Source of the DNA: a virus | Taxonomy: Duplodnaviria; Caudoviricetes | DNA: 41,057 nucleotides | Virus record (IMG/VR): IMGVR_UViG_3300023076_000006 | Location: 1-41,057 of that record | Direction: 5' to 3' (one strand) | Part shown: positions 1 through 41,057 of the stretch, one piece after another | How the letters are laid out: each line of letters opens with the position of its first letter | Position numbering within the stretch: the first letter of the stretch is position 1 | Position numbers and translations under genes: made by a program | The notes under the pieces: generated by a model | Told to the model about the DNA's origin: nothing | The model's database searches: none | Seen by the model: only the letters and a program-made list of their open reading frames with translations

Positions 1-5
1 AGTTT

Positions 6-131
6 GGACAGCCATTTATCAGCGGATTGCTATGCTATTATCTTTTATAAGGGTGGTAAGTATAGTACCCCGCTATACAAAGGACAAAGAAATGAACTTA
101 TAAGCGACACTGGATTTTTGTTTAAAGACCT
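6..131. repeat. Terminal direct repeat, left copy (126 bp exact)
   Basis: ggacagccatttatc...tttaaagacct is identical to 40932-41057; indicates a circular assembly overlap. Confidence 0.97.
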
Positions 132-152
132 TACGGATCGTTAACCCCTCAC

Positions 153-184
153 ACCCCGCTTGCAGGAATGTAGGCGGGGTTTTA
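153..184. terminator. Intrinsic terminator between the convergent early and late arms
   Basis: accccgcttgca-ggaa-tgtaggcggggt, 12-bp stem with GU pairs, followed by T run; lies between the junction ORF stop (144) and the endolysin stop (182). Confidence 0.75.
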
Positions 185-904
185 CCCTAAAACCTGATTG
201 ATCTTACTGTAGTATTTCAGGCGTACGTCGTAGCCGATAGCTGTACGCTCTTTACTGCCTGTGTTGATTACGGAGCAAACCTGTTTGAATGTACCGGTCT
301 TGGATAGCGATATTAGGTTACGATATACGGCAAAGAACCAGCACGCCGAATCCAAGGCGCCACGGTCTGAGTCTTGTATAAATTCGGCCGCATCTTCGGG
401 CGTCATTTTATTATACTTGCCGTAGTCTGTGTACGTCGCCCTCCCCGTAAGTCCTATGAACCCACCCCCTTTAAAATCCCAGCCGTCATTCGGCTTTACA
501 TTTCCCATTCTGCCCCCGTATGTGTCATTAGCGATCTCAACGGGATTTCGATGTAAATACTTCGCTTGGGCGTTGGGGATATAAGGAGGTTTTGAAGTGG
601 TAGAATATCTCTTTGGGAACGTATTAGCAAGCCCCTGAGCGCTGTAATTCATGTTTTCTTGTCGGTGGGAACATTCGCCAGACTCCTGCAAAATATTGGC
701 TAAAAACATTCGAAAGGGCAGTTTCTCCGTTATCCCATACTTGGTACACAATTCATTTATAAGGGCTGAAAGTTCAGCGCACCTCTCTTTCGAAAGCGTT
801 GAAGTAACTGCGTCCAATTGTTCAGGGGTAATGAGCATAGTATCAGGCATTTTATCTACAGCAAAAGATGATATGAGGCGGGCGATCCAGCCGGGCATCT
901 GCAT
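182..904 (-). CDS. Endolysin, glycoside hydrolase family 19 (chitinase-like)
   Basis: Motifs FLANILQES, ENMNYS, YGGRMGN, DGWDFKGGGFIGLTGR, SACWFF typical of phage GH19 lysins; last gene of the late operon. Confidence 0.88.
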   Translation of the reverse strand: MQMPGWIARLISSFAVDKMPDTMLITPEQLDAVTSTLSKERCAELSALINELCTKYGITEKLPFRMFLANILQESGECSHRQENMNYSAQGLANTFPKRYSTTSKPPYIPNAQAKYLHRNPVEIANDTYGGRMGNVKPNDGWDFKGGGFIGLTGRATYTDYGKYNKMTPEDAAEFIQDSDRGALDSACWFFAVYRNLISLSKTGTFKQVCSVINTGSKERTAIGYDVRLKYYSKINQVLG

Positions 905-1407
905 TACACTGTCCTCCTTTTAACCACCCACACAACACCGCCGCCAAGTACAGCGGCCACGGCAATGATGATCCAGAAGCGTATAAGGGCTATCCTTCGC
1001 CATTTATCGTACTCCTTGGTCTTGGCTTCAAGTAAAGTGATTGCACGCCGGGAATCGCCGCGGGCTAGCTCCAGGGCTGCAGTATTTTCGATTTCGATAG
1101 TATCGTGGATAGTTATACGCTCCACTGTTCGGACGCCTGGCAGTTGCACCGTCTTGTATATCCGAACCGTATCGTGGCTGTAGAGGGTATCGTAGTAGGT
1201 TGAGCCTTCCGTGTAGAAGGTATCGCGCCGGGTAACAGTATCGCGCCGGACAGTTCCAACCTTTGGCGGGTAGGCGATCGCGCAATACTCCTGCCCCACC
1301 TGTGGAAAGGCGGTAACAGCTTTGCCAAGCGCTATCTTAGCCTTTCGTTCCGAGTAGCAGGAGGCGAAAAGAATGCACAGTATAGTGGCGGCAAGGGTCG
1401 CCCTCAT
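904..1407 (-). CDS. Probable unimolecular spanin (u-spanin)
   Basis: N-terminal lipoprotein signal with lipobox FASC, beta-rich Thr/Asp middle, C-terminal TM helix plus basic tail; next to the endolysin. Confidence 0.7.
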   Translation of the reverse strand: MRATLAATILCILFASCYSERKAKIALGKAVTAFPQVGQEYCAIAYPPKVGTVRRDTVTRRDTFYTEGSTYYDTLYSHDTVRIYKTVQLPGVRTVERITIHDTIEIENTAALELARGDSRRAITLLEAKTKEYDKWRRIALIRFWIIIAVAAVLGGGVVWVVKRRTV

Positions 1408-1700
1408 TTCTCCACTACTTTAACCGTTGAATCGCCGTCTTTAACCGATTCCACCGTAGCCTTTGGTGCGTTCTTGATCGTTATCTCTGCAGGAGTGCCA
1501 AAATTCTTGATAAGATAAGCAATACCACCGGCAAGAGCGGAAATAACAATCAGTTTAACGTTGAATGTCAGCGAGCCCTGGTTAAGTGAGTCCATCACGA
1601 TTGCAAGCACCGGCGTAATGACGGCCATCAGCAACCCGCGCGTGAAGTCGTTAAGGTTCAGGGAAAATTTCTTCGATGTCGTAACCGTTTGTTGTGGCAT
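1404..1700 (-). CDS. Holin-like protein (2 TM)
   Basis: Two hydrophobic helices, charged C-terminus, in the lysis cassette. Confidence 0.6.
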   Translation of the reverse strand: MPQQTVTTSKKFSLNLNDFTRGLLMAVITPVLAIVMDSLNQGSLTFNVKLIVISALAGGIAYLIKNFGTPAEITIKNAPKATVESVKDGDSTVKVVEK

Positions 1701-1706
1701 ATAGGT

Positions 1707-2054
1707 TTATTTAAGATTTTGTTTCTTCTTTTTTAGCCATGGAAAGATAGCAAATAAATAATCGCCCCATTCTACAAGGATTCTTTTAATAATAAAGTCC
1801 CCTATAAGGGCTGCTCCGGAAGCAATTACCCCGGCATACCCGGACCATCCGAATACAATACAAGCTTTATAGGCCATTGATCCTGTCCAGCAACATAGTA
1901 TAAATTTTATGACAATCTCACGCCGCGTTAATTTTCGGGTCTGACTATCGTACGCAACCCTTGCGGTGGCACCGAAAACTACATATGACATGCCGGCCAG
2001 TATCTTTGCCCACATTTGTAACTTATCCGGATCGGGGGGCTGATTATCACCCAT
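1707..2054 (-). CDS. Holin-like membrane protein (3 TM); start likely ATG 2054
   Basis: Three hydrophobic segments, poly-Lys C-terminus; ATG 2 nt after the upstream stop. Confidence 0.55.
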   Translation of the reverse strand: MGDNQPPDPDKLQMWAKILAGMSYVVFGATARVAYDSQTRKLTRREIVIKFILCCWTGSMAYKACIVFGWSGYAGVIASGAALIGDFIIKRILVEWGDYLFAIFPWLKKKKQNLK

Positions 2055-2056
2055 TA

Positions 2057-2401
2057 TTATCTTTTTCTGTGTTCGTCGATAATCTTGTATATTATGACAG
2101 CTGCGTAAACTCCCATAACCAGCCAGCCCCAAATGAAGTCATAAGCCTGCAATCCGTCAACATAGGTAAGCTGTTTCACCACGTTCCCTACAGACAATAC
2201 TGTAAGGCATTGAATAAGCAGGTATTCGATAGGCATTTTAATCCATTCAACAGATTTCCCACAGTCGTATAGCAAGAAAAATAAAAAGAAGGCGAGAGGT
2301 ATATGGTAATAGTTTTCACTACCCCATTTTATCCAGTTCATATTCCCGGCAACAAACGCAAAACCGCTAATGATCACTGCTATTTTCGATAGCTGTATCA
2401 T
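2057..2401 (-). CDS. Hypothetical membrane protein (~4 TM) in lysis region
   Basis: Hydrophobic 114-aa ORF, ATGA-coupled to the upstream gene. Confidence 0.65.
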   Translation of the reverse strand: MIQLSKIAVIISGFAFVAGNMNWIKWGSENYYHIPLAFFLFFLLYDCGKSVEWIKMPIEYLLIQCLTVLSVGNVVKQLTYVDGLQAYDFIWGWLVMGVYAAVIIYKIIDEHRKR

Positions 2402-2604
2402 CTCGGGCGGGGTCTTTCGCCTATGAAACGTCCGTCTGCGCTTAGTTGCATATTCATGTCGTTTGCTGCGGCTTCCGCACCTGCCAGCGTAGGAAATTCC
2501 AGCGCCTGGTTTTCATTTCCCCACTCGCAATCATTCACCGCGGTCGAATAGGTTTTACAAAAAAGACCCGTTACTGTGTCTTTAATCACTCCCTTGTCTG
2601 GCAT
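2398..2604 (-). CDS. Small hypothetical protein
   Basis: 68-aa ORF fits the operon packing; ends in GERPRPR. Confidence 0.65.
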   Translation of the reverse strand: MPDKGVIKDTVTGLFCKTYSTAVNDCEWGNENQALEFPTLAGAEAAANDMNMQLSADGRFIGERPRPR

Positions 2605-2606
2605 AA

Positions 2607-2933
2607 CTACTTATTTAAACTGTTAATAATAATTAATACTGAAGATACTATAAGTGCCGCTAAAATACCCCAAAGCCATTTCCTTTCTGCATCACGCCTA
2701 ATTTTCTCCTGTTCCAGCCGGTCAATCCTGAATGCAAGCCCGTCCTTCCCGTATACAAGTTCATGCTGCTCCTGTCGCTCTGCATGGTGTCGGCTGTTTT
2801 CCCTGGCGCGCGTCGCTTTTTCACTTTCCGCATCTGCCACCAGCCGGTTTAACTGAAACCCCAATGTTTCCATTTTTGAGTCAAGCTTGCCGATCTTTTC
2901 ATATACGATCTCTATCTTTTCGTCGCTTGTCAC
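2607..2933 (-). CDS. Coiled-coil protein with C-terminal TM helix (XhlA/holin-like)
   Basis: Heptad-rich N-part, hydrophobic C-terminal helix; GTG start immediately after the previous stop. Confidence 0.6.
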   Translation of the reverse strand: MTSDEKIEIVYEKIGKLDSKMETLGFQLNRLVADAESEKATRARENSRHHAERQEQHELVYGKDGLAFRIDRLEQEKIRRDAERKWLWGILAALIVSSVLIIINSLNK

Positions 2934-2934
2934 T

Positions 2935-3411
2935 TTATAGTTTCTTTACCCCGTAGACATATACTGATACGGTGGATGCGGAAAGAGACGCGGTAGTTAC
3001 CTCAACACCAATATTCCCGGTACTTCTCACCACGCCTGAAAGTATCAGCATCTGGTTGTTGTCAGTGGAATTAAGCCCTGCCAGTGGGCTCACTGATACC
3101 ATATAACCTGCATCTGTTTTTATCCTTATTACGCCAATCCCCAATGTACCGGAACCAAATTTGACACAAGCAATAAGCGGAGAATGAGTAGCCAGCGAAA
3201 CACCAATGGCATAATCTAGATTAGTAGTGGCTAAAGAAGCTACTGACACACCCGTTTTTGAAGCAATAAGTGTAAGTCCATTAAGATACCCGGCAGTAGT
3301 TGCAAGGGATGACCATACAAAACCACCACGGGAACTATCAGCAGTAAATATAACCTGGGATTTTGCCGTAGTGGAAAAAACAATCAATGCTATCGCGATA
3401 AACTTTTTCAT
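2935..3411 (-). CDS. Signal-peptide-bearing beta-rich protein at the end of the tail module
   Basis: MKKFIAIALIVFSTTAKS|Q Sec-type signal; ATGA overlap with the tail-spike gene. Confidence 0.75.
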   Translation of the reverse strand: MKKFIAIALIVFSTTAKSQVIFTADSSRGGFVWSSLATTAGYLNGLTLIASKTGVSVASLATTNLDYAIGVSLATHSPLIACVKFGSGTLGIGVIRIKTDAGYMVSVSPLAGLNSTDNNQMLILSGVVRSTGNIGVEVTTASLSASTVSVYVYGVKKL

Positions 3412-6251
3412 CTTTTCTTTAGTTTAATTATTTCTTTTTTGAGTTGGTCAATCGTTTTTTGCTGTTCCTGTATAGCATTGATCATAGCAGCCATGATGTT
3501 TCTGTCTTGGATGGATTTAAACCCTTCTGAGTTAACACCAATTGCATTACTTCCCAAAGCATATTCAATGTTCTGTGCAGAAAAACCATTGTAAATATGG
3601 GAAGTCTCCATACCGCTGGCATCATTCCACTTAAAACTTATTGGCTTTATTTTCATTATCGCTGCCAACCCTGCGCGGTATCTTCCCTGCACATTTTTTA
3701 GCCGTACATCCGACACGCTGGATATATTACCGCTCGCATCGAAAGTCGCAGTGCCCGCTCCAAAGTTTGCAAAGCGCACAGTACCGGTTGTGTGCAGTTT
3801 GGCTGAAGGGGAAGATGTACCTATACCTATATTGCCAGCCGCATCAATAGCCATCGCATCAATATTTGCCCCGCCAGTAGTATAGTTTCCAATGATCCAG
3901 GTTGATGCGCGTAATTCGCCCGGTTGCCCCCCACTTAACCCGTTGTTGGCGGAATAAAGCCCGTTCGCTGATCCGCCATTGAAAAACTGAAAACTATTGT
4001 TACTTGCTGTATTTACTTTCAATTGAACCGTACCGGAACTACCAGAACCCATTGTTACCTGATTGGAAAAAGTAGCCGCGCCGGATGATGCTAACGAAAG
4101 TTTTGTTGCGCCATTTGGCTGAAAATTAATCTCACTCCCACCGAGATGCAGGGGGGTAAATGTGCTTAGGTTGTTCTGTAAAGAATACATCGCGTTCACT
4201 CCTGAACTTCCATACAGGTAAATATTATTGTTCGGCTCTGTCGCTACTCCAAAAGCTATTTGACTTGACGTTCCAGAACCTACTCTAAAGTTGTTTGCAA
4301 CCGTAGATGCGCCATTGATATTGAAGCCAGCTGGTTGAACACTTGCAGTTTGATTTAAAATAAAGTTACCGGGACTGTTCGAAGTAGTAATTGACCCCTT
4401 AATTTTTGGTGATCCCGCAGCTGTGGCGGCAGATATAATCGTATTAGCAATTACCTGATGCCCGAAGTCAGTAGGGTGTATGTTGTCTACATCGAGTGTG
4501 CCATTAATTGAAGTGGGGGCATACATATAAATAATGCTGTCGGTTGACTTATTTGCATAAAGCCATGTACGATATGTATTTCCTGAAACGCCTGTTTCAT
4601 AGATTTCATCTATAAAATAAACCGCTATCCCTGCCGCTCTTAAACTGGATTCAATACGGTTCATCCTATTGGTTATCGAATCTGCATTCACCGATAATCT
4701 ATAGTCGTTGCATGGATTTTCAATGATGACGGTTTTTGGCGCAAGCGCTATAACTTCGGCAATAAATTTTAGCCAGTCGGCAGTAGTTTCATAACCGCCA
4801 CCGTGTACCACGACACTGTATTTATCCTGTAATCTTGTACCATATCTGGTAAGCCATGACCCATTATAACCTTGAGTTTTGCTTGTACCTATCAATAATA
4901 AATCTGCATAACGGGGAACAGTCGAAGTAACCGAAACACTATCGATGTAGTATTTGCCGCTATAATTAAAAATCGAAAACTGCCCTGTTGCTGGCGGTGG
5001 CGTGGTCGAGCCAGGCATAGATAGATTAGCTACCGGGGTGGTGATGGTCGCACTATTAGTTGTCTGGTTTCTTACACTTGCGTAGGTGCTTGAACCATTC
5101 CGAACCACAGTAAGCACAATGTAATCACCGGGGGATATGGTCAGGGTTGATGCTGCGTTTGTTCCACCATCATTTGTTAATGTGCCTGTTGATGTGTTTA
5201 TGTAACTAATCAGCTTCGTGACATTGTTTAAAGATGTTGATTGCAGGCCTATGGCTAGCACTCCACCTGTTATCACTTTAGCTTTGGCGCTCATCGTCCA
5301 TTTTTCGACGTTGGAATGGAATCCACTTGTTATACCACTACCCTGATTAACGTTGATGTTGTACGAGTTCGTAAAACTTGAAGCGCCCCCACTGAAAACC
5401 AAATGCCCTGCGCTATCTGTTGGCGTATATCCATTCGCCACCCAATCACCGGTGAAATTCCCGACTGTATCGTTATAAATTGTTCCGTAATATAGCCCTT
5501 GTGACTGGCTACTACCTCCCTCCGGGTAAGCATACGCCCGGCGCATACCATTCTTAATGACAATCAGACTATCATCGCCTGCGTTATTTGATACAGAGTC
5601 TACGAATACGCCTCCCGAAGGAATATTTTGAAGTAACGCTATAGTACCAGAACTATCAGGTAACCTTAATGTCCTGTTACCAGTAATGGTACCAGGTATA
5701 ATATCTTTATAATTTACACTATTCCCAAATGATAATCTTTGAGGTTGGAGTATTCCCGAAGTTTGGTCACTGGGAGTATATGTTTCTAACGTCGGATTGC
5801 CTCCGTCATTAGTCATCTTTACATATGCACCCGAACCAGCATCATGTATAAGAGCATTGGTGGTGGAATTATCAATATTAGTTACCGATTGTAAATCCTG
5901 GCTTCCACCTGGATATTTATACGCCCTTCGTACACCACCTGTAATAACGATCAGCGAGTCCCCCCCAGCATTGTTCGATACAGAATCAACCCCTGAACCG
6001 CCGCCGCCAATCTGCGCCCACGACCCGTTATTATAACCATACAGCCGCGCGTTGCAGCTATCCCATGCTAACTGACCATCAGCGGTTAACCCTGACCGGA
6101 TCCCGGCAGGAGCACCGCAATACCCCGGTACCTTTAACGTACTGTCAAAGCCACCAGCGATCCAGATATACCGGGCGTTAATCTTAGTGTAGCCAGGTTG
6201 GGCATGTGCAACAGAGCAAAGAAGCAGTAGTGCTAAAATTATTCTTCCCAT
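3408..6251 (-). CDS. Tail fibre/spike with SGNH esterase domain and C-terminal peptidase S74 intramolecular chaperone
   Basis: SGNH blocks LLIGTSKTQG / GGGYET / ENPCND / DNIHP; S74 motifs SDVRLKN, GFSAQ, AIQEQQ coiled coil; GNIGIGT repeat-type motif; N-terminal signal peptide. Confidence 0.85.
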   Translation of the reverse strand: MGRIILALLLLCSVAHAQPGYTKINARYIWIAGGFDSTLKVPGYCGAPAGIRSGLTADGQLAWDSCNARLYGYNNGSWAQIGGGGSGVDSVSNNAGGDSLIVITGGVRRAYKYPGGSQDLQSVTNIDNSTTNALIHDAGSGAYVKMTNDGGNPTLETYTPSDQTSGILQPQRLSFGNSVNYKDIIPGTITGNRTLRLPDSSGTIALLQNIPSGGVFVDSVSNNAGDDSLIVIKNGMRRAYAYPEGGSSQSQGLYYGTIYNDTVGNFTGDWVANGYTPTDSAGHLVFSGGASSFTNSYNINVNQGSGITSGFHSNVEKWTMSAKAKVITGGVLAIGLQSTSLNNVTKLISYINTSTGTLTNDGGTNAASTLTISPGDYIVLTVVRNGSSTYASVRNQTTNSATITTPVANLSMPGSTTPPPATGQFSIFNYSGKYYIDSVSVTSTVPRYADLLLIGTSKTQGYNGSWLTRYGTRLQDKYSVVVHGGGYETTADWLKFIAEVIALAPKTVIIENPCNDYRLSVNADSITNRMNRIESSLRAAGIAVYFIDEIYETGVSGNTYRTWLYANKSTDSIIYMYAPTSINGTLDVDNIHPTDFGHQVIANTIISAATAAGSPKIKGSITTSNSPGNFILNQTASVQPAGFNINGASTVANNFRVGSGTSSQIAFGVATEPNNNIYLYGSSGVNAMYSLQNNLSTFTPLHLGGSEINFQPNGATKLSLASSGAATFSNQVTMGSGSSGTVQLKVNTASNNSFQFFNGGSANGLYSANNGLSGGQPGELRASTWIIGNYTTGGANIDAMAIDAAGNIGIGTSSPSAKLHTTGTVRFANFGAGTATFDASGNISSVSDVRLKNVQGRYRAGLAAIMKIKPISFKWNDASGMETSHIYNGFSAQNIEYALGSNAIGVNSEGFKSIQDRNIMAAMINAIQEQQKTIDQLKKEIIKLKKR

Positions 6252-6502
6252 TTGATATATATTTTTTCATCTGTGTATACATCGGAGGCTCCGGAACTAT
6301 CCAGAACCGACTCGAATACCTGTTCAAATATAAACAATCCGGCCGGTTGGTACCATACCTGCCGGTTGCCGGGCGTTGATTCAACAATATCAAAATCCAC
6401 CCCATTGCGCTCAACCTTTACTATGCGCCGGTAAGCCAATCCCGGTACAGATAAAGCATTCAGCCCGTTGGGGGCGTTATATACATTTGATTTAAGAGCC
6501 AT
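6239..6502 (-). CDS. Small virion-associated protein (stand-alone 'GNRQ' domain)
   Basis: 87 aa, resembles the C-terminus of 6492..7205. Confidence 0.7.
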   Translation of the reverse strand: MALKSNVYNAPNGLNALSVPGLAYRRIVKVERNGVDFDIVESTPGNRQVWYQPAGLFIFEQVFESVLDSSGASDVYTDEKIYIKWEE

Positions 6503-7205
6503 CTTCCACCCATTCTACGTAAATAGTTTCTCCGTCATTGAAAGGGTTAGCCGGATCAAATGTAACCGAAGCCCCCCCGCTATAACGCGCCTGCCGGTTG
6601 CCCGGTACACCAGAGTCTACGATATCGTGCCCGGTCCCGGACCTGCTAATTAACACCACCCGGTGACCCGCGAAATCCCTTCCCTCACTTCCGGGACCGG
6701 ATATACCTGTCTGCCCGGTTGTTGCAGTCCACCAGTCAGAATACACCGATTCGCAAACAATATCTCCCGGATCATCAACAGATGAAACGGATATACCGCC
6801 CGATCCCTGTAATTGCAAATCGAACTCTCCAAAACCCGTTTGCGCCCCGTTAAGGTCGGTGGATTCTACAAGAAAAAAACCCTGTATAATTTTTACCCCT
6901 CCGTCAATATCCTGAAAAATAAACTGACAATCCAGTTCAGACCTTCTTACAGCCTCTTGTAAAAAATGAAATATGCTTAACCTTAACGGGCTGCTTTCCG
7001 TAAGAATAATACCGCTAACAGACCCGCTGCAGTCACTCATTCGTATGCGCCTTTTCCTAAACCCTCCCGACGCGTTCACGTCTGTTTTTCCAATCAGTTC
7101 GTTTTGAAAGTTAAAAGCCACAGCTGTCGCGCACCCGGCCTCGATGTAACCGCCGGATACTTTAACCTTAAAGATAACCCCTGTGCCTAAAACTTCCTTA
7201 CTCAT
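6492..7205 (-). CDS. Second tail-tube-like protein with C-terminal accessory domain
   Basis: GCATAVAFN..KT..SGSVSG..FLVES..FDLQLQGSG pattern of TP901-1/lambda-like tube proteins. Confidence 0.6.
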   Translation of the reverse strand: MSKEVLGTGVIFKVKVSGGYIEAGCATAVAFNFQNELIGKTDVNASGGFRKRRIRMSDCSGSVSGIILTESSPLRLSIFHFLQEAVRRSELDCQFIFQDIDGGVKIIQGFFLVESTDLNGAQTGFGEFDLQLQGSGGISVSSVDDPGDIVCESVYSDWWTATTGQTGISGPGSEGRDFAGHRVVLISRSGTGHDIVDSGVPGNRQARYSGGASVTFDPANPFNDGETIYVEWVEDGS

Positions 7206-9543
7206 TGGTATTTGTCAGGTATTTGAAATCATGGCCAAGATATTGTTTATTAATTACCGAATTGCTCACCTCCATAAAAAAAGCCTGCCATTCGCACAGG
7301 TGGCTATCGTAGTCATAGTGTAAAAGTAGGAATAAACGGTTGTCCGCATTCGGATGCGTATCGGTTACCAGGTACCGGTTAATCATTGACGGGGGCGGGA
7401 TATCGTGATCAACAGTCCCCTCAAACCGGGACATATTCCGGTTGTACTGGTTCCACACATCATACACCTGTATTTCCCCGAATGGCTTTAAAAATACAGG
7501 ACCGTCCGGCTCTTGTGCTGCATTATAAAACCTTCCGGACAACTGGTAACCAGTACCATTGAACTTTTTTAAAGCGCCTTTAAAAGCAGGGTGTGGGGAA
7601 TCACTTATATATACCACGTCTTTGCGGATATTTCGCGTTGCCACATCCTGCCGGGCAATCTGCCGTTGACCAGTGTATTTCTTATATCCACCATTAATGA
7701 AAGCGCTTAATTCCACCGATACGGATAATATGTAAGTATCCCTGTTCCACCCAGACTGGTGTGACTGGTGTGCCAGTATTTGGATATAACCTTCCACGGG
7801 GATAGCAGGACTTTCTGTGCTTCCGTACAGGGATTCAGATTCTGTCATGTCCCTGGAAATATCCCCTTCAAACCACAGGTATTTATTATTGGTTAAAAAA
7901 TCGCTGTCAGATTCTACCCATAAAAGAGTGTCGCCAATACTTGTTTCCCCCTGAAGCGTCCAGAACGTACCGTCAATACCATACAGACGTACCTGCATCC
8001 CGTTATCCCTGTAAAATCCGGAACCGCTAACATCGGCGCTTAATCTGCGCGACATTGCTACAGTTATTTTATCACCCTTATTCACGGGTATATTACTAGA
8101 TCGTATAAGGTTCGATGAAACTGCCGCATGCGGAATTACAACAAACCGCCTGCGCTCATAGTCATTTACAAAGTACCGGATAATGTTTATAGGCACTGTT
8201 GCGGAAATAAGTCCCGAAGTTGGGAAGTTTTCCCGGTTTTTTTCCCAGCAGTCAAGGTCGTAACTTTTTACCTGGTAGGTTATCTCACCAGGTTCGCCAG
8301 CATCTTCTGTAACATCTGCCAGGTCTGCTACGAAATCTCCGCGTTCAAAATCTATGTTACAAATTATTTCCTGTGGCAGATCGTACTTATAATCCAGCTG
8401 CACCTCTTTATTAAGGCGCTCAATACTTACCTCCTGTCTTTCATCCATCCAGCTGTGTTCAGAACCTATACCCACGCTTTGGGAAAATAGTTCCGTGGTC
8501 TTTTCAATAAATTCCCCGTCGAAGCGCCATTTATAAAACGTATTACTGGCAAGTCCATGCTCCATTTCATCGACACGCATAATCACCCATTCGCCAAGGT
8601 GCTGGGATAAAAAACATTCATTGCCTAAAATACGGGTAATAACATCGTAACAATTTATGCAGGTACCCACATTGTCCTCGAACGTTTTTGTATCTACAAA
8701 CTGGGAGCGCATAAAATGTCCTAACCCGTCGTCGTCGTCATTAAGGTTTGATACGGTTTCTTCCCTTATGTTAAAACACATTTTCAGGTTAAGCTGGTGA
8801 CCTGTCTGATAAAGTGCCCATAAAAGGAAGTCAAGCAGCAGCTGCTCATTTTGAGGCACCATTCCATCCCGGTCGGTCAGGGGAATGTCGGACAAAAAAC
8901 CAAGGCCGTCCACGGCGGTTAAATTAATAATATTTGGGTCGGGTAAAAACTCCTGCCGCAAATCACCAAGGGAAAGCCACCCCACGAAATGCAGCACATC
9001 TTCAATATACCACTCCGCTTTAAAGCGGTTATCGCCACCGTCTGCGAAAGTATTTATGCTTATATCATTACTGCTGAATATTTGTATAGCAAGCTGCTTT
9101 GCACGTATAGGTGTAAATTTATCCTCACTATTATCGATAACAATAACCCTCACGGGGTCATCGGTCATCTCAAGAGTGATAATAGTGTCCTCGCTATTCC
9201 ATGTTATCGGCCCACCGGCAGAAAAATATACAATGAACTGGAAGATATATGCAGGACCAGTTGGCAGTGTAATGGTCTGCGGGTTAGCGATAGTTCCGGC
9301 AACAGTATTCCATGTAACACCCGCATCATCACTCCATACGATAGCCGTGGATGTTGCAGTAGCTGGCAGGGGGTTGAATACAAAAGTAAATAACGTGTTT
9401 GGGCCAACCGGCGTCCCAAAATACTGTATATCGTACGGGTTAGATTCGGTATCGGTAATATCCAGTCTCTTTACCTGCGCGGTAAGTTCGTTGGTAACCG
9501 GGTCTGCTGCCTGATCGGTATATGTGCCACGGTATATTATCAT
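7198..9543 (-). CDS. Tail tip/hub protein
   Basis: 781 aa directly after the tape measure; HFVGWL..LTAVDGLGFL motif common in Bacteroidota siphovirus tail proteins. Confidence 0.65.
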   Translation of the reverse strand: MIIYRGTYTDQAADPVTNELTAQVKRLDITDTESNPYDIQYFGTPVGPNTLFTFVFNPLPATATSTAIVWSDDAGVTWNTVAGTIANPQTITLPTGPAYIFQFIVYFSAGGPITWNSEDTIITLEMTDDPVRVIVIDNSEDKFTPIRAKQLAIQIFSSNDISINTFADGGDNRFKAEWYIEDVLHFVGWLSLGDLRQEFLPDPNIINLTAVDGLGFLSDIPLTDRDGMVPQNEQLLLDFLLWALYQTGHQLNLKMCFNIREETVSNLNDDDDGLGHFMRSQFVDTKTFEDNVGTCINCYDVITRILGNECFLSQHLGEWVIMRVDEMEHGLASNTFYKWRFDGEFIEKTTELFSQSVGIGSEHSWMDERQEVSIERLNKEVQLDYKYDLPQEIICNIDFERGDFVADLADVTEDAGEPGEITYQVKSYDLDCWEKNRENFPTSGLISATVPINIIRYFVNDYERRRFVVIPHAAVSSNLIRSSNIPVNKGDKITVAMSRRLSADVSGSGFYRDNGMQVRLYGIDGTFWTLQGETSIGDTLLWVESDSDFLTNNKYLWFEGDISRDMTESESLYGSTESPAIPVEGYIQILAHQSHQSGWNRDTYILSVSVELSAFINGGYKKYTGQRQIARQDVATRNIRKDVVYISDSPHPAFKGALKKFNGTGYQLSGRFYNAAQEPDGPVFLKPFGEIQVYDVWNQYNRNMSRFEGTVDHDIPPPSMINRYLVTDTHPNADNRLFLLLHYDYDSHLCEWQAFFMEVSNSVINKQYLGHDFKYLTNTNE

Positions 9544-11678
9544 CGTGCCCCTGCCCTCCCCTGGCTGCGCGATGTACGCGCCTGAACTAGCAGAAGGTCA
9601 TTGCCACGAATGCGGCTGCTTAACACAGTGCGGCCACCGTTACCCACATCAGATAAGAGCCCTCGCAGCTGATCGAGCGGCGCTATAACTTCAGGGTTAT
9701 TTCGGTTGGTTCCCGCACCTTCACCCACAAGCCCCAATGTGGGGCCGAATACCAATCCCCCGGATGCGAACCCCTTAACGCCGCCGGATAAAGCGCCTTT
9801 AAGCGCAGCTCCCGCCGCAACTAAAGCGGTACCCGCAAGTAAGGCTAGTCCCGGGTTTGCAAACAAAGATTTAAGCGCTTCTTTGGCAAGCAGAGCCGCA
9901 AGACCTATACCGATGATCTGTTTACCAAGGGCAGAAATAGCGTCGCCCAATGAGCCTGCAAACGCCCTGAATGCATCCCCAATATCACCACCGGACAGGG
10001 CGGTACCAATTGCCTCCCCTAATGATGATAACCCGCTGACAGAAATACCCTTTATACCTTCATCTATAGCTTGGGAAATTTGTACAGCAAATTCAGCATC
10101 TTTAAGAGCAGTTGATATGCCTTTTCCATCTTTTAGCCCTTTTGTAGCTGAAGAAATAAAAACGGAAGCATACCTTTTGCCGAAAGACTGGGCCGCATCA
10201 TCAATTGTTTTTGCATCTATAAGCGTAAAATCGTTAACAGGCTGTATTCTAAAATCGTTTTTAAAATACTTATTCATATCCTGGCCAAACAAAAAACCAA
10301 GGTCTCTGACTTCAGCCTGTATTTCTGCAGGAGCAGAAGTAAGGTCAATAGAAGTTGGTATATTAATCTTTAACGCTCCGAAGTTGGTAAAGAATTTTTT
10401 GATATCAGAAATTATTTTTTTCGCCTTAACCAGCTTCTCGCCTTTAGTATCAAGTTCGCTGAATGTTGGTAATACCGAAAGGAATATTGGCTTTTTAGGG
10501 TCTGCAAATTCAGCGAGCAGGCGTTTGGCATGGTTAATAATATCGTTTGTGCCATCCTTTACTTTCTTAACGGTCTCCGGTTTTATAAGATCGTTAAAAG
10601 TAACCCCTAAAAGGCGTGCCTGCCGGTTCAGTATTTCTATATTCTGCCCGGTGTCATTTATATCCTTATCAATATTAGCAAGATTCTGAAGCGCTACAGG
10701 TATCTCTACGTTCCCGCCAGCTTTTTTCAACCGGTTTACAACAGCTATGGTTTTAGTTCCGGCATCGGTAAGTTCCTTTATATCAGCAAACGGGTTGGAT
10801 TGTTTTAATAATTCCAGTCTCTTTTTGACAAGCGCTTCTAATAACTTTTGTACCTCAACATTTTTTTTATCAAAAAGAAACTGTGTCACTGCCTGGTTAA
10901 CGATACTTTTTGATAAACCGTCAAACCCTTCAGCTGTGCTTGTTAATGCCTCACGCACCTCTCTTAGGTCACGGGCATGGGATAGTAAAGTAGCAGATGC
11001 AGCCGCAATAGCTGCGTTATATGCATCTGTTTTTTCCTTTGTGTCTTTTATCTTATCGGTGAGGGTTGTAAAATCAGGGATGGCTTGCTTTGCGCTGCTT
11101 CCTAAGCCTACCAGCGCGGCACCCACCTGGAATATGCCACTAACTAAAGTAGATACACCAAGCCCAGGCAGTATAGCCGCTATGCGATACAATCCGGCTA
11201 ATGCCTTTTGTCCGCTGGAACCTAAATTACTTAATGAAAAACTTGCTGCGCTGATTTGAACATTGGCAACCTGCGTGGACTTTGCTGTTTTGTCAATCGC
11301 CCGCCCGAACTGGTCAAAACTGACCTTACCGGTATTTGCTAAATGCTGCGCCTGAAATTCCAGGTATGAAATTTCTTTATTTAGCTGCCTTATTTTATTG
11401 ACATCTGTTTCTGTATTCAGAAAGGATTTTCGCGCCCCTATCCTTGCGTTAAGGTCTTCAATTGACCCCTCAAAGATGTTTATATCACGCGTTGCTTTTC
11501 GTGCGGAAGTTCCGGCATCTTTTATTTTTTCCCCGAAATTATCAAAAGATTTGCCTGACCCATTTACCTTATCAGCAATGCTTCCAAAACTGCTATCAAC
11601 CTTATCCTCCAGTTTCCCTATGCCCGTAATAGCCTGCTGTACATCAGCCCCTACTTGTATATTAAGACCCTGTGCCAT
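9540..11678 (-). CDS. Tape measure protein
   Basis: Ala/Gly/Leu-rich helical 712 aa, N-terminal LNIQVGAD, C-terminal FASGGLVFGPTLGLVGE..NPEVIAPL; follows the chaperone pair. Confidence 0.9.
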   Translation of the reverse strand: MAQGLNIQVGADVQQAITGIGKLEDKVDSSFGSIADKVNGSGKSFDNFGEKIKDAGTSARKATRDINIFEGSIEDLNARIGARKSFLNTETDVNKIRQLNKEISYLEFQAQHLANTGKVSFDQFGRAIDKTAKSTQVANVQISAASFSLSNLGSSGQKALAGLYRIAAILPGLGVSTLVSGIFQVGAALVGLGSSAKQAIPDFTTLTDKIKDTKEKTDAYNAAIAAASATLLSHARDLREVREALTSTAEGFDGLSKSIVNQAVTQFLFDKKNVEVQKLLEALVKKRLELLKQSNPFADIKELTDAGTKTIAVVNRLKKAGGNVEIPVALQNLANIDKDINDTGQNIEILNRQARLLGVTFNDLIKPETVKKVKDGTNDIINHAKRLLAEFADPKKPIFLSVLPTFSELDTKGEKLVKAKKIISDIKKFFTNFGALKINIPTSIDLTSAPAEIQAEVRDLGFLFGQDMNKYFKNDFRIQPVNDFTLIDAKTIDDAAQSFGKRYASVFISSATKGLKDGKGISTALKDAEFAVQISQAIDEGIKGISVSGLSSLGEAIGTALSGGDIGDAFRAFAGSLGDAISALGKQIIGIGLAALLAKEALKSLFANPGLALLAGTALVAAGAALKGALSGGVKGFASGGLVFGPTLGLVGEGAGTNRNNPEVIAPLDQLRGLLSDVGNGGRTVLSSRIRGNDLLLVQARTSRSQGRAGAR

Positions 11679-12016
11679 TGATTGATTTTTTACGGGCTTC
11701 CATTTCCCTGAATTTTTTTAGGGTTTCCTGTGCCTTATCCATTGCTGACCCTTTTTTATCCCTGTACGGTGGAAAGAACTTATTAAAGGACTGCGCCAGT
11801 TTTTTATTATTTCCTGCACCAACAACAGCGTTAGCCAGTCTCCGGGTTAATTCGTAATGTATTTCATCCTGACACCCCAGTTCTTCTATCGCAAGTAGCA
11901 AATCACGGACTGTGTAATAGCCAAGTTCCCGTATGCTAATCCCTAATCTTGCGAAGGCGATTCCACGGATCCGGTCACATTCTTTTCTTCCGTCGGCTGC
12001 TGTAAACTTTTTTTTT
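11662..12016 (-). CDS. Tail assembly chaperone gpGT C-terminal part (reached by -1 frameshift)
   Basis: The -1 frame is open from the A9 slip site to stop 11662: KKFTAADGRKECDRIRGIAFARLGISIRELGYYTVRDLLLAIEE... Confidence 0.8.
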
Positions 12017-12368
12017 GCTCTTTGTTACGATCAATAGCCGCCTTCATATCATTACTGCTCACCCACGCCTCAATAACTTCCCTGACCTTTGCCAGGCCAT
12101 CTTCACCCGACATGGAAGATAACTGTTTCGAAAAGTCCTCCACTTCGTAAACCGCTTCCACATCTTTATTGATACAGTTATTAATATAACCGCTGTAGAT
12201 AATCTTTGCAATACCCGCGGGCTTTACTTCGCCGTTTTCCGTGAACATTAAAGCCCTGTTCTTATCGGTTATAATCATCTCGTATGATATGTAACCGAAT
12301 TTTAACGTAACATCAATGAACGGCTGTTCGGGGTTTCCCGAAGGCATAGGAAAATTTACGTAACTCAT
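11943..12368 (-). CDS. Tail assembly chaperone gpG
   Basis: Between the tail tube and TMP genes; slippery A9 near its end. Confidence 0.8.
   Translation of the reverse strand: MSYVNFPMPSGNPEQPFIDVTLKFGYISYEMIITDKNRALMFTENGEVKPAGIAKIIYSGYINNCINKDVEAVYEVEDFSKQLSSMSGEDGLAKVREVIEAWVSSNDMKAAIDRNKEQKKSLQQPTEEKNVTGSVESPSQD
12007..12016 (-). promoter_or_regulatory. Programmed -1 ribosomal frameshift site (CAA AAA AAA AG)
   Basis: A AAA AAA heptamer in the zero frame of gpG; -1 frame joins ORF 11662..11901. Confidence 0.8.
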
Positions 12369-12399
12369 GTTTTTATGTCGCCCTTACCGGGCAGGTTAA

Positions 12400-12858
12400 T
12401 TAGCTTTCGTCGTCGTACTCACCCAGCACGCCTGTAGTGGTAAATGTCCAGTCGAAGGTGGCCCCCTCGTTCGGATCTGCCGCTGCATTATAAGTCACCT
12501 CGGTAAAGAAGCCGGAACCTATGTGCTCAATAGCCTCCCCTTCGGTAATACCATTGGCGGTATCCTCTTCGTTATAGTAATTATAGTCTAGTTTCTGGCC
12601 ATCCTTAATCCATTGCACCACATCCTGGTAGCTTACTTCAGAACCAGTAGGAACAATATTTTGAACGGCGGTTCCGGAAGCCACCGCATCAGGATCGGAT
12701 ACCGATGTTTTCGGGCCGCAGTTTGTTTTTTTTGTGGTTACCTCCGTGGTAATCTGGAACTGCGAGCTTTCAGTACATACAAGTGTTTTGAAAGCAGCAT
12801 CAGAACCATTTTCCCGGACCCGGAGATTAATAAATTTACCACCAATTTCTTTAGACAT
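12400..12858 (-). CDS. Major tail tube protein
   Basis: LVCTESS..KKTNCG..ASGTAV..GFFTEV..FDWTFTTTG; canonical position. Confidence 0.8.
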   Translation of the reverse strand: MSKEIGGKFINLRVRENGSDAAFKTLVCTESSQFQITTEVTTKKTNCGPKTSVSDPDAVASGTAVQNIVPTGSEVSYQDVVQWIKDGQKLDYNYYNEEDTANGITEGEAIEHIGSGFFTEVTYNAAADPNEGATFDWTFTTTGVLGEYDDES

Positions 12859-12877
12859 GGCTGTTAGGTTTTAAAGA

Positions 12878-13297
12878 TTATAATTGTTCCACCCTGTGAA
12901 CGTTTCTTGTTATAAGCCTCCGTATGCGGTTTACGCCGTCATCTTCGCTTAAATATGTTGAATCACGACGCTGTACCGAAGTGATCTGTATGCCTGGTTG
13001 TGCCGGTAGCCTGTGCTGCCGCGGAGATGAATAAAGGAGCCCGCAAATCTGCTCATCATAATCGCCCGCCTTTGAATCATCAATTATGGTCTTGAACTTT
13101 GTAACAATCTCGGTAACAATTACCGGGCTGCTGATAAATTTATGGTTATTCCCCGTATCGGTATCACTCTCCACTCTCAATAAAATATAGTCGCCTTCAA
13201 CACTTGCCGGTACATCTTCCCTGAAAACAGGCAGCGTATGGTTGCCGTTAAGCAATTCAAACCACGCATTCATAACCCTGTTTGTTACGTTGATCAT
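12878..13297 (-). CDS. Tail terminator/completion protein (DUF3168-like)
   Basis: Size, synteny, PVF..VP..YILL motif. Confidence 0.7.
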   Translation of the reverse strand: MINVTNRVMNAWFELLNGNHTLPVFREDVPASVEGDYILLRVESDTDTGNNHKFISSPVIVTEIVTKFKTIIDDSKAGDYDEQICGLLYSSPRQHRLPAQPGIQITSVQRRDSTYLSEDDGVNRIRRLITRNVHRVEQL

Positions 13298-13929
13298 ACC
13301 GTTACTATCTTTGGTCTCGTATCGCCCGGCAATGTTACTTTAACCCGTGACCTCCTGGCAATAGCTGCCTCTACATTTCTTATAAATTGCGGCCACACAA
13401 TGTGCATCTGCTTAAAAAAGAAAGGATGCGGTTTAATGCCATTTTTTAAAATACTAAGGGCTATCGGCCACGCTGCACTATAATCCTCTGCGTACTGGTT
13501 TACCTTCGTCCCCTTTCTTCGTCTTGTTTTCACACTGTATGTGCCTGTAATTCCTTTTCTCCTGACCCACCTAACAATAGCCCGTAGCAGGTCCATGAAA
13601 TCACCACCCTTGTATCCTTTAAACTGCGCTGCTATCTCTTCTGTACCCGGTATCGGCTGATACCTTCCCTTAGTTCCGAACTCCATAAACGGGGCGTAAA
13701 ACACCTGTGCCGAAACAGAGTAGGAGATGCCGTGCGACGTACTTGCCTTAAAGTACGATATCGCTTGTCGCAAAGCCGCCTGGTCAGCAGGAGCATCTTT
13801 TTTAGCAAGGCTTACCCACTCCTGCGCTGCCGTCTGTAGTTCCCCGTCCACGATTACCGGAAGCTCTTTCACCATGGAGGCAAACTCTGCTTTAAGCCCT
13901 GCTACCCCGGTAATCTTAACCTTAATCAT
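13294..13929 (-). CDS. HK97 gp10-like neck/tail-completion protein
   Basis: AKKDAPAD..LRQAI, YAPFMEFGT, GIKPHPFF motifs. Confidence 0.85.
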   Translation of the reverse strand: MIKVKITGVAGLKAEFASMVKELPVIVDGELQTAAQEWVSLAKKDAPADQAALRQAISYFKASTSHGISYSVSAQVFYAPFMEFGTKGRYQPIPGTEEIAAQFKGYKGGDFMDLLRAIVRWVRRKGITGTYSVKTRRRKGTKVNQYAEDYSAAWPIALSILKNGIKPHPFFFKQMHIVWPQFIRNVEAAIARRSRVKVTLPGDTRPKIVTV

Positions 13930-14248
13930 CTGACTTTGCCGAAGCTGTTAAGCGGTAATAAAATTTTTTTTCATCCACGCGCTGTATCTCTGTTACTGTC
14001 CACAGTTTGTTATTGTACTTTATGCGCCAGTTACAATCCGGGAACCGGTCAAACCGAAATCTTATCAAAAAGCTTTTAGTGCTGCCCAGCTGCGTCTGCC
14101 CGTTCTGGTAAGCCCGGAAGCCGCTGGGGTTATCCACCTCTGCCCACGTATTAGCCCTGTACTGAACCGCCTCTATATTACTGCCTGAAGCATTCTGCTC
14201 ACTCTTATACGCCTCTACCTGTACCGGTTTTCGGTTACCTATCCCCAT
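13922..14248 (-). CDS. Head closure/head-tail adaptor (SPP1 gp16-like)
   Basis: 108 aa, WAEV, FLIRF, RIKY pattern; synteny. Confidence 0.75.
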   Translation of the reverse strand: MGIGNRKPVQVEAYKSEQNASGSNIEAVQYRANTWAEVDNPSGFRAYQNGQTQLGSTKSFLIRFRFDRFPDCNWRIKYNNKLWTVTEIQRVDEKKFYYRLTASAKSDD

Positions 14249-15027
14249 GCCCTTCCCGCAACAATATACGGCCTCGCTATTTGTGCAGCACGTCCATTTG
14301 GGTTGGGTGGAAGGTCGTCGCCCCTGAACTCATAATGGTCGGCTACATACGCCTTTATTGCATTGGTAACCCACGGCGGGAAAGTCGTCATACCCGCCTC
14401 ATAGGTCGCTGTAACTTCTCCATAATAGCAAGTCTTAACGCGCGTACCCTGCAGCGTTGGTGTAACAATATCGCCACAAGTAGTGAATACCGCAGATCCG
14501 ATAACCGGACCCGGTATACGCTGACCACCTGCCTGATTTGAGAAAATAACGGTTAGTTGGCGGGGTACGATAATAAGCCCGGTATATTTTTCAAGCCACA
14601 TACGCGCCTCGGTGATCATCGACAAAATGAGATTATCATCAAAGCTAAAAGCATCAGCACTGGCATTCCCCGATTGTGTGCCGTAAATAATACCTATTTC
14701 TTCGCCACCTGATACCCCTGCATTTAAAAAAGACACAATACCGTTTTCACTATCGTAGGTGAAATTCCTGTTACCTACCGTATCAGCCTTAGTGTAAGTC
14801 AGACCTTCCCTTGTGAGGGACAGGATAACGATGTTTTCAGGTACCGTTATCGCTGTCTCTCCCGATGGAAGGGTTATAATTAAAGGTTCTTGTGCGATAA
14901 TACCGCTTACCTCCGCATCATTTCCTTCGAGACGTAAATAGTCCTTGACTTCCTGAAGCGTAACGGGCTCTTCAGCCTCGCCGCTGCCATAGTCCTCATC
15001 TACGTTTATGATGCGGTTAATGGTCAT
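14239..15027 (-). CDS. Head-tail connector (HK97 gp6-like) with ~90-aa internal insertion
   Basis: EPVTLQEVKDYLRL ... DDNLILSMITEAR..LEKYTG ... YEAG..P..V..AIK..VADHYEFR; the N-terminal helices are split by an extra domain. Confidence 0.8.
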   Translation of the reverse strand: MTINRIINVDEDYGSGEAEEPVTLQEVKDYLRLEGNDAEVSGIIAQEPLIITLPSGETAITVPENIVILSLTREGLTYTKADTVGNRNFTYDSENGIVSFLNAGVSGGEEIGIIYGTQSGNASADAFSFDDNLILSMITEARMWLEKYTGLIIVPRQLTVIFSNQAGGQRIPGPVIGSAVFTTCGDIVTPTLQGTRVKTCYYGEVTATYEAGMTTFPPWVTNAIKAYVADHYEFRGDDLPPNPNGRAAQIARPYIVAGRAWG

Positions 15028-16427
15028 TAAGACTGGTCTGCGTCCGTTCCTTTAATGAAGTAATCGGCACCATACACAGGAAGTGCAATTGTTTCTTCAA
15101 TACGTACAGTAACCTTATTTTCGCGAACGTTTGTACCGTCCTGCTCGAAGAACTCAATACGCATGTTTTCCTGTATCATAAGATCGGCACCATCTGTCCA
15201 GTCACCTACAAAGAAGTCACCAGCGGTAACAGCCGTAGACGGAAGTACAGGAACGCCAGAGATGTACAGCTGATCGCCTATGTAAACAAAGTTTCTTGGT
15301 AAGTCATACTCACCAGATCCGCCTGCTTTATTTTTAAAGAAATTGTAATAGGCTGCAGGACGAACCAGTATGCCGGTAGCATAACGCTCGTTGGTATCTT
15401 CCAGTTGGGAAAGTGCTGATATCAGTTCTTCTTCCAGATCACCCCCGCCGCCAGAATATGCGGTAAAGTTACCGGCTGTTCCAATACCTTTGATGTTAGG
15501 AGTGTTTCCATCACCGTAAAGTATCTGTGCATCTTCAACACGTAACAGGCGTTCAGGCAAACGGTTTTGTAAATAACCGATAAAGCCGGGAATATTGTTC
15601 ATGGCTTTCCTTGTTACACGAAGCCAACCCGCAATAGTTTCGAAGTTCACAGTCGCCTCTATCAGATCAAGATCGATCTGTGGTTTGGTAGCACCTTCAG
15701 CAACAGGTGCAATTGCACCCTCCCCCGTTCCGTTTTCCTTCATAAAGGTGTATGTATTACCCGGTCCGGCCTGTATTACATTCAGTAACGAGCGAATGTG
15801 GCGCCGCCTGGTGGGTCCGTTAATAATCTGTGGGGCGAACTGCGCACCATAACGAGAACCACCAGTAACATTTCCTGTAGTTACATCACCCACTGCTTTG
15901 GTGTCAATACCTTTCAGTTCAATGATCAGCGATTTTTTTTCTTTACGCGCAAATTTATTGATATCGTCGGTTGCTTCCGTCATTGTTTCAGCAAGCACAT
16001 CGCCGAAAGATTTCAGGCGTTGGTCACCTGTGCTCCGATCGGGGTTCTTTACAAACGCATCGATTACTGGCTGGTTAGCGTCAGCAGCAGCTTTAAGGGC
16101 TATGATCGTTTCCTCGAGGGACTTTATTTTATCAAGCGTGGGTTGATCCGGTTTACCGGCATTCGCTTTAAGCGTGGTTACTTCCTCGCTTAAAGATTTT
16201 ATTTCTGCAATCACAAGCTCTTTCGCTTTCACAGTGAGCTTCCCCTCCAGAGCCGTTTCCAGGGATTTTAATTTAATGTTCAGCTTCTCTGCTTCATCGT
16301 CGTCTCCATCGGATTTGTAAGCCGCACCATGAAAAGAGCCGGTGTAACCGTGACGGGTACGGCGGGAGATAATTTTAGGAAGATTCGATTTCGTCGTATT
16401 GGCGAAATGCAAGTAGGTTTTTTTCAT
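15027..16427 (-). CDS. Major capsid protein, HK97 fold (with delta/scaffold domain); start likely ATG 16427
   Basis: VAEGATKP, IAGWLRVT, EDAQILYGDG, GVPVL, GDFFVGDW, NKVTVRIEE; N-terminal coiled coil. Confidence 0.93.
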   Translation of the reverse strand: MKKTYLHFANTTKSNLPKIISRRTRHGYTGSFHGAAYKSDGDDDEAEKLNIKLKSLETALEGKLTVKAKELVIAEIKSLSEEVTTLKANAGKPDQPTLDKIKSLEETIIALKAAADANQPVIDAFVKNPDRSTGDQRLKSFGDVLAETMTEATDDINKFARKEKKSLIIELKGIDTKAVGDVTTGNVTGGSRYGAQFAPQIINGPTRRRHIRSLLNVIQAGPGNTYTFMKENGTGEGAIAPVAEGATKPQIDLDLIEATVNFETIAGWLRVTRKAMNNIPGFIGYLQNRLPERLLRVEDAQILYGDGNTPNIKGIGTAGNFTAYSGGGGDLEEELISALSQLEDTNERYATGILVRPAAYYNFFKNKAGGSGEYDLPRNFVYIGDQLYISGVPVLPSTAVTAGDFFVGDWTDGADLMIQENMRIEFFEQDGTNVRENKVTVRIEETIALPVYGADYFIKGTDADQS

Positions 16428-16440
16428 AAACCGAGTTTGT

Positions 16441-17103
16441 TTAAAGTGATTTAATAAAAGTGTCAATGACACTTATCGCTTTATTCGGCTTATGCTCGTA
16501 AGTGGATTGTTCCGGCTCCTTGCTAAGTGAACGTATTGATTTCAAATGTAATTCTATTTCCTTGAATTTTTCATCAGAAAAGTTACCTTTTTTTAATTTT
16601 AATTCCAACCAGTCGATTTCTTCTATCAAATCTGACTTGGATTTAATTCCGAGCATTGGCGTTTTTTCGTTGGCTCCCCAATTTGTCAGAGTTGAGTATT
16701 CCCATAGTTTCCACTCGTATACTTCTCGCACATCACCAACCATCTTCTCCTTTTTAGCTTCAAGTCCAACGGAATGTTCCAAGGATCTTCCGTATTCCGC
16801 ATACAGTTTATAATCCTCGTAAACGTCTTTACTCAACTGTTTCTTTATATTCAGTTGCCCAAGTATTTCAAGATATGCCGACGATTGCTTGCCCTCAATA
16901 GGAACACCTAGCAATAAAGTTGTGTCATGGTTTAAAAACCAGCGAACCCGATTAAAGTTTTCCTTCAGCGTCTTATTAAAAGAGCCGTCCATGGACCGGT
17001 CTTTGTCGCTATCCACATTTCCAATAGCATTAGCTGCTACCAACACACGGCCTTTTTCATCTACATCTTTTATCTGGCTGTCAAAATTTTTATACTGCTT
17101 CAT
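16441..17103 (-). CDS. HK97-type prohead protease (peptidase S78)
   Basis: GNVDSDKD..GSFNKTL, FLNHD, HSVG, LWEYSTLT.WGAN. Confidence 0.9.
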   Translation of the reverse strand: MKQYKNFDSQIKDVDEKGRVLVAANAIGNVDSDKDRSMDGSFNKTLKENFNRVRWFLNHDTTLLLGVPIEGKQSSAYLEILGQLNIKKQLSKDVYEDYKLYAEYGRSLEHSVGLEAKKEKMVGDVREVYEWKLWEYSTLTNWGANEKTPMLGIKSKSDLIEEIDWLELKLKKGNFSDEKFKEIELHLKSIRSLSKEPEQSTYEHKPNKAISVIDTFIKSL

Positions 17104-17957
17104 ATTAATATCGCATTAGGTTTTCTGTTCTGTGAAGGATAAACTACCACGGTACTCTTTCGTTTCTTTACTAATTCTCCCCGGGCATCGCGCTTATTTA
17201 CGTATGCTGCCTGGCAGCGGCAGTTAATCGTTGATTGGGCAGACGCATTCGGGTCGCCGGGGAACATTAATTTATCCCCGTTTCGCGGGTCGGTAAATAA
17301 ATCGCCGCTATCTATTTTCACCCCGTTAAGGCCAATATGCGATGCATGGTCTTTAGGGTTCTGTCCGCGTGTACGAAAGTCTTTAACTGCAATCCATTCC
17401 TTTTGCTGCTCGTACTCACTGGTACTTTCCTGTGCGGTGGCACCCACATTGGCGGCTCTGTTTACTTCAGTTCGAACGATCCGCGCTGCCTGGTATCGTT
17501 CAAAGGGAGGATCCTTTATCGCATCCACCATGCCATCAATACCAAGCCCTGAATTAAGGCCGGTATCAAGCGCCTTCATTATATTATCCCTGGTCGTATT
17601 ATTCACCTCGAATGTTATCTTATCCAGCAAATGCCGTTTAAGGTACTCAATTACAAACTGCGTCCATATTTCGTTAAATCCGAGTCCCTTTTTTTGATCT
17701 GCAAGTAGCCTCCGGCTGGTAATCCGTGCGTGTTTTAGCCCAACAGTTATATACATCTCTGCAATAACTTTATTTAGCGCCGGATTCCCCGTATCGGTAT
17801 GAAGGTTACGGATAGCCTTATCATAGCCGCCAGTTTTAAGGTCAGATATAACCTTTGCAGTTTTGGTATGCAGCGCTTTTTGAACCTTCGGGGCATAGGC
17901 TACCTCGAAGGCTCGGTTAATACGCACATATTGCTGTATGATTTCGTTACGGTTCAT
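17100..17957 (-). CDS. Minor head protein, Mu gpF-like
   Basis: AARIVRTEVNRAAN, KEWIA..D.RTR, FPGDP, INCRC. Confidence 0.88.
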   Translation of the reverse strand: MNRNEIIQQYVRINRAFEVAYAPKVQKALHTKTAKVISDLKTGGYDKAIRNLHTDTGNPALNKVIAEMYITVGLKHARITSRRLLADQKKGLGFNEIWTQFVIEYLKRHLLDKITFEVNNTTRDNIMKALDTGLNSGLGIDGMVDAIKDPPFERYQAARIVRTEVNRAANVGATAQESTSEYEQQKEWIAVKDFRTRGQNPKDHASHIGLNGVKIDSGDLFTDPRNGDKLMFPGDPNASAQSTINCRCQAAYVNKRDARGELVKKRKSTVVVYPSQNRKPNAILI

Positions 17958-18135
17958 TAGTTATATTTCCCTCAACTTTTTCCTGATGCTCCTCGATGAT
18001 CCTTTTAACTCGCTCAAATCTTTTACCATCCTGCTTTTTTTTATGTGCCGCGCAGATCTTTTCCTTTCCGGTAACCGGGTAATCTTCATACACTCTCTTC
18101 GCTATCTCAAAAACCTTTTCAGCTTTCATCACCAC
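17947..18135 (-). CDS. Small hypothetical protein
   Basis: 62 aa, fills the gap between portal and gpF. Confidence 0.55.
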   Translation of the reverse strand: MVMKAEKVFEIAKRVYEDYPVTGKEKICAAHKKKQDGKRFERVKRIIEEHQEKVEGNITNEP

Positions 18136-19528
18136 CCTGCTTTAAAGTATTATCAACCTCATTAGCCTGGTAATCTTCGAAGGACTCGCCCATAGTTGTA
18201 GTTATACGCGGCTGATCATAATATGCGTTGTCTATCTTTTCCAGCTGCAATAATTCAAGCACCCGGTTAATAGGCAATCCGCGATCCATAAGCGGGGTCA
18301 GCCAGGTAACCATATCCTTCATATCTTCCTGAAGTTCGGTGTATACGCTCATATCGAAGTCAATAACACACCTTTTATCCAAACCCCAATGGGTGGTTGC
18401 ATGACGGGTAAGGGTATCGCGTTTCCTCGTGAGCCGCGGGAGACACGCGCGCATGGTAAGGGATTTCTCTGCCTCTTCAAAATTATTATATGCCTTCTGG
18501 TCATCATTTAATAGTTGAGATGGTACCCCGAATGGGTTACACAGCATGCGAAGCGTCCACTTCTGCGATTCTATAACCTGCATCTCTTCGCTACTTAGTC
18601 CGATATCCTGCCACCCGATCTCGTACCCGCTAAGTCCTATACGCCCCCTGTTGGCAACGCCCGTCCATTCCGGTCCGGTAACCTGTTCTTTTAACGTTCC
18701 AACCTCCTGCAGCAGGAGTTCACTGTCCACAACACCCGGCGTTCCTTTAAGGAATAGCACGCCTTTTACCCCCTCGTTTTCGAAAGCCGCTGTTTGTGCG
18801 TCCAGTGATTTATTACCATTCTGTATCCGCATGAGTGAAGCCCGCAGCGGCGGTATCCCATACATCTGTGCACCATTAACGCGCCAGTCAGGATTAAATG
18901 TGCGCTCATGCATAGTTTCCTCCGTTGTGAAAAATACCGAAGGCCACATACTAACCCCATACTTAATTATTTTGGTCGGGAATGTATCGGTGGTATAAAT
19001 ATCAACATACTGCGCTGGCAGCATATTTAACTCCTGCGGCAACCCGCGGTTAGCACCCGCATTAAGCATGTTTGCCACCGTATAGTTATTCCCAAACAAA
19101 CACTCCCTCTCTATTCCGTTTGCCACAAAATCATTAAATGTCTCGTATTGGTTTGGATACTTGATGAGTTCCCCCCATTTACCTGGATTTGTTGAAGGCC
19201 GCAAGGCTTTGCGCTGGAAGGTAGCAGCGCAGGCGAAATCTTTTGCTGTCCAGTGGCTTTTTCGCTGCATACCACGCAGGTTTTTATACGCCGTTTCATC
19301 CACCACTTCATAAACGCCCCACGGTGCCACCCGGCATTTGTCAGCAATCAGTTTAATGATCGAGAACACCATGTCATTGATGTTATACCCTTTTGTCAGG
19401 AAGCTCTCCGGGTTGTCTTTATAGGCGACGAGGCGGCCGTTTATTAACTGGTAAAGAGGCGCATTCCTTGCCGGTAGCGCGAAGTCTTTATTTTGGCTGC
19501 TTGGTGTCAGCAGGCTTTGCCTCGGCAT
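18119..19528 (-). CDS. Portal protein (HK97 family)
   Basis: PNQYET..F, LFGNNY, YGIPPL, LCNPFGVPSQLLN, YNNFEEA. Confidence 0.92.
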   Translation of the reverse strand: MPRQSLLTPSSQNKDFALPARNAPLYQLINGRLVAYKDNPESFLTKGYNINDMVFSIIKLIADKCRVAPWGVYEVVDETAYKNLRGMQRKSHWTAKDFACAATFQRKALRPSTNPGKWGELIKYPNQYETFNDFVANGIERECLFGNNYTVANMLNAGANRGLPQELNMLPAQYVDIYTTDTFPTKIIKYGVSMWPSVFFTTEETMHERTFNPDWRVNGAQMYGIPPLRASLMRIQNGNKSLDAQTAAFENEGVKGVLFLKGTPGVVDSELLLQEVGTLKEQVTGPEWTGVANRGRIGLSGYEIGWQDIGLSSEEMQVIESQKWTLRMLCNPFGVPSQLLNDDQKAYNNFEEAEKSLTMRACLPRLTRKRDTLTRHATTHWGLDKRCVIDFDMSVYTELQEDMKDMVTWLTPLMDRGLPINRVLELLQLEKIDNAYYDQPRITTTMGESFEDYQANEVDNTLKQGGDES

Positions 19529-19754
19529 TTATATACTGTTTTAGTGATAATGCAGCATCACGAAAGGCATTGGCAGACACTTCTATAGTGTTTACAGAAA
19601 GCGTTAACACCCATTCAATGACGAGTAAAGGTAAAAGAAAAATATATAACCACTTACGATACCTGTAAGGGCTGGCTTCCCTGTTAATTTTCCTGATAGC
19701 TTTTAACGCGGGTTCTGCGTCAACGTCTATTACTATTTTATCAGCGCTGGCCAT
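19488..19754 (-). CDS. Small membrane protein upstream of portal; start likely ATG 19754
   Basis: One TM helix (WLYIFLLPLLVIEWVLTL); preceded by a promoter-like sequence. Confidence 0.6.
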   Translation of the reverse strand: MASADKIVIDVDAEPALKAIRKINREASPYRYRKWLYIFLLPLLVIEWVLTLSVNTIEVSANAFRDAALSLKQYINAEAKPADTKQPK

Positions 19755-19761
19755 TTTATGG

Positions 19762-19793
19762 CTAATATACAATTAATAAGCAACCGGGGCAAA
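19762..19793 (-). promoter_or_regulatory. Bacteroidota-type promoter for the head operon
   Basis: TTTG-N20-TATATTAG on the minus strand (one mismatch to TAnnTTTG). Confidence 0.5.
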
Positions 19794-20020
19794 ATTTCTG
19801 CGTTTTGAAACGGTTGTGAGGGAATTGTATATCGTGGGATGCATACGATTTTTCCGCACTCAACGTGGCACCCGGCCCGTTAACAGGAAAAATCGTAAAG
19901 GACGTTTTGGCTTCCTTTTCATCAATTATTATAACTCTTCATTATGTTACTTGGGTTAGCCGTGGGTGGCGGCTGGTGCATACCGAAGGCCGGGCAAACC
20001 GCGTGGGCAAAACTGTATTC

Positions 20021-20053
20021 AAAGAAAAAAGAAGGAGAACGCCCGTAAGGGCG
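20021..20053 (-). terminator. Probable terminator after ORF 20078..20290
   Basis: cgccc-ttac-gggcg hairpin followed by a pyrimidine/U-rich tract. Confidence 0.5.
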
Positions 20054-20077
20054 GGGATCACCGCGAACTAAATACCC

Positions 20078-20290
20078 TCATTTGCCCCGCATCTGTTTCA
20101 GACGCTTTCTTCTGGCGGCACGCAGCTTCCGGATTATCTCTTCTAAAAATATCTCCGCATTTGTATAGTCCGGAACATTCCTTTCGTCTATTTCTTCCAG
20201 GATCAGCGCCAAGACCTTTTTACCTAACTCGGTCATCTTGCCCGGGTTTCCGGCAATACTCATTTCGTTATGTACCTGCTTCCATGTCAT
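20078..20290 (-). CDS. Hypothetical protein, basic C-terminus; start likely ATG 20290
   Basis: 70-aa helical ORF divergent from the RNA-switch cassette. Confidence 0.6.
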   Translation of the reverse strand: MTWKQVHNEMSIAGNPGKMTELGKKVLALILEEIDERNVPDYTNAEIFLEEIIRKLRAARRKRLKQMRGK

Positions 20291-20408
20291 AAGTAATGTT
20301 TTGCCGCAATATAGTCCTCCGGAACGGGCAATAATTACGGTTACCCCCGTATTTACCCTGTACAATATGTAAAGAGGGTTTGTTATCTTTAGCCAGATCA
20401 TATAGCAA

Positions 20409-20543
20409 TACTCGCCAGTACACGGCGCCTAAATAAAAGGCGGCAACCATTCAACCTCTGTTTATGGGTCTGGCGACCCGCTATGTGGCAGACATTTGAT
20501 TAAAGTTGCCGCTTATTTTTAACACATAAAATCGCCAGACATG
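20409..20543 (+). ncRNA. Structured cis-regulatory RNA, copy 1 (kissing-loop/pseudoknot, C4/CI- or repZ-like)
   Basis: tac-TCGCCA-gta hairpin; 10-bp outer stem 20438-47/20505-14 plus U tract; inner gggtc-TGGC-gaccc; target cacata..tcgccagac directly before ATG 20541. Confidence 0.7.
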
Positions 20544-20591
20544 AACAAGAAACCTCCCGGATAAACAATACTGTATCCATCAGAAACTCCA

Positions 20592-20754
20592 TGCTAAATC
20601 GCCAGTTTAAGTAAAGAACTCCCAAAGTTTATTTGATCGGGTACGCCATAAGGCGTAACTGTGTCTTTTGCTTTGGGTAGGCTCTGGCGAGCCTTGTATG
20701 GGCTAAGATTAACGGTTACGCCAATTTTTTAACATACAAAATCGCCAGATCATG
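20592..20754 (+). ncRNA. Structured cis-regulatory RNA, copy 2
   Basis: taaa-TCGCCAG-ttta hairpin; outer stem 20652-62/20712-22 plus U tract; inner aggctc-TGGC-gagcct; target catacaa..tcgccaga before ATG 20752. Confidence 0.7.
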
Positions 20755-21003
20755 AATTTATCTTACGGAGAATGGCTGCTGTTTTCAATAGCAGGCGTTC
20801 TTATAATGTTTGTTATCCTGTACTACGTTATAAAATCAGCTATACGAGATGCTCTCAAAAAAGATACTTCTGACTACTCAAAACCAACGCAAAGGGTAAG
20901 GTCATCAGAAGCAAATTCAGAAAAACAAAGGGACTTACAACAACGGTATGAACGCGGAGAAATAACGCTGGAGCAATACCAAAAAGAGTGGGGGAATAGT
21001 TAA
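20752..21003 (+). CDS. Membrane-anchored SHOCT-domain protein
   Basis: N-terminal TM helix; C-terminal LQQRYERGEITLEQYQ matches the SHOCT consensus. Confidence 0.8.
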   Translation: MNLSYGEWLLFSIAGVLIMFVILYYVIKSAIRDALKKDTSDYSKPTQRVRSSEANSEKQRDLQQRYERGEITLEQYQKEWGNS

Positions 21004-21009
21004 ATTTAA

Positions 21010-21047
21010 AGTCCCGGAAGCCGACTAAAACTTTCCGGGACTATTTT
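21010..21047 (+). terminator. Terminator/attenuator hairpin between the two rightward moron genes
   Basis: agtcccggaa / ttccgggact 10-bp stem followed by atttt, 3 nt before ATG 21051. Confidence 0.6.
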
Positions 21048-21050
21048 ACC

Positions 21051-21251
21051 ATGCAGGATAAAATCATAAACATGGCGCACTTTTATGCCAGTGTAGTAAG
21101 GATTGAAATACTGTTAGAAGAAATTTTACGGGCGAGTTTATCAGCTGCCCATTCAGATGATAGCGTTCGACTTCAAAAGCAAATGCAAGCCTTTAAGGAT
21201 ATTTCCGCTGAAGTAACAAGACGTTTAGAAGGTCTTCCGAACGCAGTCTAA
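21051..21251 (+). CDS. Small helical hypothetical protein
   Basis: 66-aa ORF followed by a structured U-rich end at 21272-21318. Confidence 0.55.
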   Translation: MQDKIINMAHFYASVVRIEILLEEILRASLSAAHSDDSVRLQKQMQAFKDISAEVTRRLEGLPNAV

Positions 21252-21474
21252 ATCTAACGTCTAACACAGTTAGTCCGCGAACTACACCGCGCTTCGCGAC
21301 AGAAGCCGGGCTTTTTTTCTTTGTATTACAGTTTTTCGCGCCCATTTAACATAATATTTAGTTATAATTGATTGATGCTAAAATAATTATCCAAAACGTC
21401 CTATGAAAGCCGGTCTGCCTTGTGCGGGTTGTTGGAAGCCCGTGTGTCTGTGCGGTGGCCTGTTCCGGTCCCGG

Positions 21475-22869
21475 CTACGCCCTGTTACTGGTGGCTGTCA
21501 ACACAAATTTAGGCTTTAATTCAAACCATGCCCGCATCAGTATTGCATCAAGGAAGTCAGGCGACCTGCCTAACTTCTCCTTCATCTTATCCTTTGGCAC
21601 GATAGCCCGCTTGCCATCACTATCCATGTTCTTTTGCTTCAGCTGCGCCAGCTCCTGCATGATAAGATCCTGCATCCAGTCCTCACATTCCAAATATAAA
21701 CCTTTCTCGTTAATAATTTCAGCGATCCGGAAAGCGCATTGTGACTTCAGGTTATCAAAGTTTTCTTTAACCGGTTTACCGTCTGCCCCTATTGGCTTTT
21801 TAGGATCTGCCAGGGGCGATGATCCATTAACAAATCCTTTAAAACCGCCGAAGTCCTCTACACCGGATCCCATGCCATCAGAGTCTACCAGCACATCAGA
21901 TTTTCCGCATGTATTACGCATGCGCGCTGCTTCTATTGCTGTTGTTGATACAGTCAGTTTTGCGCGGTCGAAAGCGATTACACGGCCCCTGAACCCCTGC
22001 CATTCGATTATAACGATACGGTCCCCTCCCATACGCGCTATGTCTGCAGTGACACAACGCCTTCCGGCTGGCACGTGCGTATTGCTGAACATATCAGATA
22101 TTGCTTCGGCAGATATAAGGCACGCCGGGTCATTTTCATACTCAAAATTACCATCAATGAGACGTTCGATCATTTGCTGGTCCCCTGATGCACGTATAGC
22201 CTGTATCCATCCGGCTACATCTGGTGACGGGTTATCAGTGGGTAATGATTTTATGAATTTATGGGATGGCGGTAGTTCTTTTTTCTTCCACGGAAGATAA
22301 TAGCGCGTAAAGATGTGCGTCATCGACGGGTTGAACCCCTCCAGTATCTTCGCCATAATGCCGTATTCCGCATTCTTTCGCCTGTTGATCCGCGAGGCCA
22401 GGGCGACAATAGCCTGTTTATTCACCTCTCCCGATTCATCCACAACGCCGCCGGTAAATTCGTAGCCGCCTAACCACTGGTAAAGCGGGTCGCTTGGGGC
22501 AAACTGAAGATCGAGCAGGAATATCTCTGATTCGTTGTAGAATCTTATAATAGCTGATTTTTCATGGTACTTGTAATGCAGTCCTTCAGTAATGCCGTAT
22601 AATTTAAACACCTTCCAGAGGGTCAGAAGCGTTGTGTCTTTCAGTACGGTTAGGGTTTCACGGCCAAGAAACCAGCCGGTTCCCGGATAAGCAAAAGACA
22701 TTATTGTAAGATAATGGCATTCGAGCCACGACTTCCCGGAGTTGCCGCTGCCGCCGTAGCCTATGAATGTGGTTTCGTTATCAGTCAGGGCGTCCCATGC
22801 TTCTGCCTGTTTTTCACTTGGCACAAAATCGATAGTGATATCAGGTATTTTTTTCGTAGGGACTGGCAT
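21475..22869 (-). CDS. terL: Terminase large subunit
   Basis: Walker A GGSGNSGKS, Walker B VVDESGE, motif III GFNP, RNase H acidic motifs TADIARMGGD, VDSDG, SPDFLDA. Confidence 0.93.
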   Translation of the reverse strand: MPVPTKKIPDITIDFVPSEKQAEAWDALTDNETTFIGYGGSGNSGKSWLECHYLTIMSFAYPGTGWFLGRETLTVLKDTTLLTLWKVFKLYGITEGLHYKYHEKSAIIRFYNESEIFLLDLQFAPSDPLYQWLGGYEFTGGVVDESGEVNKQAIVALASRINRRKNAEYGIMAKILEGFNPSMTHIFTRYYLPWKKKELPPSHKFIKSLPTDNPSPDVAGWIQAIRASGDQQMIERLIDGNFEYENDPACLISAEAISDMFSNTHVPAGRRCVTADIARMGGDRIVIIEWQGFRGRVIAFDRAKLTVSTTAIEAARMRNTCGKSDVLVDSDGMGSGVEDFGGFKGFVNGSSPLADPKKPIGADGKPVKENFDNLKSQCAFRIAEIINEKGLYLECEDWMQDLIMQELAQLKQKNMDSDGKRAIVPKDKMKEKLGRSPDFLDAILMRAWFELKPKFVLTATSNRA

Positions 22870-23485
22870 CGGGGTACATAGTTTCTAGCGGTATGTTAAG
22901 CGAAGTCTGATCGCTCGTAGAGAAAAACGGAAGGTTTGGGATAACGGAGCCGCGACGGATTTTACAGTCGGGCATGTGCTCGCCAACAGGATGTATACCA
23001 TTAGCATAAACAGACTTATTGAGATACTCTCTCGCCTGCCAGTTGCATTTTCCATGAAGATTACAATAGGTGTGTTTGTTTATAACCATAGGTGTATGGC
23101 AGTCATACATCAAGCCTTCAGGATATAGCTGTATGGTATTGCTGATACGTTGCGGGTATTGCCCGGCAGCGCGAGCCCGTGCAGAAGAAAGCGAACCTGA
23201 ATAGTAAAAAGGCATGTTCGCGTCAAAATCTTTTAAGGCAAATACGTCATCGCTGGATAATAAAAACACCCCTGCAGGTGCCAACATCACTTTGCTTACA
23301 ATACTCCATTCCTTTCGTCCTGTCATGTCCATGGCAGGTATATGGTCGCCTGTAAACCATTCTGGCCGGTCTCCTATTACACATACACCGGTAAGGTCTT
23401 TAAAGTGCTTGACCATACTGCGTATAGAGTAACGAAGTTCCCGGCCGTTGTGCGGGCAGTGGCGGTATGGATAGACTAGTATCAT
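22841..23485 (-). CDS. Stealth-like (hexose-1-phosphate transferase / GT-A-like) protein; start likely ATG 23485
   Basis: ELRYSIRS (Stealth CR2-like) and FLLSSDDVF (cf. FxxxNDD); HTP motif. Confidence 0.6.
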   Translation of the reverse strand: MILVYPYRHCPHNGRELRYSIRSMVKHFKDLTGVCVIGDRPEWFTGDHIPAMDMTGRKEWSIVSKVMLAPAGVFLLSSDDVFALKDFDANMPFYYSGSLSSARARAAGQYPQRISNTIQLYPEGLMYDCHTPMVINKHTYCNLHGKCNWQAREYLNKSVYANGIHPVGEHMPDCKIRRGSVIPNLPFFSTSDQTSLNIPLETMYPDASPYEKNT

Positions 23486-23613
23486 GAAAAGGCATAGATA
23501 AGTCCCGAAATAAGAATACACAGCGCTATAATATCTGTTATTATCAGGCCGTTCCTAAGTCTCTTTCTTCTCTTTAATCTTTCCTCTGAAATATTTGGAT
23601 CATATTCAAACAT
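23482..23613 (-). CDS. 43-aa membrane peptide (not in ORF track)
   Basis: MFEYDPNISEERLKRRKRLRNGLIITDIIALCILISGLIYAFS; ATGA-coupled to the downstream gene. Confidence 0.6.
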   Translation of the reverse strand: MFEYDPNISEERLKRRKRLRNGLIITDIIALCILISGLIYAFS

Positions 23614-23616
23614 ACT

Positions 23617-24294
23617 TTACAAATTTACAATAATTTCCCGCGGCATCAAAAGGGAACTGCACGTATGCCCGGGCGCCTGCACTAATCTGTATTCTCGGCC
23701 AAGCCCCATAGCGATAGTGGACATGGATGAATAACAGCCGGTGAACATTACGGCTTGTTTAATCATTTGGGCGGCGCGAAGGAAATCAACATCAGCAAAC
23801 ATTACCGGCCCGAAACGCTTCATGAACTCATGCCTCTCGGCAGAAGTGCCAATGATATAAACCTCCTCCGATAAACCAGTTAGGTAGTTAACCTCGGCGC
23901 TCCAATCGAAATCAGGATCTTCGTAGTTAGAGGTCCAATGAATGCAACAGTAAGGTTTCAACTGCGAAAGTTCCGGCACTGTCAGCCATCCATCACGCCA
24001 TGACGACTCCACCGGCATCCCCTGCCCCTTAAAATGCGCCTCTACCAAATTATTATGATGCCCGGCGTACTGCCTGAACTTATCCAGGTTAATCGATCCA
24101 GCCGGAGCTTCCCCTATACTCACGCCTGTAATGTATGGCTGCGCTTCAAGCAGTGGTTTAACAGCCTCCGCACGCTGCTGCATGATGTAGTTACCAGTGG
24201 TTATCACCAGATGCCCGCCACCCATAGCACGGATAGTTGGTAGAGAAAATATTATATCCCCGGTTGCGCCGGAGTGGGAAAAAACTTTACTCAT
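23617..24294 (-). CDS. Glycosyltransferase, GT9/heptosyltransferase-like (GT-B)
   Basis: HSGATGDIIFSLPTI (cf. GD..xxP of GT9), AAQMIKQAVMFTGCYSSMSTIAMGLG (cf. FIGNDSG..HLA.ALG). Confidence 0.65.
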   Translation of the reverse strand: MSKVFSHSGATGDIIFSLPTIRAMGGGHLVITTGNYIMQQRAEAVKPLLEAQPYITGVSIGEAPAGSINLDKFRQYAGHHNNLVEAHFKGQGMPVESSWRDGWLTVPELSQLKPYCCIHWTSNYEDPDFDWSAEVNYLTGLSEEVYIIGTSAERHEFMKRFGPVMFADVDFLRAAQMIKQAVMFTGCYSSMSTIAMGLGREYRLVQAPGHTCSSLLMPREIIVNL

Positions 24295-25040
24295 GGATTT
24301 ACGATATTAAAAATAACGCCCTGTTCGCACAGCCACTGCTTAACACGCTTTTTGTCATACCCTGTTGTTACATTATACGCCACTTCTTTGTTAAGCCTGA
24401 TTTTCCATGGCCTTTCGATAAGTACATCAACTAGCGGCACAGGCAGACCGAAATTAAATATATACTCCGGAAGTAGTTCAGGCCGTTTACCATATCCCTG
24501 ATCCCAAAGTCCGGTAGGCGTTACCTGTTCAATAGTCGCGCCTAACTCCTCTGCTTGCGAGGTAAGTGTAAGGTGACCGCCTTTATATTCATATTGATAG
24601 CCTTGTTCCTTGCTAACAACCGGATCGGCGGGGAATTGTATCTTACGGCTTAGTTCTTTGGTTATGCAATAAGCCGTTGTCCTTACATGCCTGACCGGTG
24701 TTAATGATATTTGAAATGCCGCCAGGTCGACGGTTGATTCAATGAAGGGTCTTAGCCATTCGGAGCTTACTGGTATAACATCATCAGTACACCAGATAAG
24801 GCGTGTCCAGTCATTAGGGAACCCTTCAAGTCTTTCGCGGAATACATCCTGTACCGATCCTATATCAAGTCCCCTGTTTTCACGTGGAATATAAATAAAC
24901 CCGGCATCGCTGCATATTTTTTTACAACTGTCCCTTTCAGAGCCGGTATGTATGACATATACAGGTAGTGTTGGTTTAGTCCGCGCCCATAATTCAATGT
25001 TGTGGATCCGGTCGTAAACTATGATAGCTAGTATCACCAT
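24291..25040 (-). CDS. Glycosyltransferase, GT-A fold (GT2/RgpF-like)
   Basis: N-terminal VILAIIVYDR, RENRGLDIG, WCTDDVIP (DxD-like). Confidence 0.6.
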   Translation of the reverse strand: MVILAIIVYDRIHNIELWARTKPTLPVYVIHTGSERDSCKKICSDAGFIYIPRENRGLDIGSVQDVFRERLEGFPNDWTRLIWCTDDVIPVSSEWLRPFIESTVDLAAFQISLTPVRHVRTTAYCITKELSRKIQFPADPVVSKEQGYQYEYKGGHLTLTSQAEELGATIEQVTPTGLWDQGYGKRPELLPEYIFNFGLPVPLVDVLIERPWKIRLNKEVAYNVTTGYDKKRVKQWLCEQGVIFNIVNP

Positions 25041-25297
25041 GCACTATCCTCCTGCATCATCGCGTGGTGCTCTGCCTGTTCCGTCATGCGGTCACGTTCG
25101 GCGCTTCCATTCTCCAACTCACACTGTGTGCCGCCAATGCGCGGTGATCGTACGGGGGGTGTATGCGACATAGATTGATCGATAAGATTCTTAGCCTGCG
25201 CCAGGTTGAATACGGGTATGTATTGAAATACCTGATTCCCGTTATGGAATATATTGAATGTGCCTGGCTCGATATGGAAGGATCGGTAGGGTATCAT
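25034..25297 (-). CDS. Hypothetical protein
   Basis: 87-aa ORF overlapping the GT start. Confidence 0.55.
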   Translation of the reverse strand: MIPYRSFHIEPGTFNIFHNGNQVFQYIPVFNLAQAKNLIDQSMSHTPPVRSPRIGGTQCELENGSAERDRMTEQAEHHAMMQEDSAW

Positions 25298-25337
25298 ATT
25301 ACTTCGGTACCGTGCATTATAGCACAGTGGATTTTGA

Positions 25338-25451
25338 TTAAAAAACGAGGCAGTTTAGTAAGCATAGTATGATTATTGAAAGCATTGCAGCTGCGCCGAA
25401 ACAACCGCATGGCGTTGGTTGTAACGATGGATCAATGTGTGGTTTCATCAT
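25338..25451 (-). CDS. 37-aa membrane peptide (not in ORF track)
   Basis: MMKPHIDPSLQPTPCGCFGAAAMLSIIILCLLNCLVF; ATGA overlap with the upstream peptide. Confidence 0.5.
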   Translation of the reverse strand: MMKPHIDPSLQPTPCGCFGAAAMLSIIILCLLNCLVF

Positions 25452-25543
25452 GAGGTAATAAGTTTTAAAATCAAAACAATAATTAACACTGGTATTATCA
25501 GCGACTCCCACCAGCCTTCGTATGGAGAAGTGTTTGAATCCAT
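25448..25543 (-). CDS. 31-aa membrane peptide (not in ORF track)
   Basis: MDSNTSPYEGWWESLIIPVLIIVLILKLITS; AT-rich leader. Confidence 0.5.
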   Translation of the reverse strand: MDSNTSPYEGWWESLIIPVLIIVLILKLITS

Positions 25544-25589
25544 AACATTAGTTTTAAATAAACCGGCGCGCCCGAAAGCAACGCCGGTG

Positions 25590-26525
25590 TTAGTGGAACT
25601 TATCAGGAAACCACACAGTTACTTTTATACCGGTGATATGTTCAAATATTGTTGCATCAAAATTTGGAAGCGTTGTAAAAACCTCGCGGGACACTTCATC
25701 CAAGTTATGCCAGGCATTGGCCCAAGCCTCTTTCATAGTAATGGTTTTCAAAAATCCGTCAGCCGTTTCCCACTTTGGATTATCTGATTTTTCTTTATCT
25801 GTCATGACGCTGCCTTGTACCCATATCGTAGGTATGACATTGTACATGAGCTCGACGGCTCTTGATTTCTCCCAATCAATAACAGATATACCAGAAGGCT
25901 TATCAAAAAGGATCAACTCGGGATTATCATTAATACAAAACGCACCAGCATTCCTGTAGCCGCTGTTACTGTCGCCGCTGTTCCTGTTGCCGCTGTTCCA
26001 GTTGCCGCTGTTACTGTTGCCGCTGTTCCAGTCGCCGCTGTTCCTGTTGCCGCTGTTCCTGTGGCCGCTGTTCCTGTGGCCGCTGTTACTGTTGCCGCTG
26101 TTACTGTGGCCGCTGTTACTGTTGCCGCTGTTCCTGTAGCCGCTGTTACTGTTGCCGCTGTTACTGTGGCCGCTGTTCCTGTGGCCGCTGTTAGAATGAC
26201 CTGCATTATTAGTTCCTTCATTAGCAACTATCAGCACTTCGCTCCATGTCAACCTTCTACCAATACGAATGTGATTAGTAGATACCTTTGAGTCTTTTTC
26301 TTCTGTAGAAGTTTCGCCTAATGCTTCAACTTCACAAATAATGTTTTTAGGATCAAAATCGTAATAAGAAAAACAATGCGATGCTTTTACGCAGAAATGA
26401 AACCCTGTTTGGCAAACCACTGGCATACCATCCATTTTATATTCTGTGTGCTCTGCGTACTTAAAATCTCTGCAAGTAAAATCGGGGTTAAAGATTTTAT
26501 ACCCCTTAATTGTAGGTGTAGACAT
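25590..26525 (-). CDS. Phage pentapeptide-repeat protein (NSGxx repeats)
   Basis: N-domain IKGYKIFNPDFTCR..C..GFHFC..CFSYY, central repeats, C-terminal LPNFDA.IF..ITGI; widespread phage family of unknown function. Confidence 0.85.
   Translation of the reverse strand: MSTPTIKGYKIFNPDFTCRDFKYAEHTEYKMDGMPVVCQTGFHFCVKASHCFSYYDFDPKNIICEVEALGETSTEEKDSKVSTNHIRIGRRLTWSEVLIVANEGTNNAGHSNSGHRNSGHSNSGNSNSGYRNSGNSNSGHSNSGNSNSGHRNSGHRNSGNRNSGDWNSGNSNSGNWNSGNRNSGDSNSGYRNAGAFCINDNPELILFDKPSGISVIDWEKSRAVELMYNVIPTIWVQGSVMTDKEKSDNPKWETADGFLKTITMKEAWANAWHNLDEVSREVFTTLPNFDATIFEHITGIKVTVWFPDKFH
25951..26190. repeat. Coding tandem repeat, 16 x 15 bp
   Basis: Unit tt(c/a)c(t/a)gtNgccgctg encoding N-S-G-[NHDY]-[RSW]. 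Confidence 0.95.
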
Positions 26526-26556
26526 AATTGATAAGTTTTTAGGACACTAACCTAAA

Positions 26557-26844
26557 CTATTTAATCCGTACTTCCAAATTAATTATATTAACAGCATCTT
26601 CGTTGTTGAAATACAGGCATATCTTCCCGTTATTTACAAAAGCGCCAACGATAAGGCTGGTGCCCGATGTTGTAGCGCTGCAAAGTATATGTGTTTCATC
26701 TTCCAGGAACGGATCCGGAGCCTCACCGTAATAAACACCCATTGACTCGCGTGTCCATGTTACTGGACCTATCCCATTCCCAAATACATTCGCTTCCGGG
26801 GCATCCGCACCTGTTTGTGTGAGTACAGCAATGTAACTAACCAT
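26557..26844 (-). CDS. Small beta-rich protein resembling a tail-fibre C-terminal domain; start likely ATG 26844
   Basis: YIAVLTQTG..AP...V..N.IG.VTWTR.S.GVY..EVRI; own TATATTTG promoter at 26860-26867. Confidence 0.6.
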   Translation of the reverse strand: MVSYIAVLTQTGADAPEANVFGNGIGPVTWTRESMGVYYGEAPDPFLEDETHILCSATTSGTSLIVGAFVNNGKICLYFNNEDAVNIINLEVRIK

Positions 26845-26866
26845 AGATTTTTTTGGATACAAATAT

Positions 26867-26896
26867 AAAAAAGCCCCGATGTAAAAACAAAGGGGC
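26867..26896 (-). terminator. Terminator after terS
   Basis: gcccc-N14-ggggc followed by T6 on the minus strand. Confidence 0.6.
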
Positions 26897-26926
26897 GTGT
26901 TCCGATGGATTAAACCCGTCCTGTAA

Positions 26927-27304
26927 TTATGTTTCTGGTTTCACGATATTAATCGATACTACCGGTAGTTTCATTTCAATAGCGCCGCCATCAGCACCGG
27001 TCAGCTCGGTGCGCTGGTTATCCTTCCACCCCATGTTTTTCAGGGCGAAGATAGAGCCAGTGGGTGTGGTGCCCTGCAGCATCTCTTCATACATCATCTC
27101 GACCTTAAGGCGGGCTCTTTTGATTATGTAAGAAAACTCTCCCTTCTGTTCATAGTCGTATAGGGATTGCCGTGATTCGAACCCTAAGTGATAGGCCAGC
27201 CCTGTTATAGTCTTCTTTCCCTCTTCATCCGCGAAATACTCCTGCACCTTTGCCTCTAGGTCGCCAGGATCGGTGTAGTGAGCCGGTCTGCCAATTTCTG
27301 CCAT
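26927..27304 (-). CDS. terS: Terminase small subunit (P22 gp3-like DNA packaging protein)
   Basis: GRP..Y....LE..V.EYF, TITGLAYHLGF, IFALKNMGWKD, ELTGADGG. Confidence 0.88.
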   Translation of the reverse strand: MAEIGRPAHYTDPGDLEAKVQEYFADEEGKKTITGLAYHLGFESRQSLYDYEQKGEFSYIIKRARLKVEMMYEEMLQGTTPTGSIFALKNMGWKDNQRTELTGADGGAIEMKLPVVSINIVKPET

Positions 27305-27356
27305 ACTTTGAAGTTACGACGCGGGCGGGATATGGCAAAATTTAGTTATAATAACA

Positions 27357-27550
27357 AGGTAACAGAGTAACAGGAAGGTAACAGGAAGGATTTATTATAT
27401 AGTATATTGATAATCATAGTAAGTAACAGCAGTAACAGGATATTATTGATTTGGAGATAAATTATTTTCATCCCATTTTATATTAATATAGTAGGTTGGT
27501 GTTACCCCTGTTACTTTGTTGATTATCAATGGTAACACGACCTGTTACTG
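27357..27550. repeat. Putative replication origin: RGTAACAG direct and inverted repeats around an AT-rich core
   Basis: About 9 GTAAC/GTTAC copies plus the 11-bp inverted repeat attgataatca (27406)/tgattatcaat (27520), directly downstream of the primase-helicase. Confidence 0.7.
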
Positions 27551-27566
27551 TGCGGGTTTTTGCGGG

Positions 27567-29840
27567 TTAAAATGGATTTTCAGGAAGCGAAATTGTGCCT
27601 GTAGTCAGCTCTGGTTTCTCTCCATCCGCCTCGGTGTAACCCTTATGTAACCAATATCCACGTGTATTTTTTCCGTTGATCTTAACCTGAACGCTTTCCA
27701 AGTTATACACTGCAGCAATGGTTTTACCAATATTATTGGGGTTTATTTTAAGCGAGTGGCTTTTAGCATTAAGTTCCATCGCTATCTCTGTTGATGACAT
27801 AAACCGGCCCTGTCCAGCTTCGGCAGGCTTAAAGTACCGGGCGATCAGTTCCTCCTCTGGTCTGCGAAAACGGTAGTCTTCGTTTAAAAATTCCCGTATA
27901 GCCTTATCCTCTGCATCGAGTTCATAATCAAAACCATTGTTGTATAGCCACCACGCCTGCCCCCAAACCTTATTTATATCAATATTCTTTTTATAAGCCC
28001 AATTGATTGAAACTACATTGAACACAAGCCACCTGGTATTTTCTTCATCATGCAAAAACTCTTTTACATTAGCGGATGCCCAAAAATTTACGCGGCGGGG
28101 TGCCACCTTCTCATGAGTGCCATAGGACCTACGTTCTTTAATGGAAGATTTAGAAATATCAGCTTTTAGTTTATTAATATCTACCCGAGAAAGCCCCGCA
28201 AGTTCTTCGATATTATAGATAAAGTTTTCACTAAACCTTATCTCTGTGTCTTTTTGATTGCCGCCAATAATTGGCGATTCTGTAAAATAATTACCGCCAA
28301 ATGGCGACAGGTATCGTATAAAAGTAGATTTACCAGTTTCCTGTTTCTTCCCGAAAAGAACCATTACGATCCGGTTCTCTTTTTTACCAAGGCCACAGGC
28401 TATACATCGAACCAACGCCTTCTTAAACTGCTTTGACCAAAAACCGTCATCATCAGTTTTTATGTGCGCTGAAAGTTCGTTAATATGGTCCTTTCCATCG
28501 TACGTGGTTGATTTAAAGTATTCAAATATCGGGTCGTATGATTTTACGAAGTCAGATCTAAGTAGTGATTTTATATCTGTAAGACTATACTTAAATCGCG
28601 CTAGCGCCGTTTGCCGGTATATCTCATCTGCGTTTACCTCGGTGTATTCTGTCACACCTACACGCGCCATCTCTGCCTGACCAGATACAAGGTTTAGTTT
28701 GAAATCATATCTCTTTTCAAGCCATATCTGAACCTTCTGAACAGTAGGAAAATCGTCATATCCAAATTCATTTGCAAATTCACCAAATACTCGGTCGATA
28801 AGTATTAACACACGGTCTTTATTTGCTTCGTGGTCTTCACATATTTTAGTAATCTCATCTCCTTTTGGTTTTGCTCCTTTGTGCAGCCATTCAAAAATAA
28901 GGTGACGTTTTAGTTTATAGTTAAGACGTTCAAACGAAGCCTCGATATTAAACGTTGCGTGTTGTGAACGGTAAAGAGAATATACATCGTTGACAGGTTT
29001 TACAAGCCGGTCGATAGAAATATTAGTTTGGTCTTTAAATGTTTTAACTACCATATCACGGCAGAATGATAGTGACATTCCCATGATGTTACAACTACCA
29101 GCAACCGAAATAAGGAAAGACCATTTTTGCCCCTCCGAAAAACTGTAAAGTATTTGTGCCTTTTTAACGGCTTCATTAAAATTATACTCGCTATCTGCCT
29201 CGCCGATAGGTTCCAATACGCTTTGCTCGGCACCAAAATGTTGTTTGTTTTGCAGGTATTGCTGCGATGGTTCGGATATGGCTATTTCATCAAAGTTGTA
29301 CCTTATTTTGGCTTCCGGGTCGTCTGAAACAAATCGCAGCCTTACTACATCATGCAAACCTGGATCTACATTTATGCCCATGTGCTGCTTCATCCCATCA
29401 ACAATAGAAAAGAAACAGTCTTTATGATGATCTGGATTTATCTTAACAACAAATGTAACGCCCTCTCCAGATACAGATATGAAGGACGCGACTACGTTTT
29501 TCATACCAAATATCTGATCGCGAAGTGCCCCCCAATCTTCAATATGAAGGTTTGATTTTTTGTCTATATCTAGGTTTAATAGGCCGGTATGGTTTACGAC
29601 ATTATCATGTTTGCGCCATGCCTTGCATACGGCTGATATAGTTAGGGACGGCAGTTCGTTTACTTTGTATAATTTCTTTTGTTCGCTATCGACGATAGAC
29701 CGGTACTTGTCAGCGATAACTTTATAGTACCCGTTCTTTATCCGTTCCATCTCGGTATAAAAATCAGTATCGTATGGCTTGCAACCTGGCTTATTTTTCC
29801 ATGCTTTATAGGCGGAGATTTTTATAAATGGGCGGGTCAT
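27567..29840 (-). CDS. Primase-helicase (BT4734/VirE-N primase-like domain + VapE-type ATPase)
   Basis: K..LPSLTISA, HTGLLNLDID, FISVSGEG, HDVVRLRFVSDDP; Walker A QETGKST, IEEL, SAN, ENTRWL. Confidence 0.88.
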   Translation of the reverse strand: MTRPFIKISAYKAWKNKPGCKPYDTDFYTEMERIKNGYYKVIADKYRSIVDSEQKKLYKVNELPSLTISAVCKAWRKHDNVVNHTGLLNLDIDKKSNLHIEDWGALRDQIFGMKNVVASFISVSGEGVTFVVKINPDHHKDCFFSIVDGMKQHMGINVDPGLHDVVRLRFVSDDPEAKIRYNFDEIAISEPSQQYLQNKQHFGAEQSVLEPIGEADSEYNFNEAVKKAQILYSFSEGQKWSFLISVAGSCNIMGMSLSFCRDMVVKTFKDQTNISIDRLVKPVNDVYSLYRSQHATFNIEASFERLNYKLKRHLIFEWLHKGAKPKGDEITKICEDHEANKDRVLILIDRVFGEFANEFGYDDFPTVQKVQIWLEKRYDFKLNLVSGQAEMARVGVTEYTEVNADEIYRQTALARFKYSLTDIKSLLRSDFVKSYDPIFEYFKSTTYDGKDHINELSAHIKTDDDGFWSKQFKKALVRCIACGLGKKENRIVMVLFGKKQETGKSTFIRYLSPFGGNYFTESPIIGGNQKDTEIRFSENFIYNIEELAGLSRVDINKLKADISKSSIKERRSYGTHEKVAPRRVNFWASANVKEFLHDEENTRWLVFNVVSINWAYKKNIDINKVWGQAWWLYNNGFDYELDAEDKAIREFLNEDYRFRRPEEELIARYFKPAEAGQGRFMSSTEIAMELNAKSHSLKINPNNIGKTIAAVYNLESVQVKINGKNTRGYWLHKGYTEADGEKPELTTGTISLPENPF

Positions 29841-30130
29841 GAGTTTATAATTATTGATTCTTTTGGAATTTTGTTTTTTATAGTTATGAACAAGTATTTA
29901 ATCCCATCTTCTGAGAAATTAAACCACTCGCCAAAAATTCTACACGCAGAAAAGTGTTTATGTAAATCCCTTTCAATCATTCCGCAATAAGGAACTATAG
30001 CAAATATGAATAAACTTTTTTCTACTGATTTTAATTGAGAAAGTCTTTTTCTTACATTAACACTCTTTCCTATTTTATAATAACCGTTAACAGGATTCTT
30101 TATAATATACAAATGAGAAATTTTATCCAT
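29837..30130 (-). CDS. GIY-YIG nuclease-family protein (T5orf172/MUG113-like); start likely ATG 30130
   Basis: LYII....YYKIGKS..V.KRL..L, IE..LH..F...RI.GEWF. Confidence 0.8.
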   Translation of the reverse strand: MDKISHLYIIKNPVNGYYKIGKSVNVRKRLSQLKSVEKSLFIFAIVPYCGMIERDLHKHFSACRIFGEWFNFSEDGIKYLFITIKNKIPKESIIINS

Positions 30131-30221
30131 AAAAATAAAAACCCTGCAATCAGGGTAGCCGCCCATCATGCAAGGTTTTAAAATAATAAAGCCACTCTCA
30201 CACCGGCTATTGCGTGAATGG
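30131..30221 (-). ncRNA. Kissing-loop/attenuator RNA upstream of the GIY-YIG/primase genes
   Basis: Hairpin loop AAUAGCCG is complementary to the loop CGGCUA inside an 11-bp terminator stem followed by a U tract and ATG. Confidence 0.6.
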
Positions 30222-30226
30222 TTTGT

Positions 30227-30898
30227 TTATGTAAATATAATCCCCTGTTCTGATTTCACCAACAGCAGTTTATCCAGCTGCGAAAAAAAATCTTCTGCAT
30301 CGCGCACGACGGAGTACACGCCGCCGGTCTTTTGTACGATCTTACCAAACTCTTTCTGGTGATCCTTATGCGTATCGCGCCCCACCTTGATTTCAATCTT
30401 CCAGGGGATACCGAAGGGGTGTTGTGGGTGTTTGATATTGGTATCGATGTCCTGCATACCATTCTTACCGGATGAAGGTATCCGGACGGGTTTGGCATCT
30501 TTTATTATCACCCGCCCTTCGTTTCCGGTTCTGTTAGCGAAGTGTCCTGACCATATCAGGTAATTCACAATCATCCTGGTTAGGCCGTTTGACGTGCCCA
30601 CATCCGGCCATTTAGGTTCCATGCCGGGGTAATGTCCATCCCTGAATGCTCCGGGGTATGTACTGGCGAAGTGATCTTTATGCGCCTGCTGGTAACGTTG
30701 TATGATATGCTTAGGTGTTTCGATATTATTTTTCACCTTCTTTTTACTATCCAGTTGCTTCAGCAGCTTCTCTGCTTCCGCGATGCTCCCAATAGGTAGT
30801 GTAACCCCCGCCTTATCCGCGTAGATTTGAAGATCAACAAGGTTTTGTTTCACCTTCTTATGGTTCCAAATGGACAGTTTGATGGTGGCGAGGGTCAT
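30227..30898 (-). CDS. PD-(D/E)XK nuclease, VRR-NUC/Holliday-junction-resolvase-like
   Basis: GMQDID...WKIEIKVGRD...Q..F....GGVYSVVR. Confidence 0.75.
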   Translation of the reverse strand: MTLATIKLSIWNHKKVKQNLVDLQIYADKAGVTLPIGSIAEAEKLLKQLDSKKKVKNNIETPKHIIQRYQQAHKDHFASTYPGAFRDGHYPGMEPKWPDVGTSNGLTRMIVNYLIWSGHFANRTGNEGRVIIKDAKPVRIPSSGKNGMQDIDTNIKHPQHPFGIPWKIEIKVGRDTHKDHQKEFGKIVQKTGGVYSVVRDAEDFFSQLDKLLLVKSEQGIIFT

Positions 30899-31629
30899 GT
30901 GAAGAGGCGCTGCTGTTTTATCGCGTTTTGATACCGTTTCATTCCCGCTTCGTAGTAATATTTGTTAATCTCAATCCCCGTCAGATCCACACCCATTTCA
31001 TGAGCGGCAATACCTGCAGAGAAAGAGCCCGCGTGCGTTTCTAATATTGGACCTGAAAAAGTGGATAATGAGAATAACCACTTATATAGTTGAATTGGTT
31101 TTTGGGTGGGGTGTATCCGTTTTTGATTTAACTTTTTATTACCTTGTTGAGTTGTGGGTTCCTTTAAAGACTTGCCTTGTAGCATGCCGTTCCACAAGAA
31201 TGTAAATATAGTGGTCGGCATATTAAAAGAAGTAAACGCTAATTCGAAGTCGTTAAAATCAGTATTCCCATTTAATTTATCCCAAACTATCCATCCGGAC
31301 GGGTGAGACTCTATCCATTTTTTTAATTCAGGCCTGCGCGGTGTTGGATGTGGGTCACATATAAAATCATAATAGTTCGCGCCCCAAATTATTTGGTTCC
31401 GAGTAGTTCGTTTTAATTCAGAATAATATTTTTCGTCCGGGATTTGATTATCCCATTCGGGTATATTATAAACTCCTCTTTTAACGTTTATAGAACTTGA
31501 TTTCTTACCAAAATATCCCATTTTCCCCACACCTTTAAAATAAGGCGGGTCTCCGCTACCAAGGTCAAACGCCTTATCCGGCAGCGTTGCCATATAGTCC
31601 ATGCAGTTACCATGTATCAGTTCAATCAT
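30895..31629 (-). CDS. DNA N6-adenine/N4-cytosine methyltransferase (beta class), solitary
   Basis: GNCMDYM, DPPY, IHPTQKP, SAM-binding THAGS..GIEI. Confidence 0.88.
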   Translation of the reverse strand: MIELIHGNCMDYMATLPDKAFDLGSGDPPYFKGVGKMGYFGKKSSSINVKRGVYNIPEWDNQIPDEKYYSELKRTTRNQIIWGANYYDFICDPHPTPRRPELKKWIESHPSGWIVWDKLNGNTDFNDFELAFTSFNMPTTIFTFLWNGMLQGKSLKEPTTQQGNKKLNQKRIHPTQKPIQLYKWLFSLSTFSGPILETHAGSFSAGIAAHEMGVDLTGIEINKYYYEAGMKRYQNAIKQQRLFT

Positions 31630-31649
31630 TGCTATCGGGGTTGTGTTGA

Positions 31650-31940
31650 TTAAAATGGAAGATCAGAATTATCGTACTGCGCTGGCTGATGTATATTATC
31701 CCCCTTCGCCGTTGCCTTAAAGGTGTCGACGGCGCAGTAGGGCTTCCCGTCTTTGGATAAGAGTATCTGCAGGCGTATTTGTTTCTTCCCCTGGTATTCG
31801 GTCAGCAGGTGTTCGTTTGCCTTCAGCCAGGTGATAAGGTCGTTTGGTGTTAGTACCATTGATGCGAGGATCCATGCGGGGGCGTTGGCGTGTTTCGGGA
31901 AACAGCGTACGCCGTCGGGCATTATTTTTTCTTCAGCCAT
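31650..31940 (-). CDS. Probable single-stranded DNA-binding protein
   Basis: 96 aa with acidic DLPF C-terminal tip; located in the replication module near the recombinase. Confidence 0.55.
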   Translation of the reverse strand: MAEEKIMPDGVRCFPKHANAPAWILASMVLTPNDLITWLKANEHLLTEYQGKKQIRLQILLSKDGKPYCAVDTFKATAKGDNIHQPAQYDNSDLPF

Positions 31941-31975
31941 AATTATAGTGGTTGCATTAGCGGCAACCGGCGCTT

Positions 31976-32036
31976 TGGTGGAGGTTGGCGAATTGAGCGC
32001 CGACGCAGCGAATGAACGCTGCGCCCCACTACCTCC
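31976..32036 (-). ncRNA. D-armless tRNA-like RNA with encoded ACCA
   Basis: ggaggt/acctcc acceptor + ACCA; ggcg-ctcaatt-cgcc T-like arm; cgcagcg-ttcatt-cgctgcg central arm. Confidence 0.5.
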
Positions 32037-32044
32037 AAAAATTA

Positions 32045-32204
32045 TAGATCGTACAGGATTCGAACCTATGTAACAATACTATCACATACTTTAAGGTAAT
32101 TACTCCGTATTGTTTGTGAACCATATTGCCGTCCTAACCTTGTGCATGGCTTATGAATTATACCATTACGCTTTCGAACGCGCCGTAGCCTAGACGAACG
32201 AACT
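32045..32204 (-). ncRNA. tRNA-Glu-derived RNA with large D-loop and anticodon-arm insertions
   Basis: agttcgt/acgatct acceptor (6/7 pairs), TCGTCTA...GGTTAGGAC Glu-type D arm, atagg-TTCGAAT-cctgt T arm. Confidence 0.65.
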
Positions 32205-32207
32205 ATG

Positions 32208-32308
32208 CGGGAAACGTGGGATTTGAACCCACTTCGGGTAGGCAACGCTGCTGGTGCATTTCACACGCAGAGGGCTGCTGCAGCCTGTCCTGTTTAGGTA
32301 CGCTCTTT
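32208..32308 (-). ncRNA. Degenerate tRNA-like RNA with extended anticodon arm
   Basis: Perfect gtggg-TTCAAAT-cccac T arm; 5' acceptor strand pairs poorly. Confidence 0.45.
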
Positions 32309-32495
32309 ATCCAAGCAACTTACTGGCCTGCTCTGCCTGTTGCTTTAGTTGCTCAACTTCGCCCATTACTGATTTTACAAGTTCATCGCGGAGTTTAGCG
32401 CGTTCTGCCAAAGGTAATTCAATAGCGCCTTTAAGGATACTGTCATAATCCCTTGGCGTACGGGTGCGCGGTTGTTTTAATGTTTCTGTGCTCAT
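32307..32495 (-). CDS. Small coiled-coil protein; start likely ATG 32495
   Basis: ORF in the leftward early operon. Confidence 0.6.
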   Translation of the reverse strand: MSTETLKQPRTRTPRDYDSILKGAIELPLAERAKLRDELVKSVMGEVEQLKQQAEQASKLLG

Positions 32496-32512
32496 GTTGT
32501 ATTGATTTAAGA

Positions 32513-32746
32513 TTAGTAATCTGTATTTTTTAGCTCCTGTAGCCATTCTTTTGCCCGATTGCCAGCCATATTAATTGAATACTCACCCCGATTATGAAGT
32601 TGAGCAACTTGAGCTATATCAAACAATAGCATATCTACTAACTGTATCATATTATTTAGGTTGATAAACCTATCATTATCGGTATGGGTTTCGCCGACTG
32701 GTTTGATTGGGCCAATTAATTTATTAACCACTTCGTAGGTTGTCAT
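32513..32746 (-). CDS. Conserved phage hypothetical protein
   Basis: EVVNKLIGPIKPVGET..D..RF.NL motif. Confidence 0.7.
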   Translation of the reverse strand: MTTYEVVNKLIGPIKPVGETHTDNDRFINLNNMIQLVDMLLFDIAQVAQLHNRGEYSINMAGNRAKEWLQELKNTDY

Positions 32747-32794
32747 AGTATTATCTGTTTGTGCCTTGCGGCGGGTTATAGTGAGGGGTTATTG

Positions 32795-33004
32795 TTAATC
32801 CTCCATCCACCAGTTAAGTAGCGGAATAATTACAATTGCAACAAATAGAAATGATATTGTAAAAATAAGTACCATTTTTATAGAAAAGAGCAGGCACTTT
32901 ATCGGTGCCATGTTGTGAATAAGAAAAGTAGCGCCGCATGCTATTAGCGCTATGAATATCACAAAACACCATAGTTTTAAATACTCCTTTATCGTTATTT
33001 CCAT
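32795..33004 (-). CDS. Small membrane protein (2 TM)
   Basis: Two hydrophobic helices. Confidence 0.6.
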   Translation of the reverse strand: MEITIKEYLKLWCFVIFIALIACGATFLIHNMAPIKCLLFSIKMVLIFTISFLFVAIVIIPLLNWWMED

Positions 33005-33222
33005 CTTTCCCCTGCCCGTAAGGTGGACTGACCGTTAAAGTCGGACCGCTCGATCAGCTCGATGCGTTCCTGTGAATTGAGACTGGTAAAATCTTTATGG
33101 TCTTTACGTACGCGCGACAGCACGGCGTGGTATATTTTATCTGAAATTTCATATACCTTACGGCACACCTGCCCCTGCCTGAATATATCACCTTCCCGTA
33201 GTTCGTGAGCGCGTATGATCAT
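32995..33222 (-). CDS. Hypothetical protein
   Basis: IRAHELREGD N-terminus; ATGA-coupled. Confidence 0.65.
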   Translation of the reverse strand: MIIRAHELREGDIFRQGQVCRKVYEISDKIYHAVLSRVRKDHKDFTSLNSQERIELIERSDFNGQSTLRAGERWK

Positions 33223-33506
33223 TTTAAAGTGGCTTTGTTTATCATTTCTTCATACTCTTTCCTGGCGCCGATCCAGTCCGGCCGTGGCTGCTGATGGTAC
33301 CACGCCTTATCTTCATCGCTAACGGCATCCGGATACTTCGGGAGAACCGGCACAGGAACATCCTGCACGCATGCTATACCTACCGACCTGGCTTGTTCAG
33401 ACCCGTCGTTATACCGCTCCCATGTTGTCACCACTGTCTGCAGCGCCATACGGTACTGCGTGGCAAGGTCGTGGTAGGTGGAGGGAAGCCAGTCGCGGAA
33501 GGTCAT
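33219..33506 (-). CDS. Hypothetical protein
   Basis: ATGA-coupled chain. Confidence 0.6.
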   Translation of the reverse strand: MTFRDWLPSTYHDLATQYRMALQTVVTTWERYNDGSEQARSVGIACVQDVPVPVLPKYPDAVSDEDKAWYHQQPRPDWIGARKEYEEMINKATLK

Positions 33507-33688
33507 TCGTTATCCCGTATTTTATCCAGCAGTTCGGTAGTATCAAAATATGCCACTACCTGTTCCACGGTTAAGTGTGCCATCAGATCCTTCAGGCATA
33601 CATCTTCTATACTTACTGTTATACCTTTTGCAGCTTCACTTACGTAAACGCTCGACGCGGTAAGTTTTAGGTCAATGGTGTTTGCCAT
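33503..33688 (-). CDS. Hypothetical protein
   Basis: AT-rich leader, ATGA-coupled. Confidence 0.6.
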   Translation of the reverse strand: MANTIDLKLTASSVYVSEAAKGITVSIEDVCLKDLMAHLTVEQVVAYFDTTELLDKIRDNE

Positions 33689-33778
33689 GGTATTTTATTT
33701 AATCCCTCGCCGGGTCGGGCTCTGTGCGGGCTTCGTAGTCGGCAAGGGAGATGATTATATATAGTTCGTCCGTTCGCA

Positions 33779-34468
33779 TTAAGAGGCGGGTTGTACCTCA
33801 CGCAGGCGGGTGATCAGTTTATCAACTTCTTTCTGGTTCTTAGCATTGACAATGCCATTAGCCGCAATTGCTTTTTTATTGTTGTCAAGTGTAGATGATG
33901 ATATAAGCGCGTTTGCTAACTCCATGTCCTGCGCAGATGGCGACCATGTTGTTATTGTAGCGGCGGCATCTTCCGTAACCTGCGCCATTTCTTCAGGTAC
34001 ATAGATCGGACCGGCAAACACATCGGGGCAATACCACTTTACGCCATTGGATATGGCGCGCGCGAACAGCATATTTTTAGGAAATTTGTCGATGTTCTTT
34101 GTGCCCGCTTTCTTGGCATCTTCGATAGTGAAAGTGGAGTTGCCGATCTTTTTCCACTCTGTACCGTTCGATTGTAAAAAATCAATATTACAAACCTTAT
34201 CGGTGTGCTCTGCTACCACATAATCATACTTGCCAGATCCTTTTACACGGCTTGCGATAAGACCAGCGCCCATTACAGGCTTCCCCTGAATTACATGAAT
34301 ACCAGACATGGCGGCGAATGGGGGGAGCCCGATTTCCTGTCCGGCATAGATTTTTACAAGCGCCTGGTTTGCGTCTTTTGCGTCCACGAATAAACCTGAT
34401 TTTGCAAATGCCTCGCTAATTGTAGCGATCTCCGACATTGGGAGCTGATTGTGTTTTACGATTTCCAT
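33779..34468 (-). CDS. Single-strand annealing recombinase (RecT/Red-beta-like)
   Basis: KIYAGQEIGLPPFAAMSGIHVIQGKP, NMLFARAIS..WYCPDVFAG.YVPEE. Confidence 0.75.
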   Translation of the reverse strand: MEIVKHNQLPMSEIATISEAFAKSGLFVDAKDANQALVKIYAGQEIGLPPFAAMSGIHVIQGKPVMGAGLIASRVKGSGKYDYVVAEHTDKVCNIDFLQSNGTEWKKIGNSTFTIEDAKKAGTKNIDKFPKNMLFARAISNGVKWYCPDVFAGPIYVPEEMAQVTEDAAATITTWSPSAQDMELANALISSSTLDNNKKAIAANGIVNAKNQKEVDKLITRLREVQPAS

Positions 34469-34502
34469 TGTTGATGTTTTTAATTACCGTTAATTGTAAC
34501 GG

Positions 34503-34560
34503 TTTGCCAAAGTAAAATAAAGTTCTTTGGACTTCCAAATATTTTTTATACTTTCGGCAA
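34503..34560. promoter_or_regulatory. Overlapping divergent promoters (early switch region)
   Basis: + strand TTTG(34526)-N19-TACTTTCG; - strand TTTG(34539)-N20-TTACTTTG. Confidence 0.55.
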
Positions 34561-34571
34561 AATATTTTATT

Positions 34572-34757
34572 ATGGAAAGGTTATCTACGGTGCAATATGA
34601 AAAAAAGACTGGCATGAGCAAGCAGCTTATTCTTTATTATATAAAGAATGGTAAGCCGTTACCGGGGGTTGATAAGGTAGAGGTTATCGCTGGCAGGAAT
34701 ATCCTGCACACCAATATCCGTAAAATGCAACAGCACTTCAAAAATAAAGTTGCGTAA
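34572..34757 (+). CDS. Small HTH DNA-binding protein (Cro/Xis-like); start likely ATG 34572
   Basis: LSTVQYEKKTGMSKQLILYYIKNGK HTH-like pattern; first rightward gene. Confidence 0.65.
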   Translation: MERLSTVQYEKKTGMSKQLILYYIKNGKPLPGVDKVEVIAGRNILHTNIRKMQQHFKNKVA

Positions 34758-34761
34758 ATTG

Positions 34762-34792
34762 TTTGCCGTTTGGCAAAGACGGTGTATATTTG
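34762..34792 (+). promoter_or_regulatory. Consensus Bacteroidota promoter with overlapping palindrome
   Basis: TTTG-N19-TATATTTG, a perfect match; tttgcc-gttt-ggcaaa covers the -33 box. Confidence 0.75.
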
Positions 34793-34832
34793 CCTTGTCA
34801 ATCGCAATTAACTAATTAAAAAACTATCAATT

Positions 34833-35051
34833 ATGGTACAAGATTTCAAGAAATTCACACCGGGTTTGGCTTCAAATACTGGAGTAGAAGGTTTGGCTAA
34901 AGAAATATACGAATTAAGGCAAGCCGTCCGAATATTGTGGGATTCTTACAATGCGGGTATAACACTAAGTTCTTTTAATTACCATGAAATTGAAATTTTG
35001 GTGAAACAATTTCCGCAAGGCTTGTGGCCCGCCCTGATAGTTCAGGGATAG
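34833..35051 (+). CDS. Hypothetical protein
   Basis: First gene after the consensus promoter. Confidence 0.6.
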   Translation: MVQDFKKFTPGLASNTGVEGLAKEIYELRQAVRILWDSYNAGITLSSFNYHEIEILVKQFPQGLWPALIVQG

Positions 35052-35105
35052 GACTTCAGCCCGCTACCGTAAATGGAGCGGGTTTTGGAGGCAAAACTTA
35101 ACCCC

Positions 35106-35339
35106 ATGCCGCCGATCGACGAAATAAAACAGTTGCTAAAACAAAACACCCACCCGTCTTTATTCGCAGGTACAGTGCGGGACCATGCCGAGGATGACAT
35201 ATCCGGTATTATACAGATGATCCGAGAGCAGGTAGAGCTTGGTAACAGGGCTACAGTGGTCAGCATCGTTGGCGAAAGAGTGGTGGTATTAATAGGGCAA
35301 ATCAATCAAGAGGGCAATTCGTGTCCGGACGAGCCGTAG
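35106..35339 (+). CDS. Hypothetical protein; start likely ATG 35106
   Basis: ORF in the early operon. Confidence 0.5.
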   Translation: MPPIDEIKQLLKQNTHPSLFAGTVRDHAEDDISGIIQMIREQVELGNRATVVSIVGERVVVLIGQINQEGNSCPDEP

Positions 35340-35394
35340 GTGGCGGTATTGACCCCGGGGCTTCTTTTAAAAAAGCAAATAAAATCAACTAATC

Positions 35395-35640
35395 ATGAAG
35401 CCATCTGATAAGATAAAACAAAAAATACTGACTGACTTAGGCATTGAGATAGAAAACGTGTCTCGTACATACGCTGGCAGGAATATGAAAAGTTCAGGTG
35501 CTTGGGTATGGGAGGCAAAAGTTAAGGGGTCTTTAATGGAAATCGGATCTCCGCACCCCATTACTTTATTACTTAAGTCTAAGAAAATAAAAACTGTTCG
35601 CGGGTGGACATTCGCTCAAATAGAAATCGAAATAGATTAA
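35395..35640 (+). CDS. Hypothetical protein
   Basis: RTYAGR..KS.GAWVW motif; AT-rich leader. Confidence 0.65.
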   Translation: MKPSDKIKQKILTDLGIEIENVSRTYAGRNMKSSGAWVWEAKVKGSLMEIGSPHPITLLLKSKKIKTVRGWTFAQIEIEID

Positions 35641-35651
35641 AATCAATAACC

Positions 35652-36206
35652 ATGAGTAAAGTATTAACTGAAAAAGATTTGGTCGTAGGCAAGAAGTATG
35701 TGCCAGTAAGTAAGAGTGGGGGATCTACTTCCTTTTCCGAATGGAAGATATTTGTTATGTATACCGATGGTGAGCCGATTGTATTTACCCAAAAGTATCT
35801 GGACGGTGGGTATAGATTTAATTATGAACGTACTCGTAAATTCGGCATTTTCCTTCCATCAGATGTGGTAGAATATGTGGAGCCGGATGAAGAATCGGTA
35901 ACCGATATGACCGTACAGGAGTTTTATAGCGGTTTCAATCTGTCATTTTTGACGGAAGAAGAAAGGCAAACCATTTATACCGCTACTGAATTATTTGCTA
36001 AGGGAAAGGTTCGTGTTGCCCTCACCAGCGCCCCGCCATCAGTAAGCGGGAAGGAGGAAGTATTGAAAGGACTGAAAACTGAAATTGGCGCAAGTCGGTT
36101 GATGTTGCCGCCCAATGATGATTATAAAAAAGGATGGAACGATGCCTTAAACAAAGCCTTATCACTAATAAAAAATTATCAAGATGGCAAAGGCTTATTC
36201 CAGTAA
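35652..36206 (+). CDS. Hypothetical protein; start likely ATG 35652
   Basis: GKKYVPVSKS and YKKGWNDAL modules typical of phage mosaic early genes. Confidence 0.65.
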   Translation: MSKVLTEKDLVVGKKYVPVSKSGGSTSFSEWKIFVMYTDGEPIVFTQKYLDGGYRFNYERTRKFGIFLPSDVVEYVEPDEESVTDMTVQEFYSGFNLSFLTEEERQTIYTATELFAKGKVRVALTSAPPSVSGKEEVLKGLKTEIGASRLMLPPNDDYKKGWNDALNKALSLIKNYQDGKGLFQ

Positions 36207-36450
36207 TCCCTCAATTCAATGCAGTGTATGCGGCCAGTGGAAACGTTTAACCCGCATGACAGGAGAAGAAATAGGTATGCAGACTTTCTATCCTGTTTGT
36301 GACGATGATACAGAACACAAATATAGATACAGCATGGCAAATATTTTTAGATACAAACCAGATAATCTTTCGAAAGTTGACTATGAAGTAAAGATTAAAG
36401 GAGAAGACGTTGACATAAGCGAACTGCCAGGATTTAACGATTACTGCTGA
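36184..36450 (+). CDS. Hypothetical protein with CxxC
   Basis: CSVCGQW. Confidence 0.55.
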   Translation: MAKAYSSNPSIQCSVCGQWKRLTRMTGEEIGMQTFYPVCDDDTEHKYRYSMANIFRYKPDNLSKVDYEVKIKGEDVDISELPGFNDYC

Positions 36451-36488
36451 ATACCAATTATTCCTTAACAGTAAATAAGTAAACAATC

Positions 36489-37025
36489 ATGGAAAATAAA
36501 ATAGAAGACTACCTGCATTTGTATTTACCAATAGCAGTGGAGTTGAATAATGGTGGTAGTAAGGTTTATAATCGTGTAGCTGTTGCGGTTGGCAATACAG
36601 ATGATGAGTTCCGATATGTAACTCTTAGGCTGGGTAAAGGGAAAAAGTCTTTTACGCATTCTATTTTACTAGCGGAGCCTGACAGAATTAAGCCCATCCT
36701 TCGCCCTCTTATCGATATGACGGAAGAAGAAATGAAAGACGTTCTTATTATGCACTTTCATGAAAGTGGCAGGGACGTGGCGGCGCAATCTATCGTTTCC
36801 GTTAAAAAGAAACATGAAGTTAAAATGGCTTCAAAATACGGAACGGGAATACCGTATATAGTGTATAACGAAAGTAACATACCACATTCAGATGACGTAC
36901 TATCATTTTCAGAATTAAATGCTGACCAATTTATCTATCTCCTTTCTCGCGGCTTCGATCTTTTCGGACTTATTGAAGCGGGTTTAGCCATTGACAAAAC
37001 AACTCTTCCAACCACAGTAAAATAA
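36489..37025 (+). CDS. Conserved Bacteroidota-phage hypothetical protein
   Basis: YLHLYL, IKPILRPL, LLSRGFDLFGLIEAGLAID. Confidence 0.75.
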   Translation: MENKIEDYLHLYLPIAVELNNGGSKVYNRVAVAVGNTDDEFRYVTLRLGKGKKSFTHSILLAEPDRIKPILRPLIDMTEEEMKDVLIMHFHESGRDVAAQSIVSVKKKHEVKMASKYGTGIPYIVYNESNIPHSDDVLSFSELNADQFIYLLSRGFDLFGLIEAGLAIDKTTLPTTVK

Positions 37026-37030
37026 ACGTT

Positions 37031-37708
37031 ATGAATAAAGAAACAAAGTCAGGCGTTCAACTTATTGCCGAAGAAAGAAATACCCATGTATCGCGCGGTT
37101 ACAACAACTCGCATGACGATACCCATACGACTGGCGAACTGGCTGATATGGCAGCAATATATGCGTGCACTCATCGGGAAGATGAAGTGAGGGATTTGAC
37201 TTTGCGACAGTTTATATGGGGAACTCATCCTAGCCATATTTATGAGCATGCAAATAGGTCTGAATTGGACTGGCTAACCGAACAACCAGATAGAGTTACT
37301 GAACTTGTTAAGGCTGGAGCATTAATAGCGGCCGAGGTTGATCGTTTGAATAAATATACAGAAAGCGCATCTACCATTCAGGCGGAGGATGTGTTATATA
37401 AATTCACCCAGATAGAAACATCTAACGGTGGCGACGCATTCCGTTCCGACGATGTTTTAGCCGCCATGCAGTCCTACTGCCAGCCACTGGAGCAGGAGGT
37501 AGAGAAGTTAAAACAACAAGCTGTAGAGGGACTAAACCTGTATAACAATCAGACAGCAACAATCGTCCGTCTTCAGCAGGAAGTGGAGAGGCTGAAGGGG
37601 TTGATAGAAGATGATCTCAAAAGGCAGGTGCGCCTCAACATGCCGGGTACTTCAGAACACGAACAAGAAAAGGCTTGGCAAGCGTATAAACGGCAACACA
37701 ATCTTTAA
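37031..37708 (+). CDS. Phage hypothetical protein (helical, possibly MazG-like) with coiled-coil tail
   Basis: IAEER..HDD.H..GELA, LVKAGALIAAEVDRL motifs of a widespread phage family. Confidence 0.65.
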   Translation: MNKETKSGVQLIAEERNTHVSRGYNNSHDDTHTTGELADMAAIYACTHREDEVRDLTLRQFIWGTHPSHIYEHANRSELDWLTEQPDRVTELVKAGALIAAEVDRLNKYTESASTIQAEDVLYKFTQIETSNGGDAFRSDDVLAAMQSYCQPLEQEVEKLKQQAVEGLNLYNNQTATIVRLQQEVERLKGLIEDDLKRQVRLNMPGTSEHEQEKAWQAYKRQHNL

Positions 37709-37710
37709 CG

Positions 37711-37782
37711 ATGAAGATTGTACCGGTTTTTCAAAAAGAAGCTAATCGATTCGTGGTTCAACACCATCGGCATCACATCTAA
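37711..37782 (+). pseudogene. Truncated remnant of an XF1762-like gene
   Basis: MKIVPVFQKEANRFVVQHHRHHI* resembles the N-terminus (P...EANxFV..HHRHH) of that family, then stops. Confidence 0.55.
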
Positions 37783-37816
37783 CCCAATAATATTTAACCA
37801 GATAAACCTATAAGCA

Positions 37817-38245
37817 ATGACGATTTACTTGGATTTTGATGGAACAGTAGTTGAGCATCAATACCCGAAAATGGGCAGGATAAATTATGGCTGTATGGAA
37901 GTGATAAAGAAACTTCAAGACGCTGGGCATGAAATTATCCTAAACACATATCGGGCAGATTTAAACGACGGTACTTTGGAGGAGGCGGTTCGGTTTCTCA
38001 ATGAGGAATGTTGGATGTTTTTTAAAAATCGAGATTCTGAAAATAGTTTACAACCGCTAACCGGCGTACTTACTAAAAAGGTACACGCTCCAATGTGGGA
38101 CTTAAAGCGGGCTATTATAGAGGGTGTTCTTTTCATAGATGATCAATCGAAAGGAACACCATTAAAGCCAAATGTTATGAGTTCGGGCAACATGGTTGAT
38201 TGGGACGCACTAGACAATCTATTTAAATTAAACAATCTCTATTAA
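37817..38245 (+). CDS. HAD-superfamily hydrolase (BT0820-like)
   Basis: IYLDFDGT (motif I), ILNTYR, FIDD. Confidence 0.8.
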   Translation: MTIYLDFDGTVVEHQYPKMGRINYGCMEVIKKLQDAGHEIILNTYRADLNDGTLEEAVRFLNEECWMFFKNRDSENSLQPLTGVLTKKVHAPMWDLKRAIIEGVLFIDDQSKGTPLKPNVMSSGNMVDWDALDNLFKLNNLY

Positions 38246-38255
38246 CCCCTGACCA

Positions 38256-38825
38256 ATGAAGCAAGAAGTATATATCAAAGTGCCGGTAAGTGAGAAGCCG
38301 GAGGTATGGAAAGATATAGAAGGATTTGAAGGATTGTATCAGGTCAGCAATACCGGGAAAGTGAAAAGTATTGCTGGTTATAACAAGAAATTCAAGAAAG
38401 ATATTATTTTGAAGCCATTGCTACTAAAAGGGTATCACCAATACTCTCTTTCAAAAAATGGGGTGCAGAAATGTTTTCTTGCCCATAGACTAATAGCAAA
38501 TGCATTTATTCCAAATCCACACAATAAACCATTTGTAAATCACTTAGACAAAGTTAGGGGCAATAATCATGTAGATAATCTTGAATGGTGTACACAAATG
38601 GAGAATAATAAACATTGTGTCATAAATATGTCTACGAGCCTAAACAAAAAGGCTCCAACTCTTGAAACCGTTAGGGCGATCTACCAAGATGGTCGGACTT
38701 TGACGGAGATAGGAAAGGATTGGGGAGTAACTCCAAGCCACATTTCCCTTATAAAAAATAAGAAGATATGGGCAGAGGAAACCGCTGGTCTAACTCTAGG
38801 GGTAGCTGCTAAAAAGAAAAAATAA
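38256..38825 (+). CDS. NUMOD4-HNH homing endonuclease
   Basis: EVWKDIEGFEGLYQVSNTGKVKS; HRLIA.AFIPN..VNH.D....NN...NLEWCT..EN. Confidence 0.9.
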   Translation: MKQEVYIKVPVSEKPEVWKDIEGFEGLYQVSNTGKVKSIAGYNKKFKKDIILKPLLLKGYHQYSLSKNGVQKCFLAHRLIANAFIPNPHNKPFVNHLDKVRGNNHVDNLEWCTQMENNKHCVINMSTSLNKKAPTLETVRAIYQDGRTLTEIGKDWGVTPSHISLIKNKKIWAEETAGLTLGVAAKKKK

Positions 38826-38846
38826 CATCACCCAAACTAATCAACC

Positions 38847-39191
38847 ATGACACTACCAACAGAAGTACAGGCAAAGATTGAGGCATATTGTAATGAGAAC
38901 GGTAAGATTGCAGAAGTAAACGGTTATCCCGTTTTCGCACATTTTCAATTATTTGATGCCGCTAAATTCGGCTACGCACTAGCGAATGAATGGGTGAGTG
39001 TGGAGGAACGGTTGCCGGAAGAGGTAGAGGTTATCGTGTATTTTAAAAATGTGATTGGGTGGCATGTTACTTCTGCCGTGTATAAAAAAAAAATAGGATT
39101 TATAGATAATGATAGTTGCGAAGAGATGAAAGTATTCCATCCGTATTCCGTTACCCATTGGATGCCCTTACCACAGCCACCAAGTAAATAA
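38847..39191 (+). CDS. DUF551-domain protein
   Basis: WVSVEERLP ... VTHWMPLPQPP. Confidence 0.85.
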   Translation: MTLPTEVQAKIEAYCNENGKIAEVNGYPVFAHFQLFDAAKFGYALANEWVSVEERLPEEVEVIVYFKNVIGWHVTSAVYKKKIGFIDNDSCEEMKVFHPYSVTHWMPLPQPPSK

Positions 39192-39197
39192 AGAGAT

Positions 39198-39494
39198 ATG
39201 AGTGTAAGAATATTAGTGTTAAAGAAAAACGATTCAGTATTTGATTGTCCAAAATGCGGGGGCAATGAAAACTTTACAATCCATAGCGAACAGGTCTGCG
39301 AAGATGGATGCGAGGTTTGGGCAGTATGTAAATGCGGTTATGACCCCACTGCATGGGATGAAGCTGGTTCAGGCCATCGAATTGAGAGTGTTATGGGCGG
39401 TCTCTCTAATGAGGACTGTCTTGATGCATTAACATTCTCATGGAATCCGGCTGTACTAGAAGTTGCGGCAAAACCTAAAACCCCTCAACCATGA
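39198..39494 (+). CDS. Zn-ribbon hypothetical protein
   Basis: CPKCG ... CKCG ... WN. Confidence 0.6.
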   Translation: MSVRILVLKKNDSVFDCPKCGGNENFTIHSEQVCEDGCEVWAVCKCGYDPTAWDEAGSGHRIESVMGGLSNEDCLDALTFSWNPAVLEVAAKPKTPQP

Positions 39495-39841
39495 TACCAA
39501 TAAACTTGCCTAGCGGGAATTACCTGCTGATACCTGTCCGGGAAGGGGCAAACCAGTTTGAAATGAACGGCAACTACTTAATGACCTTTTATCAAAACGG
39601 TGGTAGTGCAACGTTCATCGGCAAATCCTACGAAATAGTAGGGAAAGGACTGGTGAGTGAATGCAGTGAGAAAGATGCTAAGCGTGTTGTAGATACTGAC
39701 GGATGGAAGGATGAAGGATTTGTTGACTATGGCAACTGCTGGTCACAAACTCATTCACTCACCGCCCTCGAATCCCTCCACTCCCTCATCCAATCACACA
39801 ACCAGCAGCCAGACAGGTGCGTGCTGGTTAAACAATTATAG
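39491..39841 (+). CDS. Hypothetical protein
   Basis: ATGA-coupled; TALESLHSLI motif. Confidence 0.65.
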   Translation: MIPINLPSGNYLLIPVREGANQFEMNGNYLMTFYQNGGSATFIGKSYEIVGKGLVSECSEKDAKRVVDTDGWKDEGFVDYGNCWSQTHSLTALESLHSLIQSHNQQPDRCVLVKQL

Positions 39842-39866
39842 AATTTAACTACAAAAATTAAGACAA

Positions 39867-40085
39867 ATGTCATTAGAATCGGCTAAAAACAAAAACTCAA
39901 GTAAATCAGTGCCTGCATTTTCATATTATATTAAGGATGTAATACCCCAATGCGATAGAATAGCAGGTGAGGGTTATGATGCATTATCTGATCTAAGTAA
40001 AAAGTGTATAGATAACGCCATAAAAAGATATATCGAATGGCTAAGTAAAATCCATCATGGTATTATCGAAAATCCTCAACCGTGA
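39867..40085 (+). CDS. Hypothetical protein
   Basis: AT-rich leader, 72 aa. Confidence 0.55.
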   Translation: MSLESAKNKNSSKSVPAFSYYIKDVIPQCDRIAGEGYDALSDLSKKCIDNAIKRYIEWLSKIHHGIIENPQP

Positions 40086-40128
40086 CACCCCTTTAACCCC
40101 TAACCAACAAAAGTAAACTGCAAACACC

Positions 40129-40362
40129 ATGAATAAAATTACAGGTAATGAACCAGCGATGCCGATGACCGCAGAAGCAACTCAAAGTATACATACAGGA
40201 TTTGGATATAGCGGCCTCACCATCCGACAAGAGTTTGCATCAAGAGCTATGCAGGGGTTATGCGCTAACTCTATTCCGGGCGAACAACACATGCCTGCTA
40301 ACCTCGCAAAGGAAGCAGTTGAATATGCCGACGCCCTTATAATCGCCCTTAACGGGGAGTAA
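40129..40362 (+). CDS. Conserved small phage protein
   Basis: PAMP..GLTIRQEFA..AMQGL..A..YADALI..L family motif. Confidence 0.75.
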   Translation: MNKITGNEPAMPMTAEATQSIHTGFGYSGLTIRQEFASRAMQGLCANSIPGEQHMPANLAKEAVEYADALIIALNGE

Positions 40363-40374
40363 AAACTAAACCAC

Positions 40375-40725
40375 ATGATACAGGCACAAGAACTAAGAAT
40401 TGGGAATTGGGTTTCGTTCAAAGGGCTTTGGAGTGGCCAAATAGCATCTGTTAGCAAGTCTGGGCTAATAACCATTATAGGAAACGATGGTTGTTTTGAT
40501 GACGAAGAACTTCAGCCAATAGAAATAACAGAGCATTTGTTAAGGCATATTGGCGCGACTGAATTTGTTGACAGCGATTTGCTTTTAAACCATAGAGTGC
40601 TTTGCTTCGCGGAATGTAGAGGCGTTTTTTATGACAAAACAACGCTGGTAGACATCCCATCGCTCCATAAACTCCAAAACCTATACTTCGCCCTCACCGG
40701 TAAGGAATTAGAGGTGAAGTTTTAG
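40375..40725 (+). CDS. Conserved Bacteroidota-phage hypothetical protein
   Basis: ELRIGNWV ... LHKLQNLYFALTGKEL. Confidence 0.75.
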   Translation: MIQAQELRIGNWVSFKGLWSGQIASVSKSGLITIIGNDGCFDDEELQPIEITEHLLRHIGATEFVDSDLLLNHRVLCFAECRGVFYDKTTLVDIPSLHKLQNLYFALTGKELEVKF

Positions 40726-40794
40726 TAACTACGGTTACCCGTAAAATAAAAACCAGTGTTAGTTTATACATTGCAGTCCTAAAACATTTAAACT

Positions 40795-41057
40795 ATGGTA
40801 TTAAAAACAACATTCCCGAACGGGAAGCACGTAACAGAAGGTTACACTGAATTAGGCGCTGACTTTTCAATAGTAACCAAAGAAACCGCCGAGCCTTCAG
40901 AATGGGAAAGGGCGGTATTCGTTGAGTTTGGGGACAGCCATTTATCAGCGGATTGCTATGCTATTATCTTTTATAAGGGTGGTAAGTATAGTACCCCGCT
41001 ATACAAAGGACAAAGAAATGAACTTATAAGCGACACTGGATTTTTGTTTAAAGACCT
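40795..41057 (+). CDS. 91-aa hypothetical protein spanning the circular junction (continues at 132-144)
   Basis: ATG 40795 is open to the window end and finishes CTT ACG GAT CGT TAA at 130-144: MVLKTTFPNG...FLFKDLTDR. Confidence 0.75.
   Translation, partial: MVLKTTFPNGKHVTEGYTELGADFSIVTKETAEPSEWERAVFVEFGDSHLSADCYAIIFYKGGKYSTPLYKGQRNELISDTGFLFKD
40932..41057. repeat. Terminal direct repeat, right copy
   Basis: Identical to 6-131. Confidence 0.97.

Follow-up and report, generated by a model that had tools for sequence, protein, structure and literature searches.

The C4 antisense RNA folds as a cloverleaf, IsrK is about 77 nt long, and attenuation of the pT181 and pIP501 type involves competing terminator and antiterminator helices. 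According to the available portion of PMC4825925, the CI RNA of P4 is processed from its own leader and terminates transcription through pairing with seqA upstream and seqC downstream, and IsrK of Gifsy-1, a leader RNA produced by premature termination, acts in trans on the long transcript from the same leader. CI-related RNAs are cited for P1, P7, N15 and phiR73 in the available part of PMC7567579, and the corresponding part of PMC5415839 describes antisense RNAs of pT181 and pIP501 that act on the nascent leader to induce premature termination. In the c4-a1b1 alignment, as given in the accessible part of PMC2864571, the short stem and the loop words of the second hairpin are those of the central hairpin in the RNA family described here.

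The window analysed, 41,057 nt of phage DNA, contains two copies of this RNA, and these two stretches represent a real, uncatalogued leader RNA family. As in P4 CI and P1/P7 C4, target, antisense and target words lie on one transcript: upstream pairing is found in 37/37 members, and a second copy of the target just before the ATG in 19/37, the other 18 being without it. The family also resembles P4 CI and C4 in its two-block covarying recognition (double changes at 13/14 pairs), in the predicted origin of the RNA from its own leader, and in a predicted combination of termination and start-region masking. Its short GG..CC hairpin and loop words match the second hairpin of c4-a1b1 (RF03163), the 8-nt loop word being identical to c4-a1b1 rows in 15/37 members. 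The polarity is nevertheless reversed: in C4 the hairpin word is the flanking target and its complement lies in the central RNA, whereas here the hairpin that serves as target in C4 occupies the centre as a single element, with its complement once or twice around it. Unlike C4, the antisense of this family is a long intrinsic-terminator hairpin with its own antiterminator and anti-antiterminator, and unlike C4/CI, the cargo consists of envelope genes on Bacteroidota transposons and islands rather than icd/kil-antirepressor or replication operons. When 5 genomes and the window were searched with the C4 model (RF01695) at E<=10, no member site was matched, nor did C4 appear in Rfam scans of 21 member loci; the c4-a1b1 model had none at the member sites tested, and sRNA-Xcc1 (RF02221), which is likewise a structured RNA on mobile elements, had none at member sites in 5 genomes or in the window. 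Because these models miss member sites and the positions are reversed, the family, although similar in action to C4/CI and to attenuation of the pT181 type, is not classed within C4/CI.

As in pT181 and pIP501, antisense pairing on the nascent leader is predicted to force premature termination. Their antisense RNAs are encoded in cis on the opposite strand and are fully complementary, whereas here the antisense is part of a same-strand terminator and pairs through two short blocks. A scan of the - strand over the element, made without a Bacteroidota promoter model, gave no sigma-70-like site; the antisense word on the same strand suffices. IsrK activates translation, whereas repression is predicted here, and no Rfam match connects the two. 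The preliminary description had linked the UGGCG/CGCCA words to the U-turn loops of CopA and ColIb-P9. This link is not upheld: members of the family use about a dozen codes, of which this word is only one, and the YUNR motif occurs in only 11/37 apical loops. Unlike CopA/CopT and ColIb-P9, the core word varies across the family and there is no conserved YUNR loop.

The window is an entire linear phage record, 53% complete, whose siphovirus-type head, tail and terminase genes lie on the - strand. The switch unit lies on the + strand, antisense to the late genes, between the portal (18119-19528) and terminase (21475-22869) genes. All words and hairpins of the preliminary description were found where it had placed them. 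The upstream word TCGCCA starts at 20412 in copy 1 and at 20599 in copy 2, the arms of the mini-hairpins are at 20426/20438 and 20642/20652, and the long hairpins (20438-20514 and 20652-20722) have UGGC apical loops and are followed by U tracts at 20516-20520 and 20725-20730. Bipartite complements precede ATG 20541 (7 codons) and ATG 20752 (83 aa). The claim of a bipartite downstream complement thus stands, with the correction that the upstream target is also bipartite (CATATAGC at 20399-20406 and CCATGC at 20589-20594). The small hairpin proposed to present the upstream word does not hold as a conserved fold; the homologues and copy 2 instead place the target in the loop of a long anti-antiterminator hairpin (20572-20645 in copy 2). 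A function of the minus strand was rejected, and the + strand was assigned on the basis of G-U pairs, the U tract and the direction of the cargo genes.

The Bacteroidota -7 promoter consensus is TAnnTTTG. A likely element of this type, with one mismatch, lies at 20384-20392 (+), which would place the transcription start near 20398; it fails a strict regular expression that matched upstream of 25/37 members. Copy 1 (+) comprises an upstream bipartite target at 20399-20418 (block 2 20399-20406, core 20412-20418), which is paired with 20470-20487 when the nascent prefix is folded without constraints, a mini-antiterminator predicted by folding at 20426-20442, and a terminator hairpin with U tract at 20438-20520, in which the antisense core (20469-20476) occupies the apical loop and block 2' is at 20480-20487. 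A downstream bipartite target (20523-20539; duplex -23.8 kcal/mol) covers the start region of the 7-codon leader ORF MNKKPPG (20541-20564, +). Copy 1 does not have the family's long antiterminator and anti-antiterminator, and it was scored by a covariance model of copy 2 alone (R1) and not by a model of 21 copies (R3). In copy 2 (+), the anti-antiterminator hairpin, which the MNKKPPG ORF precedes by 8 nt, contains the upstream target in its loop (block 2 20589-20594, core 20599-20605). The copy continues with an extended antiterminator assigned by folding (20621-20677), which includes the TACGCC/GGCGTA mini-hairpin that is invariant in 21/21 copies, a terminator hairpin with U tract (20652-20730; antisense core 20683-20690, block 2' 20694-20701) and a downstream bipartite target at the cargo gene start, assigned by word match and duplex (20733-20749). 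Its terminator region scored 126.9 bits with R3, in whose training set copy 2 itself is included. ORFs of 2-7 codons lie just upstream of 20/36 members compared to 7.9 expected from shuffles, with an optimistic p value because the members are related. Since such ORFs precede many members, the 7-codon ORF is more likely part of the leader of copy 2 than, as had been described, a frame led by copy 1.

Several lines of evidence show that the two copies are not chance structures. The long hairpins had z = -3.5 (copy 1) and -6.1 (copy 2) relative to 300 dinucleotide shuffles. A sequence-independent descriptor matched only the two copies in the window and matched 0/30 block-shuffled windows. R1 scored copy 1 at 38.6 bits (E 1e-7), the next best match being 12.3 bits. 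MAFFT misaligned the copies, so a model-guided alignment was used; it contains 8 double changes in 26 pairs, in an alignment fitted to that structure. When the growing RNA of either copy was folded unconstrained, the two-block upstream target paired with the UGGCGA word and the second block, which excludes the terminator.

A contig from run X4 joins 19828 to ~21444, and therefore 19829-21443 (no strand), located between the terminase and portal side in the head operon, is an accessory insert, as the gene order also indicates. Its cargo gene (20752-21003, +) encodes an 83-aa protein with a single membrane helix and a weak SHOCT C-terminus that is DUF6019-like by Pfam, atlas and homologue searches: the Pfam SHOCT match (E 0.0025) was below the cut-off, the atlas gave 0.92 to a DUF6019 cluster, and DUF6019 was found in 4/6 of those tested among 50 distant matches. 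A role of this protein in superinfection exclusion is a guess. A terminator-like hairpin 3' of the gene (21008-21048, +) was seen by eye and not reported by the feature scan. The host is likely a member of the Bacteroidota, because Chitinophagaceae are the recorded source of one relative of the cargo protein, and because a genome family with a Chitinophagaceae record among its members has the highest density of the RNA family. Searches of 58 ORFs with Pfam and of 21 ORFs with PHROGs revealed neither a repressor nor an integrase in this record, and the window contains no tRNA. The lack of a visible repressor, noted in the preliminary description, carries no weight because only 53% of the phage is represented.

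The insert also contains two orphan ORFs, 20078-20290 (-, 70 aa) and 21051-21251 (+, 66 aa), neither of which matches Pfam or PHROGs; the only homologue found for the 70-aa protein was itself. Inverted dif-like sites at 19925-19952 (+) and 21344-21371 (-) flank the insert cargo. The right site has the arm TTATGTTAAAT, as in candidate host dif sites (4/5 genomes), and a spacer one base longer than theirs. In runs X4 and X5 these dif-like sites adjoin other DNA, and the insert may therefore be a Xer-mobilised module in the phage; a dif-like pattern scan matched one phage locus, which was unrelated. At 19844-19910 a 12-bp palindrome surrounds 30 nt, and a 12-bp inverted repeat is common to this region and the right end (21391-21402). 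An X4 contig joins 21402 to 19844, which suggests a head-to-head site pair or a circle junction. In the loci L469-L474 (G101, G105, G153), repeated TATAAC-N6-TTATGTTA sites have a common spacer, and two of them lie 1.5 kb apart in direct orientation; they may represent a system of cassettes bounded by dif-like ends in the chromosomes of Bacteroidota. Upstream of the terminase, 22841-25040 (-) contains three ORFs without a Pfam match, glycosyltransferase-like by impression from the sequence.

Exact-word scans with the window's own code gave no viral or genome homologue and, in metagenomes, only the window's own contig, because the code word varies across the family; all candidates from these scans failed the structure filter. 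A covariance model of the two window copies (R2) matched 1/150 Bacteroidota genomes and then 5/150 genomes in the family of that genome, 4 of them real. A pattern of the mini-hairpin only found 24 sites in 22/401 genomes of that family compared to 1 for the reversed control, and the full architecture was present at 20/24 sites; the other four (L520, L525, L529 and L532) were rejected. R3 matched 14/150 genomes of the family, 6/150 of the phylum and 5/150 of a second family, which are lower bounds because only 18 candidates were scored per genome. In total, R3 found 40 copies beyond those of the window in 39 of the 46 loci given, the other 7 being rejected candidates. Three viral records carry the switch (L484, L559 and L561), and L559 is a second tandem, with the same core, different second blocks and a 3-codon ORF between its copies. 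Also rejected for missing architecture were 32/33 viral matches in one search, 2/4 in another (L558 and L560) and L479; the seven named rejects had no match when re-tested with R3. No copy was found by R2 on 80 phage loci with 36-46% identical terminases, a portal protein search of 201 Bacteroidota genomes gave nothing, and R3 had no match in 5 proteobacterial genomes, run with no positive control alongside. Building a model from the copies and searching Bacteroidota, as had been proposed, thus yielded homologues with covariation. In the comparison with Rfam, which had also been proposed, the window matched nothing at gathering score and the element nothing at E<=10. The leader family is undescribed in the literature searched, including the available portions of PMC11109978 and PMC5737381; the catalogues of PMC5737381 and PMC10690425, of which parts were available, could still hold it.

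One natural variant came from a separate soil metagenome study (X5), in which a 311-nt contig spans 20408-20703 with 19 other letters and 16 gaps, itemised as 14 substitutions and 12 indels. The itemised changes spare both UGGCGA words, both upstream cores and the apical stems. A G-U pair is replaced by a Watson-Crick pair in both upstream second blocks, the loop of the copy 2 mini-hairpin becomes a GNRA tetraloop, and the 7-codon ORF is still open despite three changes, 2 of them silent and 1 a replacement. The outer pair of the first downstream target is lost through one change, and another, at 20579, breaks one anti-antiterminator pair.

In Bacteroidota of soil and water, the family occurs on islands, transposons and phages, and every member has a matching pair of code words of its own. 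Within 1.5-3 kb of 35 non-window loci, a Pfam scan of long ORFs found IS1595 transposases (8 loci), other DDE transposases (2), phage integrases (2), a conjugative coupling protein (1) and primase-type island genes (3); one further member locus adjoins a tRNA. The cargo consists mostly of membrane or secreted proteins, and a crude test detected a hydrophobic N-terminus in 21/30 downstream proteins. Named cargo includes RDD, an Imm-type superinfection immunity protein, a GDSL lipase, an acyltransferase, three LuxR-type response regulators, AIPR and a helicase. In two prophage ends, at L484:2427-2760 and L561 2750-3170 (-), the switch lies between lysis genes and the integrase and is followed by an apparent RadC-like frame without a nearby ATG, as read by eye. 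In L567-L570, of which L568-L570 are second-family members, a conserved GGGACTG stands just after the U tract in place of the downstream target.

Four mutually exclusive helices are conserved in the family. The first 23 members, without copy 1 and L484, gave an alignment of 21 copies that were chosen without using the upstream target, and in RNAalifold the target pairing emerged unprompted. Upstream core and antisense core form 7 bp that are 100% paired in the 21 copies, with double changes at 6/7 pairs. The covarying second blocks of the preliminary description are confirmed by double changes at 7/7 block 2 pairs, which gives 13/14 for core and block 2. The covariation score was reached by 0/500 shuffles, and slid controls were 32-47% paired. 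The basal 10-bp stem of the terminator is 100% paired in the 21 copies; in the apical stem GG/CC is invariant and the third pair covaries. The fourth helix, the anti-antiterminator, was previously overlooked. It pairs a conserved 5' segment with the 5' arm of the antiterminator, leaving the target in the loop; it is 85% paired with 3 double-change pairs in the 21 copies and appears by eye in the prefix fold of 21/22 members. The spacers between the two blocks stay non-complementary in the alignment, which preserves the apical stem. Where a script matched the downstream core (18 members), it ends 0-4 nt from the ATG. Antisense-target duplexes averaged -24.1 kcal/mol for cognate compared to -11.7 kcal/mol for non-cognate pairs, and the best partner was the copy's own upstream target in 20/23 copies. 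This argues against the suggestion that these are small RNAs aimed at the immunity of related phages, as does the location of most members on transposons or islands before cargo. The covariation proves pairing, not action in trans.

On these grounds, we think it probable that each copy is a self-made antisense attenuator, which would read through by default and use its own terminated hairpin to silence later transcripts and the start codon. Folding and covariation show that the 5' part first folds as the anti-antiterminator with the target in its loop. The growing RNA is then predicted to refold into the antiterminator while the target pairs with the antisense word in cis, so that the terminator is blocked and the gene expressed. 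Some transcripts would terminate and be trimmed, by analogy with P4 CI, to a hairpin of ~75 nt, whose loop would expose the core while an internal loop exposes block 2'. By covering the upstream target of new transcripts, this hairpin is predicted to make the terminator nearly isoenergetic, and the induced termination would make more hairpin; where a downstream target exists, the hairpin would also block translation. The likely outcome is a burst on entering a naive cell followed by a capped, copy-number-buffered level, and differing code words would insulate co-resident elements. The gate of the P1 C4/P4 CI kind in the preliminary description, protein-free and acting by target-antisense-target attenuation and translation, is supported by the analysis.

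In fold calculations, read-through was favoured in 37/37 members; the terminated fold, calculated with an open target, was less stable by a median of 14.9 kcal/mol. Covering both target blocks lowered the median terminator penalty from 8.5 to 1.2 kcal/mol, compared to 8.3 for a neighbouring-spacer control, and raised the number of members with P(terminator)>0.5 from 1/37 to 15/37 (control 3/37). We take the trimmed central hairpin to be the probable diffusible repressor because only covering of the upstream target alters the fate of a transcript that carries both words. With the target covered, 22/37 members still remained below P 0.5, and a full equilibrium with the trans partner flipped only 6/37 to OFF; the model therefore needs kinetic control of the OFF state. 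For the window, P(terminator) was 0.44 in copy 1 and 0.02 in copy 2, the latter rising to 0.99 when the target was covered. The two copies have a common core and cross-pair at -17 to -19 compared to -22 to -24 for cognate pairs, and copy 1 may therefore feed copy 2. Truncated and near 50% termination, copy 1 likely serves as the initial gate and supplies RNA to copy 2, and it may also work via translation of the 7-codon ORF. The two-stage tandem of the preliminary description gains support from the second tandem in L559.

A timer that acts only in cis would need no diffusible RNA: folding order, polymerase speed or a ribosome on the mini-ORF would set termination, and read-through mRNAs would later refold, the antisense word closing on the start region. 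Such a timer is unlikely, although every pairing is possible in cis, the start-masking fold of copy 2 (-55.7) beats its read-through fold (-49.6), mini-ORFs are enriched upstream, and a terminated RNA that escaped processing would refold so that its antisense word became locked. It leaves the conserved apical stem that displays the core, the non-complementary spacers and about a dozen distinct codes without a reason; moreover, the downstream target is absent in 18/37 members, and both tandems combine one core with different second blocks.

The identity of the central loop word to the c4-a1b1 target word in 15/37 members could instead point to the polarity of C4 and IsrK, with a diffusing 5' target-word hairpin that would release either the terminator stem or the start codon and so create positive feedback or a bistable ON state. 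In the available portion of PMC4825925, IsrK, a terminated leader termed a SeqA homologue, does activate in trans. However, a trans activator would add little here, because the target word is already present in cis on every transcript and read-through is the predicted default in 37/37 members, and we regard this polarity as improbable. Least probable is a protein or ligand that binds the TACGCC/GGCGTARCTG core, the covarying words being merely structural. The core bases are indeed invariant in 21/21 copies, but each core strand serves two alternative helices, which explains the invariance; no gene is common to the member neighbourhoods, and the cargo is too varied for one ligand. Self-made antisense attenuation is thus the reading that we retain.

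More tentatively, and with somewhat more doubt than confidence, we propose that mobile DNA across the Bacteroidota uses the family as a portable cassette for negative feedback without a protein. The terminator would itself be the antisense regulator, the two-block code, in at least a dozen variants, would provide private channels, and tandems linked by a mini-ORF would be two-stage gates. The cassette would be a rearranged descendant of the C4/CI recognition module with the roles of target and antisense swapped. The family suggests how mobile elements of Bacteroidota may set the dose of their cargo without any repressor; this cargo consists mostly of envelope proteins and includes one Imm-type superinfection immunity protein. 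It would extend control of the C4/CI type beyond the immunity of Proteobacteria phages and suggests that the recognition hairpin can change roles. Because the code words form a natural orthogonal set, action in trans can be tested directly, and the set could be a source of RNA-only regulators in a phylum for which genetic tools are few.
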